Of a DNA stretch of 64,000 nucleotides, positions 1 through 64,000 are shown one piece after another. Numbering within the stretch: the first letter of the stretch is position 1; each line of letters opens with the position of its first letter. Position numbers and translations under genes: made by a program. Below the pieces are notes generated by a model. It was not told where the DNA came from and searched no databases. It was given only the letters and a program-made list of their open reading frames with translations. Source of the stretch: Armatimonadota bacterium (lineage in GTDB: Bacteria > Armatimonadota > SYMT01); assembly GCA_041690135.1 (NCBI GenBank), contig JAWLHY010000015.1, forward strand, positions 1 through 64,000, given 5' to 3'.

Positions 1-57
1 CTGTAAGGTCAGCAATGGCTTGAGGGCACCCGTACTAATCGGCCGAGGGCTTGATCA
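1..57 (+). rRNA. rrl: 3' end of 23S rRNA (partial)
   Basis: TGTAAG..AGCAAT..TTGAG..ACCCGTACTAATCGGCCGAGGGCTTGA matches the conserved 23S 3' terminus; 5S rRNA follows. End position approximate. Confidence 0.9.
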
Positions 58-297
58 TCCCTCATTTAACACGCAGCCGCAACGCCGGTGACGTGAAGAG
101 ATCCTTCTACCCCTTTCCCGCTCTACAGTCTTGAAGGTTTGAAAGCTACTGCGTAATGCGTATTGCGTAAGGGAACCCCCTCGCCCTGCGGCGGGAGTGG
201 CTCCGGCCCGGGTGCCCCGGATGCGGGTGCTACCGGTCTCGCCGGGAGCGTGGCGGTCGCCGGTTCCTCTTACGCATTACGAATTACGCAATACGGT

Positions 298-415
298 TTC
301 TGGTGGCAATAGCGCGGGGGTAACACCCGTTCCCATCCCGAACACGGCAGTTAAGGCCCGCTGCGCCGAGGGTACTGCCTCTTCTCAGAGGTGGAAGAGT
401 AGGTCGTCGCCAGAA
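298..415 (+). rRNA. rrf: 5S rRNA
   Basis: TCTGGTGGCAATAGCG...ACACCCGTTCCCATCCCGAACACGG..GTTAAG...GAGTAGGTCGTCGCCAGA; about 118 nt with paired ends. Confidence 0.97.
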
Positions 416-421
416 TACTTT

Positions 422-466
422 AGAGAACGCCCGCTTTCCGGTCAGGAAAGCGGGCGTTCTCTTTTC
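422..466. terminator. rRNA operon intrinsic terminator (possibly shared with the convergent gene)
   Basis: AGAGAACGCCCGCTTTCC / GGAAAGCGGGCGTTCTCT perfect stem followed by T-run. Confidence 0.9.
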
Positions 467-504
467 GGTTCTTTAGACTCGATTAGGTTTAAGCGTCCGG
501 CCAA

Positions 505-1017
505 TCAGGGTTTGCTGCTGTTAATGTACTGCACGGCAAACATCATGGCGTCCCGGAGCTCCAGGTGGGTGATCGTGCCGCCCTTGAACTCGGACTGCAT
601 CAGGCGGTTGAGGTGCCCCATCACGCCCGCCGCGGAGGTGGCGTTGCCGCTGTCGATCTCGCGGCGGACTTCCGCGCAGAGCGTTTCCCGGCGCTTGCCC
701 GGGATGGCGTTGACCCGCTCGTGGATGCTCTCCATCACCGCATCGAGGCTGTCGGTGCTGACTTCGCCGTCTTGAGCATCCACAAAGGCAAAGAGAAAGG
801 TGGTGTGGCTGAAGCTAATGTTGATCTGGTCGGTCGATCCGCCAGGGGTCTCGTAGACCAGGGCGATATTAGTGATCGGCCCGTTGATGGAGCAGTCCCA
901 TCGGGAAATCTGGCTCCGCAGGTTGCCGTACTCCACGCGTCCAGCGTATGGTGCAATAAACGCCTGAATCCGCGAGCAGAGATCGTCTAACCGGCTGCTC
1001 TGCCCATCATTGGCCAT
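505..1017 (-). CDS. hypothetical protein (170 aa)
   Basis: Globular-looking ORF; ATG at 1017 with AGGAGG upstream. No family recognised. Confidence 0.75.
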   Translation of the reverse strand: MANDGQSSRLDDLCSRIQAFIAPYAGRVEYGNLRSQISRWDCSINGPITNIALVYETPGGSTDQINISFSHTTFLFAFVDAQDGEVSTDSLDAVMESIHERVNAIPGKRRETLCAEVRREIDSGNATSAAGVMGHLNRLMQSEFKGGTITHLELRDAMMFAVQYINSSKP

Positions 1018-1144
1018 TCTCGATCCACGCCTCCTGTTCGGAAATCTACCACGGCCGCTGTGCCATGTCAACTTGAGGACGACTGTTAGACTAACATCAG
1101 TCATGTCGTTCCGAACGGGCCGTGTTCCATTCCGCAGTACAGGG

Positions 1145-1174
1145 TGGACGCTGGTCCGAACCATCCGGTATAAT
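1145..1174 (+). promoter_or_regulatory. putative sigma70 promoter for REC-GAF-PP2C operon
   Basis: TGGACG-N18-TATAAT, with the -10 ending 13 nt before ATG 1188. Confidence 0.5.
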
Positions 1175-1187
1175 TCCCAACGCGCGT

Positions 1188-2912
1188 ATGACACCGTCTG
1201 ACACATTGCAATCGAGTGAGCACTCCCTCAACCCAACTGCTCTCCTGGGCGAGCAGGGCCGACCGCGCGTCTTGATCGTGGATGACGAGCGGGACGCGCT
1301 GGAGACGATGGATGAGATCTTCAGCATGCTCGGCTTCCAGACGGAAACCGCCAGCACCGGGCGACAGGCGCTCGAGAAGCTGAACTCCGCCATGTTCCAC
1401 GTGGCGCTCCTGGATATCCACCTGCAGGATCCCGACCTTGACGGCACTGAACTGCTGAATGAGGCGCAGCGCCTTCAGCCGAACATGAAGTGCATCATGG
1501 TCACCGGCGATGAGTCGTGGGAGTCCGCGTCTCGATCCGCGGAGTTGGGCGCCTACTGGTACCTGCAAAAGCCAATCCGGGTGCCCTACGTCGAGGCCGT
1601 GGTCCGCAAGGCACTCGATCAGCAACGCCTGGAGGTGGAAGTCCTCGGCGTGTCGCACCTGGCTCGCGACCTGGTCGAACATGAAGGGCTGGAGGAGCGG
1701 CTCTCGCGGATCCTCAGCTATCTATTGACTGCCACCGGTGTGTCGCGCGGCGCCATGTGGATGGTGGAGAGGAATGCGCTCTGCCCGGTTCATGCCGAAG
1801 GCATCGAGACCGATCAGAAGCGCCGGCTCATGCGAGCCGAGGTTCCACTCGGAGAGCTTCCCGATGCCATCCGGCGGATCCTGGAGTCCGGAGATGCCAC
1901 TGTCGTGCCGGACGCGCGGAGTGCCGGGCTATTGCCCGATTACCTGATCGAGCGCTGGGGCGTTCAGTCGGCCTTACTACTGCCCTTTCAATCCGGCGGT
2001 AAGTTGATCGGCGCGGCTCTGCTTTCCGAACCGTTCGAAGCGCGACGCTTTACGGAGGATCAGATCCGCCAGGCACAGACCATCGCCTACCTGTCGGCGG
2101 TGGCCATCCAGCAGGCGAAAACGATCCAGGAAGAACGGAACACCCTCCGGACCCTGGCGGAGAGCTTCCTGAGCCAGCCGCCAAAAGTAGAAGGGGTGGA
2201 AATCGCCCGGCATTACGTGCCGTCGTTCGACGTGGCGCGCGTGGGCGGCGACTACTACGACTTCCTGCAGTTCGGTCGCGACCAGATCGGCATTGTGGTG
2301 GGGGATGTCTGCGGGAAGGGAGAGGCCGCCATCGGCTACGCCTTCCTGGCCAAGCACTTCCTCCGGGCCTACGCACTGGAAGACCCCGCCCCGGAGCGGG
2401 TCGTCAGCCGGCTAAACCGGGCCCTCTATCAGCAGATGTCCGCCATGTCCGAGGACGCCAACTTCTCGACCATTTTCTACGGCATCCTGAACGCGCGCAC
2501 CGGAGAGTTCACCTACACAAACGCAGGCCATCCGCGTCCGATCCTCTATCGATCTTCTACGGGAGAAGTCACTGAGCTGGCCCCGCCCCCCGACGTAGAG
2601 ACGACGGACGCCGACGGGCGCGGGTGGAAGCGCCCGCAAAACGGGATGGTGGGCGCCATCGAGGAGATGGACTTTTCCCAGATCAGCGTGCAAATGGAGC
2701 CCGGTAGTGTCCTCGCGCTTTTCACAGACGGAGTGACGGAGGCGCGGACGGAATACGACATGCTGGGCTCGGAAGGGGTAGAGACCGTCATTGCGGCCCA
2801 CGCGGGAGACTCGGCCCAGGCCATAGCCGACGCCGTGCTCGGACGTGCCCGCGAGTTCAGCGGCGGTGTTCTCCGCGATGACGTCGCGATCGTCGTCGTA
2901 AAGTATGGCTAG
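1188..2912 (+). CDS. REC-GAF-PP2C (SpoIIE/RsbU-like) phosphatase
   Basis: Receiver motifs VLIVDD, LLD, YLQKP; central GAF; PP2C motifs VGGDYYDF, VGDVCGKG, NAGHP, LFTDG, DD. Confidence 0.92.
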   Translation: MTPSDTLQSSEHSLNPTALLGEQGRPRVLIVDDERDALETMDEIFSMLGFQTETASTGRQALEKLNSAMFHVALLDIHLQDPDLDGTELLNEAQRLQPNMKCIMVTGDESWESASRSAELGAYWYLQKPIRVPYVEAVVRKALDQQRLEVEVLGVSHLARDLVEHEGLEERLSRILSYLLTATGVSRGAMWMVERNALCPVHAEGIETDQKRRLMRAEVPLGELPDAIRRILESGDATVVPDARSAGLLPDYLIERWGVQSALLLPFQSGGKLIGAALLSEPFEARRFTEDQIRQAQTIAYLSAVAIQQAKTIQEERNTLRTLAESFLSQPPKVEGVEIARHYVPSFDVARVGGDYYDFLQFGRDQIGIVVGDVCGKGEAAIGYAFLAKHFLRAYALEDPAPERVVSRLNRALYQQMSAMSEDANFSTIFYGILNARTGEFTYTNAGHPRPILYRSSTGEVTELAPPPDVETTDADGRGWKRPQNGMVGAIEEMDFSQISVQMEPGSVLALFTDGVTEARTEYDMLGSEGVETVIAAHAGDSAQAIADAVLGRAREFSGGVLRDDVAIVVVKYG

Positions 2913-3675
2913 CGAACCTCAAACGCCGCCGTCTCTCGACTGGACATTAGTGATCGAGGGAGCCCGGTCGTTCGGCGTCGATCTCCGGCCCGAGCAGGTT
3001 GCCGCTCTGGATCGGTATCTCGCTCTACTCCTGGAGTGGAACCAGCGCTTCAACCTGACGGCCATCGAGAATCCCGACGAGATTCTCACCAAGCACTTCC
3101 TCGACTCGCTCTCCTGCGCGCAAGCCCTCGACTTCAGCCAAAAACGCACGCTGATCGACGTGGGTACCGGTGCCGGGTTCCCTGGTATGGTGCTGAAGAT
3201 TGTTTACCCCCACCTTCAGGTCACCCTGCTGGACGCCGTGCAAAAGCGACTCAACTTCCTCCAACGGGTGGCGGAGGACCTGAGTCTTACCGGGCTGCAA
3301 ACGCTCCACGCTCGGGCGGAAGATGCAGCCGCCGTGGCCCCGCGTCCCGGCACCTGTCCCATCCCGGGTCTGCGCGAGTCCTTCGATGTAGTCGCCGCGC
3401 GGGCGGTGGCACGCCTGAACGTGCTGTCGGAATGGACCCTTCCCTTCGCACGCGTCGGCGGAGTCTTCATCGCTATGAAGGGACCCGATATTGCGGAAGA
3501 GGTCAAGGAAGCGGAAACGGCCCTGCGCCGCCTGGGGGGAGGGCCGGCGAGGAGCTACGTGTTCCAGCTTCCCGGTAGCGATCTGGGGCGCTCGCTGGTG
3601 GTAGTTCCGAAAGTCCGTCCTACTCCGCGCGATTTGCCCCGACTGCCGGGTACCGCGCGGAAATCCCCGCTGTAA
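2905..3675 (+). CDS. rsmG: 16S rRNA m7G527 methyltransferase
   Basis: WNQRFNLTAI, KHFLDS, DVGTGAGFPG, RAE, ARAVA, MKG, C-terminal PR.PG...K.PL. Confidence 0.96.
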   Translation: MASEPQTPPSLDWTLVIEGARSFGVDLRPEQVAALDRYLALLLEWNQRFNLTAIENPDEILTKHFLDSLSCAQALDFSQKRTLIDVGTGAGFPGMVLKIVYPHLQVTLLDAVQKRLNFLQRVAEDLSLTGLQTLHARAEDAAAVAPRPGTCPIPGLRESFDVVAARAVARLNVLSEWTLPFARVGGVFIAMKGPDIAEEVKEAETALRRLGGGPARSYVFQLPGSDLGRSLVVVPKVRPTPRDLPRLPGTARKSPL

Positions 3676-3775
3676 CTCGCTATAAATGGGAAAGAGAGTG
3701 CGGGAGTCCCGGCCGACAATCATGCAAGGCAGGGCCAGGTTGGGAGTGCTGCCGGTCCGTGGAGGCAAGTGAAGC

Positions 3776-4558
3776 GTGGAGCGAGGTCTACGAATCGGTG
3801 AGGCTCCTCTGAGCGTACAGGTAGTGGAACGCCCTCCTTACCTGGTCGCCCAGTGGATCGGTACGGGTCACGAAACCAGCCTGGAAGTGGCACGCAGGGC
3901 AGTCGCGGAGTTGTCGGCCCGCCTGTCGGAACGCCTGGTGCTGGAGCTGGGACGGCTCACGGATGTGGCCGATGGCTTGGTTCTGGCGCTGGCCGGCCTG
4001 GTCACGGAGTGGCAGCGCCACGGCCGCGACGTGGTGCTCGTGCGCTGCTCCGCCGATCTCTATAGCCGCCTCCGTGAGGCCGGGGTCCCGGGTGGCGTGA
4101 TGCACGCCGGCTCACTTCAGGCCGCAACGCAGGGCGTATGCGATGAGGCTTCCAGCGTGATGGAGCTCCACCTCAGCAGTTCACCCGTACACCTCTATCG
4201 GCTGCGCCGGGTGGTGGAGGTGGTCGCGCAACGCGCGGGCCTTTCCGCCGAAAGCGAGCTTCAACTCAAGGCCGCCGTTACCGAGGCGGCCGCCAATGCC
4301 GTGGCCCACGGATCTCCCCTGGGAGAACGAAACCACATCCGGGTCTCATTCAATCTCTCACCCGACGCATTGATCGTGGACGTAGCGGACCAGGGGCCTG
4401 GGTTTGATCCACAGGCCGTGGAGAGACCCGATCTGGACCTGCTGGACGCTAGCGGGCTGGGCCTGCACCTCATCCGCAACTCTGTGGATCGGGTCGAGTT
4501 CTTCCGAGACCACGCAGGGATGCTGGTTCGGATGACGAAGTGGCTCGGGTCGGCTTAA
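3776..4558 (+). CDS. degenerate STAS + RsbW-type anti-sigma kinase (HATPase_c) fusion
   Basis: C-terminal EAAANAVAHG, DQGPGFDP, GLGLHLI; N-terminal STAS-like alpha/beta segment. Confidence 0.82.
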   Translation: MERGLRIGEAPLSVQVVERPPYLVAQWIGTGHETSLEVARRAVAELSARLSERLVLELGRLTDVADGLVLALAGLVTEWQRHGRDVVLVRCSADLYSRLREAGVPGGVMHAGSLQAATQGVCDEASSVMELHLSSSPVHLYRLRRVVEVVAQRAGLSAESELQLKAAVTEAAANAVAHGSPLGERNHIRVSFNLSPDALIVDVADQGPGFDPQAVERPDLDLLDASGLGLHLIRNSVDRVEFFRDHAGMLVRMTKWLGSA

Positions 4559-4980
4559 AGGCCGGCGGAGCGGGCTAGCTCCTCAATCATGGTGCTGGAG
4601 TACTGGTCGTCGTAGGATGACCACCGCTCGCGGCTCCAGATTTCGATCCGGGGCCCGATTCCAACCACCATTACCTCGTGCTGAATGCCGGCCCACTCTC
4701 GCAAAACCGGCGGCACGGAGAGACGCCCCTGGCCATCCAGGCTGGTCGTCACGGCGGAACCGATAAAGTAGCGCTGGAGCGCCAGGTTCCCCGGGTCGAA
4801 CATGGATCCGCCCTGGAGACGCTCCTGCATGCGCTCCCACTGGGCCGAGGGAAGCACCCAGAGGTAGCGATCGTGACCGCGGGTGATGGTGAAGGAAGTG
4901 CCCAGACCATGAACGAACTCGGCCGGCATCTTCAGCCGGCCTTTGTCGTCTATGTGATATGGGTAAGAGCCCTGGAACAC
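4555..4980 (-). CDS. mraZ: transcriptional regulator MraZ
   Basis: MFQGSY..IDDKGRL..P, second repeat LDGQGRL.VP, VG...IEIWS; 141 aa. Confidence 0.95.
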   Translation of the reverse strand: MFQGSYPYHIDDKGRLKMPAEFVHGLGTSFTITRGHDRYLWVLPSAQWERMQERLQGGSMFDPGNLALQRYFIGSAVTTSLDGQGRLSVPPVLREWAGIQHEVMVVGIGPRIEIWSRERWSSYDDQYSSTMIEELARSAGL

Positions 4981-5011
4981 GCTTACCTCGCCCTACGGGC
5001 AACAGCGCGGA

Positions 5012-5632
5012 TCAGATCGCGATCGCCAGGTCCTCGGATTCCCACTCCGGACGCTCTTCCACGATCTCCGGCATCACCACCACTTCCACGTCCCGCGGCA
5101 CGCGCACGCGCCGGCGGTCGCGGGATACCAGGCCGCGAATGAACTCGTCTTCCGCCTCTTCCGCGTACTTGGAGGCGCACTTGGCGCAGTAGGCCAGGTG
5201 GAGCGGTTCCTCCACGTCCTTCAACTCCACCGTCGCCCGCGTCGGGAAGGGATCCACGCTTGCGCAAATCCCACAGTTCGGCAACTCCACCAGTTGCGAT
5301 TGCGAGTCCTCACAGAGGCTGCGCACCAGATCGTAAGTGACGTCGGAGAAGTTGCGCTCGACGACGGAGAAGAAGAACTGCGTTTTCAGCAGCCACTCGA
5401 TCTTTTCAAAGATCGAGGTATCCCCGTGGACCTGCACGCCGTAGGCCATTACCGTCCCGTGGGACACAGGAACCACCTGCGCCAGGCGCCCGACCATGTC
5501 GAAGAGGTCGCGAATCTGACGCATCTCCTTCTTGGAGCGCGCTTCCGCGAGGAAGACCGCCCGGCTGCCCGGGGAGGCGGGGAAGTAGTGGATGCGCGTC
5601 GCGTCCGTGCGTCGGGGGAGAAGTCTGGCCAT
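5012..5632 (-). CDS. hypothetical protein with two CxxC pairs (putative Zn finger)
   Basis: CGIC...CAKC; GGAAGGA RBS before ATG 5632; directly upstream of mraZ. Confidence 0.8.
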   Translation of the reverse strand: MARLLPRRTDATRIHYFPASPGSRAVFLAEARSKKEMRQIRDLFDMVGRLAQVVPVSHGTVMAYGVQVHGDTSIFEKIEWLLKTQFFFSVVERNFSDVTYDLVRSLCEDSQSQLVELPNCGICASVDPFPTRATVELKDVEEPLHLAYCAKCASKYAEEAEDEFIRGLVSRDRRRVRVPRDVEVVVMPEIVEERPEWESEDLAIAI

Positions 5633-5747
5633 GAGGAACCGTCCTTCCGACAATCGTCGGTGCCAACGTCGGCAGGGAGGGGGAACAACTTCAGGACGAG
5701 AAGGGTTCTGCGATCAACCAGATAGAGTGTGCGACTACACAGCTCTC

Positions 5748-5781
5748 CCCGTTTCAACCACTTTCCCCCACCTCATCCCAC
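5748..5781 (-). promoter_or_regulatory. MraZ-binding direct repeats
   Basis: Minus strand AAGTGGGATG-AGGTGGGGGA-AAGTGGTTGA-AACGGGGAGA: GTGG cores at an exact 10-bp period, as known upstream of mraZ. Confidence 0.8.
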
Positions 5782-5789
5782 TTGCGGAC

Positions 5790-5818
5790 ATTATAGCCCG
5801 GCCGTTTTGCCGTGTCAA
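5790..5818 (-). promoter_or_regulatory. consensus sigma70 promoter
   Basis: TTGACA (5818-5813)-N17-TATAAT (5795-5790) on the minus strand. Confidence 0.9.
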
Positions 5819-6243
5819 CGGCATCCGATGCCCCGATTCATCGGTGTGAGGGGGGCGGAAGGCTCGTTCGGTCGCAGAGGAAGGGAAGTCGGGCGAAGAA
5901 GCGGAGCGGCTGTCAGTTGCTTCTCTCACCGGATGCACCGGAGCTACGCATGGAGTGTACTCGATCCACGACGCTCCGTCCGACACGTCGTCGGAATTTC
6001 CGACATGGTTCCGGGAGTGTACGACAGTCGGGTTGGGCGCCGACCCGAATGCGATCTGCGGGGACCCTCGCACCGGGATCCCCGGAGCGACGCGCCGGAG
6101 GGCGGCCTCCCGTCACATGCGGAGGAAACGCAGGCCTCATGGAAAGCGTATACTTATCGGGTTTATGGAAGCCCCGGTCGGGTAGGTGGGCAGGATTTCG
6201 ACTGCGCTGGGCGGCTCGGCAAGTGGCGAGAAAGGATGAGCTG

Positions 6244-6921
6244 GTGCGAGTAGTATTGCGAAGTTTGGGGCTTGCGAGCGCCTTCCTGGGCTTGGGAGTG
6301 ACGGCGGCCGGCGCGGCGGGCCGTTCGGCGACTTTCAACATTTCCACGGTCCAGAGCGCCCCCGGCCAGAGTGTCACTATCAAGAGCCAGTGCTGGATCA
6401 GCGAGACGCAGGCGCGCGTGCTGGTGAAGCATCCGTTGGAAGGCGAGCGAATCGTGCTGGTGACCGGCGGCTACGAGTATCTGCTTTTCCCGGAAGAGAA
6501 GAAGGGGTTACGGAAGCCGGTGCCGCCCGAGCTCAAGAAGAAGGATTCCTTCGACGCGCTTGTCAAGCACGTGGCCTTCGACGCCAGCAAGGCCATCGGC
6601 AAGGCCAAGGTCGTCCGCACGGAAACGGTTTCTGGCTACAAGTGCGATGTCCTTTCCAACTCGGCCAAGCGGGGCGCCGAATCGCATTCCATGACCGTCT
6701 GGCTGCCGCAGAAGATGAGCCCAAAATTTCCCATCAAGGGCGTTATGAGCCAGACCCTGAGCAAGCCCGGCGCCACCCTCAAGCAGAGCATCACCATCAG
6801 CCTGACCAACATCAAGCTGAACCCGGCTATTCCCGCTTCGACCTTCAAGGTGCCCGCCGGATACAAGATCCTCGACGCGCCCAAGCCGAAGGCGCCGGCG
6901 AAGCCCGCCCCCAAGAAGTAG
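6244..6921 (+). CDS. secreted LolA-like/DUF4412-like protein
   Basis: GTG start after AAAGGA; signal peptide; ETVSGYKCDV and LTNIKLNPAIPASTFKVPAGY motifs typical of LolA-fold proteins. Confidence 0.7.
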   Translation: MRVVLRSLGLASAFLGLGVTAAGAAGRSATFNISTVQSAPGQSVTIKSQCWISETQARVLVKHPLEGERIVLVTGGYEYLLFPEEKKGLRKPVPPELKKKDSFDALVKHVAFDASKAIGKAKVVRTETVSGYKCDVLSNSAKRGAESHSMTVWLPQKMSPKFPIKGVMSQTLSKPGATLKQSITISLTNIKLNPAIPASTFKVPAGYKILDAPKPKAPAKPAPKK

Positions 6922-6940
6922 CGCTTACCACTTACCCCGT

Positions 6941-7855
6941 ATGACAACCCTTCCCGAGATTCGGCAGGCCGTATTGATCGCCAACCCGACCTCGGGAAGG
7001 GGCCGGGGAGCGCGTGCCGCAGGGGAAGCGGAGGCGCTTCTGCGCGACGCCGGGGTCCGGGTGGAGCGACGGGAGACGACCCGCGCCGGGCAAGCGGAGG
7101 AACTGGCCCGTGAGGCGGTGGGGCAACAACCGGACCTCCTGCTCGTGGCCGGGGGCGACGGGACGTTCCGGGATGTCGTGGCGGGGCTGCAAGGAGCGCC
7201 CGTTCCCGTCGGCATCCTTCCCTGCGGCACCGGGAACGACCTGGCACGCACCCTCGGAATCGCCAGGAGTGTTCCGCAAGCGCTGGAGACAGCCCTCCAC
7301 GGCACACCGCGTCCACTGGATGTGTGGCGCTGGAACGACACCGTGTTCGTCAACGTGGCGGGGATCGGACTGGACGCGGCGGTGGGGGCCGCCGTCAACC
7401 GTCGCTTTAAGCAACTCCGCGGCACCGCGGCCTATCTGGCGGCGTTTTTGGCCGTCTTTCCCAGCTTCCAGCCCTTCGAGCTCGAGCTGCGATGGCCCGA
7501 GGGAGAGTGGTCGGGCCGAACCTGGCTCACCGCCTTCGCCAACGCCGTCAGCTACGGAGGGGGGATGCGGATCGCCCCGATGGCCGTTCCCGACGATGGC
7601 TGCCTGGACGTCGTAATCGTCGAAGCCGTACCCCGCGCGGAGTTACTCCGCGAGTTCCCGCGCATCTTCTCGGGGAGCCACGTCAAGAACCCGCGGGTGC
7701 GCGTTTTGCGGGTGCACCAGGTGGAAGTCAGCACTGCTCCCGAGGACGCCACGATCGACGGCGAGCTTATCGGCCGCACGCCCGCCGTCATCACCCGCGC
7801 GCCCGCCCCGGTCCGAGTGATGGTTCCGGCGCCTCCGCAGGCGCCTCCGCAGTAG
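6941..7855 (+). CDS. diacylglycerol/lipid kinase family protein (YegS/BmrU-like)
   Basis: NPTSGRG, GGDGT, PCGTGNDLAR, GIGLDA, YGGG, DDG, IDGE. Confidence 0.93.
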   Translation: MTTLPEIRQAVLIANPTSGRGRGARAAGEAEALLRDAGVRVERRETTRAGQAEELAREAVGQQPDLLLVAGGDGTFRDVVAGLQGAPVPVGILPCGTGNDLARTLGIARSVPQALETALHGTPRPLDVWRWNDTVFVNVAGIGLDAAVGAAVNRRFKQLRGTAAYLAAFLAVFPSFQPFELELRWPEGEWSGRTWLTAFANAVSYGGGMRIAPMAVPDDGCLDVVIVEAVPRAELLREFPRIFSGSHVKNPRVRVLRVHQVEVSTAPEDATIDGELIGRTPAVITRAPAPVRVMVPAPPQAPPQ

Positions 7856-8106
7856 TTTGCATGGGAGCGCCGCCGAATCCCCACTAACCACCGGGAAAGG
7901 AAGAATTGGAGACGGAAGGGCGCGGGTCTCAGCGCCAAAGACGACGGACTCAGCCCCCGATTGTGGGAAACTCCAGCGTTCGTCTCTGCGAGGGGGGGAG
8001 AACCCAGCCGACTTCACAGACCAAAACCGCCGCAAGGCCGAAGCGGAGCCACCTTAAGCATGCATCCCGTAACCCGACCCTATGCTCCGCCGGGCACGCG
8101 TGGCAG

Positions 8107-8188
8107 GCCCCCTGGTCAGGGAAATCGTCACGCCCCAGACTTCCTTATCCTTATCGTAATCCTAATCCACTCCGCCCCCTGGTCAGGG
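8107..8188. repeat. 15-bp direct repeat flanking a hexamer microsatellite
   Basis: GCCCCCTGGTCAGGG at 8107-8121 and 8174-8188, enclosing TCCTTA-TCCTTA-TCGTAA-TCCTAA. Confidence 0.75.
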
Positions 8189-8262
8189 CTCCGGTACTTT
8201 CGCGGGTGCGACATCCCTAGGCCGAACCGCACAAAACTTTACGCAGCCGTGGCGAGCTTCTG

Positions 8263-10245
8263 TCAAGGGTTCCTGGCCACCTGTTCGGCGCGGCTCTGGC
8301 CGCTCTGGAGGAACGAGATGAACTTCGACACGTTATCCGTGTAGGAGGACTGGCCGATCTCTTTCTCGTCCGGAGATAGGATCACGTAGAGCGGGAGCGT
8401 CGTCTGGTTGAACCGCTTGAGCTGCATGTCGGCATACCGCTGCGACTGGGGATCCTCTTTGTCGGTGTAGAGGCGCACGGTAACGAACTTCTTCAGCTCT
8501 TCCGCGACCTCGGGCCGCGGGAAAACCGTGTCTTCCATCACCCGGCAGTTCGTACAGGTCACCCCGGTGAAGTCCAGGAAGAGCGGTTTGTTCTCCGCGC
8601 GGGCCTGCTTCACGGCGGCGTCGTAGTCTTCCAGCCAGACGATCCCGCCTTCCGCCACCGTTTCCAACTGACCGGGATAAACGCGCGGCGGAAGGAAGCC
8701 GTTCACCTGCCCGAGTGACCGACCGTTGATCGCCAGCAGGCAAAAAACGGCGGCCCCAAACGTCGCCGCGCCGAAGACCCGACGGAACGGGCCTACCTGC
8801 GCGCCGTCGCCGTGCGGCAGGCGGAGCCAGCCCATCAGGTAAGCCCCGCCGATAGCGAAGATGGCGAACCAGAGAGCCAGGAAGACGGGGCGGGTGATGA
8901 AGCCCCACTCCCATACGAGGTCGGCGTTGGACAGAAACTTCAGGGCCGCCGCCAGTTCCAGGAAACCCATGTAGCCCTTCACCGTCACCAGCCAGGAACC
9001 GGCCTTGGGAAGCTTAGCCAACCAGCCAGGGAAAAGCGCCAGCAGGAAGAAGGGCGAGGCGAAGGCGGTACTAAAGGCGATCATACCGAGCGTCGGCCAG
9101 AGGATATCGCCCTGGGTGGCCGCCGCCAGCAGCGCGCCGACAAAAGCAAAGGTACAGGTGAAAGAGGTGAGCGTGAAGGTCAGTCCCATCAGCATGGGGC
9201 CGATGAAACCGCCCTTTTGTGTCCCCGACTGGGTGCGCTCCACCATCCACGCCGGCGGGATGATCTCGAACGCGCCGAACAGGTTGAAAGCCAGCACGAT
9301 AAAGAGGACCGCCAGGCCCAGGTTCATCCAGGGGCTCGTGGCCAGGTTGGAGATGGCCTTGGGCGAGAAGACCACCGAAAGGATCAACCCTAGCGCAGTG
9401 AAGGTCCCCACGATCCCCAGACAGTACGCCAGCGCCCCTTTAAGTCCGCTCCCCGGGTTCGTTTCCTGCTGTTTGGTGAAGTAGCTGACCGTAATCGGCA
9501 CCATCGGAAAGACACACGGGGTCAGGAGCGCGAGAAAGCCCATGCTGAGGGCCAAGCCGAGGAAAGCGAGAAGGCCCTGCTGTTTCGACCGGGCGATGGT
9601 TGCCGTGATATCGTCGCCGGATGCCGCTTGCGCACCCGCGGTCGCAGCCACCGGCGCCCCCGGCTCGGACGCTGTCGTTCCCCCTTCGCCAGAGGGAGGC
9701 TCATAACCCTCGGGCTGGGTCACCGCGGCGGTGAGCGCCTCCAGATGGTCGGGACGGGCTGTGCCGGCCGCGACCGTGAACTCGATCGGGACCTCCTTGG
9801 TGGTGGGTCGCAGGCAGGCCCCATCCTTACAGACCTGGTAGCGGATCTCGAGGGCCGCCTGCTGCGCACCGGAGAGGCCCTCATTGACCTTAACGGGAAT
9901 GGAGAAAGCTACCGCATGGGCGAAGTACTCGACTTCGATGTTGAAGCCCTTGTCGAGCTCCGTATGCGGAGCCGGCTGCACCGGATCTCCCACGGCGGTG
10001 AGGGGGCCACCTTCCACCACCGAAAGCCGGGTCGGACGGGGTCCGGGACCGGACCGCTCCGTGAGTGAATAGAGATGCCAGCCATCGTCGATCCGGACTT
10101 CCACCACGGCCTGCGCCATCTCTCCGGCCCGCACGTCCGCCGGCTCCAGGCGACCCGAGAGGGTAACCGGATCATCCAGGGCCCACGCAGGTACCGCCAC
10201 GACACAGCAGAGAAACGTCAGGACCAAAAGTCGGATCGCTCGCAT
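8263..10245 (-). CDS. dsbD: protein-disulfide reductase DsbD family
   Basis: N-terminal GWHLYS and YQVC...C; TM domain LTPCVFPMVP and FTCT; thioredoxin domain DFTGVTCTNC. Confidence 0.92.
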   Translation of the reverse strand: MRAIRLLVLTFLCCVVAVPAWALDDPVTLSGRLEPADVRAGEMAQAVVEVRIDDGWHLYSLTERSGPGPRPTRLSVVEGGPLTAVGDPVQPAPHTELDKGFNIEVEYFAHAVAFSIPVKVNEGLSGAQQAALEIRYQVCKDGACLRPTTKEVPIEFTVAAGTARPDHLEALTAAVTQPEGYEPPSGEGGTTASEPGAPVAATAGAQAASGDDITATIARSKQQGLLAFLGLALSMGFLALLTPCVFPMVPITVSYFTKQQETNPGSGLKGALAYCLGIVGTFTALGLILSVVFSPKAISNLATSPWMNLGLAVLFIVLAFNLFGAFEIIPPAWMVERTQSGTQKGGFIGPMLMGLTFTLTSFTCTFAFVGALLAAATQGDILWPTLGMIAFSTAFASPFFLLALFPGWLAKLPKAGSWLVTVKGYMGFLELAAALKFLSNADLVWEWGFITRPVFLALWFAIFAIGGAYLMGWLRLPHGDGAQVGPFRRVFGAATFGAAVFCLLAINGRSLGQVNGFLPPRVYPGQLETVAEGGIVWLEDYDAAVKQARAENKPLFLDFTGVTCTNCRVMEDTVFPRPEVAEELKKFVTVRLYTDKEDPQSQRYADMQLKRFNQTTLPLYVILSPDEKEIGQSSYTDNVSKFISFLQSGQSRAEQVARNP

Positions 10246-10680
10246 GCTTCATCCCTCACAGTGCAACGCGGCCTCCATCATCGCGTAGTGAATCCTGAGA
10301 GTCAAGCCGCAGCACTGGGTTACGCGTGTTGGAGGTCGGGACACCATGTTCTACGCATCCGGCGGAGGAAATGTCAGAGGGGCGCGGGCGGACGCGGGTT
10401 GGGGTTTTCTTGTCGAGGGTTGGAGACTGGGGCTTTGGGGGCAAGGGGCGGGGGGCCTGGGAGGGATGTGTTAACGCTACTCGGTGCAATCTGGAGTGCG
10501 GGTTCTCCGCGCTGTATTGATCACTTCGTACTGGTCGTGGGCTCCCCCTCTCTGTGTCGGCGGGCACCCTCTGGGTGGGGCCGGGGGGTGAGGTTACTGC
10601 CGGTGACCGGACCCGCCAAAGGTAACGCACATTTTCGGCCGACAGAGGGATGAACGTTCGGCCATCCATTTCCTGGCGGT

Positions 10681-10703
10681 GGGCTGCCCCCCTGGGGCAG
10701 CCC
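10681..10703. terminator. GC hairpin downstream of STAS gene
   Basis: GGGCTGCCCC-CCT-GGGGCAGCCC; no strong U-tail. Confidence 0.5.
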
Positions 10704-10720
10704 GGCTTTGTCGCGGCGCA

Positions 10721-11152
10721 TCACTCCCGGGCAGCCGTTGCGGTCTTACGGGCAGGGGTGCGGCCGGTCGCGCGGGATTTGGAATTGCCATTGGTCGCCG
10801 GTGCGGCACTCGTCTCCGGGGACATTTCCGGAGCGGGTGGCGGCGGAAACAACGAGGTTAATCCGCACGTTTCGATGATCTTCCGCACGGGGGTGGCGGG
10901 GTTCAGCAGATAGATCTTGCCGCCGAGCTCCCGCGCCGACTTGGCGGCCCCGATGAGGGTTCCCACGCCCTTGCTGTCGATGAAGTCGAGCCGGCTGGTA
11001 TCGATCACCACCGAGGCGCCGTGCTCCAGGATGAAACGCTGAATGGCCGCGGAGGCCTGGGGAGCGGTGGCGACATCAAGGGTACCCTCGAGCGCCAGCA
11101 CCGTCGAACGCCCCTCGGGGCGCGTGTAACAGGACAAGGTGGCTTCAGTCAT
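10721..11152 (-). CDS. anti-sigma factor antagonist (STAS, RsbV/SpoIIAA-like)
   Basis: LEGTLDVATAP, VVID...LDFIDSKG with phospho-acceptor Ser; disordered basic tail. Confidence 0.9.
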   Translation of the reverse strand: MTEATLSCYTRPEGRSTVLALEGTLDVATAPQASAAIQRFILEHGASVVIDTSRLDFIDSKGVGTLIGAAKSARELGGKIYLLNPATPVRKIIETCGLTSLFPPPPAPEMSPETSAAPATNGNSKSRATGRTPARKTATAARE

Positions 11153-11333
11153 GGGAGAATAGTCGCTGCATTGGCCGGAGCCCGAACTTGCGAGTGCTGT
11201 GTCCAAAACCGTGGAAACTAGAGAGCACGACGGCAAGGGGAGGGCGGGGAAATTGCGTGTCCGGATGGCTTTACCCAGCCCCGGATGGCGGTAAACCTTC
11301 ACAGTGCCAATGTTAGCGATTTGGAGTAGAGCG

Positions 11334-13316
11334 ATGCCCCCACAGCCAAAGGATTTCCAGGTATTTCCCGACGGTCCCCACTTGCGACTGGCCGGCTACT
11401 TCGAGCGGATGTCGGAACCCCGGCCCGCCCGCGCGCAGAGCAAGGCCGAATGGATCCAGAAGCGCGGGCCCATCCGGGAACAAACGCTGCGGGCATTGGG
11501 CCTTGATCCGATGCCGGACCGTCTGCCCCTGGATATTCGGACCGGCGGAGTGCTCGAACGGGACGGTTATCGCGTCGAACGAATCTACTGGCAAACCTGG
11601 CCGCGGGTGTGGGCGAGTGGCTGGCTTTACCTGCCGAACGCTATCGAAGGGCGCGCGCCGGCGGTGCTGAACCCGCATGGTCCCTGGGAGAACGGGGCCT
11701 GCCACCCGATCGTCCAGGCCCGGCTCATCAGCCTGGCTAAGCTCGGCTACCTCGCCCTGGCGGTCGACGCCTGTCGCCTGTGCGACTACGCGGTGGGCCT
11801 GACGCCGCTCTCCGTAATGACCTTCAATAATCTGCGTGCCCTGGACCTGCTGGCGGCCCGGAACGACGTGGACCGGAACCGGATCGGCATTGCGGGAGCT
11901 TCCGGCGGCGCGCAGCAGGCGATGTACTTGCTGGCCGTGGACGACCGCCTGCATGCCGGCGTCCTGGCGGCGATGGTCTCCTACTTCAAACGCATTCCGA
12001 CTGTGGAAGACCACCCCTGCCCCTGCAACCCCGTGCCGGGAGTGATGCGCTTTACCGACGAGCCGGCGCTGTGCGCGGTCGCGAGCCCGAGAGCACTGAT
12101 GTTCCTCAGTACCACGGACGACTGGACCGCTCCGTTTCCGGATCACGAACTCCGGGAACTGCGCGCAATCTATCACCTCTGGCAGCAGCCGGACCGCCTG
12201 GCGCACCGGCAATTCCAGGGCCCCCACGAATACAGCCGGGACATGCGGGAGGCGACCTACACCTGGTTTGAGCGGGAACTGCGCGGCAACCGGAAGGCCG
12301 AACCAGTCCCCGAACCCGCGCATACCGTGGAAGACCTGGAAACACTTCGCGCCCTGGACCGCCCCCCGGAGGAAGATACCGGAGTGGACGGGATCCGATC
12401 CTGGTATCAAAAACGGATAGTGGCCCAGCCTCCGCAACTGGAAGGGAAGCCCGCCCGGCGCAATTACCAGGAGCGAGTGCGCGCGGAGCTCATCGACCTC
12501 CTCGGCCTGCCCTCCGAAGGTTGCTCCCTGGAAACCCAATGGCAGTCCGGCGTACCTCCCCGGACAACCGCAATCGTCGACGTTCCCCAGGCCCAAGGCC
12601 CGTTACCCAATGCCTACCTCCTCAGCTTTCGCTCCGAGGCGGATGTGCGGGTTCCGGCGGTGTGGGCGCCCGGGTCGGGTGATGGGCCCTGGCCCGTGCT
12701 GATCGCCGTCCATCCGGAGGGGAAGGCGGCCGCGATGGGCTCTGCCCCGGTACGGGAGTTCCGGGAGGCGGGTTACGCGGTGCTGGCTCCCGATGTACGG
12801 CTCCGTGGCGAACTGCAGCGCGACTGGTTTCACAACACCGTCCTCTGGGGCCGACCCGAGGCGGGGATGGCGGTCACCGATCTTCAGGCCTGCATCGAGT
12901 GGCTGCTGGGAGAAGAGCAGGTCGACGCTCGCGGCCTGGTGCTCTGGGGAGAGGGAGACCTGGGCGTGGTGGCGCTGCTCGCGGCAGGTCTGGACGAGCG
13001 GATCACGGCTACCGTAGCCGACTGCGGCGATACCACCTACCGGGATGGCGGCGAAGGGCTGCCCGTTATTCCGAACCTCCTGCGCACGGGAGATGTTCCG
13101 CAGATCGCCTCATTGATCGCCCCCCGGCCGCTCTGGCTCTATCGAGTACCCGGGGAACGGGTCGGCTTCTCCAGCCGGCGGTATTACGACTGGACCCGGC
13201 GCAGCTTCCAATCGCTTGGGGAGGTGGAGGCGCTGAAGATGAGCACGGGTGGATTACCGGAGCCGGCGGCGGTTCGGGAATGGCTGCGAACTCGGCTGAA
13301 GCGGGCGAAGAGGTAA
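11334..13316 (+). CDS. two-module alpha/beta hydrolase (acetyl xylan esterase/dienelactone hydrolase-like)
   Basis: PAVLNPHG, RIGIAGASGG nucleophile elbow, GPHEY; second module PDVRLRGE...IAPRPL. Confidence 0.85.
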   Translation: MPPQPKDFQVFPDGPHLRLAGYFERMSEPRPARAQSKAEWIQKRGPIREQTLRALGLDPMPDRLPLDIRTGGVLERDGYRVERIYWQTWPRVWASGWLYLPNAIEGRAPAVLNPHGPWENGACHPIVQARLISLAKLGYLALAVDACRLCDYAVGLTPLSVMTFNNLRALDLLAARNDVDRNRIGIAGASGGAQQAMYLLAVDDRLHAGVLAAMVSYFKRIPTVEDHPCPCNPVPGVMRFTDEPALCAVASPRALMFLSTTDDWTAPFPDHELRELRAIYHLWQQPDRLAHRQFQGPHEYSRDMREATYTWFERELRGNRKAEPVPEPAHTVEDLETLRALDRPPEEDTGVDGIRSWYQKRIVAQPPQLEGKPARRNYQERVRAELIDLLGLPSEGCSLETQWQSGVPPRTTAIVDVPQAQGPLPNAYLLSFRSEADVRVPAVWAPGSGDGPWPVLIAVHPEGKAAAMGSAPVREFREAGYAVLAPDVRLRGELQRDWFHNTVLWGRPEAGMAVTDLQACIEWLLGEEQVDARGLVLWGEGDLGVVALLAAGLDERITATVADCGDTTYRDGGEGLPVIPNLLRTGDVPQIASLIAPRPLWLYRVPGERVGFSSRRYYDWTRRSFQSLGEVEALKMSTGGLPEPAAVREWLRTRLKRAKR

Positions 13317-13327
13317 CAACCTGCTAG

Positions 13328-13963
13328 CTAATGGCGGGTTCCACGGATCGTCAGGTTATCTTCCGTGATCTCCAGACTTTCGATGTGGCCTTTGAACCGC
13401 TTTTCCAGGAGCCGGAATTGGGCGGCGAGCTGGGTGTCCAGTTCCTTCCGCAGCCGCTCCGGGGCGGGAAAGTCACCAATCCGCACCGATTCCGTCTCGT
13501 AAGCGATTCCGCCATTCTCCGCCCAGGCGCGAAGCGTGGCGGAGGCGCGGGCCTGGGTCTCCCCCCACAAGGGCACGCGTGCCCGCACCACGAAGCGTTC
13601 CGGCTGGAACTCCATACGGAGACTACCGACCTCGCTCTGGGCCAGGCTCTTGCGAACTTCCGGCAGGGAACGGAGCAACTGGTTCGCCTCCTCCTCGGTG
13701 ATGCTGACCTGAAACGCCTCGGGTTCCGCGCGGGGGAGATCCGCCGGCGGCTGGCGGTATTCCTCCACAATTCGCTCGGCAGTCCGCTCCGCCTGCCGGG
13801 TTTCCGCGGGGGTCGGAGCAGCTTCGGCAACCACCGCCGGCCCACCCGTCCCCACCGGCTCCGGCCGCGTGATGTTGAAGTAGAGGACCGCCACCGCTGC
13901 CGCCACCACGCCGAACAGCACCAGCAAGATCGTTACGATTGTGAAGAAGATGCGGCGGCACAC
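13328..13963 (-). CDS. hypothetical membrane-anchored protein
   Basis: N-terminal TM helix; ITEEEAN and beta-rich C-terminus reminiscent of DUF2993/YpmS-like proteins. Confidence 0.7.
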   Translation of the reverse strand: MCRRIFFTIVTILLVLFGVVAAAVAVLYFNITRPEPVGTGGPAVVAEAAPTPAETRQAERTAERIVEEYRQPPADLPRAEPEAFQVSITEEEANQLLRSLPEVRKSLAQSEVGSLRMEFQPERFVVRARVPLWGETQARASATLRAWAENGGIAYETESVRIGDFPAPERLRKELDTQLAAQFRLLEKRFKGHIESLEITEDNLTIRGTRH

Positions 13964-14151
13964 GATGCATTAACTCTCCGGACTTGCCCACTTCGTCTTT
14001 CAGCCGTGGCCTCCCCGGTGCGATATCTCTAACCGGGCGCGGAACCCGCCACGAGTCCAGGCGTCGCCGGGAGGGAGACCTCTTTCATCCTAACGGCATG
14101 AAGCCGGAATGGCCCAAACCCCGCCGGAATCGATGGTGACTTTCAAGAGGA

Positions 14152-15633
14152 GTGCTGATGAGTTTACGGGTGGCACGTTTGCTGGTTGTTCTGGGACTGA
14201 TGGCGGGACTGGTGCTGGCGCACACTTCACTGCCGGCGAAAGCGCAGGATCACACGCCAACTCCAGGCATTACCGCTCCCGCCGACCCCCATGCGCCCGC
14301 TTCGGCCACCCCGCATCCCACCGCACCGGCCGCCACGAATGTCGCGGGTCACGGTGAGGGCGAAGGGCACTCCGATCACGCGGGCGCGCTGAACGAGCTC
14401 CTCGTGGGGCTGATCATCATCCTGATTGGCGCCAAGCTGGGCGGCGAAATCTTCGAACGTCTCGGTCAGCCGGCCGTGCTGGGAGAGATCCTGGTCGGCA
14501 TCGTACTCGGGAACCTCACCCTGGTGGGCATCGGCGGGCTGGATTATCTCCGGACCAACGAGCCCATCATCGCCCTGAGTGAGCTGGGGGTGATCTTACT
14601 TCTCTTTGAGGTGGGCCTGGAAAGCAATGTCCACGAGATGCGGCGGGTCGGCTTCTCCGCCCTGGTAGTTGCGATCCTGGGGGTGGTGACCCCATTCCTG
14701 CTCGGATGGGGGGTGGGACGCTTCTTTCTCCCGACCGAACCGTGGCAGGTCCACGTGTTCATCGGAGCGACCCTCTGCGCGACCAGCGTCGGCATCACGG
14801 CCCGGGTGCTCAAGGACCTGGGACAGCTCCAGCGGCCCGAGTCGAAGATCGTGCTCGGCGCCGCGGTCATCGACGACGTCATGGGTCTCGTCATCCTCGC
14901 GGTGGTCGGCGGCCTCATCCAGGCCTCAATGGGCGGCGCGCCCCTGGGCGTCCTCGGCATCGGGGCGATCATCGGCAAGGCCCTCGGGTTCCTGGTGGGA
15001 GCCATTGCGATCGGCACCTACCTCTCGCCGAAGCTGTTCCGGCTGGCCAGCTTCCTTACGGTCCAGCATATGCTGCTGGTCACCAGCCTCGGCTTCTGCT
15101 TCCTGCTGGCTCGCCTGGCGGCGGAGATCGGTCTGGCGCCAATCGTCGGCGCGTTCGCCGCCGGCCTCATTCTCGATCCGGTGCACTACAAGGACTTCGC
15201 CGACAAAGGCGAGCACAGCATCGAGGAGCTCATCCACCCGATCAGCGGCTTCCTGGTTCCTGTCTTCTTCGTGGTCACCGGGATGAAGGTGGACCTGGGA
15301 CAACTCGGCGACGTGAGCGTGCTGGGATTCGCGGCGGCGCTCACGGTGGTGGCCATCCTGGGTAAGCAGGTCTGTTCCCTGGGGGTGATGGAGCGCGGGC
15401 TCAACAAGGTGGCGGTCGGAGTGGGGATGATCCCGCGCGGCGAGGTGGGACTCATCTTCGCCAACATCGGGCTGGGCCTCCAGATCCTCGGACCCAACGG
15501 CGCTCCGGAGCCGGTGGTGTCGCCTTCAACCTTCAGCGCCGTCGTGATCATGGTGATGGTGACCACGCTCGTAACGCCGCCGCTGCTGAAGATCCTGTTT
15601 ACCGGCAGCAAGCCGGCCACCGCCACTGCATAG
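14152..15633 (+). CDS. cation:proton antiporter (CPA2, NapA/GerN-like)
   Basis: QPAVLGE, LLFEVGLE, ATSVGIT, AAVIDD, GAFAAG, GMIPRGEVG. Confidence 0.94.
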   Translation: MLMSLRVARLLVVLGLMAGLVLAHTSLPAKAQDHTPTPGITAPADPHAPASATPHPTAPAATNVAGHGEGEGHSDHAGALNELLVGLIIILIGAKLGGEIFERLGQPAVLGEILVGIVLGNLTLVGIGGLDYLRTNEPIIALSELGVILLLFEVGLESNVHEMRRVGFSALVVAILGVVTPFLLGWGVGRFFLPTEPWQVHVFIGATLCATSVGITARVLKDLGQLQRPESKIVLGAAVIDDVMGLVILAVVGGLIQASMGGAPLGVLGIGAIIGKALGFLVGAIAIGTYLSPKLFRLASFLTVQHMLLVTSLGFCFLLARLAAEIGLAPIVGAFAAGLILDPVHYKDFADKGEHSIEELIHPISGFLVPVFFVVTGMKVDLGQLGDVSVLGFAAALTVVAILGKQVCSLGVMERGLNKVAVGVGMIPRGEVGLIFANIGLGLQILGPNGAPEPVVSPSTFSAVVIMVMVTTLVTPPLLKILFTGSKPATATA

Positions 15634-15741
15634 GGTGGGGGTGGGGGAGGGACTAGTCCTGCCTCTGCCCAATCAATATCCGTCAGGGTGCCGGAATGGC
15701 CCGGCGCCCTTTCGGTATTGGTTTAGAGACGACAGAATTGA

Positions 15742-17028
15742 ATGGGTAAACCCACGAAAGCCAAGAAGGCCGTGCCCGTCTCCCGACCGGGCGGGCCGCT
15801 CACCCCGGCTTATTCCCCCCAGGCCCAAGAGATGCGGGCGCTGCTGCGACGCATCCCCGACGGGTTCCAGGCGACGTTGAACGCGTTGGCCACGAAACCC
15901 GGTTCCGATCGGGAGGCGGTCCTCACGGAGTTGATCCGGGGAATGGGCAAGGAGATTCTGCCCCTGGTGCGCGCCGCCGCGCTGGGGACGCATGAGGAAC
16001 TCGCACTTTCGGCCCTGCGCGTGCTGCCGGTCTTCGGCACCCGTGCGGCGGCGGATGTGCTCTGCGAGGCGTATGAGACGCACTGCACCGGAGAACGGGC
16101 GAACCTCTGCCGGACAGGCGCACGAGCCCTGGAGGCGCGAGGCGTACACGTCGCCATTCCGGAAGCGCTTGAGCAGCCCGAGGAGGCGATCCAACTGGTC
16201 CTGCGGGAGACCTCGGTCAGCGCTCCCGATGGAGTGGGCTCGCGCTCCGTGGCGGCACGCCTTCAAGACGCCTACGGGGTGTGGCACGCGATCTTTGTGC
16301 TCTGGAACGACCAGGCCGGCGTCAAAGACGGCTTTATGCGGCCCATGAGCCGCCACGAGTGGCACGAGCGCGTGGAGCGCCTGGCCCACCGCGGGGACTC
16401 GCCGGTTGCCTGTCCCCCGGACTACGCCCGGTGGTTGGTCGCCGAAGCCCGAGCCATCAACACACGTACCGGGCTGCCCCTCGAGCAGCACCTGGAAGAC
16501 TGGGACCGCTGGGTTGGAGCGCCCCCCGCCGGATATGCCCCGCCCGACCCGCTACGGTGGGTGCGCGAGGCGAACGAGGAACAGGTACTGGAATGGATGG
16601 AGCGCTCCCAGGACCTGTTTGCGATCCCCGACGTGGCGCGCTGGTTCCTGGAAGCGGCCGATTGCGTCGGCTGGGCGCGCCGCTGGAGTAGTGTCCGCAC
16701 ACGCGCAGCCCGCACAGCCCAGGGGGAAGAAAAGTCCGCGGAGTTGACCGCTTTCCTTAAGGATGCCTGCGAGGAACTGGTCACCGACGAGATTCGCGAC
16801 CTGTACCGCGGTCGGCTGCTGGAGCTGAGCCGGGTTCTGGAGTTACGTCACCAGGACGACCCTGCCCGTCACGCGGCCGCGGCAGCGGCCACCCTGGGCG
16901 ACCGGAAGGATCACCCCTTCCTGCTGGTGCTGGTGCACCGGTCCCTCACTGCCACGGAGGCAATTCTGGCCCGCGGCGAGGACCCCGAGCGCACCCGTTA
17001 CCGCCCGATGCGGCGCTATTCGAACTGA
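15742..17028 (+). CDS. hypothetical protein, paralog A (HEAT-like N-terminus)
   Basis: Long ORF, colinear similarity to 17115..18407. Confidence 0.85.
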   Translation: MGKPTKAKKAVPVSRPGGPLTPAYSPQAQEMRALLRRIPDGFQATLNALATKPGSDREAVLTELIRGMGKEILPLVRAAALGTHEELALSALRVLPVFGTRAAADVLCEAYETHCTGERANLCRTGARALEARGVHVAIPEALEQPEEAIQLVLRETSVSAPDGVGSRSVAARLQDAYGVWHAIFVLWNDQAGVKDGFMRPMSRHEWHERVERLAHRGDSPVACPPDYARWLVAEARAINTRTGLPLEQHLEDWDRWVGAPPAGYAPPDPLRWVREANEEQVLEWMERSQDLFAIPDVARWFLEAADCVGWARRWSSVRTRAARTAQGEEKSAELTAFLKDACEELVTDEIRDLYRGRLLELSRVLELRHQDDPARHAAAAAATLGDRKDHPFLLVLVHRSLTATEAILARGEDPERTRYRPMRRYSN

Positions 17029-17114
17029 ACGGAACGCCGGGACACGGGCAAACGAGAGCCCCAGGAGTCCGGCTCCCGACCCGGTTTCAGCTCTGAGATA
17101 TAGAAAAGACCATC

Positions 17115-18407
17115 ATGCTCAAGAAAACGAAGTCCAAGCGGCCCGGAAAGCCGGCGCAGCCGGCCGCGGGAGCCAATCTGGATCCCCAACTGATGGCGAT
17201 GACCCGCGAAGTGGGTCGTTTGCTCGATGAGAACGAGGAAGCGCCACGCGCCTTCGCGGAGATGCTCCAGTCGTTGGGAGATCAGGACCCGGAAGTGGTC
17301 CTCTCCTTTCTCACCCGTCAACTCGGCAAGAAAATGCTTCCCCTCCTGCGCGGGCTCGCGCTGGATGAAGACGAGCGCACGGCCCTGGCCGCCCTCAAGG
17401 CGCTGCCGTTGCTCGGCACGCGAGCCGCCGGTGAAGTCCTGGCGGAAGCCTACGCCGCCCATTCGGAAGGCGAGCGGGGGCGCGCCGCGTGGACCGGCGT
17501 CCAGGCCCTGCAGGCACGGGGCATCAACATCGAGGTCCCCGAACCGGAGGGGGTGCGCTCCAACACCGAGGCCTTCCAACTCCGCGAAATCTGGGAGTCG
17601 CTGCCCGACGCGGTCGGCAGCCGGCAGACCTTCGCGCGCATTCAGGACCGCTACGGCGTGTGGCAGGTGGTGGCGGTGGTCTCCAACGACCGGGCCGGCC
17701 TGAAGGATGCCTTCGTGGCGCCCCTGGGTGCGAACGAGTGGCGCAAGCGCGTGGAACAGTGGCGCGGCGCCGGCATTATGATGGACCAGATTCCGGACGT
17801 CTATGCACGCTGGCGCGTGGAGCAGATGCGCCAACTGAATGAGAAGACCGAACTCCCGGTGCCGGAGCCCGTGGCCGCCTGGGATAAGTTCGTCGGCCCC
17901 GTGTCGGAGAGTTACGAGCCACCGGATCCCACCCATCGCGTGCGCACGAAGAGCGCCGAGGAAAAAGAAGAGCTGCTGGGGCACATGGGGTGCCTGATGC
18001 ATGCTCCGGCCTTCCAGGCGTGGGCCATCGAGCCGGCGGACGTGCAGCCCTGGCGCGAGGATTGGGTCAAGATTGTGGAAGAGCAGGACCCCAGCACCGA
18101 AGAGGGCATGGAGGCCCTCCAGGCGCTGGCGGAACGGATCGTGCCGGAAGCGATTTCCGCCGAGACGATCGATCTCTACCGCGACCGCCTGCTGGACTGC
18201 GCGCGCAAGCTGGAGTGGTGGGGCCTATCGCACGAGGCCGACGTCGCCGCTTCCGTGGTGGTCGCCCTGGACGAGGGCACGCCGGCCGGAAAGATCGGCT
18301 TCTTCCAGGAGTTGGTGTTCACGGCGCTGCAGTTCCTGGAAGAGATCCTCGAAGACGGGGAGGACCCGGAACAGCTTCGCTACGATCCGCTGGCGCCGAT
18401 CGAGTAA
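17115..18407 (+). CDS. hypothetical protein, paralog B
   Basis: Shares LP..GTRAA..VL.EAY, PD.VGSR, QD.YGVW, ND.AG.KD.F, GEDPE..RY.P with the upstream gene. Confidence 0.85.
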   Translation: MLKKTKSKRPGKPAQPAAGANLDPQLMAMTREVGRLLDENEEAPRAFAEMLQSLGDQDPEVVLSFLTRQLGKKMLPLLRGLALDEDERTALAALKALPLLGTRAAGEVLAEAYAAHSEGERGRAAWTGVQALQARGINIEVPEPEGVRSNTEAFQLREIWESLPDAVGSRQTFARIQDRYGVWQVVAVVSNDRAGLKDAFVAPLGANEWRKRVEQWRGAGIMMDQIPDVYARWRVEQMRQLNEKTELPVPEPVAAWDKFVGPVSESYEPPDPTHRVRTKSAEEKEELLGHMGCLMHAPAFQAWAIEPADVQPWREDWVKIVEEQDPSTEEGMEALQALAERIVPEAISAETIDLYRDRLLDCARKLEWWGLSHEADVAASVVVALDEGTPAGKIGFFQELVFTALQFLEEILEDGEDPEQLRYDPLAPIE

Positions 18408-18415
18408 TTGTGAGC

Positions 18416-18469
18416 AAAAGAAGGGGAGCCGGTCCGGATACTCATCCAGACCGGCTCCCCTTTTTATTT
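18416..18469. terminator. bidirectional intrinsic terminator
   Basis: A-run + GGGGAGCCGGTC...GACCGGCTCCCC + T-run between convergent genes. Confidence 0.88.
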
Positions 18470-18522
18470 CTCCCGGTCGCCGGACGCACAACGTGCCCGG
18501 AACGGGGGAATGGTGGCGACGC

Positions 18523-19038
18523 TTACTGAAGCACCACCTTGGCGTACTTGGTGGGTTCCTTCTCGAAATCGGCCTTCGACTTGTCGGACTCGAAGTAGTA
18601 GACGCCGCCCTTGTACTCGACCTTGGGCGCGTCGGCCGACATCTCGAACTCCTTGCCGGTCACCACGTCGGCCAGCTTGAAGAAGTAATTGTTCGGCTCC
18701 TTCGCGAAGCCCATCGAGCAGCCGGCGCAGCAGAAGTAGACGATCTGGTCGTTGACCACCAGCCGGTTGTTCTTGTTGGCACGGCCCTTAATGTTGCGGA
18801 CCGGGCACTCGACCGTCGTCTTCAGGTAGCTTTCCGGCGCCTTCAGAAACGCCTCGCGGCTCTTCGCGTCGGCGAAGTAGAGGTTCGCGCCTCCGGCCCG
18901 AACCATGGGGGTTTCCTTGGCAACCGTGACCGGCTTCTTGGTCACGGGGCAAACCATCTTCTTGCCGATGTCGTTGGCAGAGGCACTTACGGACAGGGCC
19001 ACCGAGGCCAGTGCAGCCAGGCGCAGCAACTTAAGCAT
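18523..19038 (-). CDS. secreted triple YHS-domain protein
   Basis: Signal peptide; three repeats CPV/DVV...YF...F.K.P..Y. Confidence 0.85.
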   Translation of the reverse strand: MLKLLRLAALASVALSVSASANDIGKKMVCPVTKKPVTVAKETPMVRAGGANLYFADAKSREAFLKAPESYLKTTVECPVRNIKGRANKNNRLVVNDQIVYFCCAGCSMGFAKEPNNYFFKLADVVTGKEFEMSADAPKVEYKGGVYYFESDKSKADFEKEPTKYAKVVLQ

Positions 19039-19390
19039 GGGTTAGTTCCTCCAGTTAGGATCGATAGGCAGGGTGAAAGAGGGCAGTCTGTCTGTTATAC
19101 GTGCGGAAGCCGCGGCGGTCAGCGTGATGCGTAATCCGTGACGCGAAGTCCTCGTAGGATCGACGAGCGAAAAGCACGACGGTTGCCTCGCAGCAGTTGT
19201 CATGCATTAAAGGCAAAACGTGAAGTGAAACACGCAATCCGGGCTCGCGACGCAAGACGGCTCCCAGCACGCATCATTCGCTACTTCAACATGCGGAAAA
19301 GCTTTCCCTGCCTGTACCTGTTCAGGCATCCGAGGAGGAGAGTGAGGTACGCCACCCGAACGCGTAGTAGTACAGCCGTTCTTTCAGGTT

Positions 19391-19434
19391 GCCACTGAAG
19401 TCGCAAGCTGAAAAAGACACGAAGTCGGCACCCA
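19391..19434. repeat. REP-like element, copy 1
   Basis: GCCACTGAAGTCGCAAGCTGAAAAAGACACGAA...GCACCCA, similar to 28521-28564. Confidence 0.7.
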
Positions 19435-19452
19435 CACCCGCAAGCCCCGCCC

Positions 19453-22400
19453 ATGTTTTTTCGCCGGTTCCATATCCTGCCCTTGACCTTGTTGCTGGCC
19501 GCAACCACTGCTCCTTCCGCGGTGCTGGCCGCGTCGCTCTCTCCCGTCCACCTGCGGTGCGAGTACCGGGAGAACCCGGTCGGGATCGATGAAACCGTGC
19601 CCCGGCTCTCCTGGCAATGCGTGGGAGAAGGGCGCGGTCTGCGCCAGAAGGCCTACCAGATCCGTGTCGCCGCCTCGCGAGAGGCTCTGAAGCAGGGTCG
19701 TGGCGACCTGTGGGATAGCGGCAAGGTGGAGACCGACCGAAGCACCCAGGTGATCTACCGCGGGCGGCCCCTTCCGAGCGGCACCCGCTGCTACTGGCAG
19801 GTCCGTCTATGGGACCAGGGAGGGAAAGTCTCCGCCTACAGCAAGCCGGCCTACTGGGAAATGGGGCTCGTGAAACCCGGCGACTGGTCGGCGAAGTGGA
19901 TCGGTTTTCCGCTTCCGGACCAGCAGGTGCCATTCGATCTGAAGGGTACGCCCTGGGTCTGGTATCCGGAGGGGAATCCCCTGCAGAATGCACCCCAGGG
20001 GACCCGCTACTTCCGCCGGAGCGTCGAGATCCCGGCGGACCGTCCTATCCGGCGGGCACGCTTCTACCTGGCGGCCGACAACAGCTTCACCCTCTTCGTT
20101 AACGGCAAGGCCGTGGGCAACGGCGGCGGCTGGGGCACGGCCCAGGAGATCGACGTCCAACCACAGTTGGTCCCCGGCCGGAACACGTTTGCGGTCTCGG
20201 CCACCAACGCGGACGGGCCGGCGGGGCTACTCGGGAAACTCGTGGTGCAGTACGACACCGGAGCCCCGATCACGCTGAACATCGACTCGCAGTGGAAGGC
20301 GGCCGAGCGCGAGCATCCGGGCTGGCAGAACGCAGGGTTCCGGGATGCCGACTGGCCCGCCGCCAGGCAGATCGGGGTGATGGGAACACCGCCGTGGGGC
20401 CAGGTGAAAGCCGGCGGCACGGAGGGCGGCCCCAGTCCCTACCTCCGGCGCGAGTTTGAACTTACCAAACCGGTCCGGCGCGCCCGGGCCTACGTTACCG
20501 CGCTCGGGCTCTACCGCCTCCACCTGAACGGACGCCGCATCGGCGAGGATGCCCTGAGCCCGGGCTGGACGGATTACCGGAAGCGCGCCCTCTACCAGAC
20601 CTTCGACATTACGGATCAGCTCAACACGGGGACGAACGCACTCGGCGCGATCGTGGGGGACGGCTGGTTCGCCGGCTCGCTGGGCTTCGATCTCAGCCGC
20701 AATCACTTCGGCCCCGGCCCGGCCCGCTTCCGCCTCCAGCTCCACATCGAACATACGGACGGCTCCGAGCGCCGGGTCGTGACGGACGAGAACTGGCTGG
20801 GCGCCACCGGCCCGATCCGCGAATCCGACCTCTACGCCGGGGAGACCTACGACGCCCGCCGGGAGATGCCGGGCTGGGACACTCCCGCCTACAGCCCCAC
20901 GCTGGCGACCTGGCGCGCCGCGACGGTTTACACGGATCGCCAACCCGCTCTGAACGCGCAGATGGAGCCGCCGATCCGCGTGACGGAAGAGCTCAAAACG
21001 CGCTACGTCCTGCGGCCCAAGCCCGGAGTCTACGTGTTCGACCTGGGTCAGAACATGGTGGGCCGTGCGCGCCTGAAGGCCCAGGGGCCCGCCGGCACCC
21101 GCGTCACGCTGCGCTTCGCGGAGGTCCTCAACCCCGACGGAACGGTCTACCGCGACAACCTGCGCCGCGCCCGGGCCACGGATACCTACATCCTGCGGGG
21201 CGGAGGCCCGGAGGTCTACGAGCCGCACTTCACCTACCACGGCTTCCGGTATGTGGAAGTGACCGGTTACCCAGGAGAGCCGAGTGCGGACGCGATCACC
21301 GGCCGGGTATTCCACACCGCCGCCACTCCTACCAGCCGGTTCACCACTTCCAGCGACCTGATCAACCGCCTCTACCGGAATATCGATTGGGGCCTGCGCG
21401 GCAACCTGATGAGCGTGCCCACCGACTGTCCCCAACGGGATGAGCGCCTCGGCTGGATGGGGGATGCGCAGCTCTTCGCGCGCTCTTCCATCTGGTACAT
21501 GGACCTGTCCGGCTTCTACACCAAGTGGATGCGGGACATCGTGGACGCGCAATCGGCGGAAGGCGGCTTCTCGGACGTTTCGCCCCGCGTGGTGGACCTG
21601 GCGGACGGCGCCCCGGCCTGGGCGGAAGCCGGCCTGGTGGTGCCGTGGACCCTCTACGAATGCTACGGCGACACGCGCATCCTGGAGCGCAACTGGGAGC
21701 CCATGCGCCGCTACGTGGACCTGCTCGTCCAGCATAACCCGGACCTCCTCTGGCTGAAGCGCCGCAACAATGACTTCGGCGATTGGGTTCCGGCGGGAGA
21801 GCAGACCAACAAGGACCTGATCGCTTCCGCCTACCTGGCCTATGACCTCCGGCTGCTGTCCCGGATGGCGGCCGCTCTTGGACGGGGAGAAGAGGCGAAG
21901 AAGTACGCGGAACTGGCCGACCGGTCCGCCGCAGCCTTCAACCAGCGCTTCCTGGCGGCGGACGGCCGCTACACGGGGGACACCCAGACCGCCTACGCGA
22001 TGGCCCTGGGCCTCGACCTGGTACCGGCGGACCGTAAAGCCCAGGTCACCCAGCGCCTGGTGGAGGCGGTGCGGCGCCGGAACGGGCATCTGGCCACCGG
22101 CTTCATCGGGACCCGCTTTCTCCTGCCGGCCCTATCCGACGGGGGTCATCACGAACTGGCCTGCAGCATTCTGGGGAACCGCACCTATCCCTCCTGGGGC
22201 TACATGATCGAGAAGGGCGCCACCACGATCTGGGAGCTCTGGAACAGCGACACGGAAGGGCCGGCCATGAACTCGCGCAACCACTTCGCTTTCGGCACCG
22301 TGGCCGAATGGCTGCAGCGCTACCTGGCCGGAATCGACACCGACGCCGCGGCCCCCGGCTATCGACGGATCATCATCCGGCCCCGTCTCCACCCACACCT

Positions 22401-22710
22401 CACCCACGCCCGCGGAGAGTACGACGCCCTCCAGGGTCCCATCGTCAGCGAGTGGACCCGTAAGGACGACGGATTGGAGCTGGTAGTGCGCATTCCCGCG
22501 AACACCAGCGCCCAGGTACACCTGCCCCGGACCAGCCGAGGCCTCCCGGACGTGGTGGAAGGCGGAAAGCCGGTGTGGAAAGAGGGCCGGCTCGTGAAGG
22601 GCCGGCCCGGAATCTACTCGGCGCGCGGTACGGAAGACGGGGTGGTGTTCGAAATCGGCAGCGGCACCTACCGCTTTCGAACCTCCCGAGGGAGTCACGT
22701 GGAACCTTAG
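19453..22710 (+). CDS. alpha-L-rhamnosidase (GH78), secreted
   Basis: LRCEYRENP, FDLGQN, FTYHGFRYVE, PTDCPQRDERLGWMGD, FGDW, GATTIWE, MNSRNH. Confidence 0.95.
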   Translation: MFFRRFHILPLTLLLAATTAPSAVLAASLSPVHLRCEYRENPVGIDETVPRLSWQCVGEGRGLRQKAYQIRVAASREALKQGRGDLWDSGKVETDRSTQVIYRGRPLPSGTRCYWQVRLWDQGGKVSAYSKPAYWEMGLVKPGDWSAKWIGFPLPDQQVPFDLKGTPWVWYPEGNPLQNAPQGTRYFRRSVEIPADRPIRRARFYLAADNSFTLFVNGKAVGNGGGWGTAQEIDVQPQLVPGRNTFAVSATNADGPAGLLGKLVVQYDTGAPITLNIDSQWKAAEREHPGWQNAGFRDADWPAARQIGVMGTPPWGQVKAGGTEGGPSPYLRREFELTKPVRRARAYVTALGLYRLHLNGRRIGEDALSPGWTDYRKRALYQTFDITDQLNTGTNALGAIVGDGWFAGSLGFDLSRNHFGPGPARFRLQLHIEHTDGSERRVVTDENWLGATGPIRESDLYAGETYDARREMPGWDTPAYSPTLATWRAATVYTDRQPALNAQMEPPIRVTEELKTRYVLRPKPGVYVFDLGQNMVGRARLKAQGPAGTRVTLRFAEVLNPDGTVYRDNLRRARATDTYILRGGGPEVYEPHFTYHGFRYVEVTGYPGEPSADAITGRVFHTAATPTSRFTTSSDLINRLYRNIDWGLRGNLMSVPTDCPQRDERLGWMGDAQLFARSSIWYMDLSGFYTKWMRDIVDAQSAEGGFSDVSPRVVDLADGAPAWAEAGLVVPWTLYECYGDTRILERNWEPMRRYVDLLVQHNPDLLWLKRRNNDFGDWVPAGEQTNKDLIASAYLAYDLRLLSRMAAALGRGEEAKKYAELADRSAAAFNQRFLAADGRYTGDTQTAYAMALGLDLVPADRKAQVTQRLVEAVRRRNGHLATGFIGTRFLLPALSDGGHHELACSILGNRTYPSWGYMIEKGATTIWELWNSDTEGPAMNSRNHFAFGTVAEWLQRYLAGIDTDAAAPGYRRIIIRPRLHPHLTHARGEYDALQGPIVSEWTRKDDGLELVVRIPANTSAQVHLPRTSRGLPDVVEGGKPVWKEGRLVKGRPGIYSARGTEDGVVFEIGSGTYRFRTSRGSHVEP

Positions 22711-22785
22711 GGATTTCTAAATCTACCAACTAACCGGAGATTGCCGGCGTTTGCCCGTTGAGCAACCAAAAGGGAAGTTGCTGCT

Positions 22786-22814
22786 TTGACGTTGCAAGCA
22801 GCCCCCCGTATAAT
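22786..22814 (+). promoter_or_regulatory. sigma70 promoter of vWA-FHA-PP2C cluster
   Basis: TTGACG-N17-TATAAT. Confidence 0.85.
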
Positions 22815-22864
22815 TTCGAGAATTCCCAAAACTGCCCACGCCAGGCGAAAGGAAGAAGCTCCGC

Positions 22865-24205
22865 ATGGAACCGACCCGTATCATCGGTCCCGTCGGCGAC
22901 GCGACGCAGCTCGCCGGATTCCCAGGCGCGCCCGGTTTCGACCCCGGGCGCACGGCTATGGCCGGCTCCGCTTACGCGCTCTCGCTCCAGGTGATCTCCG
23001 GCAACCAGTACGCCCAGGCGGGGCGAAACTCGGCGGAGCACGCACTCATCCAGGTGGATGCCTCCGGAGCGGCGTTCGGCCGGCGGATGCCCCTCAATCT
23101 TTGCCTGGTCATCGACCGCAGCGGCTCGATGGAAGGGGAACCGCTGGAGTACGTCAAGCGCGCCTGCGGGCACGTGGTGGACCTGCTGGACCAGAACGAC
23201 GTTCTTTCGATCGTCACCTTCGAGGAGCGCGTCGACGTCGTGATGCCGGCGCGGCGAGTGCTCAATAAAGGCCTGATCAAAGAGCACATCAACCGGATCA
23301 TGCCCGGCAACACCACCAACATCTACGATGGGCTGGTGGCGGGCTGCTCGCAAGTCGCCTCCGTCCGCTCGGAGGGGTATATCAACCGCGTGGTAGTCCT
23401 CACCGACGGCGAGCCGACCGCGGGCGTTAAGGACTACCCTTCCATCGTGGGTTGTGCCGCGGAGCAGCGCACGCGCGGAATTTCGGTGACGGCCCTGGGA
23501 TTCGGGCCGGAGTACAACGAAGAGCTGCTGGCCGGCCTGGCTAAGCGCGGCGGCGGCAACTACTACTACATCGCCCGTCCCGAGCTGATCCCGGAGGTGT
23601 TTCGCTCCGAGCTGGAGCAACTTCTCACCCTCGTCGCCAAGAACATCCGGCTGCGGATGGTCCTCAGCCGCTGGACGGAACTACGCCAGGTCTACAACCA
23701 GCAGCCGATCCTGGGGCCCCGCACGGCGGAAGTGCAGATTCCCGACCTGGAGCGCGGCGCTTCCCAACGCACCCTGGTGGAGTTGGGACTCGGTCGCCGG
23801 CCCGCCGGCACTTACCGGGTAGCGCGCATCGAAGTGAGCTACGATGACTGCGTGACCGGCGCCTTCAACCAGCGGCTGGATGGCGATCTCGTCTTCAACT
23901 TCGTGACCGATCCCGCCCTGGTTGCGAGCGGCGTGAACGGAACGGTCCAGCGCGAAATCGAAGTGGCCCGCGCCTCCCGTAGCCTCGAGCGAACGATGAT
24001 GGGCATCAAAACGCAGCAACTGACGGCGATGCACGCGCTGCAGGATCTGCAGCGCACTCAGATGTTGCTGGCGCAGACCGGTATGCAGGAACAGGCAGCC
24101 GAGGTAGGCGAGGCGATCCAGGGCCTGCGCAGCGGCTCCGGCGACGTCGAGAAGACGCTCATCGGCACCATCGTGGATCTCGACCTGGGCAAGCGGAAGT
24201 CTTAA
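22865..24205 (+). CDS. vWA domain protein
   Basis: PLNLCLVIDRSGSM (MIDAS DxSxS), TNIYDG, LTDG, GFG..YNEELL, GGGNYYYI. Confidence 0.92.
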   Translation: MEPTRIIGPVGDATQLAGFPGAPGFDPGRTAMAGSAYALSLQVISGNQYAQAGRNSAEHALIQVDASGAAFGRRMPLNLCLVIDRSGSMEGEPLEYVKRACGHVVDLLDQNDVLSIVTFEERVDVVMPARRVLNKGLIKEHINRIMPGNTTNIYDGLVAGCSQVASVRSEGYINRVVVLTDGEPTAGVKDYPSIVGCAAEQRTRGISVTALGFGPEYNEELLAGLAKRGGGNYYYIARPELIPEVFRSELEQLLTLVAKNIRLRMVLSRWTELRQVYNQQPILGPRTAEVQIPDLERGASQRTLVELGLGRRPAGTYRVARIEVSYDDCVTGAFNQRLDGDLVFNFVTDPALVASGVNGTVQREIEVARASRSLERTMMGIKTQQLTAMHALQDLQRTQMLLAQTGMQEQAAEVGEAIQGLRSGSGDVEKTLIGTIVDLDLGKRKS

Positions 24206-24229
24206 CGGAGAGGGTCAGGAGGAGCTAAC

Positions 24230-25231
24230 GTGGAAGACCGGACCATCGTGGAACCAGCGATGCCTGCCATGGGAACAGGGGAGGCGACCCGCGTGATGAA
24301 CGTGCCCCCGGCCGGGGGCATGGGCATGGGGGATGCCACCCAGCACGCAATTACCGTTACCTGCCCCGTTTGCCAGACGCCGAACCCACCGGGCGAGCCG
24401 TATTGCCAGGACTGCGGTTTGCTGTTCGGCTCAACCCCGGATGAGGTGGAGCCGCTTCCGGACGCCTCGCAGCTTCCGCGCCTGGTGGAAGCTGCTTCCG
24501 GACGGGAGTTTGCATTGAACCCTGGGGTCAACAGCGTGGGCCGCGAAGCAGCCGACATTCTGTTGGTGGACCCCACGGTCTCGCGCCGCCACGCTCAGGT
24601 GACCCTCCAGGGCAGCGAGGCCATCGTGGAGGACCTGGGCAGCACCAACGGCAGCTACGTCGCGGGTCGGCGACTGGCCCCCGGCGAGCAGGCGACCGCT
24701 TACAACGGCGACACCGTCCGCTTCGGTAACATCCACCTTTCGCTGACCCTGCCCGGCGCCGCCAGCCGGCCGGAAGGGGCGGTAGCTCCCGCCGCCGCCG
24801 CACCGGCGGTAGAGGCCGCGGCCGACCGCGGGCCGGCCGTGGGCAGCCTGGTGCTGGCCGACGGTACCGAGTTCCCGCTCTACGAGGGCGCCAACACCCT
24901 GGGACGCCGTTCGGGCAACCAGATCGTGATTGCGGATGCCTTCATGTCGGGAAAGCATGCCGAGATCCGCTGCGCGGCGGAAGGTTCCGCGGAGCTCGTC
25001 GACATCGGGAGCACCAACGGAACGTTCTTCGCCGGCGAGCGGCTCGCTCACCACACTCCCGTGGCCCTCACCGACGGCACCACCTTTACGATGGGAAAGA
25101 CCCCGGTCACGTTCCGCTCCACGACGGCAGCCATCGGAAACGGCCCGGCACCCATGGGCGACTTCGAACTGCCCGCCGATACCACCGTGGCTCTTTCGAC
25201 AGCGGACGAAGGCGCGCAGCCGGCGGTCTGA
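24230..25231 (+). CDS. zinc-ribbon + double FHA domain protein
   Basis: CPVC...YCQDCG; two FHA domains (GR...SRRHA...DLGSTNG; GR...SGKHA...DIGSTNG). Confidence 0.93.
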   Translation: MEDRTIVEPAMPAMGTGEATRVMNVPPAGGMGMGDATQHAITVTCPVCQTPNPPGEPYCQDCGLLFGSTPDEVEPLPDASQLPRLVEAASGREFALNPGVNSVGREAADILLVDPTVSRRHAQVTLQGSEAIVEDLGSTNGSYVAGRRLAPGEQATAYNGDTVRFGNIHLSLTLPGAASRPEGAVAPAAAAPAVEAAADRGPAVGSLVLADGTEFPLYEGANTLGRRSGNQIVIADAFMSGKHAEIRCAAEGSAELVDIGSTNGTFFAGERLAHHTPVALTDGTTFTMGKTPVTFRSTTAAIGNGPAPMGDFELPADTTVALSTADEGAQPAV

Positions 25232-25357
25232 AGGCGGCGGAAGGGAAGGAGGAACCGATCCTCGTATCTCACGAACTGAAGAAGCAACGAAGATCGAACC
25301 TTCTCTCACGCACCGGTATCGATGCACCTCCCCTCATTTCGCCTGTAATGGGTTCCC

Positions 25358-26374
25358 ATGGCTGACGAGCAAGAAATCACCGCTCCCCTCGAAACCGAGG
25401 AGCTTCAGGCCGGTTGGGCTGCCAAGTCCTCCGCCAGGCCCACGTGCTTCGCCCACGTGTTATTCGCGGCGAAAACCGATCTTGGCCTGGTCCGGGAAAA
25501 CAACGAGGACAAGTTCGAGTTCTTCGTACCGGACGATCCGGCGGTACTGGCCACCAAGGGCCGCGTGTACGCGGTGGCGGACGGCATGGGCGGCCATTCG
25601 GCCGGACAGGTCGCGGCGGAGTTGGCGCTCAACGTCTTCATCCGCTCCTATTACGCGGATGCCAGCGATGATATCGAGGCGAGCGTGACCCATGCGGTGA
25701 AGGAGGCCAATGCTTACGTCGTCGACGTGGCGCGCAACGTTCCCGGCCGCAACGGGATGGGGGCGACACTAATTGCGGCCATCGTGCGGGAAAACCAGTG
25801 CTACCTGGCATGGGTGGGTGACAGCCGCGGGTACCTGCTGCGGGGCGGCGAACTCCAGCAGGTTACGGAGGATCACTCCTGGGTCGCCGAACAGGTCCGG
25901 GCCGGGACCATGACGGAGGAAGAAGCGGAACAGTCACCTTTCCGCAATGTCATTACCCGCTCCATGGGTGGCGCTCCCGATGCGGAGCCGGACATCAATG
26001 CGTTCGAATTGCAACCGGGGGACCGTTACCTGCTCTGCTCCGACGGCTTGAGCGGGATGGTTCCATTCCACGAAATTCAGGAAATCCTGGGCTTCGGTTC
26101 GCCCTCGGTAGCTACCTGGGCCCTCGTGGACCGTGCCAACCAGTACGGCGGGCGAGACAACATCACGGCGTTCGTCCTGCAGGTCGGCGACATCGTCCCC
26201 TGGCCGGAAGACGAAGCCACGGAAGCTCTCACCGAGCCGATCGTGGTCTCCAACGGTCACTCCCCCCAGGGATCCACCGAAGCCACTCCCGCCCCGCCAC
26301 TTCCGCCGGAGAATTCCGGCGGCTCCGCCATTCCCAAGAAGGGATTGATGGGGCGGATCTTCGGCCAGAAGTAA
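25358..26374 (+). CDS. PP2C-type Ser/Thr phosphatase (Stp1/PrpC-like)
   Basis: GLVRENNED, VADGMGGH, VGDSR, DHS, RNVITR, LCSDGL, GGRDNIT. Confidence 0.95.
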   Translation: MADEQEITAPLETEELQAGWAAKSSARPTCFAHVLFAAKTDLGLVRENNEDKFEFFVPDDPAVLATKGRVYAVADGMGGHSAGQVAAELALNVFIRSYYADASDDIEASVTHAVKEANAYVVDVARNVPGRNGMGATLIAAIVRENQCYLAWVGDSRGYLLRGGELQQVTEDHSWVAEQVRAGTMTEEEAEQSPFRNVITRSMGGAPDAEPDINAFELQPGDRYLLCSDGLSGMVPFHEIQEILGFGSPSVATWALVDRANQYGGRDNITAFVLQVGDIVPWPEDEATEALTEPIVVSNGHSPQGSTEATPAPPLPPENSGGSAIPKKGLMGRIFGQK

Positions 26375-26407
26375 GACTGCCGGACGATATATCCACAGAG
26401 CACGCAG

Positions 26408-26461
26408 CCGGTACGATGAAAGGGAAGCGCCATCTTTTGCGCTTCCCTTTCATCGTACCGG
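26408..26461. terminator. 23-bp perfect hairpin after PP2C gene
   Basis: CCGGTACGATGAAAGGGAAGCGC-CATCTTTT-GCGCTTCCCTTTCATCGTACCGG. Confidence 0.75.
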
Positions 26462-26761
26462 AACTTTGGCCGCGCCAACTGTATCAATCTAGGAAGTCCA
26501 TTAGATGGATACAGTCGAGGCCCGGTTTTCCCCCTACCGCACCATGCGGTTCCCGCTTCATCCCCCCACAATTCCAGGCAGTGGGATGCCAGGATTGACC
26601 CGCCCGATCCATGGGTAACAAGCCGAGGGGCTTTCCCCCAAGAGCCAAACAGAACCGTCGATTGCTCGGAACCTTCGGAACGCAAGGTCGAGATCCCTCT
26701 CGACATCTCGTGAGCAGTCCCCGCCGGCAAGGCACCGGCATCCCGTTCACAAGGAAAAAGG

Positions 26762-27796
26762 ATGAGAGCAGTCTGGATACTTTGCGCCCTCACGGCGCTG
26801 GTTCTGGGACAGGACGCGCACGCCGCCCGCGCTGCGCGTTTTGAAGGAACGATCTCCGCCATCAGCACGGCTTCCGTACCGCCCACGGTGACTCTTACCG
26901 ATGGCGAGGAGGACGTGACGCTCAACGTCACCCCCTCCACCCGAATCCGTGCCGGTAACGGCCGCGGCAGTGTCGCGGATTTGCGCCTCGACGCGCTGGC
27001 TCGCGCCACCTACGACAGCCGCACGCTCAACGCCATCTCCATCCATCTGGAGCGGAACGACGACGAAGAGGCGGAGGCGCGCGGGGTAATTGTGGACGCC
27101 GACGGCTCGACCGGCGCCCTCTCGCTGGATACCGACGGCGACGAAACAGCCGACCTGAACCTGACCGTAGATGCACAGACGAGCATCAAGCTCGGGTCCG
27201 CCACACTGGCGCCGGACCAGATTGATGCACTCGTTGGCCTCCAGGCCGAGGTCGAGTACAACGCCGGAACGCAAATCGCCTACAAGGTGCATGCGGAGGC
27301 GGAACTCACCACCGTTACCGGGACCGTCAGCGCCATCGGTGAGGACACCCTGACCCTGGACGTCAACGGTACTCCGCTGACCTTAGAAGTCGCGACGGGC
27401 GCGGACATCCGCTTGCAGGGGCGGCGCGTCGGGCTCCCGGCCGTGCAGGTAGGCGACACGGCCCGGGTAAGCTACCTCGAAGGCGAGGAAGTGGATCTCG
27501 CGCTCCGGGTCTTCGTGGTCGGCGTCCGGCCGAAGCACGTGAACGGCTTCCTCACCGCAACCGGGGAAGGCACGCTGCTCGTGACGACCCGCACGGGTGA
27601 GGTCGAACTCGTCGTCGACAACGCCACCGACCTGCGACTGAACGGCCGCGCGACCACGGTAGCCGATCTCCAGGTGCTGCTGGATGCGAACGTCCAAGTC
27701 CGCATCTCGGCCTCTTACTTCGAGCGCGCCGAAGGCAACTTCACCACCCAGGTCCGCGCCAATGCACGCGGACGCGGTGGGCGGGGCCGCCGCTAG
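26762..27796 (+). CDS. secreted DUF5666-like tandem OB-fold repeat protein
   Basis: Signal peptide; four repeats of G.I.....L.L....T.IR..G....ADL..G..V.Y. Confidence 0.75.
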   Translation: MRAVWILCALTALVLGQDAHAARAARFEGTISAISTASVPPTVTLTDGEEDVTLNVTPSTRIRAGNGRGSVADLRLDALARATYDSRTLNAISIHLERNDDEEAEARGVIVDADGSTGALSLDTDGDETADLNLTVDAQTSIKLGSATLAPDQIDALVGLQAEVEYNAGTQIAYKVHAEAELTTVTGTVSAIGEDTLTLDVNGTPLTLEVATGADIRLQGRRVGLPAVQVGDTARVSYLEGEEVDLALRVFVVGVRPKHVNGFLTATGEGTLLVTTRTGEVELVVDNATDLRLNGRATTVADLQVLLDANVQVRISASYFERAEGNFTTQVRANARGRGGRGRR

Positions 27797-28011
27797 TCCT
27801 TACGATCGGGATGGGGAAACCAAGCTGGAATGACCGGAACGGAAAGACCGGGACCAAAAGTCCGGGATGGAAGACCGGGAAGGAAGGAAGGAACCCCATC
27901 CCGAATAGGGGAGTGGGCCGTCGCGGTCCGGGCTTTCAGGTCACCTTTACCGGAAGCCTCCTCAACAGGGGTCCGAAGGGGCGCCCGTCTGTTCGATCTG
28001 GAGGAACCATC

Positions 28012-28455
28012 ATGGCAGCGGCTGCGGAAGATAAAGCTCCCGTCATCACGGAGCACGTAACCACCCTCATCAGCGAAAAGGGCAAAACGATCATTTCTGA
28101 TGGCGTTGTCGCCAAAATCGCAGGGCTGGCCGCCCGGGAAGTCGAAGGCGTACACAGCCTCGTCGCCCACCACGTGGGTCAGGCAGTCGTCGGCCTCGCG
28201 CGCGCGCTTTCACGCCAGACCAATCGGGACAGTGGAATCCTCGTCGAAGTCGGCGAGCGAGAAGCCGCCGTCGACGTGCGCCTCGCTGCGGACTACGGGG
28301 TCAACATCCCGGCCGTGGCCGCCGCCGTCCGCAACAACGTCATCAACCGGGTCGAGTCGATGACCGGTCTGCTCGTCAAAGAAGTCAACGTGGCCGTGGT
28401 GGACCTCTACTTCCCGGAAGAGCACGCACCCGAGCCCGTTCGCCGCGTGGAGTAA
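28012..28455 (+). CDS. Asp23/Gls24 family envelope stress protein
   Basis: GKTIISDGVVAKIAGLAAREVEGV, VEVGEREAAVD, MTGLLVKEVNV.V.D; GGAGG RBS. Confidence 0.93.
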   Translation: MAAAAEDKAPVITEHVTTLISEKGKTIISDGVVAKIAGLAAREVEGVHSLVAHHVGQAVVGLARALSRQTNRDSGILVEVGEREAAVDVRLAADYGVNIPAVAAAVRNNVINRVESMTGLLVKEVNVAVVDLYFPEEHAPEPVRRVE

Positions 28456-28518
28456 CTTTCTCCCGGCCGGAGTGTCGACGGGGTGGGCTGCCAGGTACTA
28501 CAGCCACGCATAACAAGT

Positions 28519-28619
28519 AGGCGACTGAAGTCGCAGGTTGAAAAGGCACGAATGCCCGCACCCAAAGGGTACCCGGGTCCCGCCTGCGCCGGCGGAAATC
28601 GCTGCCCCATCAGTCGCCT
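28519..28619. repeat. REP-like element, copy 2, with inverted ends
   Basis: Palindrome GCGACTGAAGTCGC; AGGCGACTG at the left end pairs with CAGTCGCCT at the right end. Confidence 0.72.
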
Positions 28620-28796
28620 GTGAGTAATTAGCCGTGGCAGTAGTACTTTAGGCGGCCCGCCGCCGGCATTTACCCGCAACTCGACCCACCCGCGCTTCCG
28701 TGTGGAAGCGCGGAACCGCCGCCCATTTGTGCTCGGCTCAAAAGTCCTCGGATCCCCGGACCGGGTACGCGGCCCTCAAGGCACCCTAGGGGGGTC

Positions 28797-29360
28797 ATGA
28801 ACCTCTTCAACCGCCTCATCGTTACCCTTCTCGCCGGCATCCTCACCGCGGCAGGCGCCTTCGTGTTCGGAGCGGCCTACGGCTGGCCGGACGCGCGCGC
28901 CCTCCAGGGCCTTCCGGCACTTCTCGCGCTGCGGGCCGAGCTGATGGAACTGCCGGCATTATGGACAGCGAGTGGCGGCCTCGCCGGGGCTTTCCTGGGC
29001 CTGGCCGGCCTGTACGCGGAGCTCCGCGTACCGGACCAGAAGCCCGGCATGGTCATCCAGCGGGATAAGCTGGGAACTCTCACCGTATCGCTGGCCGGGC
29101 TGCGGCGACTGGCCGAGCACGTGGTTTCGGACATCCCGGGAGTGGAGACGGTCCGGGCCGACGCACGAGCTACCCGCGACGGAGTAGCCTATCACTGCCG
29201 CGTGGTGCTGACTCCGGACAGCAGCGCTCCCGACGTGTCCGAGGAAATCCGAGCCCGGCTGGGGGCGGCGGTGAGCCACCATCTGGGCCGGCGAGCCGCT
29301 CGGATCGACGTCTATACGCAGGTGGGCCAGCCCCAGAACACACGAAAGCGGGTTCGCTGA
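28797..29360 (+). CDS. amaP: alkaline shock response membrane anchor AmaP-like
   Basis: MNLFNRL start, two TM helices, Asp23-like C-terminal domain; context between asp23 and DUF2273. Confidence 0.78.
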   Translation: MNLFNRLIVTLLAGILTAAGAFVFGAAYGWPDARALQGLPALLALRAELMELPALWTASGGLAGAFLGLAGLYAELRVPDQKPGMVIQRDKLGTLTVSLAGLRRLAEHVVSDIPGVETVRADARATRDGVAYHCRVVLTPDSSAPDVSEEIRARLGAAVSHHLGRRAARIDVYTQVGQPQNTRKRVR

Positions 29361-29554
29361 TGCAGTTCCGGTTCAAACACGTCGGAGCCCTGGCCGGCCT
29401 TCTTTTCGGATGGCTCATCATCCAATACAACTTCTTCCAGGCCGTTTTCGTGTTCGTGGTCGCCGGCATCGGCTGGGCAGCGGGGAAAGTTTTCGACGGG
29501 GAGACCGATATCACCCGTTACATCCGGCGCCCCGAAGAGGAAGAATTGGAGTAG
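29360..29554 (+). CDS. small integral membrane protein (DUF2273-like)
   Basis: 64 aa, two TM helices, IG...GK..DG; start overlaps amaP stop. Confidence 0.8.
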   Translation: MQFRFKHVGALAGLLFGWLIIQYNFFQAVFVFVVAGIGWAAGKVFDGETDITRYIRRPEEEELE

Positions 29555-29596
29555 CAATCAGCAGGAGAGGGTGTACGTCCGGGGTTGGGGTCAAGC

Positions 29597-31954
29597 ATGG
29601 CAGTAGACGAGAAGCGGGAACCGGCGGCCGGACAGGCAGCGGCGGAGCCGGAACCCAGTCCCATACAGCTCCCTGAAAGCGCCCGATCCCAGATACAACC
29701 GTTCCTGGAAACCGACGAAGAGATCCGCCTTGCCGTCGAAGCCGACATGGTGCTGCCGGCCTCCTTCGGGACCTCATGGTTGGTGGCGACCCAACGGCGG
29801 ATCTGCGTCTTTGTGGCCGGCGGCAAGGCGCCGGTGCTCAAGGTCGATCTGCCGCTCTCCTGCACCGTCTCCCTCCGCAGCCGCGACGGGCTCGGCAGTA
29901 GCCTGCTGGAGGCGCACACCCTGGAGGGCGCGGTCCCGTTGCTCCGCTACACCGAGGCCCGCGCGGACGCGGTCGGCGCGGCGGTGGAGCACCTGCGGGA
30001 GTTGCTTCCGGACCGGCCCGCGGAGGAGGAAGAGGAAGCCTACGGGGGCGAGGCCGCGGAGCGAGAACTGCGCAAGAAGGCGAAACCGTGCCCCCAGTGC
30101 GGCAACCCCATGCCGCGCTGGATGAGCCTGTGCCCGGACTGCCTGGACAAGCGCCAGTTGATCGTCCGACTGCTCCAGCGCGCGCAGCGGTACTGGAAGC
30201 CGATCACGTTCACCTTCCTGCTCACGGGGTTCCTGCGGTTCTGCGCCATCTACCCGGCCGAATTGCAGCGGCGACTGGTCGACGACGCCCTGAACCTGAA
30301 CCTCCAGGAGCGTACCCCCGCGCTGCTGGACGTGAAGATGGACCTGCTGTGGCAGATCATCGGTATTCTGGCCCTGGTGCGAATCGCCGCGACGGTGGCG
30401 GGGGCCGTCCAGCAGTTCATGATGACCTGGCTGGGCGAGAAGGTGACCAACGATCTCCGGATCGACATCTACACCCACCTGCAGAAGCTCGGCGTTAGCT
30501 ACTACGATCAGAAGGAGACGGGGTGGATCATGGACCGGGTCACCGGCGACACCACCACGCTCCAGAGCTTCATGACGGAGACCCTTCAACGCACGGTCCT
30601 CAACGCCGTTACCCTGCTGGTGATCGCCGCGATGATGTTCAGCCAGCACGCGGTGCTCGCGATGCTGGCCCTGATCCCCGCGCCGGTCGTCTGCTTTATG
30701 AGCTCCCGCTTCCTGAAGCGCACCCACAAGATCTGGCACTGGGCATGGCGGCGGCGGTCACGCATGTTCGCGCTGCTCTCCAACGTGCTGCCCGGGGTGC
30801 GGGTGGTAAAGGCGTTCGTGCAGGAAGACCGGGAGTTCGAGCGGTTCCAGCACACCAGCCAGGAATATATGAACGCGCGGGTCGATGCGGCCCGCGTCTT
30901 TGCCGGCTTCAGCCGGGCGACCAACTTCGTCATGTCGCTCTCCACTCTCACCATCTGGGGGTACGGCGGCTATCTGGTGCTGCAGAACCCTACGGGGCAG
31001 CCGCAGGATGGGGTAACGGTGGGCGTGCTGGTGATGTTCATGACGCTGGTGGCCCAGTTCTACGCTCCGCTGCAAGAGCTGACGAACATGAGCCAGCAGC
31101 TTCAGCAGGCGGCCACTTCCGGGCAGCGGGTGTTCGAGGTGTTGGACACCTTACCGGACATGGAGGACGATGCGGACGCCGTCGAGCTGAAGGAGATCGC
31201 GGGCAAGGTCGAATTCCGGAACGTGACCTTCGGTTACGACGAGCGGCGCCCGGTGCTCCGGAACGTGAGCTTCACCATCCAGCCGGGAGAGATGATCGGC
31301 CTGGTGGGTCCTTCCGGAGCCGGGAAGAGCACCACGATCAACCTGATCTGCCGCTACTACGATGCCACCGGCGGGCAGGTGTTGATCGACGATCACGACG
31401 TCCGCCAGGTGAAGATCCGGTCGCTGCGCAGCCAGATCGGAATCGTTCTCCAGGAGCCGTTCCTGTTCCACGGCACCATCGCGGAGAACATCGCCTACGG
31501 CTGTCCGGACGCGGGAATGGCCGAGATCCTCGCCGCCGCCAAGGCCGCCAACGCCCACGACTTCATCCTCCGCTTCCCGGACGGGTACGACACGATGGTC
31601 GGCGAGCGTGGGGCGCGTCTCTCCGGCGGGGAACGGCAGCGCATCTCCATCGCGCGGGCCATCCTGAAGAACCCCCGCATCCTGATCCTGGACGAGGCGA
31701 CCTCGAGCGTCGACACGGAGACGGAAGCCCTGATCCAGGAGGCGATCGATCGTCTGGTCCACGGACGGACCACGTTCGCCATCGCCCACCGGCTCAGCAC
31801 GCTGCAGCACGCCAACCGCCTGCTGGTGCTCGAAAAGGGCCGGCTGGCCGAGACCGGCACTCACCAGGAGCTGCTCGCCAATGAAGGCGGCACTTACCGC
31901 CGCCTGGTGGACGTCCACCGGCAACTGGCGGAGATGGTGGGAGTAGGAGGTTAG
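29597..31954 (+). CDS. ABC transporter permease/ATPase with N-terminal extension
   Basis: TMD + GPSGAGKST, LSGGERQR, ILDEATS; N-terminal soluble domain and CPQC...CPDC. Confidence 0.95.
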   Translation: MAVDEKREPAAGQAAAEPEPSPIQLPESARSQIQPFLETDEEIRLAVEADMVLPASFGTSWLVATQRRICVFVAGGKAPVLKVDLPLSCTVSLRSRDGLGSSLLEAHTLEGAVPLLRYTEARADAVGAAVEHLRELLPDRPAEEEEEAYGGEAAERELRKKAKPCPQCGNPMPRWMSLCPDCLDKRQLIVRLLQRAQRYWKPITFTFLLTGFLRFCAIYPAELQRRLVDDALNLNLQERTPALLDVKMDLLWQIIGILALVRIAATVAGAVQQFMMTWLGEKVTNDLRIDIYTHLQKLGVSYYDQKETGWIMDRVTGDTTTLQSFMTETLQRTVLNAVTLLVIAAMMFSQHAVLAMLALIPAPVVCFMSSRFLKRTHKIWHWAWRRRSRMFALLSNVLPGVRVVKAFVQEDREFERFQHTSQEYMNARVDAARVFAGFSRATNFVMSLSTLTIWGYGGYLVLQNPTGQPQDGVTVGVLVMFMTLVAQFYAPLQELTNMSQQLQQAATSGQRVFEVLDTLPDMEDDADAVELKEIAGKVEFRNVTFGYDERRPVLRNVSFTIQPGEMIGLVGPSGAGKSTTINLICRYYDATGGQVLIDDHDVRQVKIRSLRSQIGIVLQEPFLFHGTIAENIAYGCPDAGMAEILAAAKAANAHDFILRFPDGYDTMVGERGARLSGGERQRISIARAILKNPRILILDEATSSVDTETEALIQEAIDRLVHGRTTFAIAHRLSTLQHANRLLVLEKGRLAETGTHQELLANEGGTYRRLVDVHRQLAEMVGVGG

Positions 31955-31956
31955 TC

Positions 31957-32478
31957 ATGGCCACCGATGCTCCTCAGGGTACCCGCCGTAACAGCGAGCT
32001 CCGGATGCTGGACCCGCGGCAAATCCGGCTCCACCGGGACCCGTTCGCACAACTCCACCTGGAGATCGGAAGTGAAGAGCGCTACGGACCCGTGCGCGCG
32101 GTCCGCTGCCTGCCGCTCACTCGCCCTTACGAGTTCATCTCCCTCCAGGACGAGGAAGGACGGGAAATCGGCGTCATCGCCGACCTGGCGGAACTGTCCA
32201 CCGGCAGCCGGGAGGCCGTGGAAGAGGATCTGGAGTTCTATTACCTGAACCCCCGCGTGCTGCGCATCCACAAGGTGGAAGCCAAGAACGGCATTATCAC
32301 CTGGGACCTGGAAACCGACCGGGGACGGAAAAAGGTCCACGTCCGCGACCGCCAGAATATTCGCCCGCTGCCGGACGGTCGCACCATCCTCACCGATATC
32401 CACAACGCCAAGTACGAGGTTCCGCGCGGGGAAGAGCTGGACCCCCGCAGCCGCCAATGGCTGGAGATCGAGCTCTAA
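31957..32478 (+). CDS. DUF1854 family protein
   Basis: VRAVRCLPLT.P..FISL....EIG, YYL.P.V.RI, W..ETDRG, I.D....Y. Confidence 0.85.
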   Translation: MATDAPQGTRRNSELRMLDPRQIRLHRDPFAQLHLEIGSEERYGPVRAVRCLPLTRPYEFISLQDEEGREIGVIADLAELSTGSREAVEEDLEFYYLNPRVLRIHKVEAKNGIITWDLETDRGRKKVHVRDRQNIRPLPDGRTILTDIHNAKYEVPRGEELDPRSRQWLEIEL

Positions 32479-32639
32479 CTCTGAACCTGACTTGACAGTC
32501 CCCTTGGAAGTGCGGTATCCGTCACTTACGCTAACAAACCGCCGCATCCGGCCATCCCGGGGTGCACCGCATCCTGAGAGCTGCCCGTCAGGACTATCCA
32601 CTCGGCGTCGATCGTCTATTGAGCCACGAGGAGGTTCGT

Positions 32640-33449
32640 ATGAGACGTTCAAAATTAGGATTTACCCTGATTGAGCTGCTAGTTGTAATCGCTATTATAG
32701 CGATATTAGCAGCGATCCTCTTTCCCGTCTTCGCCCAGGCGCGCGAGAAAGCGCGGCAGGCGCAGTGCCAGAGCAATCTCAAGCAGATCGGTACCGCCGT
32801 CCGGATGTACGTGGACGATTACGACGGAGTGTACATCCCCACCTATTCGTACCCGGCGGGCTGGGGCGCCTGCCCCCACTTCGCATGGTTTGACATCGTG
32901 CAGCCCTACGTGAAGAACATCGGCGTGCTCGATTGTCCCAGTTCGCCCCGGGACAATCGCGGGTTGTTCTGCAACGATGGTCGCTATAGCTGCCTTGGCG
33001 CCAACTATCCCGGCACTTCCGCCAACCCCATCCGGCTTGGCTACATGTACAACGAAGGCCACATGTCGATGTCTTACATGGGCCGACCTTCCGCACTCGG
33101 CTGCGACGGCTACCACGGCATGGCTACCAACGACTGTAACGGCTTCATGGAGCAGGGGGCACACGACGCCGAGATCGAAGACCCCGCCGGAACCATTGCC
33201 GCCGCCGATGGGCAGGGAAGCGCCGGTTCGGGTGTGTGCCGGCATAGCGGCGCGGTCTACCGAATCGCCCAGGGGGGAGGTGAGCCTCGCGATCAGGACT
33301 ATGCACCCAACCCCCGCGTGATGCGACGGCATAACGAAACGTTCAATGCCCTCTTCGCGGACGGGCACGTGAAAGCGCTGCGGCGCAGCACCTTCGGGAT
33401 GTGGACCCGCTACGCCGACGGTCCCAACCTGGGCGCGGGCGGACAGTAG
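32640..33449 (+). CDS. prepilin-type N-terminal/DUF1559/H-X9-DG protein
   Basis: [38 protein letters not shown]...FN..FADGHVK; GAGGAGG RBS. Confidence 0.93.
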
Positions 33450-33461
33450 GAGGGAAGCTGA

Positions 33462-33998
33462 ATGGCCACGATCGTCAAGTTGGGTGAACCGAAGCCACCC
33501 CCCAAAGACAAAGATGAGAAGACCCCTTCGGGTGGGGCGGGCCAGGTCGAGATCGACAGCGGCCTGCTGATCAAAGCCGGCGCAGGGGTGGGTGTGCTCG
33601 CGGTGATTGCCCTGGTCTGGTTCTTTCTGTTCCGGGGACCGGGAGAGGAGGGCAGCTTCACCGGCACCGGTCTTCCCGGAGGCGGGACTCTAGCAGCACC
33701 CATGCCGGGTACCGGTGCAGCCCCGATTGCCGGAGCTGCACCGGTCGCTACGCCGGGAGCGGTCGCCCCCGGTCCTCCCCGAGTCGCGCCGCCGGCTGGC
33801 GCCGCCGCGGCAGTCCCTCCCGGTGGCGCCATGCCTCCCGGCATGGTGCTGGCGCCGGGCAGTCGCGGGATGTCCGGGGTTACCACGATGCACGGCAATC
33901 CCGCGGCACCCTCCGGGTACGGGGGCGGCGGGCAGGTCTCCGGGAAGACCGGGCAGCCGGGGCCTAACGAAGATCCCTACGCGCGGGAGAATCGCTGA
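33462..33998 (+). CDS. Pro/Gly/Ala-rich single-pass membrane protein
   Basis: RBS GGAGGG, one TM helix, low-complexity tail; 12 bp after the DUF1559 gene. Confidence 0.7.
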   Translation: MATIVKLGEPKPPPKDKDEKTPSGGAGQVEIDSGLLIKAGAGVGVLAVIALVWFFLFRGPGEEGSFTGTGLPGGGTLAAPMPGTGAAPIAGAAPVATPGAVAPGPPRVAPPAGAAAAVPPGGAMPPGMVLAPGSRGMSGVTTMHGNPAAPSGYGGGGQVSGKTGQPGPNEDPYARENR

Positions 33999-34185
33999 GC
34001 CGGGCGCTGGGGAGCCCGGAACTGGGGAGCCGGAAGCGCGGATCGCTTTCTGCTCCCCAGCTCCCGAGATGTTCTTCTCCTGTCCCCTCTCCGGAGATGT
34101 TCCCGTCCTGGTGAAGGGTCTATCGGTCGGCTGCCGAACCTATGAGGGTAGAACGCAGTATCCCACAGTGAGGAGCCACAACCCG

Positions 34186-35172
34186 GTGATCGACCTGACG
34201 ACCCTGCCCATGCGGATCGCGCTGGGACAGTTCAACGAGCTGACGGACGAACAACTGCAGTTTGTGAAGCAGTGCGGCTGCGATGATGTTCTGCTGAACA
34301 CGCCGAAGCTCCCCGGGGACGAGCGCTGGGAGTACGAGGATCTGCTCGCCTGGAGGCAACGCGCGGAGGAAGCGGGGCTCCGGCTCATCGCACTCGAGAA
34401 CGTGCCGGTTCGGTTCTACGACCGGATCATGCTGGGGCTTCCGGGCCGGGAGCGGCAACTGGAGAATATGCAGGCGACGGTCCGCAACATGGGACGGGCG
34501 GGCATCCCCATTCTGGGCTATCACTTCATGCCGAACGGGGTGTGGCGAACCTCCTGGGACACCCCCGTCCGTGGCGGGGCGGCCGCCACCGCCTTCGACC
34601 TTTCGCAGGCGGATGCCGCCCGGCTCACCCACGACCGCGTCTACTCGGAAGAGGAGCTGTGGGAGAACTACGACTGGTATCTAAGCCGGATACTGCCGGT
34701 GTGCGAGGAGGCCGGCGTGCGGATGGCGCTCCATCCGGACGACCCGCCCGTGGAGAGCCTCGGAGGCATCCCACGGCTCTTCCGCAACTTCGAGAACTTC
34801 CGGCGCGCCATGGAAACCCACCACAGCCCCATGCATGGCCTCGACTACTGCCATGGCTGCTGGTCGGAAATGCGCGGGGGCGAAGGGGTCCTCGAGTCGA
34901 TCCGGTGGTTTGCGGAACGAGGCAAGATCTTCTACATGCACCTGCGCGACGTGCAGGGGACAGCCGGGTGTTTCACCGAGGTCTTCCTGGGCGACGGTAA
35001 CTCCGACCCGGTGGCGGTGGTCAAAACCCTGAAGGAGTGCGGCTTCCGCGGCTTCATCATCGACGACCACGTGCCGCGGATGGTGAACGATACCCCCTGG
35101 TGCCACCGGGGGCGGGCCTGGAGCACCGGGTATCTCCAGGCCCTGGTCCAGGCCGTCAACGCTCTGGCCTAG
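34186..35172 (+). CDS. uxuA: mannonate dehydratase
   Basis: GYHFMP, LWENY..L..ILPV.EEAGVRMALHPDDPP, H.RDV, DHVP; start GTG 34186 (RBS GAGGAG) or ATG 34210. Confidence 0.88.
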   Translation: MIDLTTLPMRIALGQFNELTDEQLQFVKQCGCDDVLLNTPKLPGDERWEYEDLLAWRQRAEEAGLRLIALENVPVRFYDRIMLGLPGRERQLENMQATVRNMGRAGIPILGYHFMPNGVWRTSWDTPVRGGAAATAFDLSQADAARLTHDRVYSEEELWENYDWYLSRILPVCEEAGVRMALHPDDPPVESLGGIPRLFRNFENFRRAMETHHSPMHGLDYCHGCWSEMRGGEGVLESIRWFAERGKIFYMHLRDVQGTAGCFTEVFLGDGNSDPVAVVKTLKECGFRGFIIDDHVPRMVNDTPWCHRGRAWSTGYLQALVQAVNALA

Positions 35173-35178
35173 TGGCTT

Positions 35179-35799
35179 CTAGGGTACGGCCGGTGGCTGC
35201 CGCTGCTTCTCCGCACCCGAACAGCTCGGCAGAACCGGCCCCCCAGTTTGCGACGGGATCTGCTTCTGCTCGGGAAGCGCCCTCACCGCTGGGGCCGGCC
35301 CCTGAACGCCTCCCAGGGGCATACTTCCGCCGATGGGCGTACCATGCGGGGCAGGACACAGGATCGCCGGCGGGCACGGAGCCGGAGGAGTGGACCTCAT
35401 CCCCAGCACGGAGGCCAGGGCCGGCCCCCAGGCGGCGGCCAGGGCCGTGACTCCAACAACCAGTAATGCCACCGCGAGAGCCAGGGGGGCCAGGCGACGC
35501 GGGACGGGTCTACCGTGGTACAGCCGGGCGGGGTTGGTGCCTTCCACAATGCCGTGCGGCTGTCTCTCACAGCGGATGCGAGCACTGATGACCTGGAGTC
35601 TGCGCTCTCCTTCCGGATCGAGCACGGAGTCGGGGGCAAGCGCTCGCCGCAATTGGTCCTTCTCCACAACCCAACTCGCCCACCGCGCCCGGCAGCAGTC
35701 GCACCCGGCGAGATGGGACTGCACCAGTATCCTCGCCGGACCGGCCAGCTCGTTGTGAGCGTGCAGGAACAGGGCTCTCTCAAACAAGTGGCAGGTCAT
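35179..35799 (-). CDS. zinc-binding anti-sigma factor (zf-HC2)
   Basis: HLAGCDCC (HxxxCxxC), one TM helix; overlaps sigma gene by ATGA. Confidence 0.82.
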   Translation of the reverse strand: MTCHLFERALFLHAHNELAGPARILVQSHLAGCDCCRARWASWVVEKDQLRRALAPDSVLDPEGERRLQVISARIRCERQPHGIVEGTNPARLYHGRPVPRRLAPLALAVALLVVGVTALAAAWGPALASVLGMRSTPPAPCPPAILCPAPHGTPIGGSMPLGGVQGPAPAVRALPEQKQIPSQTGGPVLPSCSGAEKQRQPPAVP

Positions 35800-36422
35800 C
35801 GCCGCTCCTCAGAAAACTTCGCCGGCATGGTTTCGCTCGCCTGGTTCTCCATGCTCCGGCGCAAACGCCGGTGCGCCTGGTAGAACCGGTACTTCAACGT
35901 GGAAAGGTTGGTGCCCAGCAGTTCCGAAATCTCCGGCAGGTTCAGATCCGTATAATAGTAGAGTTCAAGGACCTGGCGCTCCGGTGCCGGTAGTGCGGCC
36001 AGGCGTTGACGGATCACTGCTCGTTCGATCAGACTTGCTGGCCAGTCATCGCCTGCCCCTGGTTCATCCGATTCCGTCCATTCCTGGAACGGATCGTGCG
36101 CATCGCCCAGCAAGCGCCGAAGGCGCTGGTGCCTCCGGGCCGCCTCCGCGCACCGATTGAGGGCAATGCCGAAGAGCCAGGTCCGAAACCGGGACCGACC
36201 TTTGAAATTGGGGAGTTCGCGCCAGGCAGTGACAAAGATCTCCTGTGCCACATCCTCGCACTCGATCGCCGCGTCCAACCGTGCCCGGACGAACTGCGTG
36301 AGGCGCGCCTGATAACGATAGACCAGCGCATCGAAGGCGCGAGCATCTCCGGCCCGCGCAGCCGCTACCAAGGGGGCGTCGGGGTCCGGATTACCGAAAA
36401 GTGAGAAAAGGAAAGTCCGCAT
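35796..36422 (-). CDS. ECF RNA polymerase sigma factor
   Basis: GD..AF..LV.RY, EDVAQE.F, F.GRS.FRTWL..IA.N, region 4 EISELLG...STLK.R. Confidence 0.94.
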   Translation of the reverse strand: MRTFLFSLFGNPDPDAPLVAAARAGDARAFDALVYRYQARLTQFVRARLDAAIECEDVAQEIFVTAWRELPNFKGRSRFRTWLFGIALNRCAEAARRHQRLRRLLGDAHDPFQEWTESDEPGAGDDWPASLIERAVIRQRLAALPAPERQVLELYYYTDLNLPEISELLGTNLSTLKYRFYQAHRRLRRSMENQASETMPAKFSEERR

Positions 36423-36588
36423 CCTGGTCCGCGCAGGGAGTTAGCGAGCCCTTCTGCGCCCTCCTACTCTTAGTTGCCTTCGGAAGCACCGAAAGTTGGT
36501 CCGAAAACTCCCGAAACTGTCGACCGCGAGCGACCCCAGGGGCGACAAACACCCCGCCCGACAATCAAGCACCTGAACCCGGAGTGCC

Positions 36589-38064
36589 ATGCACGAACCG
36601 CCGCAGAACCCCGATCCTCTCGCCCAATTGATCCCGCCGTCCCGTCCGCCCCGGATGGGGAGCGCCGTGCGGGATCCGCTGGACGACCTGCTCCCGCCGT
36701 CTCGCCCCCCGCGGGCGCCGAAACGCGGCGGGTCCAACAAACATGAGCGGCCTGTGCTGCAGGTCGTCCTGCCACTGCTGGCCCTGGCGGGGATCTGCGC
36801 GCTCGGGATCCGTCCGCCCGATCGTCCGGCATCCGCACGCGTGATTCCGCTCGCGGACGGCGGCAGCATCGCTCTGGAGGCCATAACGTATGGGCGGAAC
36901 CACCAGTTCGTCCGTGGGAACTGGGTTCAGAAACTCCTGGTCAGTGTGCTTCCGGACCAGACGCATCGTTGGATCGGCGGTGCCATTTCCACCTTCAGTG
37001 CCGACAACGACGGCGCGCTGGTTTTCTGGACGGTCCGCAGCCTGGGGAACCGACCGCTGGCCTCAAAGCTGCGCGTGGCGGGCGTTGACGAATCCGAGAA
37101 TGAAGTCTTTATCGGTCGCCGCTGCTACCAGTCCCGGCTGAACTCGCAGAACCTGATCGAAGGATGGCTCCTCCCCGCGCTGCCTCGCCGGGGGAAGAAA
37201 GTGGAGTTACGGGTCTATGAATCCCGGGGGAAGGGCAACTGGGCCCGGGTCTTCGAATTGGAGGCTCCCAACCCGACTCCCGGCCCCCACCCGAAGTGGG
37301 AGGTCAACCCGCTGCCTCAGACCGAGCAGGACGGTGAACACAGTTTCACCCTCACGCGCCTCGTTACCGGAGTGGCCGCGGACAATCCCCGCCGCCGCGC
37401 TCCCGCCGGAACTCCCGCGTACACGGTAGCCCATTTTCGGGACCAGGCGGTCGAGCCTGACGAGGCGGAGGACAAAGCGGAGATCGCTCCCGCCTCCTGG
37501 TATCCGGAACGGGCTACCATTCTGGACGCCACCGGTAACGTGCTCCGCCTGGAAGCGAAAACTCAGCGAGAAGGGGATGGCTTCCGCCTCCTGATACCCG
37601 GTAGGCTCTGGCCTTCCGAACCGGTATGGAGGCTCCGGGTCAACTTCTCGCGCACGGCCGGTTTCGCTGCCGAAGAAAAGTTTACTTTCCAAACTGTACC
37701 GCTTCCGGGTCGGCGGTCAACGACTCTTTCGCAGGAGTCCGCCACGCTCACGGGCACTACGGTGGTTTTCGACGGGATTGCCGGTCCCGAGGCGCACCTG
37801 CGCGGTGCACCGGCGATCCCCCACAAAACCCCCCTGATCTACCTGCGCATTCGCCCTTACCTGGACGACATCCGGGTAACGGTGGTGGATGCCCGAGACG
37901 AGCACGGTCGCTCACTCCCCGTGGCGGCCATTCCGGTTTACCGGAAGAGGGGCGCCTTCGCCTTTCCCATCGAGTCCACAGGCAACGCGCGCCGGATCGA
38001 CCTGACGGTGGCCGTACACCACTCCCGGGTGGTGGAATTCACCGCGAAGCCGAGCCGGCCCTGA
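36589..38064 (+). CDS. hypothetical membrane-anchored beta-rich protein
   Basis: 491-aa ORF, one TM helix near the N-terminus; divergent from the ECF sigma. Confidence 0.75.
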   Translation: MHEPPQNPDPLAQLIPPSRPPRMGSAVRDPLDDLLPPSRPPRAPKRGGSNKHERPVLQVVLPLLALAGICALGIRPPDRPASARVIPLADGGSIALEAITYGRNHQFVRGNWVQKLLVSVLPDQTHRWIGGAISTFSADNDGALVFWTVRSLGNRPLASKLRVAGVDESENEVFIGRRCYQSRLNSQNLIEGWLLPALPRRGKKVELRVYESRGKGNWARVFELEAPNPTPGPHPKWEVNPLPQTEQDGEHSFTLTRLVTGVAADNPRRRAPAGTPAYTVAHFRDQAVEPDEAEDKAEIAPASWYPERATILDATGNVLRLEAKTQREGDGFRLLIPGRLWPSEPVWRLRVNFSRTAGFAAEEKFTFQTVPLPGRRSTTLSQESATLTGTTVVFDGIAGPEAHLRGAPAIPHKTPLIYLRIRPYLDDIRVTVVDARDEHGRSLPVAAIPVYRKRGAFAFPIESTGNARRIDLTVAVHHSRVVEFTAKPSRP

Positions 38065-38197
38065 GCTTTGCCGATTACGACCAGGATTACGATTAGGATT
38101 GAGGCGAAGGTAGTTAGGAGCGGGAGTAGAACTAACCCCTGAGTGGCTTTCGGGGCTCCGGAGCCGGACCCCACGCATTCGTTGGGAGGGAGCGGAA

Positions 38198-38896
38198 ATG
38201 CAGAGACGCACTTTTATATCGGCCGTGGCCGGGGCATGGTTCGCCGGTACAGCGGTGCTTCCGGGTTGGGCGGCCGAAAACGCACTATCGGACAGGGAGC
38301 AGTCCGGAGGTTGGAAACTGCTGTTCGACGGCAAGACCCTGAACGGCTGGAAGGCCATGGGGAACCCCGCCGGCTGGGTGGTGGAGGACGGCTCCATCCT
38401 CTGTACGGTGATGCGGGGAAGCTACCTGCGCACGGAAGAGCAATACGGCGACTTCGTGCTCTCCCTGGACTATAAGATCGCGCCGGGAACAAACAGCGGC
38501 GTGTTCTTTCGCTGGTCGGACCTCAAGAATCCCGTCCACACCGGTATCGAGATGGCGATCGACGACTCGGCGGGGAAAGCCGCTCCGGGAACCCACGATG
38601 CAGGCGCCATTTACGACATCATCGCACCCCGCAAGAACATGTCGAAACCGGCGGGCGAATGGAACCACGTGGTCATCACCTGCAAGGACAACCTGATCCA
38701 GATAGAGATGAACGGGGAGAAGGTCAGCGAAATGGACCTGAACCTGTGGGTGGAAGCCGGCAAGAACCCCGACGGTACCACCAACAAGTTCAAGAACGCC
38801 TATAAGGATCTTCCCCGCACCGGCTACCTTGGCCTGCAGGACCACGGCGGGAAGGTCTGGTACAAGAACATCAAGCTGAAGCCGCTCAAGAAGTGA
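38198..38896 (+). CDS. DUF1080 (3-keto-disaccharide hydrolase-like), Tat signal
   Basis: QRRTF; GWKLLFDGKTLNGW, NSGVFFR, GEWN, GYLGLQDHG, YKNIK. Confidence 0.93.
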   Translation: MQRRTFISAVAGAWFAGTAVLPGWAAENALSDREQSGGWKLLFDGKTLNGWKAMGNPAGWVVEDGSILCTVMRGSYLRTEEQYGDFVLSLDYKIAPGTNSGVFFRWSDLKNPVHTGIEMAIDDSAGKAAPGTHDAGAIYDIIAPRKNMSKPAGEWNHVVITCKDNLIQIEMNGEKVSEMDLNLWVEAGKNPDGTTNKFKNAYKDLPRTGYLGLQDHGGKVWYKNIKLKPLKK

Positions 38897-40677
38897 ACGC
38901 AATGACCCCTTCCCCTGCTGGGCACGCGGCACTCCCACCGCCGCGACCCGTTCTGCGCCGGTGGGTCCTCTGGGCGGCGGCCGGACTCCTCTCAGCCGCT
39001 GGGAGTTGGCAACTCATGGCCGGAGAAGACCCGAACGGCGACGTGCGGGTGACCGTGCGTGAACAGGAGACCGGCGCTCTCTTGCCGGCGCGCCTGACGC
39101 TCCTCGACGCGGACGGCCGACCGGCGACGGTCACCCTCGAGCCACGGCCCTGGCTGGCGGTACGACCGGGCGTCGTTTACACCGGAACCGGCGAGGCAGC
39201 GTTCCGCCTCCCCCGCGGCCGGTACACCCTGCATGCCACGCGCGGTTCGGAGTATGGCCTGGCTACCCGTCGGCTTCAGGTGGGGGAGGGAACCACCCAT
39301 ATCGATCTTCGCCTCACGCGAGAGGTGGATACGCGCGGCTATATCAGCTGCGATACCCATATCCACACGCGGACGTACAGTGGGCATGGCGACAGCACGC
39401 TCGAAGAGCGCATGCCCACCATCGCAGGCGAGGGGATCGAGCTCGCCATCGCCACGGACCACAACCACCACACCGACTATGCTCCCGCGGCCCAGGCAAC
39501 CCGAACCGCCTCCTTCTTCACGCCGGTGATCGGGAATGAAGTCACGACGAAGGTCGGCCACTTCAACGCGTTTCCGATCCGGCCGGGGAGCAAGGTACCC
39601 GATTACCAGTCCACGGACTGGAAGCAGCTCCTGGCGGGAATCCGCGCGGTGCCCGGGGTGCGCGTCGTCGTGCTCAACCACCCGAGCAATAACCACTCGG
39701 ACTTCGTTCCCACCGACCCCAAACGGTTCCACCCGGCAAGCGGAGAGAGTCTCGACGGCCGTTCCTGGGACTTCGACGGGATGGAAGTGGTCACGTCGGC
39801 GGCGCTGCAGTCCGACTGGATGAAGCCGTACCGGGACTGGTTCGCCCTGCTGAACCGCGGGCGGCGCACCGTAGGCCTCGGCTCCAGCGATACTCACGAC
39901 GTGGATCGCTTCATCCTGGGGCAGGCGCGGACGTACGTCGCCAGCACCGCCACCCGGCCCGACCGCGTCGACGTCAACGAGGCGTGCGAGAACATTCTCG
40001 CGGGCAAAGTGCTGGTGAGCATGGGGCTATTGACCGAGGCCTGGGTCGATGAGCAGTACGGCGTGGGAGAGTTCGCCAACGGCCGAGATCCGGAGATGAA
40101 GGTCCGCGTGCGGGTGCAGGGCCCGCGCTGGGTCACGGCGGACCGGATCGAGCTGTACGCCAACGGTCAGAAGATCGCCTCGCGCCCGGTGGTCCATTCC
40201 GGAAAGGCCATCGTCAAAGCCGACCACACCTTTACCGTGCCGCGCCCCGCGCACGACGCCTGGCTCGTCGCCATCGCCTCGGGTCCCGGCGTCGATCAGC
40301 CTTACTGGCCGATTGGACGGCCTTACCAGCCGGACCGGGCGGAGTGGGATCCGCGCGTGATCGGGTCCACCAGTCCCATCCGGATCGATGGAGACGGGGA
40401 CGGCCGGTACACCAGCCCCATGGAGTACGCGCGAGCCTGCCTGGCAGCCACTCCGGGAGCGCCCTACCGGACAGCGCCGGAAGCACGAAAGTTGATGGCG
40501 ACGCTGGCCCGTTACGATACCGCCGTCGCCGTACAGGCGGCCTCGCTCCTGTACCAGCAGGGAGCCGATCCCGGCACTGGAGCGCTCCGGCAGGCCAGCG
40601 AATCCGCCGCTCCGCACGTACGCCACGCCTTCGTCGCCTATCGCAACCTGCGAGTCAAGCAGGCCCCGGGGAGTTGA
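38893..40677 (+). CDS. CehA/McbA-type PHP metallohydrolase
   Basis: DTHIHT, TDHN, GNEVT...GHFN, NHP, SSDTH; N-terminal RG.EY beta domain. Confidence 0.85.
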   Translation: MNAMTPSPAGHAALPPPRPVLRRWVLWAAAGLLSAAGSWQLMAGEDPNGDVRVTVREQETGALLPARLTLLDADGRPATVTLEPRPWLAVRPGVVYTGTGEAAFRLPRGRYTLHATRGSEYGLATRRLQVGEGTTHIDLRLTREVDTRGYISCDTHIHTRTYSGHGDSTLEERMPTIAGEGIELAIATDHNHHTDYAPAAQATRTASFFTPVIGNEVTTKVGHFNAFPIRPGSKVPDYQSTDWKQLLAGIRAVPGVRVVVLNHPSNNHSDFVPTDPKRFHPASGESLDGRSWDFDGMEVVTSAALQSDWMKPYRDWFALLNRGRRTVGLGSSDTHDVDRFILGQARTYVASTATRPDRVDVNEACENILAGKVLVSMGLLTEAWVDEQYGVGEFANGRDPEMKVRVRVQGPRWVTADRIELYANGQKIASRPVVHSGKAIVKADHTFTVPRPAHDAWLVAIASGPGVDQPYWPIGRPYQPDRAEWDPRVIGSTSPIRIDGDGDGRYTSPMEYARACLAATPGAPYRTAPEARKLMATLARYDTAVAVQAASLLYQQGADPGTGALRQASESAAPHVRHAFVAYRNLRVKQAPGS

Positions 40678-40788
40678 TCTCCGGGGAATGACGACAAGGA
40701 AGAATAGGGGAATGGGGGAGTGGATGTACGGGAGCCGTTGTGCCAACAGCGTGCTTCCATTCATCCACTCTCCCTATCTCTCTGCCTT

Positions 40789-41523
40789 CTACTGACCCCG
40801 CTTCTGAGACAGAAGCCAGGCGATCGCTTCCGCGTCGCCATAGGCCCGGTCCCAGGAGTTGTGGCCCACACCAGGATACTCGGAATACTTGATCCGCGCG
40901 TTGCCCGCCATCCGCACCGCTTCCACCATTTCGCGGGAACGGACCACAGGCACTGCGTTATCGGCATCGCCGTGGAACACCCAGATCGGCAGGCTCTTGA
41001 GCGCTCCCGCCATCTCGGCCGGCTTTCCGCCGCCGCAAATCGGCAGCAGGGCGGCAAACCGCTGCGGGTACTTCGAGCCTAGATACCAGGTGCCGTAGCC
41101 ACCCATGGAGAGACCGGTCAGGTAGACCCGGTCCGGATCCGTGCTGTACTGCTTGAGCACCTGGTCCAGCGCGGCCATGGCCGCCTCCGCCACCTCCGGG
41201 TGGTCGCCCACGAACCCGGTAATTCCCGCGCCCCACGACTTGCCGGTGGGGCACTGCGGCATCACCACCAACGCGGGAAACCGTTCCGGGTTGAGACGGA
41301 TGGCCCGGCCGATCCCCACATCGGACTGGGCCAGGCCGCCGGCACCTCGCTCTCCGGCTCCGTGGAGGAACAGGATCACGGGCCATTTCTTCTCGGGGGA
41401 GTAATCGCGCGGGACATAGACCACGTAGGGCAGGGTAGTATCCCCGGCCTTCGCGGTGGCATTCAGGAAGCCGGTTGCCATGGGGGCAGAACTCGCCGGC
41501 AGCGGCGCCGCCAGGCAGAACAC
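40789..41523 (-). CDS. alpha/beta hydrolase (phospholipase/carboxylesterase-peptidase type); probable true start 41571 interrupted by TAG
   Basis: LFLHGAGERG, PQCP, YLTGLSMGGYG, FHG..D..VP, GHNSW. Confidence 0.9.
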   Translation of the reverse strand: MFCLAAPLPASSAPMATGFLNATAKAGDTTLPYVVYVPRDYSPEKKWPVILFLHGAGERGAGGLAQSDVGIGRAIRLNPERFPALVVMPQCPTGKSWGAGITGFVGDHPEVAEAAMAALDQVLKQYSTDPDRVYLTGLSMGGYGTWYLGSKYPQRFAALLPICGGGKPAEMAGALKSLPIWVFHGDADNAVPVVRSREMVEAVRMAGNARIKYSEYPGVGHNSWDRAYGDAEAIAWLLSQKRGQ

Positions 41524-41666
41524 GGATAGGAGAAGAGCCGGTAGCCACCGGCTCTAGGAGAATCGTCGCATCGTCAAAAGCATTCCACAGGAGGGAGTGA
41601 AGGAACTCCTACAGGGGATTAGCCCCTTCCACTCCCAACTCCTGCCGGAACTGCAAGAAATCCCGA

Positions 41667-42119
41667 TCAGGGAGCGACGATCAGTTTACCGGTCATCCCT
41701 CGCTCTTCATGATTGGCCACCGGGCAGTAGAAGGTGTAGGTGCCGGGTTTCTCCGGCGCCTGGAACTGGAGCACCTTGGTCTCTCCCGGAGCCACGTTCT
41801 GCTGCAACTCCACTTCCCCCGCAGGCAACTCGAACTCGATGTTGTGCGGCACGGTGCCCTCATTCTCCAGTTCCACCCGTACGGGCTGACCCGGCCGCAC
41901 CGTCAGCTCATTGGGAATGAACTCCATCCGGTCGGCGACCATCTCCACCCGCATCACCTGGGTTGTCCCGGTCTCCAATTGCCCCGGAGCCGGCGCGTCC
42001 AGCGGCCGGTTCGCCGCGTTCACCGTTTCGCGGTCCTCGAGCCCGCAGCCGGCGCCCAGCAAGCCTATCGCACTCACCAGCGCCACCACGGACGCGTATC
42101 CAAATCCCTTCTTCCGCAT
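41667..42119 (-). CDS. cupredoxin-domain lipoprotein
   Basis: Lipobox-like GAGC; type-1 Cu ligands PHN...YCPVANH...GM. Confidence 0.88.
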   Translation of the reverse strand: MRKKGFGYASVVALVSAIGLLGAGCGLEDRETVNAANRPLDAPAPGQLETGTTQVMRVEMVADRMEFIPNELTVRPGQPVRVELENEGTVPHNIEFELPAGEVELQQNVAPGETKVLQFQAPEKPGTYTFYCPVANHEERGMTGKLIVAP

Positions 42120-42399
42120 GGTCTCGATCCTCCACGGCGGTCTTACCCAACCCGCCACGAGAGGAGACGTAGCGACCTGGGGACCCGGCCGTGCTGGAGG
42201 ACCTACAGCGCCGTCTACGGGAATTGGAAGCAGCACTGGCCCGCCAGCAGGAGCTCATCAACCAGCTCCGGGATGCTGAGGTGGGTGTGGTAGAGCCTGA
42301 ATAGCTCTAAAATATTGTTGGAAACTCCATACTGACCGGCTGCAGTTGGACTACCGGCGATCGATTTTCCAACGGCATCTTCTAGGGATCGGACGCGAG

Positions 42400-43044
42400 T
42401 TACTGATTATTGGCTGGCGGTAGTGAGGTGTGATTGCTTCCCGCATACCTTGCACCGTACCGAATCTCCTCGTCCCAGGAGGCAACCTGCTCCTGAAGGT
42501 CCGGGAAGAAGCGCTCGAAGGCCGCCGCGAAGGGCTGGTAATTCCGCTGCAGGTCCTCCACTGCCTCGGGGAGGGCTGCCCCGCCGGGAACCCAGCGCGA
42601 AAGGCGCTCCAGGGCCGCCGTCACTCCGGACAACTCCGAATAGGAGCCAAGGCGGTCGGTGTCGATCATCGTCCGGACCAACTGGCGCATCCGGTCCGGG
42701 TACTCCTCCAGGCGACCGCCGAGGGTTTCGTACACGCGGGCCGTAAACACAGGCAGGCGTTCCGCGGAGTAGCGGTCCCACTCGCGGGACAGGAAATGGT
42801 CGAAAGCGATATCGACCACCACCCCGGCGTAGCGACGGTTGGCGGTCCCGATCCATTGCCGGCACTCCGCCACCACCGGGTGTGCGTCGGTATAGGCATC
42901 GATCTTCCGGTGGAGCAGGATGCCGAGCCGGATCTCCGCTGGATACTCTTCCGTCAGCCGGCCTTTGACGAAGTCACCCAGCAGACTACCGGCCAGGCAC
43001 TCCGGCCCACGGTCGCCGAGATAGAGATGGGCGAGGTAATTCAA
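42400..43044 (-). CDS. acpH: ACP phosphodiesterase
   Basis: NYLAHL, GDFVKG, GI.LHR.ID.YTD.HP, D..FDHFL, F..FFPDL; TTG start. Confidence 0.9.
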   Translation of the reverse strand: MNYLAHLYLGDRGPECLAGSLLGDFVKGRLTEEYPAEIRLGILLHRKIDAYTDAHPVVAECRQWIGTANRRYAGVVVDIAFDHFLSREWDRYSAERLPVFTARVYETLGGRLEEYPDRMRQLVRTMIDTDRLGSYSELSGVTAALERLSRWVPGGAALPEAVEDLQRNYQPFAAAFERFFPDLQEQVASWDEEIRYGARYAGSNHTSLPPANNQ

Positions 43045-43214
43045 GGTTGGTTCCCAGACGCAGCGAATGCGGTCGAAAGCGGGAGAGGCTGCCTTCGTCG
43101 CGTAACTCCCCGAGACTCTTAACGTCTTTTTCCACAAGATGACCGAAGAGTTTTCCCAAGTGTTGCCTCACGGGACTGCACGCCTGCGCGGAAACACCGG
43201 ACCTCGGGCCACTG

Positions 43215-46200
43215 CTATTCCTGGGGCAAGGCACCGCGCTCCGCCACGATTAGAGCCTGCTGGAGTTGATCCGGTTGGATGGGTTTGGTCAGGTGCAGGT
43301 CGAAACCGGCCTCGCGTGATCGTCGCCGGTCTTCATGGGTGCCGTACCCCGTCAACGCGATCAGGCGACATGCCGCAGTAGCGGGACTACTCCGCAGTTG
43401 GCGTGCTACGTCGTAGCCCGTCACTCCACCGGGTAGGCCGATGTCGCAGAGCACCACATCCGGAAGGAACTCCGCCGCGCGAACGATCCCTTCTTGTCCG
43501 GTGAAAGCGACCTCCACCACACACCCGAACAGTTCGAGGAGGTCGCGCAGCGTCTCCGCTGCATCCCGAATGTCTTCGATCACGAGCACGCGAACCGCTG
43601 CCGGCATCCACGGTTCGGAAACCAGTGTCTCTTCTCGCGCGTCGGGGCGAACTTCCGCGGGGAGCGTAATCTGGAACTCCGCCCCTCGCCCCGGCCCTCC
43701 GCTGGTCACCCGCACCGAGCCGCCGCTGTGCAACTCCACCAACCCCTTCACCAGGGACAGACCCAATCCCATGCCACCCTGGCTGCGGTCGAGCGTTCGG
43801 TCTGCCTGAGAGAACGGGGTGAACAGGTGCGGCAGCACCGTAGCGTCAATACCGATGCCGGTATCCCGCACCGAAAGAACCGCTTCTTGCTTCGCGGTCA
43901 GCGCCAGACGCATCCCTACCTTCCCGCCCGCCGGCGTGAACTTGCGGGCGTTGTCCAGCAAGTTGCCGATCACCTGCGCAAGCCGGACCCGGTCGCCATT
44001 CACCCAAACCGGATGGCCCGGCAGTTCCAGCAACAGGCTGACTCCGGCGGCCTCCAGTGCATCCCGATGATCTTCCGCCGTGCTTCGCGCCAGGGCTGCC
44101 AGGTCGAGCTGCTCCAGGTGCAGCCGGATCTTGCCGCGGGCGATACGGCTGACGTCCAGCAGATCATCCACGAGGCGCGTCTGGTGATTGATCTGCCGGA
44201 CCGCCACCTCGAGAGCGCGCCGAAAGGCGGGTCGGTCCGGCGAGGTGCCACTCATGACATGGATGGAGTTGCTGATGGCGCCCAGCGGATTGCGCAACTC
44301 GTGCGCCAACATCGCCAGGAAGTCATCCTTGCGGCGATCGGCGGCCGCCAATTCCTCCGCCCGTGCCCGCGCCGCGTATTCCGCGTCCCGCGCCTGTTGG
44401 TAGAGGCGGGCGTTATCGATGGCAATGGCGGCCTGAGCCGCAATCCCCACCAGGATCCGCTCATGCCGTTCGGTGAAGACACCCGGCAGCGCGTGCCCGA
44501 AGAAGAGACCGCCGAGCACCTCTCCGGTCCGGGAGATGACCGGAACCGCCAGGTAACTGCGTACCGGAAGGTGCCCCTCTGGCATCCCATAATACGGCGC
44601 GTTTTTCCCAAAACGAGGATCCTGGGTCACATCGGCAAGACGCACGATCCCCGTTCCGTCAAAGGTCGGCGCAAAGATAGCAGTCTTTCGGGGAGTGGGG
44701 AACCTGGAGAAGGCCTCTTGGGGCGCGCCCGAGAGCGTGTACAGCATCAAGGCTTCGCCCTCCTCATTCCAGGTGCTGTAGAAGAAACTGCCGAACTGCG
44801 CGTCGCTAATCTCCGTGGCTGCATCCGTTAGGGCTTGCAGCAACTTCTGCAGGTCCAGGTCCCCAGCAAGCACCTGGCCAATCCGGTTGATGCTCTCCAC
44901 GGTGCGGGTTTCTTCGATCAACCCCCACTCCGCGCGGACCCGGTCGTGGATGTCGGTGATATTGCCCACCCATTCCCGCAAAGTTCCATCGGCGTGGTAC
45001 AGCGGAATCGCCCGGACGGCAAAATGCCGGTAGTCTGCTGTGCCGGCATGCCACAAGCGGCCCTGGGCCTCGCACGGAACCCGTTCCGCCAGCGACCGCT
45101 GCCAGAGTTCCAGAACCTTCTCCCGGTCTTCGGGATGGATCATCTCCACCCAGCCGAAACCGCGGTGCTCTTCCCAGCCCTGGCCGGTATATGCCTCCCA
45201 CGAGGACTGCCTCTCCACAAAGCGACCCTGGCCATCACTGGTCCACACGATCGAGGAAGTGGCCGCCACCAGGGACCGGTACCGTTCTTCGCTACGGCGC
45301 AATGCCTCCGCCGCGCGCCGTTGTTCGGTCACGTCTTCCTGCACACAGACCCAGAACTTCGCCCCGTCCGTTTCCAGTGCGGTGATCTGTGCGCGCGTGA
45401 TGAATGGCGTCCCATCCTTCTTCCGGTTCAGCCACTCGCCGACCCACTCCCCTTCACTCCGGAGCGTCTGGATCACCTCGGCGACGACCCGCTCGTTCTC
45501 CTCGGCAGGATAGGCGTTCTGCACAGTGACGTGCTGCCCCAGGAGTTCCCCCGGAGCGTAGCCGAACATGGTGTCTTCCGCGGGGTTGGTATAGACGATC
45601 ACGCCCTGCTCGTCGGTTACGCTGACCCCTTCGCGCATGCTTTCCAGTACCCGCGAGTGGAGTTTCAGCGCTTCTTCCGCCCGCCTGCGTTCAGCGAGTT
45701 CCTGCTGGGCTGCCCGATAGAGTCGGGCGTGATCCACGGCGATAGCCGCCCGGTGCGCTAGCTCTTCCGCCAGCGCCAGGTGTTCTGGCCCATAGCGCCG
45801 GGTTTCTCCGGTGAGGGCAAGACTGATCGCTCCCAACTGCTCCCCGCGCGCCACCATGGGAACGGCGATGTGCGAGCGGACTCCGAGACGCCGGATCAGG
45901 TCCGCGTGTCGCGCATCGACAGTGTGACTCGCCACGACATCGGGATCCACCTCCACCAGCAGTTCCGGTTCACCGGCCCGCAGCACCCGGGCGGCCGGTG
46001 CCGGAGAGTCCCACCCCGGAGGGTAGTCCTCCTGGAGCTCCCGCAGCACTCCTTCTTGCGCCGGATCCACGTGCGCCGCCGCGACCCGGCAAATCCGGCC
46101 CTGGTCCACGATATCGACGTAACAGAAATCGGCGAGATCGGGCAGGGCCAGCCGAACCACTTGCTGGAGAGTAGTCTCATAGTCCAGCGAAGAACCGAGG

Positions 46201-46322
46201 ATGCGCGTGGCTTGTGCCAGGATCTGATAGCGCCGGAGATCCCGATCGAACGCGAGCGATCCGTCCCCGCCGGCAGCGAGAAAGGTGGAGTTCAACTGCG
46301 ACTCGGAGAACGCTTCATCCAT
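43215..46322 (-). CDS. hybrid histidine kinase GAF-PAS-PAS-GAF-HisKA-HATPase-REC (start uncertain; ORF open to 46526)
   Basis: FLAMLAHELRNPL, NLLDNA.KF, DTGIG, GLGL, REC LCDIGLP...KP. Confidence 0.95.
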   Translation of the reverse strand: MDEAFSESQLNSTFLAAGGDGSLAFDRDLRRYQILAQATRILGSSLDYETTLQQVVRLALPDLADFCYVDIVDQGRICRVAAAHVDPAQEGVLRELQEDYPPGWDSPAPAARVLRAGEPELLVEVDPDVVASHTVDARHADLIRRLGVRSHIAVPMVARGEQLGAISLALTGETRRYGPEHLALAEELAHRAAIAVDHARLYRAAQQELAERRRAEEALKLHSRVLESMREGVSVTDEQGVIVYTNPAEDTMFGYAPGELLGQHVTVQNAYPAEENERVVAEVIQTLRSEGEWVGEWLNRKKDGTPFITRAQITALETDGAKFWVCVQEDVTEQRRAAEALRRSEERYRSLVAATSSIVWTSDGQGRFVERQSSWEAYTGQGWEEHRGFGWVEMIHPEDREKVLELWQRSLAERVPCEAQGRLWHAGTADYRHFAVRAIPLYHADGTLREWVGNITDIHDRVRAEWGLIEETRTVESINRIGQVLAGDLDLQKLLQALTDAATEISDAQFGSFFYSTWNEEGEALMLYTLSGAPQEAFSRFPTPRKTAIFAPTFDGTGIVRLADVTQDPRFGKNAPYYGMPEGHLPVRSYLAVPVISRTGEVLGGLFFGHALPGVFTERHERILVGIAAQAAIAIDNARLYQQARDAEYAARARAEELAAADRRKDDFLAMLAHELRNPLGAISNSIHVMSGTSPDRPAFRRALEVAVRQINHQTRLVDDLLDVSRIARGKIRLHLEQLDLAALARSTAEDHRDALEAAGVSLLLELPGHPVWVNGDRVRLAQVIGNLLDNARKFTPAGGKVGMRLALTAKQEAVLSVRDTGIGIDATVLPHLFTPFSQADRTLDRSQGGMGLGLSLVKGLVELHSGGSVRVTSGGPGRGAEFQITLPAEVRPDAREETLVSEPWMPAAVRVLVIEDIRDAAETLRDLLELFGCVVEVAFTGQEGIVRAAEFLPDVVLCDIGLPGGVTGYDVARQLRSSPATAACRLIALTGYGTHEDRRRSREAGFDLHLTKPIQPDQLQQALIVAERGALPQE

Positions 46323-46589
46323 AATGAGTTCCGGCGATCCCGGCGGAGACGAAGAGGGGGCCGGCGCCGTGCGGACGGTAGGGATGCCGTCCACCGATCG
46401 GCGACGGCCAGCTTGAACTGGCTTATCTTCCCACGCCGGCCCCGTCCTCTCACGAAGACTTCCCGAGACGGAACGCAGATTGTACCGTTCTTCGAGACGT
46501 ACGCGCCAGGTACCACCCGAATGCATCTCGGCATCGGGGTGGAACCTGTCGTGTTCGTCGAGTTCCTGGTCCGCCCCCGACTCGGGCGC

Positions 46590-47765
46590 CTACGTTCCCA
46601 GGGCCGCGAATACCCGGTTGGTGACCCCATTGCGCAACGCCACTGTCTTCTCGGAGGATATGGGGGACCCGGACGTGACGAAGACCAGCGCGTTACCGGT
46701 CGCGGGGTCGGCCACGCCGATGAACGTATCGATTCCCGCGTGCCCGAAGATGCCCGGTGAGGTCTGGTCGCGGAACCCGAACCAGTCGTGACCACCGGCT
46801 TTCGGTCCCTCCCCGCGCAGGAGCGGCCCGAGACCCCATGGTTCGTGGACCGGCCGCTGACCCGCAGCGCGCGCCTTCTCGATCTCCCGCCGGTACTGGA
46901 CCGTGTGCATCTCCGCCAGGGCCGCCGGCGTCAACAGACGCTTGCCGCGGTAGACGCCGCCGTTCAGGTGGAGGTGCAGCACCTTCAGCGCGTCCGTCAC
47001 CGTACCGAAACAGCCGCCGGCCGGATGGCCTCGGAACTGGTATACGTCCTCCAGTCGCTGCGGCAGTTCCTTGGGCTGCGGTGTGAGGGCCACGGGCGCC
47101 CTTTTAGCGGGAAGGTCGAACGTGAGGGACCGGGCCCCAAGTGGCTCGAACAGCCGCTCGTGGCAGAGCTGCTGCCAGGGCTTTCCACCGGAAACCCGGC
47201 GGACCGCCTCCGCAGCCACGAACAGTCCGGTCAGCCCGTGATACTGCGTCCGGGAACCCGGCTCCCATGCCGTCTTCAGGTCAGCCATGATCTTTACGGC
47301 CGACTTCCAACCTTCTTCCGTTTCGACCGGGCCCAACTCGGCCGTGGGAATGCCCGCCGAATGGGTGAGCAGGTGCCGTAGAGTGATGGCCTCTTTCCCG
47401 CCCCCCGTGAACTCGGGAATGTAGGTCTTCACCGGCGCGTCGTATTCCACCAGCCCGTCTTGCCGAGCCATGACCACCACCGTAGCGGAGACGAGCTTGG
47501 AGTAGGAGAAGAGCGGGTGTACGACCTCCGAACCCAACGGGGCACTGCGGCGCCCCAGGGCGCAGTAGGTGCCCCACTGCCCCTGAAACTGGACCTTCCC
47601 CTTCCGCGACGCGATGAGCGAGGCCCCCGGCACCGTTCCGACCGCCACCTCACCTTCGATAAACTGGCTGACTTCCCGCCACCGCTCTGGAACCATCGGA
47701 GCGATCATGGCGGCCGCCGCGGTCCGCTGGAGGAGTTCCCTACGGGTCAAGTGGTACTGTGTCAT
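46590..47765 (-). CDS. serine hydrolase, beta-lactamase/class C family, Tat signal
   Basis: TRRELL; SYSK (SxxK), LLTHSAG, PG...Y, FGHAG. Confidence 0.9.
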   Translation of the reverse strand: MTQYHLTRRELLQRTAAAAMIAPMVPERWREVSQFIEGEVAVGTVPGASLIASRKGKVQFQGQWGTYCALGRRSAPLGSEVVHPLFSYSKLVSATVVVMARQDGLVEYDAPVKTYIPEFTGGGKEAITLRHLLTHSAGIPTAELGPVETEEGWKSAVKIMADLKTAWEPGSRTQYHGLTGLFVAAEAVRRVSGGKPWQQLCHERLFEPLGARSLTFDLPAKRAPVALTPQPKELPQRLEDVYQFRGHPAGGCFGTVTDALKVLHLHLNGGVYRGKRLLTPAALAEMHTVQYRREIEKARAAGQRPVHEPWGLGPLLRGEGPKAGGHDWFGFRDQTSPGIFGHAGIDTFIGVADPATGNALVFVTSGSPISSEKTVALRNGVTNRVFAALGT

Positions 47766-47785
47766 GGCTTTTTGGGCAGGACGGG

Positions 47786-48000
47786 ATCTGAGTTGAAGCC
47801 CCCCTCGGGGGCTAAAGGTTGGAAGGTTGAAGGTTGAAAGTTGGGAACCCGGGGTTCAGTACCGGTGCGGTTTGGCGGTACCCGCATCTGAGTTGCAAGT
47901 TGGAAGGTTGAAGGTTGAAGGTTGAAAGTTGGGAACCCGCGACGTCTGTGACGGCTATGGTTTGGGAGAACGAGTTCTGGCCCCTTGAGGCTAGAGGTTG
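47786..48000. repeat. degenerate ~100-bp tandem repeat containing (AAGGTTG)n
   Basis: ATCTGAGTTG at 47786 and 47886, each followed by GTTGGAAGGTTGAAGGTTG..AAAGTTGGGAACCCG; partial third unit. Confidence 0.8.
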
Positions 48001-48303
48001 GTTGCCGAGATCGCCGCGGTTACACAACTAGCTACCGGTTAGTCCGGAATCATTCCTGAATCCTGCCCCTAGTCCGAGAGATATCTCGGTCCGCCTCCCA
48101 CCGGATACTGCTTCCAGCCGACTCCCCTTATGAGCGAACGGCACCCCATGCTGCCGAACCGTCCGCCGAGCGGGTGCGACGAAACCCACGCAGGAGTCAC
48201 CCCGCAACCCCGAGAACCCTTGAACCAACACGGGGAACAACCCCCACGACTCACCAACTCACCCCTCACCACTCCATCACTCACCACTCACCCCGGAGCC
48301 AAG

Positions 48304-49352
48304 ATGATGACGGACGAAGCACAGATTTCCCGGCGCGGACTGCTGGCCGGTTTGGGAGCGGCGGCTATGACGGAGATGGCGGGAGCAACCCAGTCGGCCC
48401 ATGCCGGCGACGGAAAGCCTCGGGCGGTGCGCGGCGATTCCTACCGTAAAAAGCTGCTGCAGTGCCTGGGTGGGGAGTGGCCGGAAGGCGGCCCGCTGCA
48501 GCCGATCGTGGAGAAGACGGAACAGAAGGACGGCTACCGCCTGGAGCGGATCACCTACCTGGTGGAGCCGCACGAGCGCATCGCTGCCTACTTGCGGTCC
48601 CGGACAGCGCTTCGAAGGGCCGGCCCGCACCGGGTATCTGCCTCTGGCACCAGCATAACGGTGCGTACGATATCGGCATGGCCGAGCCTGCCGGCCTGAA
48701 GCTGGGGCCGATGCACCACACCGGCGTGGCCCTCGCCCGCGAGGGGTACGTGGTCCTCTGCCCCGACGCCGCCGGCTTCGGCGAACGCAACCGGAAGGGG
48801 AAGCTGAACGGTCGCAACCTGGAGCACTACCTCTTCGCCATGTACGTGGCGGAAGGGAAGTGCCTGGCCTGGAAGAACATCCTCGACATGCGCCGTGCGG
48901 TCGATTACATCTCCAGCCGGCCGGAGGTTGACGCGAACCGCCTGGGCTGCTACGGGCACTCTATGGGTTCGACGCATACCTGGCTCGTTGGTCCCTGGGA
49001 GTCGCGGCTGAAGGCGCTGGTCGGCAACTGCTGCATGCCGACCTACGCCGCGATGGAGCGCACCGACCTCATCCACTGCTTCCCGAACTACATCCCCGGC
49101 TGGCGCCGGCACGGCGACATCCCCGACATCGCCGGCATGATCGCCCCGCGCGCCCTGCACCTCAACTTCGGCGAGACCGACGGCGGCAGCCCCATCGAAG
49201 AGGTGAAGACCGGTGTGGAGATCATCCGCCGTGCCTACGAGGCCAAGAAAGCGGGAGACCGCTTCACTTACTACATCGAACCCGGCTCCGGCCATATCCT
49301 CAGCGACGAGATGCTCCGGCGGGTCAAGGCGCACTTCGCTACTCACTTGTGA
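48304..49352 (+). pseudogene. Tat-exported dienelactone-hydrolase-like gene with a one-base frameshift near 48595 (pseudogene or sequencing error)
   Basis: Frame 1: SRRGLL...HERIAAYL. Other frame continues VPD...HQH, PDA.GFGER, GHSMG, IAPR, GH. Confidence 0.8.
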
Positions 49353-49784
49353 TTTCCGACCAATTCAACCGCAGAGACGCTGAGGACGCTGAGGTGACGC
49401 AGAGAGGGGGAGAGGGGGAAAGCGACTAACCCAATCCAGAAGTTCAACTGCAATGGACGCCCCGGCAACTGCGCGAAGCGGCAGATGGAGCGGTAGTCTT
49501 TCATGCTCATTTCCGCCAAGCGGCACATGTAGGGGCAGCCGCCGTGCTTGCCCTCGGCCTGTGGCTGATGAGCGCTTGCAAAAACGCACTTGCTGTGTGT
49601 ACGAACCCCGTTAGACCACACCCGTCCTCCCCTGAATACGGTGCCGGTTTCGGATGGCGTTCGGCGCTCAGCAAGCGCGGAAGATTCGCACCAGCCGTAC
49701 CGATGGGATTGGAGATTTCGCACGCTTACGGCCACGCGGATGCCGACGGACCCCGACTTGGACCGGATGATGGGAGATACCAGG

Positions 49785-50963
49785 ATGCAAAAGCTTTCCA
49801 ACAAACGGACCATACCGCTCAGCGCGGCTCTAGCGGGGATGGCCGCATTGGCCGCCGCGAGTGTGAGCACATCCACCCCCGCCCACACGGCCGAGGGGCG
49901 GCAGCCGCTGGTGCTCATCTCGTCCTTCGCGCCCGGGAAGGATGGGGCGATCCAGGCTTACCGGCTGGACCCGGAGAACGGCAAGCTGACTCCGACCCAC
50001 CGTAATTCCGGGATCCCGCACCCCTTCTATCTCGCCGTCACTCCGGATCGCCGCTACCTCTACTCCATCCAGGCGGAGAAGTTCGGCGCCAGCGAGAATG
50101 AGCACGTCGCCGCCTACACCCTCGACCGACAAACGGGCGCGCTCCGGTTCCTGAACCGGCAGTCGTCCCGGGGAACCGCTTCGTGTTACCTGGAGGTGGA
50201 CGCCACGGGGAAAACCGTCCTCGTCGCCAACTACTCCACCGGCAGCGTGGCCTCGTTGCCGATCCGGAAGGACGGTACCCTGGGCGAGGCGGCCAGCTTC
50301 GTCCAGCACGCTGGCTCCAGCGTCGACCCGGCCCGCCAAACCGGTCCGCACGCGCACAGCTTCGTCATCAGCCCCAACAACCGGCACGCCTTTGCCGCCG
50401 ACCTGGGCCTGGACCAGCTCCTCAGCTACCGCCTCGAGCCCGCCACGGCAAAGCTCACCCCCAACCGGCAGCCGTTCGTGCGCACCCCTCCCGGCGCGGG
50501 TCCCCGACACCTCACGTTCCACCCGAACGGACGGCACCTCTACGCCATCAATGAGCTGGCCAACTCCGTGACGCTGTTCGATTACGACCCAAAGACCGGC
50601 ACCCTGGTCGAACGCCAGACCCTCTCCACCTTGCCGAAGGAGTTCACCGGCAAGAGCTACTGCGCCGACCTGAAGATTACCCCGGACGGAAAGTACCTGT
50701 ATGGGACTAACCGCGGCCACGACAGCATCGCCGCGTACCGCCTGGCCCAGGACGGCCGCCTGGCATTGATCGACATCTACCCCAGCCTGGGAAAAGGGCC
50801 GCAGAACCTGCTCATCACCGCCGGGGGCCGGCTGCTCCTCTGCGCCAACATGCCCGGCAACAACGTCGCCGTCTTCCGTATCGATCCGGCCACGGGAGCC
50901 CTCACCTCCACCGGCACGCCGACGGAGATCCGCAGCCCCTCATGCATCCGCACCCTGGAGTGA
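49785..50963 (+). CDS. pgl: lactonase family beta-propeller (6-phosphogluconolactonase-like), secreted
   Basis: VANY..G, Q.GPHAH, ADLGLD, GAGPRH..FHP, NEL, NRGHDSI. Confidence 0.88.
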   Translation: MQKLSNKRTIPLSAALAGMAALAAASVSTSTPAHTAEGRQPLVLISSFAPGKDGAIQAYRLDPENGKLTPTHRNSGIPHPFYLAVTPDRRYLYSIQAEKFGASENEHVAAYTLDRQTGALRFLNRQSSRGTASCYLEVDATGKTVLVANYSTGSVASLPIRKDGTLGEAASFVQHAGSSVDPARQTGPHAHSFVISPNNRHAFAADLGLDQLLSYRLEPATAKLTPNRQPFVRTPPGAGPRHLTFHPNGRHLYAINELANSVTLFDYDPKTGTLVERQTLSTLPKEFTGKSYCADLKITPDGKYLYGTNRGHDSIAAYRLAQDGRLALIDIYPSLGKGPQNLLITAGGRLLLCANMPGNNVAVFRIDPATGALTSTGTPTEIRSPSCIRTLE

Positions 50964-51003
50964 TTGGGGGCTCTCACCACGGAGACAAGGGATACGCGTC
51001 ACC

Positions 51004-51507
51004 ATGCTTGAAGTGCAGATTTGCAATGACCATGAAGACATCATCAAGCAGATCTATGATGCATCTGGTGTCGCGACTTTGCCGCCGGAAAGCCCCATCG
51101 TCGTGAGGTGGGCTTTACGCGGCTTTTACGGGAATGACACCGAGAGTGGACTATTAGGCCAGCGATGGAATGATCTCGATGTCTTCACGCTACGCTCATA
51201 TGGGGAAGGTCTTAGGTTGTTCACTCCACGAGCTTGGCATTATTACTTACCAGCATATCTGATAGGTTCGTTGGACGAGAATGCAGACGTACTAGAAGAC
51301 CAAGTACTAAGAACTCTAGATCCATATTACAATGAAATTTCATCTGATGTCGCACTGCCAGCTCGCCTACCGAAGTTAAGCGAAGAGGAAAAGGTAGCCG
51401 TGCTAAACTATTTGCGGCATCTTTGGGACAAACACCGGGATAATTATCACGAAGAATGGCTTCGCTCTGTCTTGGATTTCTGGGAGCTACAGGTGAGGAC
51501 CGGGTAA
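51004..51507 (+). CDS. AT-richer orphan protein, DUF6714-like
   Basis: LFTP.AW.YYLPAYL..SL motif; composition visibly more AT-rich than flanks. Confidence 0.7.
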   Translation: MLEVQICNDHEDIIKQIYDASGVATLPPESPIVVRWALRGFYGNDTESGLLGQRWNDLDVFTLRSYGEGLRLFTPRAWHYYLPAYLIGSLDENADVLEDQVLRTLDPYYNEISSDVALPARLPKLSEEEKVAVLNYLRHLWDKHRDNYHEEWLRSVLDFWELQVRTG

Positions 51508-51620
51508 GGTTCGAAGTGCTGGGCATTGACCCCGACACCCGTCGCTTCCAGGGCCGGCTATTGACGAAGATTCCGTAGCGTCGACCCAATCCAGTGTCGC
51601 GGCATTCGGCCGCCTCAGGT

Positions 51621-51660
51621 GAAAAAGGGCGAGGTGGCATTGCCCTCCTCGCCCTTTTTC
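51621..51660. terminator. bidirectional intrinsic terminator
   Basis: GAAAAAGGGCGAGG...CCTCGCCCTTTTTC between convergent genes. Confidence 0.88.
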
Positions 51661-51694
51661 AACCCTTTCGGTAGACTCTTGCAGATCTACCGGG

Positions 51695-51913
51695 CTAGTG
51701 TCCCTGCGGCGGCGCACTGCTGCCGCTTGGCGGCGCGCTGCCGCCACTTGGCGGTGCACTCATCCCGGACGCCGGCATTCCTGGCGGGCCCTGCGGGGGC
51801 TGGCTCTCAACTTTCACATCGTTAGTAGCGGGTGTTCCGCAACCGCCGATCGCCGCTGCACACCCGATCACACACACGGGCAAAACTCCCGCAAAGAACT
51901 TTCGCCGGTTCAT
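51695..51913 (-). CDS. small Pro/Gly/Ser-rich lipoprotein
   Basis: MNRRKFF signal, GGC lipobox-like, SAPP repeated three times. Confidence 0.65.
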   Translation of the reverse strand: MNRRKFFAGVLPVCVIGCAAAIGGCGTPATNDVKVESQPPQGPPGMPASGMSAPPSGGSAPPSGSSAPPQGH

Positions 51914-51940
51914 TTTTGCTTGTGACCTTAGCATATCCGT

Positions 51941-52654
51941 TTAGTCGCCTCCCTTGATCGTCCAGTCGCCCGGCTTGGAGTTCTTCACCCACTTCACGTG
52001 CCCGTCCGCAAACGCGGCATTGAACCCGTCGTTGTGGCGCTTCTGGTTGAAAGGATTGGGATCGCACCCCGACAGACCGGCATTGATGCATGCGTCGGTT
52101 GTGGCATAGTTCCAGATCTCACCCGCCCGCGAATCGACGAGTTGGATCGTCCCGGAGACATCCTCGATCACCGCCATCGAACGCGGCTGGCACGGTCCCC
52201 CTGCACAGTTGATCATGGGTGAGCCGGAAAGATTCCAGGGCGCCACCGGCCAGTTGTGAACCACACCCGCCTTGTAGTCCGAAACCAGGGGATTAGGCCC
52301 GGTAAGGGGCCGGCGATAATTGTACGCAACGTGAGGACTTGCACTTGGGCACAGGAATGCATTCCAGTTCTTGATGTACGGCTGGATGTCGTCTTCCCAC
52401 CACCACAACTGAGCCTGGCCGGTCTCGTAGTGGTAGTTGAAAGGCAGATTCTCGTCATAATCCTGGACGTACATCTGAATGCCGGTGATCAACTGCTTGA
52501 GGTTCGACTTGCATGATGTGGCGCGAGCAGCTTCCCGCGCGCGCGCAAAAACCGGGAAAAGGATCGCTGCCAAAATTGCAATGATGGCTATAACGACGAG
52601 CAACTCGATCAGGGTGAAGCCGCGTCGCCGACTGGGTAGGGAACTGGTCCTCAC
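51941..52654 (-). CDS. prepilin-type N-terminal/DUF1559/H-X9-DG protein
   Basis: [48 protein letters not shown]; AAGGAGG before GTG. Confidence 0.93.
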
Positions 52655-52789
52655 GAAGACCTCCTTCATTAGCATCGATAGGCGTGGCATGCCAGCACAG
52701 GGCGCAGGCGCAGTGCTCTACCGCGCCGATTGTGAGACCGATTTCGTCACGAGCGCCGAACTCTCCTTCACCAATCGAGAAAGCCTCTC

Positions 52790-54232
52790 TCAGGCGAGGA
52801 TTTCACGGACGACCCGGGCGGGTTCGACGCCGGTGAGGCGGAAGTCGAGTCCCTGGTGGCGGTGGGTGAGCCGCTCGTGGTGGATGCCGAGCAGGTGGAG
52901 CACCGTGGCGTGCAGGTCGCGGACGTGGACCGGGTTCTCGGCCACGTTGTAGCTGAAGTCGTCCGTGGCGCCATAGGTGGTGCCGGCCTTCACGCCGCCG
53001 CCCGCCAGCCACATGGTGAAGCACCGGGGATGGTGGTCGCGGCCGGCCTCGGGGCTGTCCCACTTGCCCTGGCCCGCCACACCGCGGCCGAACTCGCCGC
53101 CCCAGATCACCAGCGTGTCGTCCAGCAGGCCCCGCTGCTTCAGATCCTGGATCAGCGCGGCAGTCGGCTGGTCGGTATCGCGGCACCGGGCCACGCACCA
53201 GGAGGGGAGGCGGCTGTGATGATCCCAGTCCGGGTGGAAGAGCTGGATGAACCGCACGCCGCGCTCCACCAGCCGCCGGGCGAGGATGCAGTTAGCGGCG
53301 TAGGTGCCCGGCCGGCGGGAGTCGGGACCGTACAGCTCGAAGACCGACTCCGGCTCCCGGCTCAAGTCCGTCAGGTCGGGGATGCTCGCCTGCATGCGGT
53401 AGGCCATCTCGTACTGCCGAATGCGGGTGGAAATCTCGGGATCGCCGGTCTCCGTCAATCGGAGCCGGTTCAGATCGCCCAGGCCGTCCAGCATCCCCCG
53501 GCGCAGTTCTCGCGGCAAACCGTCCGGATCGCGGAGGTAGAGGACCGGGTCCTTCGCGTTCCGCAGCTTCACACCCTGGTAGCGGGAGGGAAGAAAGCCG
53601 CTGCCCCAGTAGTGATCGTAGAGCGGCTGGTCGCTGGGGCGCTGCATCCGGGAGATCATCACCAGGAAGTCCGGAAGGTTCCGGTTCTCACTGCCGAGAC
53701 CGTAGCTCACCCAGGCCCCCATGCTCGGCCGGCCGGGGATCTGGTGGCCGGTGAGGAACTGCGTCATCGCGGGGGCATGGTTGATCTGGTCCGTGTGCAT
53801 GGACTTGATGAAGCAGAGCTCATCGGCGACTTTTGCCAGGTGGGGCAGCCATTCGCCGATCGTGGCCCCGCTCCGGCCGCAGCGCTGGAACTGCACCCGC
53901 GCCGGCATCACCAGCTGCTTCTGGTTGGCGGTCATCGTGGTGAGTCGCTGACCCTGGCGCACCGACTCCGGCAGCTCTTCCCCGGCCCACTTCTCCAGTC
54001 CGGGCTTGTGGTCGAACAGCTCGAGCTGCGACGGACCGCCGGACTGGGTGAGGAAGATGACCGACCGCACGCGCGCGGGGAAGTGAGGCCGGGTCGCGGC
54101 TGCCGAACCGGAGTCTGCATCCGCCCGCTCGACGAGGTGGGAGAGGGCCGCCGCGCCGAGCGCGATCCCGGCGCCCTGGCCCAGGAAGTAACGCCGCGTG
54201 ATGCCCAGGGCTTCGTCGTGCCGGTCATTCAT
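52790..54232 (-). CDS. DUF1501 domain protein (sulfatase-like), Tat signal
   Basis: TRRYFL; GGPSQLELFD.KP, GRPSMGAWVSYGLG, ARRLVERGVRF, GGEFGR, GRDH. Confidence 0.93.
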   Translation of the reverse strand: MNDRHDEALGITRRYFLGQGAGIALGAAALSHLVERADADSGSAAATRPHFPARVRSVIFLTQSGGPSQLELFDHKPGLEKWAGEELPESVRQGQRLTTMTANQKQLVMPARVQFQRCGRSGATIGEWLPHLAKVADELCFIKSMHTDQINHAPAMTQFLTGHQIPGRPSMGAWVSYGLGSENRNLPDFLVMISRMQRPSDQPLYDHYWGSGFLPSRYQGVKLRNAKDPVLYLRDPDGLPRELRRGMLDGLGDLNRLRLTETGDPEISTRIRQYEMAYRMQASIPDLTDLSREPESVFELYGPDSRRPGTYAANCILARRLVERGVRFIQLFHPDWDHHSRLPSWCVARCRDTDQPTAALIQDLKQRGLLDDTLVIWGGEFGRGVAGQGKWDSPEAGRDHHPRCFTMWLAGGGVKAGTTYGATDDFSYNVAENPVHVRDLHATVLHLLGIHHERLTHRHQGLDFRLTGVEPARVVREILA

Positions 54233-57200
54233 GGGTGATCGCCTCGTCCAGGTTTAGGACCATACTCGCTACCAGGGTGTAAGCCGCCGCTTCGGCCAAG
54301 TCCAGCCGCGCGGGCACCTTGCCCTGCCCGAATGCCAGGAACCGCGCCGCCTCTCCGGGTTCGGCCCGGTAGTACGCCAGGGCGCGGGTCAGCTCCCGGT
54401 CCAGGATCTTCAACTCTGGTTCGGAAGGGGCACGCGCCACCACGCGGCGGAACAGCTCCCCGAGCCGGCCGGAGCGGGTGGGGGAGGCGCGCAGGACCCC
54501 GGCCGCCAGGGCACGCGAGGCTTCCAGGTAGGTCGTGTCGTTCAGCAGGGTCAGCGCCTGCAGCGGGGTATTGGTCCGGTACTGCCGGACCTCGCATACC
54601 CGGCGCTGGGCGGAGTCGAAGAGGAACGTGGGCGCGACGGACCGTCGCCAGAAGGCATACAGGGTGCGCCGGTATTGGGCGGGACCCTGGCTCGGCTCGT
54701 AGCGGAAGCGCCCCATGAAGATCTCTTCCCACACGCCCTCCGGTTGGTAAGGCCGCACCGGCGGACCGCCGAGCGCCGGGTTGAGCAGGCCCGCGTGCCG
54801 CAGCGCCGCGTCCCGCAGCATCCAGGCCGGCAGCCGGAACCGGGTGCCGCGAGCCAGCAGCCGGTTCTCCGGGTCGCGCCGAAGCAATTCCGGAGTCACC
54901 TTCGAGCTCTGCCGGTAGGTCTCGCTGGTAACGATGAGGCGGACCAGAGATTTGATACTCCAGCCCAGGCCAACGGCGGGGCCAGGGGTTGGGGGCTGGG
55001 GGCCGGTCCGGAAGGATGAAGGATGAAGGATGAAGGATGATCCCGAGCCCTGAGACCCGACAGTAGCTGGGGTTCGCTGCTTTCGGCTCCCCCCGCCACC
55101 CAGCGGGTACCCGGCCTTCTCCCTTGCGCCCTTGCGTGCGGCCGAGCCGTACCCTTCCTGCTCAACAGGCACCCCTGCCCCCCGGCCCCCGGCCGCCAGC
55201 CCCTGACCTCTGGCCCCCGGCCCCCGATCCCCAACCCCGTCCGCAAAGCGGACTGCCAGATAATCCAATAGCTCGGGGTGCGTGGGTCGTTCGCCCTGGA
55301 GGCCGAAGTCGTCGGGGGTGCGGACGAGGCCCGCGCCGAAGAGCATCTGCCAAACGTGGTTAGCCGTTACACGGGCGGTCAGCGGGTTGTCGGGGGAGAC
55401 CAGCCACTTCGCCAGCCCGAGACGGTTCTTTGCCTCACCGGCGGGCCAGGGTGCGATCGCCGCGGGGACGCCTCGCTGGACCTGCTCTCCCTTCTTGTCC
55501 CACACACCGCGAACCAGGAGATGGGTGTCGCGCGGCTGGGGTCGCTCGGCGAGGACCATCACGTTCACCGCCTCGGCGCCCTTCTTCACCTCCGCAAGCT
55601 GCCGCTCCGCCCGGTCGAGGGCAGCCTTCGCGATAACGTAGCCGGGGACGTCGGTGAGGTACTGCTCGAACAGGCGGCGGCGCAGGTCTGGTGGGATCCG
55701 GTCCGGTCCCGCGTCTCCCAGGGCCGCCAATTCCTCCAGCGGCGCGGGTCCGAGGCGGCGAACTGTCTCCCCGGGCTGGTCGGTGACGGAGACTCGAAAC
55801 CGGCCGAGGCTGGCGTCACCGAGAGTGGAGCGGTGCCGCAGCTCCACGATCAGTTCCTCGTCGGGAGCCAAGACCAACGGCTCCGCCAGCGCGTACACGG
55901 CGGTGTGCGGGCCGCCCGGGCCGCCGCGCGTGCTCCAGCCGTTGCGGGGGTCGTCATCCAGGGTATCCCCCACCTGACCGTAGCCGCCGTTCTTTGCCTT
56001 GTCCGCCGAGAAGGAGGCGATGGCGCCCGCCATGACCAGGTCGCGCAGTTGGACGCTGCCGCGGCGGCGGACCTGTACCTTGATATCCGTGAGGATGAAC
56101 TCGCCGCTCTTTCCGCGCGAGTACCGGCCATTCGGCAGCGGCAAGACTTCCAGCCGGAGACCGGTCACTCGCCGCAGGGCGACGGGGGCCACGATGCGGT
56201 AATCGTCCTGGCGCGGATTCGGGCCGCCAGCCTGGACCGTGCCGTCCGCCTCCTGTGCCAGATGGGTGCCTTCCACGCTCCGGATCTCGCTCGCGCGGAG
56301 CGGTCGCCACGCCTGGAAGCCGCCGCGGACCTCCTTCCGACGCGCCTCCAGCCAGGTAGCAAACGGGGCTTCCGCCTCGTGCCGAGCTTCGGCTTCCTCC
56401 CGTTTCCGCGCCTCGACCAACTGCTGCGCCTCGGTGACCGCGCGGCCGGCGTACGGGGACCGGTACGAGAGGTACGGCTTCGCGGCGCGTCCCGCTCTCC
56501 CGTCCTCATCGATGCTGTTGAAGAACGAGAAAAGGCCGTAATACTCGGCCTGGGAGAGCGGATCGTACTTGTGCGTGTGGCACTGGGCGCAGCCCACGGT
56601 CAGCCCGAGCCACACCGTGCCGACTGTGTTGGTCCGGTCGATCACGTAGTCGATGCGAGACTCCTCGGGGTCGCGGCCACCCTCGCCGTTGGTCATGTGG
56701 TTCCGGTGAAAGCAAGTGGCCAGCTTCTGCTCCGGCGTGGCCCCGGGTAGGAGATCTCCGGCGAACTGCTCCAGCGTGAACCGGCTGAACGGCATATCCC
56801 GGTTGAAGGCATCCACCACCCAGTCCCGCCACGGCCAGTTGGTCCGCGTTTCGTCCGATTGGTAGCCGTCCGTGTCGGAATAGCGCGCCAGGTCCAGCCA
56901 CCACATCGCCATCCGCTCGCCGAAATGCGGAGAGGCCAGGAGGCGGTCGACCACCTTTTCGTAGGCGCCCGGGGAGCGGTCGGTGAGGAACTCCCGCACT
57001 TCCTGCGGGGTGGGAGGGAGGCCGGTCAGGTCAAACGTCACGCGGCGGATCAAAGTCTCCCGCGCGGCCGGCGGCGCGGGCTTGAGGCCATCCTGGATCA
57101 GCCGCTGCCGGACAAGGGCATCGATCGGGTGCCGGGCTCCGGCCGGTACCGGAGGCAGGATCGGCTTCTCAAAAGCCCAGTGTTTGCCCCACGGAGCTCC

Positions 57201-57593
57201 CGCGACGATCCAGCGCCGCAGCACGTCCACCTGCTGCGGGGAGAGCCGGGGCCGGTGGGAGTCGGGCGGCGGCATCCGCTCCGCCTCGCCCGCCATGATC
57301 CGCCGCAACAGTTCGCTTTTCTCCGGATGCCCCGGCACGATGGCGGGACTGCCGGAGTCCGCGGGCCGGAGCGCATCCTCCCGGCGATCCAGCCGCAGGC
57401 CGCCCTTAGCCTGTTCCGCATCCGGACCGTGGCAGGCGAAGCAGTTATCCGAAAGGATCGGTAGGATGTCCCGGCCAAAGTTGGGCACCGGTGGCGAGGG
57501 GGCTCCCCACAACTGCAGCGGCACGCCCGCCACCAGGGCCCCCAGAACGCCCCAACCCAGTACTGCCTGCTTCACGCGCCCATCCCTCATCAT
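54225..57593 (-). CDS. planctomycete cytochrome c / DUF1549 / DUF1553 (PSD1) protein with an in-frame ~89-aa insertion
   Basis: CFACHG, LIRR...DLTGLPP, W.D.ARY.D, CAQCH.HKYDP, NPLTARV, HPELLD, NTPLQAL. Confidence 0.94.
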   Translation of the reverse strand: MMRDGRVKQAVLGWGVLGALVAGVPLQLWGAPSPPVPNFGRDILPILSDNCFACHGPDAEQAKGGLRLDRREDALRPADSGSPAIVPGHPEKSELLRRIMAGEAERMPPPDSHRPRLSPQQVDVLRRWIVAGAPWGKHWAFEKPILPPVPAGARHPIDALVRQRLIQDGLKPAPPAARETLIRRVTFDLTGLPPTPQEVREFLTDRSPGAYEKVVDRLLASPHFGERMAMWWLDLARYSDTDGYQSDETRTNWPWRDWVVDAFNRDMPFSRFTLEQFAGDLLPGATPEQKLATCFHRNHMTNGEGGRDPEESRIDYVIDRTNTVGTVWLGLTVGCAQCHTHKYDPLSQAEYYGLFSFFNSIDEDGRAGRAAKPYLSYRSPYAGRAVTEAQQLVEARKREEAEARHEAEAPFATWLEARRKEVRGGFQAWRPLRASEIRSVEGTHLAQEADGTVQAGGPNPRQDDYRIVAPVALRRVTGLRLEVLPLPNGRYSRGKSGEFILTDIKVQVRRRGSVQLRDLVMAGAIASFSADKAKNGGYGQVGDTLDDDPRNGWSTRGGPGGPHTAVYALAEPLVLAPDEELIVELRHRSTLGDASLGRFRVSVTDQPGETVRRLGPAPLEELAALGDAGPDRIPPDLRRRLFEQYLTDVPGYVIAKAALDRAERQLAEVKKGAEAVNVMVLAERPQPRDTHLLVRGVWDKKGEQVQRGVPAAIAPWPAGEAKNRLGLAKWLVSPDNPLTARVTANHVWQMLFGAGLVRTPDDFGLQGERPTHPELLDYLAVRFADGVGDRGPGARGQGLAAGGRGAGVPVEQEGYGSAARKGAREKAGYPLGGGGSRKQRTPATVGSQGSGSSFILHPSSFRTGPQPPTPGPAVGLGWSIKSLVRLIVTSETYRQSSKVTPELLRRDPENRLLARGTRFRLPAWMLRDAALRHAGLLNPALGGPPVRPYQPEGVWEEIFMGRFRYEPSQGPAQYRRTLYAFWRRSVAPTFLFDSAQRRVCEVRQYRTNTPLQALTLLNDTTYLEASRALAAGVLRASPTRSGRLGELFRRVVARAPSEPELKILDRELTRALAYYRAEPGEAARFLAFGQGKVPARLDLAEAAAYTLVASMVLNLDEAITHE
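54972..55238. repeat. microsatellite-rich insertion with inverted heptamer ends inside the CDS
   Basis: GGGGTTGGGGGCTGGGGGCCGG at left and CCGGCCCCCGATCCCCAACCCC at right; internal (GAAGGAT)4. Boundaries approximate. Confidence 0.8.
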
Positions 57594-57737
57594 CACACCG
57601 GCGGTTGACCACCTACCTCGGATTGCCCGCCGCTGCCAGATTCTCTTAGGTCGCCCGCAATCCCTTTGTACCCAGCGACCCTCTCGGAATCCGGGGGCGC
57701 CAGCACGCACCGTCTCGCAGCCGATTCGCGCATTGTG

Positions 57738-58619
57738 TCATTGGACGAGCAACTCCTCCCTGGGAGCGTCGTGGGCCGGCACTTCCAGGAGACGCCCAGT
57801 TCCGTTCTCACGGGACCCGGAGATCGCGACCCTCGCCGGGCGCCATTCGGCTTGTGCGACCGCTAAGGTCGCCGCGCCGCCAAGTCCCTGGCAACGCTCG
57901 CCGCCACCCGCCGCGGAGGCTTCTTCCGCCGGGACCACTACATCCAGGATCATGATCTTCTGCCAGATCTTGTTCGAAAGGCCGCTGGTAAGCGCTTCGA
58001 TATCGTTGACCGCCGCCAGCACCACCGGGTCGTTTAGATACTGCACGTGGAGGGCGGCGAGCTTGCTCGCGAGAGAGAGAAGCTCCGAGCAGAAGTCCAG
58101 GTAGCGGGCCAGTACCAGGCGCGTATAGACCCGTTTGGGCGGATAGGCGGTGCCCGGTGCGAGGAGGTGCTGCGGGTCCTTCGTCAACTGGTGCATATCC
58201 ACGATGTGGACGAGGCTGCGGAGCCGATGCAGCGCCGCCAGGGCACGCGTCCGTTTGACCCGCGTTTCCAGCGAGAAGAGAAAGAAAATCGCCAGGGAAA
58301 GCAGGACGATCTCGTTGGCCGCCGCCTCGCTCGCCTGCAGCAGTTCGGCGACACCCTCCACGCGCAACGGCACGCCGGTGGCCAGCCGCGCGAAGCCGAG
58401 CATGACAACCAGGATTCCCAGGATGCCCGCTGCGGCGCCCACGCGCAGCGGCCACATGGGGCGTCGCAGCCACCCGGCGGTCGGCCCGGCGGCGCGCGCC
58501 AGATCCCCCAGTTCAGCCGTCACCCGGCTCAATCCGGATTCTGGAAAGCTCTCCTCGATCCGCTTCTGCAGGTGGTCAATCGTCTCGACAATGCGCCTGG
58601 GGCACAGTTCGGAATACAT
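57738..58619 (-). CDS. conserved hypothetical membrane protein
   Basis: MY..L....I.ETI..L..RI.E.FP.SGL, two TM helices, HIVDMHQLTKDP, RYLD.CSE, KIWQKI; GAGG/AAAGGA upstream. Confidence 0.8.
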   Translation of the reverse strand: MYSELCPRRIVETIDHLQKRIEESFPESGLSRVTAELGDLARAAGPTAGWLRRPMWPLRVGAAAGILGILVVMLGFARLATGVPLRVEGVAELLQASEAAANEIVLLSLAIFFLFSLETRVKRTRALAALHRLRSLVHIVDMHQLTKDPQHLLAPGTAYPPKRVYTRLVLARYLDFCSELLSLASKLAALHVQYLNDPVVLAAVNDIEALTSGLSNKIWQKIMILDVVVPAEEASAAGGGERCQGLGGAATLAVAQAEWRPARVAISGSRENGTGRLLEVPAHDAPREELLVQ

Positions 58620-58722
58620 GTCCTTTCGGCCCTCCTCCGCCGCCCGGCGGCTCCCCCGCACGGGTGCGTGGGCTCCACCGGACCTCGGAATGCAAACTCT
58701 CATCTGAAGTCGGGACAGGAGA

Positions 58723-60531
58723 TCAACCGGCTGCCCGGCCTGCTTCCACGGAGCGGAGGGCGAGCTCTGGCGCGGACTCGCCGCCCAATTCCGCCCGGCA
58801 GCGCAGAGTCTCCACCAGCACCAAGGCCTCATCGGGCGTCAGGTCGAAACGGGTCAGCGTGGCCCGGGCGATCTCCAAGGCGGCTTCCCGTTCTCCCAGC
58901 ACCACTTCATCCACCCGCGAGCGTAGGTGCTCCCATTCCCGCTCGCTGTGCGTGCGAGCAATAATGGCCACATGAGGGTTTAGCGCCCGCGCGTGCTCCA
59001 CGACTCGCCGCACCGAGAGCGGGTCCGGCATTGCGAGCACCAGCACCCGGGCGCGACTGAGCCCGGCGTGGTGCAACACCTCCGGATTGGCGGCATCCCC
59101 GAAGTAGGCTTCCGTGCCCTGCGCGCGGAGGTCATCCACCCGCCGCTGGTTGAGCTCCAGCACCACGCACTGGATGCCCCGGTGCTGAAGCAGGGTAGTC
59201 ACCAGGCTTCCCACCCGGCCGTAGCCGCAGATGATGGCGTGGTCGCGCAGGGATGCGTGCTCGGAGAGGGGCGCTCGCAGATCCGGCGGGCGTTCTCCAA
59301 GCAGCCGCCGTAAACCCGGTTGGCTCTGGAGCCACGCTTCCACCGGCTCGATCAGGCGGAATAACAGTGGGTTCAGAGAGATGGAGAGCAGCGCCCCGGC
59401 CAGCACGAGCTGATAGCCCTCTTCCGGCAGGAGTTGCAGCTCTCGCCCCAACTCGGCCACGATGAAGGAGAACTCCCCGATCTGGGCCAGGCCCGCCGCC
59501 ACCGCCAGGCCGGTCCGCATGGGTCCGCGCAGCAGCATCACCAGCAGGAACCCGGCCAGCGCCTTGCCAATCACCACCACCGCCAGGACGGCCAGCACCT
59601 TTCCGGGCGAGGTCACCAGGACCCGCGGGTCGAAGAGCATCCCCACCGACACAAAGAAGAGCACGGCGAAGGCATCCCGGAGGGGGAGGGCATCGGCGGC
59701 AGCCTGGTGGCTCTGGTCCGACTCGCTGATGACTACCCCGGCCAGGAAGGCACCCAGGGCCAGGGAAACCCCCAGCAGCATCGCGGAGCCGACCGCCACC
59801 CCCAACGCGACAGCCAGCACCGCCAGCGAGAACAGCTCGCGAGAGTTGGTCCGCGCGACTTGCATCAGGAACCACGGGAAAGCCCGCGCGCCCACGAACA
59901 GCATGAATGCCACGAACAGGGCCGTCTTGCCGATCGCCAGGAGAAAGGCCAGCAGCACGTTGCCGCCTCCCAGCGTCGCCGCGGCCCCATGCCCCGCCGT
60001 GCCGCCGAGGGACACAGCGACTGCCGGCAGCAGCACGAGCACCAGCACGGTGACCAGATCCTCGACGATCAGCCAGCCGACCGCGACCCGGCCGTGGCTG
60101 GTCTCCAGCAGGTCCCGCTCGATCAGGCCGCGGAGGAGCACCACGGTACTCGCGACGGAGAGAGCGAGCCCCAAAACGATGGCGCCGCCCACCCCCCAGC
60201 CCCAGATCAACGCCAGCGCGCCTCCCAGCAGCGTGGCGATAAGGATCTGCCCGAGTGCGCCGGGGACGGCGAGGGCACGCACCGAAAGCAGGCGACGGAC
60301 CGAGAAGTGAATGCCGACGCCGAACATCAGCAAGATCACGCCGATCTCGGCGAGTTCTGTCGCAATCTCTACGTCGCCGGTGAAGCCGGGGGTGAACGGG
60401 CCGATCACTACCCCGGCCAGGAGATAACCCACGATCGTGGGTAGGCGAAGACGGGTGGCAATGAAACCACCCACGAAGGCGGCCACCAGGCCGGCGGTGA
60501 TCGTGACGATCAGGCCTACCCCATGCGGCAT
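58723..60531 (-). CDS. CPA2 antiporter with TrkA-N domain (YbaL/Kef-type)
   Basis: GYLLAG..IGP.TPG, LMFGVG, SVAST, ED, PLRDAF..LFFVSVG, AQIGEFSF, CGYGRVG. Confidence 0.94.
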   Translation of the reverse strand: MPHGVGLIVTITAGLVAAFVGGFIATRLRLPTIVGYLLAGVVIGPFTPGFTGDVEIATELAEIGVILLMFGVGIHFSVRRLLSVRALAVPGALGQILIATLLGGALALIWGWGVGGAIVLGLALSVASTVVLLRGLIERDLLETSHGRVAVGWLIVEDLVTVLVLVLLPAVAVSLGGTAGHGAAATLGGGNVLLAFLLAIGKTALFVAFMLFVGARAFPWFLMQVARTNSRELFSLAVLAVALGVAVGSAMLLGVSLALGAFLAGVVISESDQSHQAAADALPLRDAFAVLFFVSVGMLFDPRVLVTSPGKVLAVLAVVVIGKALAGFLLVMLLRGPMRTGLAVAAGLAQIGEFSFIVAELGRELQLLPEEGYQLVLAGALLSISLNPLLFRLIEPVEAWLQSQPGLRRLLGERPPDLRAPLSEHASLRDHAIICGYGRVGSLVTTLLQHRGIQCVVLELNQRRVDDLRAQGTEAYFGDAANPEVLHHAGLSRARVLVLAMPDPLSVRRVVEHARALNPHVAIIARTHSEREWEHLRSRVDEVVLGEREAALEIARATLTRFDLTPDEALVLVETLRCRAELGGESAPELALRSVEAGRAAG

Positions 60532-60948
60532 AGGCTTGTTTTCCTTTCCTCGCTGCGGACCGGCTCCTGGAGGCTTACCCGCCAGGCTCCTCTCCGCCTC
60601 GATAGGTCACTAGATGTGTCACCGCCTGCGGTTCCGAGACGGGAGCTGCTTCCGGGGCGTTCTCCCCAACTCTCCCGACCTTTAAGCGGTGCTTCAGGAT
60701 GGAGATCCGTCCGATCGAGCGGACCTCACCCCCTGTACTGTGTTTCCCTTCTGCGTCGGCACGCGACTCCGTCTCGTGTGGTTTAGCGGCGGGAAGGCTG
60801 GCCGCAGCCGCTGCAGAGAGACCCAATCCAGTATAACAGCAGAGTCCTCGTTCCTCCCAGGTGAATGATTAGGCCCCGCAGTGGGCACTCTGTGATCGGC
60901 GGGCCCATCGAAGGAGAGGCCTACCCGCACGACGGCTCCGGAACGCCC

Positions 60949-62670
60949 ATGAACGAGCAAGCGTTTCTCCCTAACCTGGCGGCGGCGCTCCTGGCTTCTA
61001 TCGTCGGCGGCACCCTCGCGCGGAAGCTCGGCCTGCCGGTACTCGTGGGGTACCTCGTGGCGGGAATCGTCGTGGGGCCGCACACTCCCGGCTGGTTCGC
61101 GGACGAAGAGGCGGTTCGGATGCTGGCGAACCTGGGGGTCGCGCTGCTGGTGTTCGCGGTGGGGGTGCAGTTCTCTCTCCGGCAACTCCTGGAGGTGCGC
61201 CGGGTTGCGCTGGTCGCGGGCGGGGTGCAGATTGCCGCCACCATCGTACTCGGCTTCTTCCTCGGCCTGGCGTTCGGATGGGGAGTGTACGGAGGCTTTT
61301 TCCTCGGCTGCGCCCTGGCCCACTCTTCCACCGCCGTGATGATGCGCATTCTGGAAGAACGTGGGGAGTTGGGCACCGGCCATGGAGCGGCCATGCTAAG
61401 CGTCTCCATCGTGCAGGATCTCTCCCTCGTCGTGATGGTGGCGCTCCTACCGTCGCTGGCCGAACTGGCCGCGAAGGGACCGGACATCTTACTGGAGGTG
61501 GCGCTATCGGTATTGCGGGCTGTCGGCGCCGTGGGGATCGCGCTTCTGCTCGCGCTGCGCGTCGTGCCGGGCATCCTGAACCGCATGGCGGCCACCGGCT
61601 CGCGCGAGCTGTTTATCCTGGTGGTGGTCGCCATCTGCCTCCTGGCCGCCTATGCCGCCCAGCTTGCCGGGTTGTCCCTGGCCATCGGCGCTTTCCTGGC
61701 CGGCATGGTGATCTCCGAGTCGGACTTCGCCCATGAGGTGTTCTCGCAGGTCCGGCCGCTGCGCGACGTGTTCGCATCGCTCTTCTTTGTCTCGATCGGG
61801 ATGCTGCTCAACCCTGCCTTCGTGCTCAGCCACGGACTGGAGATAGGGGCCGTGGTGGCCACCATCCTGGTCGGCAAGACCCTGGTTTCCGCGGTTCCCA
61901 TCTTTCTCGTCGGGTGCCACGGCCGCACCGCATTGCTGGCCGGGCTGGGGCTGGCGCAAATTGGTGAATTTTCCTATATTCTGGCGGCGGTGGGCATCGA
62001 GCGCAACCTGATTCCGGCGGAAATGTCGAGCGTCATTCTCACCGCCTCGCTGATCACCATCCTTCTGTCCCCCTTCCTGTTCGGGGCGGGAGACCGGCTC
62101 TATCAACGCCTGAATGCCCTCCCCGCGCTGTCCCGCCGGCTCAACCGGCCTCCTCATTCAGAGCCGCCGGCGTCCGAGCGCGCCGAAATCCGGCCACGCG
62201 TGATCATCCTCGGGGGCGGCCGGGTGGGGCGGTACGCGTCGGAGGCCCTGAGGGCGCACAACGTGCCGCACGTGGTGGTGGACTACGACGCCGCGGCCAT
62301 CGACTGGATGCGCGCCCGGGGTGTGCCGGTAGTGTACGGCGACGCCACGTCGCAGGTCGTACTGGAACAGGCTCACCCGGAAACGGCGGAGTTGGCGATG
62401 GTCGCACTACCCGAGGCCGCCATTACGGAGATGGTCGTTCGCCTTTTGAAACGGCTGGCCCCCTCCGTAACGGTCGTTGCCCGGGTGCATCGCGGGGTGG
62501 ACATCCCCCGCATCCGCCAGGCCGGGGCCGACGCGGTTATCCACGCGGAGTTCGAGGCGGGAACCGAAATGATCCGGCAAGGCCTGGACCGTCTCGACAT
62601 TCCGAGCCCACGGTTGGAGGAGTATCTGGACCGGATGCGGCAGCGGCGATACGCCGAGGAAATCGGGTAG
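60949..62670 (+). CDS. second CPA2 antiporter with TrkA-N domain
   Basis: GYLVAG..VGP.TPG, SST, QD, PLRDVF..LFFVSIG, AQIGEFS, GGGRVG, YGDA. Confidence 0.94.
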   Translation: MNEQAFLPNLAAALLASIVGGTLARKLGLPVLVGYLVAGIVVGPHTPGWFADEEAVRMLANLGVALLVFAVGVQFSLRQLLEVRRVALVAGGVQIAATIVLGFFLGLAFGWGVYGGFFLGCALAHSSTAVMMRILEERGELGTGHGAAMLSVSIVQDLSLVVMVALLPSLAELAAKGPDILLEVALSVLRAVGAVGIALLLALRVVPGILNRMAATGSRELFILVVVAICLLAAYAAQLAGLSLAIGAFLAGMVISESDFAHEVFSQVRPLRDVFASLFFVSIGMLLNPAFVLSHGLEIGAVVATILVGKTLVSAVPIFLVGCHGRTALLAGLGLAQIGEFSYILAAVGIERNLIPAEMSSVILTASLITILLSPFLFGAGDRLYQRLNALPALSRRLNRPPHSEPPASERAEIRPRVIILGGGRVGRYASEALRAHNVPHVVVDYDAAAIDWMRARGVPVVYGDATSQVVLEQAHPETAELAMVALPEAAITEMVVRLLKRLAPSVTVVARVHRGVDIPRIRQAGADAVIHAEFEAGTEMIRQGLDRLDIPSPRLEEYLDRMRQRRYAEEIG

Positions 62671-62735
62671 GGTCACCGGAAGCACCGGGTATAAGGGAGA
62701 GACCCGGACCAGAACGTTCCGGGCATACACCGGAA

Positions 62736-63557
62736 ATGCGGATACTCCTGGCACATCACGGCTCCAGCGGTAGTTGGGACGCGGTTTCCGTCCTCAACGC
62801 ACTTCCCCTGCCGGCTACGGCCCACGTCACCGTCCTCACCGTTGCCTCGCCCGGACGAGAAGCGCGCGCCGCGGAGATAGCCGCCCGGTGTGCCGAGCAC
62901 CTGCGCCTGCCGGGAACCGTGGAGACCCGGACCCGCACCGGTTACCCCGAGGAAGAGATCCTGGACCTCGCCGCCGCAACGTCCACCGACTTGATCCTGG
63001 TGGGCGCCACCAGCCGGGGCGCCCTTCCGCAGTTTCTCCTGGGCAGCGTGGCGGAACGCGTGGTGCATCACGCATCTTGCTCCGTACTGGTCGCCCGGCC
63101 GCTCAAGGACGAAATCCGCAAGGTCCTGCTCGGGTTCGATGGAACCGACCCCGCCTGCGCCGCGGCGAAGGCTCTCCAGAAGTTCCCACTGCAACCAACC
63201 ACGGTATTCGAGGTGGTGACGGTTTACCCACCGCTACCGGGAGACGTGCGGATCAGGGAGCCGGTTTATGTGACTGCCGCGGTCGAGGAAACGATGCTCA
63301 CCGAGCGCCGGGAACAGGCGGTCGCCGCCCTCACGGATGCCGGAAAGCACGTCACAGTTGCGGCTCTTGAAGGAGATCCCGCCCTGCGCCTTCTGGAACT
63401 GGCTCGGGACGCGGATCTAGCCGTTGTGGGGTCCCACGGCGCAGGCCTGGGCGCCCGCTTCGTACGCTTTCTGCTGGGGAGCGTGGCGGAAAAACTGATC
63501 CGCCACGCTCCATGCTCCGTGCTCGTCGCGCGGGCCGGAGCGAGCCCACCCGCCTGA
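62736..63557 (+). CDS. tandem-domain universal stress protein
   Basis: Two repeats of G.P...I...A....DL..VG......FLLGSVAE....HA.CSVLVAR. Confidence 0.93.
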   Translation: MRILLAHHGSSGSWDAVSVLNALPLPATAHVTVLTVASPGREARAAEIAARCAEHLRLPGTVETRTRTGYPEEEILDLAAATSTDLILVGATSRGALPQFLLGSVAERVVHHASCSVLVARPLKDEIRKVLLGFDGTDPACAAAKALQKFPLQPTTVFEVVTVYPPLPGDVRIREPVYVTAAVEETMLTERREQAVAALTDAGKHVTVAALEGDPALRLLELARDADLAVVGSHGAGLGARFVRFLLGSVAEKLIRHAPCSVLVARAGASPPA

Positions 63558-63778
63558 GTGGGCACGTTCTTCACCCTTCATCCGGGCAAGGGGCGCTCCA
63601 CACCACGCTATGCTTCTGGGCAAAGCCTTCCGCCAGCGTCTGGTAACGCGCCACCAGGGTATCCGCGTAGGGCGCACTATCGGCTGCGAGACGGCGTGCC
63701 CGGCGCAGGCCGCGGGAGAGATACAGGCATCCGGCGCCCGGAGCTGCACCGCAGCCCCGGGCGCCGTTCCATTCCGCC

Positions 63779-64000
63779 TTACTGGCGCCGGTGACGGTTC
63801 GGGCGCACCCGCTCCGGCGTAGTCCGCCGGGCGGGCTCCGCCGCCTTGGGTTCCAACTCCGTCGCGGGCTCACCAGCCGGGGTCACAGCCACCTCACGTA
63901 CCGGCGATGCGGTCGCGGACCGGGATCCCTCCCGCGCCGCCGCCGGGCTCGACCCGGGAGCGGCACGCAGCGCACCGGCATCCCCCGACGGCCCGGCGGC
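63779..64000 (-). CDS. possible C-terminal low-complexity tail of a gene running off the window
   Basis: Open frame from the window edge to TAA at 63781-63779; Ala/Pro/Arg-rich. Confidence 0.35.
   Translation of the reverse strand, partial: AAGPSGDAGALRAAPGSSPAAAREGSRSATASPVREVAVTPAGEPATELEPKAAEPARRTTPERVRPNRHRRQ

Follow-up and report, generated by a model that had tools for sequence, protein, structure and literature searches.

Organisation of the locus

The window analysed here is the whole 64,000-nt stretch, positions 1 to 64,000 of the Armatimonadota contig JAWLHY010000015.1 (contig C15), and the locus of interest lies on its minus strand. Transcription is predicted to start from a sigma-70-type promoter composed of TTGACA (5818-5813), a 17-nt spacer and TATAAT (5795-5790), which matches the consensus at 12 of 12 positions and was the only promoter-like site found between 3600 and 6400, where shuffled sequences gave a mean of 0.5. 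A putative MraZ operator follows on the same strand, with GTGG cores at 5781-5778, 5771-5768 and 5761-5758 and a CGGG core at 5751-5748, arranged as GTGG-N6-GTGG-N6-GTGG-N6-CGGG across 5781-5748 with an exact 10-bp period; the first box stands 8 nt past the -10 hexamer, so that the array covers the expected transcription start. The leader (5633..5789, minus strand, about 150 nt) extends from the -10 hexamer to the start of the first gene and contains a hairpin, CCGAC-GATT-GTCGG (5660-5647), kept only in the window's own family, f1, followed by the ribosome-binding site AAGGA (5646-5642). As a whole the leader folded no better than its shuffles (z -0.78), and a search of it against Rfam returned 0 family matches.

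The first gene (5632-5012, minus strand, ATG start) encodes a 206-aa CxxC zinc-finger protein, referred to here as ZF. It is separated by 31 nt (4981..5011, minus strand) from the second gene, mraZ2 (4980-4555, minus strand, GTG start, 141 aa); this spacer carries a GAGG ribosome-binding site, and neither a terminator-like site nor a promoter was detected when it was scanned. The mraZ2 product was matched by Pfam MraZ (E 5.5e-29) in two stretches, with domain matches at 4591-4764 and 4777-4977 of contig C15. A convergent ORF (3776-4558, plus strand) overlaps the mraZ2 ORF by 4 nt and was assigned to HATPase_c_2, with an additional STAS match beneath the Pfam cut-off (19 vs 22.6 bits). The promoter, 10-bp box array, 206-aa CxxC ORF, mraZ and convergent overlap of the original prediction were thus all located on the minus strand. 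Its statement that rsmH, ftsL and ftsI are absent after mraZ likewise held, and rsmH was located on another contig, C9.

Seven RNA runs contained 5-9% of the sampled words. In four runs that were compared, short RNA contigs 89-99% alike, derived from relatives, covered parts of the ZF ORF and the leader; the covering contigs derived from a single study, namely from two of its rhizosphere metatranscriptome runs, in which DNA carry-over is possible. None of the relatives' short contigs in the four runs bridged the ZF-mraZ2 junction under a 31-letter rule, and the coverage was not counted as a sign of expression or of a joint transcript.

Conservation of the gene pair in relatives

Among 401 genomes sampled in the phylum, 52 carried ZF, and ZF and mraZ2 were adjacent in 46 of these (28 fetched loci and 18 further genomes judged by coordinates), so that most ZF-bearing genomes show the linkage to mraZ that the original prediction required. 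mraZ lay directly downstream on the same strand in 28 of 30 fetched ZF loci, the window's own included, and in 20 of these 28 loci the two genes were 7-50 nt apart. Loci of family f6 have longer spacers (107-574 nt) that contain hairpins, which may weaken transcriptional read-through into mraZ2 in this family. A near-consensus promoter of the form TTGACN-N17/18-TAnnAT was present at 29 of the 30 fetched loci, and 28 of 30 carried two to five GTGG cores after the -10 hexamer, mostly 10 bp apart, with weaker GGGG or TGGG boxes standing in register with the GTGG cores. The exceptions were L012, which lacked both a promoter match and a GTGG pair, and L023, which had a single GTGG core.

This combination of gene order, promoter and box array recurs in about ten families. 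Flanking genes were common within families only, so the pair alone is conserved, and the presence of ZF was all-or-none in most families (f3, 3/3; f6, 6/6; f8, 3/3; f19, 11/11). A search of a contig collection with alignment A1 returned three loci, all from already-known near relatives, and the same kind of search with a single ZF protein returned 0 relatives. By comparison of loci, the pairing is kept across many related soil bacteria. The proposal that an MraZ-type operator precedes two genes forming one unit, with the zinc-finger gene between operator and mraZ, is accordingly borne out in order, promoter and boxes across some ten families, which is a comparative rather than an experimental confirmation.

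The GTGG array as a putative MraZ operator

The boxes at the ZF promoter agree with the MraZ boxes published in PMC12957436 and bioRxiv 10.1101/2022.02.09.479790, as far as the accessible parts of these sources describe them. In the former, the MraZ box is given as GTG(G/T) with a 6-nt spacer, occurring four times with the transcription start inside the first box; in the latter, the B. subtilis boxes are given as GTGG[A/T]G in three copies. The 64-kb window contains a single triple GTGG-N6 array where 0.03 were expected, and 3 of 100 shuffles contained a match. The 9.1-Mb genome contains four such sites, about the number estimated for chance, so the array alone is not significant genome-wide; it becomes significant through where it lies and through its recurrence in relatives.

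The chance-level count also speaks for regarding the array as an accident of G+C-rich DNA, or as the site of some other regulator, with the two genes linked for reasons unrelated to MraZ. A second of the four arrays (C1:332377) fits such an account, being placed in a repeat-rich intergenic stretch where no promoter was noticed. The remaining two overlap long ORFs of a mechanical ORF list, and these other three sites make no case for a wider regulon in the window genome. We consider a chance array highly improbable, because 28 of 30 loci share the position after the -10 hexamer, the period and the core across a wide range of divergence and G+C content while the spacers vary, and because the boxes are the same as the MraZ box defined by experiment. 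GTGG pairs 10 bp apart are, moreover, infrequent, at just 659 in 18.2 Mb (both strands). A fourth box was found only at the ZF promoter among the four genomic arrays, and a strict three-box pattern occurred once per genome in three of five genomes, always at the ZF promoter, with no match in the other two of the five tested; a backwards-read control gave 0-1 matches per strand.

mraZ2 as a paralogue of dcw-linked mraZ

mraZ2 scored 96.6 bits against TIGR00242, marginally under the equivalog cut-off of 98.35, and its sequence matched the solved MraZ structures 1n0e and 9qlr (E 1e-18 to 1e-19). Across 27 ZF-linked MraZ sequences, D11, G14, R15, D82, G85 and R86 were invariant and K13 nearly so, and mraZ2 keeps both DxxxR motifs. 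The available text of PMC12957436 names K13, R15 and R86 as DNA contacts, and roles for the DxxxR residues are described in the parts seen of PMC12957436 and bioRxiv 10.1101/2022.02.09.479790.

The original prediction had described the window mraZ as detached from the dcw cluster, and a search for rsmH and for any second mraZ in the genome did find rsmH on contig C9 with no mraZ beside it, along with a further MraZ of 286 aa. Taken by itself, this would be consistent with a rearrangement in which the dcw mraZ and its operator were moved off rsmH and ZF was inserted between operator and mraZ. No MraZ match was found on the rsmH contig of the window genome or of the five family relatives searched, and in the window genome a ferredoxin-like ORF stands before rsmH, whose upstream region contains no GTGG array. 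In one genome (G035), however, rsmH lies 237 nt from the contig start, so an adjacent mraZ is possible there.

The distribution of mraZ copies makes such a rearrangement very unlikely. The ZF-mraZ2 unit stands beside an intact, canonical mraZ-rsmH pair in genomes of five families (f19, f3, f11, f31 and f43). rsmH came next after 16 of 19 other mraZ loci taken from ZF-bearing genomes and after 18 of 18 mraZ loci picked from eight ZF-less families, and none of the 28 linked loci had a dcw gene in the roughly 1 kb downstream. The MraZ tree placed all 27 ZF-linked sequences in one group with moderate support (UFBoot 91 / SH-aLRT 83), within which a core clade was recovered at 100/98, and the tree follows families. 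The dcw-linked copies of these genomes lie outside this group, except for L053, an rsmH-linked sequence on a long branch that falls inside it, as does the window genome's own long-branch 286-aa MraZ. The description as detached was therefore abandoned: judged by this coexistence and by the tree, the window mraZ is a paralogue, mraZ2, that arose long ago by duplication of the dcw repressor gene. From the same comparisons, the simpler history is that this duplication was followed by loss of the dcw-linked mraZ in family f1. Similar boxes are borne by the dcw-linked promoters, and each of the two paralogues might therefore act at both sites.

Natural separations of the two genes

The two genes occur apart in several genomes. 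In family f3, where ZF and mraZ are unlinked, the solo ZF gene keeps the promoter and three boxes (L022, L026), and the mraZ2-like genes (L051, L057) have a promoter without boxes. In three other genomes (G143, G097 and G188), the promoter and boxes lie directly before mraZ2 and ZF is absent. Upon separation, the boxes thus accompany either gene in these sequences, ZF in one family and mraZ2 in three genomes. Divergent ZF paralogues lacking both boxes and mraZ also exist, including one in G050, a genome without any MraZ match. Together, the natural variants (ZF alone with boxes, mraZ2 alone with boxes, and the window's family without the dcw copy) provide a clean comparative argument for ZF as the regulated target.

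Family, fold and tail of the ZF protein

Homologues of ZF numbered 73, most of them 206 aa long, and in a set of 1.84 billion proteins the family comprised 83 cluster representatives. Two cysteine pairs, C120/C123 and C149/C152 (CxxC-x25-CxxC), were invariant in 43 ZF sequences, and the first pair is followed by a conserved (D/E)-P-F-P motif; we know of no named family with this motif after a first CxxC pair. Searches against Pfam, NCBIfam and PADLOC gave no match, and relaxing the Pfam search to E 5 yielded only a chance-level NifQ hit (E 0.2) and no ACT-related profile. P0086 (445 aa) and P0090 (300 aa), which exceed the usual length of the family, contain no MraZ domain and so provide no evidence of a fusion; the latter has a 100-aa N-terminal extension with a faint match to HTH_Crp_2 (E 0.022, below threshold).

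An AF2 model of ZF (pLDDT 87.8, pTM 0.80) places a beta-alpha-beta-beta-alpha-beta, ferredoxin-like fold at about residues 20-100. Structural comparison by VIA-align matched this model to the MgtC C-terminal domain (Z 8.7, rmsd 2.2, 81 residues), TM1266 (Z 8.1), the RelA ACT domain (Z 8.0) and IlvN (Z 6.8), values to be read against the Z of 7-8 that unmatched models typically reach. Foldseek with the model found nothing in the PDB at or below E 0.001, the ZF alignment used as a profile against PDB sequences yielded chance-level matches only (E 0.24 and 0.63), and the best ESM Atlas match (0.77, to viral hypothetical proteins) was beneath the useful range. Folded alone, the C-terminal part reached pLDDT 77.8 and a best structural Z of only 4.5. 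On the model, ZF would combine an ACT-like ferredoxin fold, a four-cysteine zinc knuckle and a disordered tail in a protein of no named family, and the predicted fold points to a small protein with a regulatory or ligand-sensing role.

The tail, residues 192-206, has pLDDT values below 50, a prediction of disorder. It ends in LAIAI in the window protein and in LAIAG, LAIAV or LAAAG in the near family, which conforms to L-A-[IAM]-[AT]-[GVI], and the tails of families f3 and f19 are likewise short and non-polar (LAAAI, RAAAG, QFMIG, QFAVT). Short non-polar C-terminal tails of this kind are associated with ClpXP recognition. These features are what favours the earlier suggestion of an ssrA-type degron, by which ClpXP or a similar protease would keep ZF unstable and let its level track promoter activity. 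No ZF sequence ends in LAA, however, and proteins of families f22 and f6 end just past the basic strand (...IRFRIK, ...LRYKIRSSAG) with no tail at all. The tail is thus not conserved family-wide; the case for instability is weak, and we regard it as improbable.

A proposed MraZ2-autorepressed operon with ZF as its main cargo

The explanation that we favour, to which we assign a probability of about 0.72, is that a subset of Armatimonadota carries a conserved bicistronic ZF-mraZ2 operon that would be autorepressed by MraZ2 and would have the ZF protein as its main cargo. ZF and mraZ2 would be co-transcribed from one promoter. MraZ2 would bind the three to four GTGG boxes that lie just past the -10 hexamer and cover the expected start of transcription, and, when bound there, would repress its own promoter, thereby autoregulating and setting the level of the first gene product. 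The ZF protein would be the chief dedicated target of MraZ2 and might be its only one. Conservation among the sequences compared extends to gene order, promoter, box array and DNA-contact residues; the binding of MraZ2 to the boxes, repression, co-transcription and the role of ZF are what we infer.

The chief competing explanation, which we hold to be unlikely though the most serious of those weighed, is that ZF is a direct partner of MraZ2, whether as co-repressor, anti-repressor or toxin-antitoxin-like component, which would sense a ligand, a metal or redox state through its ACT-like and zinc domains and alter DNA binding by MraZ2, so that the pair would form a sensor-regulator switch. In 46 of 52 ZF-bearing genomes the genes are tightly linked across short spacers, as expected of such partners, Pfam terms MraZ 'putative antitoxin-like', and AbrB-fold antitoxins autoregulate jointly with their partners. 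The predicted ACT-like N-terminal fold, with its resemblance to the MgtC C-terminal and RelA ACT domains, and the faint helix-turn-helix match in P0090 point the same way. Against a partnership stand the separations described above: divergent ZF paralogues that lack boxes and mraZ, including one whose genome has no MraZ match, operator-mraZ2 arrangements without ZF in three genomes, and the unlinked genes of family f3. The all-or-none occurrence of ZF by family and the family-following MraZ tree are, furthermore, unlike a mobile toxin-antitoxin module, and ZF matches neither PADLOC nor Pfam. Prediction of a MraZ2-ZF complex, with both proteins supplied as alignments, scored 0.00 in two runs made without controls, which weighs neither for nor against a partnership.

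A narrower version of the partner explanation is more speculative still. ZF might be the first known protein effector of a MraZ-family regulator, a protein whose ACT-like domain and zinc site would sense a metabolite, metal or redox signal and which, by binding the MraZ2 oligomer, would open it or lock it on the GTGG boxes. If so, the pair would be a self-contained sensory switch, and the similar boxes at dcw promoters could couple its signal to cell division where both paralogues are kept.

MraZ is among the most widely conserved bacterial regulators, and repression of its own dcw operon is, to our knowledge, the only role firmly tied to it. A literature search covering part of the journals found no description of a mraZ paralogue with a partner gene. 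Under the favoured explanation of an autorepressed operon, a second, anciently duplicated MraZ lineage would keep the operator logic and aim it at a gene of an uncharacterised family, making ZF-mraZ2 a new handle on MraZ-type targets besides division genes. With a single protein, a 34-bp site and a reporter as its parts, the system is small enough for a direct test in E. coli.

Comparison with known systems

The two CxxC pairs of ZF, flanked by short strands, resemble those of zinc ribbons and knuckles (eS27-type, RING/ZZ-like), but unlike the named zinc ribbons ZF has no Pfam zinc-ribbon match, and its C-terminal part reached the low structural Z given above. The order of elements in the modelled N-terminal fold fits that of the ACT and RAM domains (RelA ACT, IlvN, Lrp RAM, MgtC-C), though at structural scores common among unmatched models, and it would differ from these domains by an extra N-terminal strand, a fused zinc knuckle and the absence of any sequence match.

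Toxin-antitoxin operons of the MazEF type likewise consist of two small adjacent genes with a DNA binder of the AbrB superfamily and an operator at the promoter. Unlike them, ZF-mraZ2 has a vertical distribution by family, mostly at one copy per genome, ZF matches no toxin or defence model, and either gene is found alone; in addition, the accessible part of PMC12957436 describes MraZ as bound to direct repeats in the form of a large oligomer, unlike the MazEF type. A type II toxin-antitoxin module is disfavoured, ZF having matched no family in Pfam, NCBIfam or PADLOC and its presence being all-or-none in most families.

A close counterpart is MraZ at the mra/dcw promoter of E. coli, B. subtilis and Mycoplasma, which, like mraZ2, has two MraZ domains and both DxxxR motifs. 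The operator is also alike, with three to four GTG(G/T) boxes and 6-nt spacers placed by the promoter over the transcription start, as far as the published descriptions available to us extend, and mraZ2, like canonical mraZ, sits in the operon that its product would repress. Unlike dcw mraZ, mraZ2 does not head a cluster and is not followed by rsmH, standing instead second behind an unrelated ORF, and its lineage coexists with canonical mraZ-rsmH in most of the ZF-bearing families checked.

Organization of the ZF-mraZ2 unit

The gene for ZF, a 206-aa four-cysteine protein, and mraZ2, the mraZ paralogue behind it, form a unit that is real and conserved. The elements of this unit, of which the original prediction had described the promoter, the boxes and the two genes, were all found on the minus strand of the window: a sigma-70-type promoter (TTGACA 5818-5813, a 17-nt gap and TATAAT 5795-5790; 12 of 12 consensus matches), putative MraZ boxes (GTGG 5781-5778, GTGG 5771-5768, GTGG 5761-5758 and CGGG 5751-5748), a leader of ~150 nt followed by an AAGGA ribosome-binding site, the ZF ORF (206 aa, 5632-5012, ATG start at 5632) and the mraZ2 ORF (141 aa, GTG start at 4980, 31 bases past the ZF end; Pfam MraZ E 5.5e-29). 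The boxes have a period of exactly 10 bp, the first GTGG lying 8 bases downstream of the -10 hexamer, and the promoter is the sole promoter-like site within 3600-6400. The mraZ2 ORF shares 4 nt with a convergent gene (3776-4558, +; HATPase_c_2 and a sub-threshold STAS match), such that the stop codons overlap, and the predicted absence of rsmH, ftsL and ftsI downstream of mraZ2 was borne out in the window.

A partner-switching-like set adjoins the ZF-mraZ2 operon (window 1122-4558); it includes a gene for a REC-GAF-SpoIIE phosphatase (1122-2912), rsmG (2905-3675) and the convergent HATPase_c_2 gene described above (3776-4558). Immediately 5' of the ZF ribosome-binding site lies a small hairpin, CCGAC-GATT-GTCGG (5647-5660, -), which four loci of f1, the window's own family, retain with changes in the loop and which no other family has. 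The ZF leader as a whole folded no better than shuffles.

Frequency of the box array

One copy of the triple GTGG-N6 pattern was found in the window (0.03 expected) and four in the 9.1-Mb source genome (G000), the latter being roughly the chance number by estimate; what makes the array convincing is thus its position and conservation, not its count. Among the four triple arrays of the genome, only that at the ZF promoter has a fourth box in register. The strict three-box pattern was found exactly once per genome in three of five tested genomes, always at the ZF promoter, with zero occurrences in the other two. A further array of three GTGG cores (G000:C1:332377-332400, +, corresponding to L100:1878-1901) lies inside a ~630-nt inter-ORF stretch full of odd short repeats (GTGAAACGT…, CGCAATACG…), and no promoter was seen adjoining it.

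Distribution of ZF and linkage to mraZ2

A word-indexed search gave 73 ZF homologues, mostly of 206 aa and unnamed, and a complete HMM search across 1.84 billion cluster representatives gave only 83; no match to ZF was obtained in Pfam, NCBIfam or PADLOC. The gene is present in 52 of 401 genomes sampled from the phylum and is distributed mostly family by family (f3, 3/3; f6, 6/6; f8, 3/3; f19, 11/11; f22, 17/28; f1, 4/6 plus the window's genome). Examination of homologue synteny placed mraZ directly downstream of ZF on the same strand in 28 of the 30 best ZF loci (the window's included), the spacer measuring 7-50 nt in 20 of these 28 and never exceeding 574 nt. The same arrangement, judged by coordinates, was found in 18 more genomes, for a total of 46 of the 52 ZF-bearing genomes. 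None of the 28 linked loci carries dcw (division cluster) genes within ~1 kb downstream. Other neighbors are common to loci only inside a family, including a convergent HATPase_c_2 gene (3/5 loci of f1), a divergent alpha/beta hydrolase gene (8/9 loci of f19) and a VTT-domain gene (three loci of f22), and what is conserved across families is the ZF-mraZ2 pair alone.

Three f6 loci (L017, L025 and L027) have ZF-mraZ2 spacers of 107-146 nt with G+C-rich hairpins, which could be attenuators or RNA-processing sites lowering mraZ2 relative to ZF. Two longer family members were also noted: P0090 (300 aa), whose 100-aa N-terminal extension gave an HTH_Crp_2 match that is faint and below threshold (E 0.022), and P0086 (445 aa), with a 250-aa C-terminal extension without family match.

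Origin of mraZ2

The original prediction had described mraZ2 as an mraZ detached from the dcw cluster, which mraZ normally heads, followed by rsmH. In the source genome assembly (25 contigs, the window being on C15), rsmH was located on contig C9 (L007:10735-11805, -). By ORF order and size it heads an apparent dcw gene row, of which only rsmH was confirmed by family model; a small 4Fe-4S-ferredoxin-like ORF stands before it, and neither mraZ nor a GTGG array lies upstream. Five further f1 genomes gave no MraZ match on the rsmH contig, with adjacency possible in G035, where rsmH is only 237 nt from the contig start. A second MraZ-domain gene of the source genome is on contig C6 (L006:11391-12251, -) and encodes 286 aa, including a C-terminal extension of ~140 aa without any family match (Pfam). 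Long MraZ-domain open frames (287-328 aa) recur in four f1 relatives.

Among other mraZ loci of ZF-bearing genomes (f19, f3, f11, f31 and f43), rsmH follows directly in 16 of the 19 fetched, and the promoters of these mostly rsmH-linked loci bear similar boxes. In eight families lacking ZF, rsmH follows mraZ in 18 of 18 loci, picked from the top of the match list. At least three MraZ-domain matches, signifying more than one mraZ gene, are present in 48 of 52 ZF-bearing genomes versus, by tabulated matches, about 18 of 349 others. A maximum-likelihood tree of 65 MraZ sequences placed every one of the 27 ZF-linked proteins inside one group of 32 (UFBoot 91, SH-aLRT 83), with a core clade (f19, f6, f22 and f43) supported at 100/98. 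This group also contains three "unlinked" copies, the C6 protein, on a long branch beside the f1 ZF-linked MraZ, and the long-branch, rsmH-linked L053; apart from L053, no dcw-linked copy from the ZF-bearing genomes falls within it. Since mraZ-rsmH coexists with the pair and the two groups separate in the tree, the reading of detachment should give way to that of a paralogous MraZ2 operon. The simplest history would be an old mraZ duplication, formation of the ZF-mraZ2 operon and, in f1, disappearance of the copy linked to dcw.

Natural separations of ZF and mraZ2

In f3, whose genomes have three ZF copies each, the best-matching copy is a solitary gene followed by convergent genes and has kept the promoter and three boxes (L022 and L026); mraZ2-like genes are located elsewhere, and their promoter has no boxes (L051 and L057). 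Three genomes belonging to a single f22 genus (G143, L081; G097, L080; G188, L078) have the promoter and three GTGG boxes directly before mraZ2 and lack ZF; other members of the genus retain ZF, and these loci look like a natural ZF deletion. Divergent ZF paralogues, 26-42% identical to the linked ones and with neither GTGG boxes nor mraZ nearby, were found in G001, G017, G063, G099, G332 and G050 (loci L092, L094, L096-L099, L048 and L091), and G050 has ZF and zero MraZ matches. These separations speak for ZF as a gene targeted by MraZ-type control and against an obligatory subunit; they also show that the protein has its own function.

Predicted structure of ZF

The AlphaFold2 model of ZF (43-row alignment; pLDDT 87.8, pTM 0.80) predicted, at residues about 10-110, a ferredoxin-like domain (beta-alpha-beta-beta-alpha-beta) to which one strand and one helix are added. 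The best matches by the in-house structural aligner VIA-align 2 were ACT-like domains (MgtC C-terminal domain, Z 8.7 over 81 aligned residues with rmsd 2.2; TM1266, Z 8.1; RelA ACT domain, Z 8.0), at a Z level commonly reached by unmatched models, and Foldseek with the model returned nothing at E 0.001 or better. An invariant CxxC…CxxC lies within residues about 118-155; folded alone (pLDDT 77.8), this part weakly matched small zinc domains (best Z 4.5).

A basic stretch stands near the ZF end in most families (…RSRSKKQ-IxFRIK), and f1 has an acidic stretch in its place, followed by LAIA[GVI]. The proposal of an ssrA-type degron here is weakly supported: residues 192-206 are predicted disordered and the last five are kept in the near family, with loosely similar non-polar tails in f3 and f19, but the tail is absent in f22 and f6 and no family member ends in LAA. 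A degron is possible, with support confined to the near family.

Operator conservation and proposed regulation

Upstream of ZF, TTGACN-N17/18-TAnnAT is present in 29 of 30 loci and is followed in 28 of 30 by two to five GTGG cores, most spaced 10 bp, with weaker GGGG/TGGG boxes in register (e.g., …GGGGTA-N4-GTGGTA-N4-GTGGTA-N4-GGGGTA). Spacers vary while cores and period are constant, a pattern typical of direct repeats that a protein binds. RNA-library contigs of relatives span portions of the ZF leader and ORF and leave the ZF-mraZ2 junction unbridged; for this reason MraZ2 binding to the boxes, repression and co-transcription of the pair are what we infer. Judged from sequence, negative autoregulation is most likely: MraZ2 would bind the boxes, overlapping the expected transcription start of its own operon, and the resulting feedback would set the dose of the ZF protein, with its predicted ACT-like domain and zinc knuckle.

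In PMC12957436, the experimentally defined MraZ box is GTG(G/T) plus six spacer nucleotides, in four boxes, with transcription starting inside the first; a B. subtilis study (bioRxiv 10.1101/2022.02.09.479790) gives the MraZ site as three GTGG[A/T]G repeats. D11, K13, R15, D82 and R86, contact residues according to both sources, are kept in the ZF-linked MraZ proteins. The cores at the ZF loci equal the boxes published for these MraZ systems. The unit would represent a known regulatory design in a new variant, whose cargo is a new protein family, ZF.
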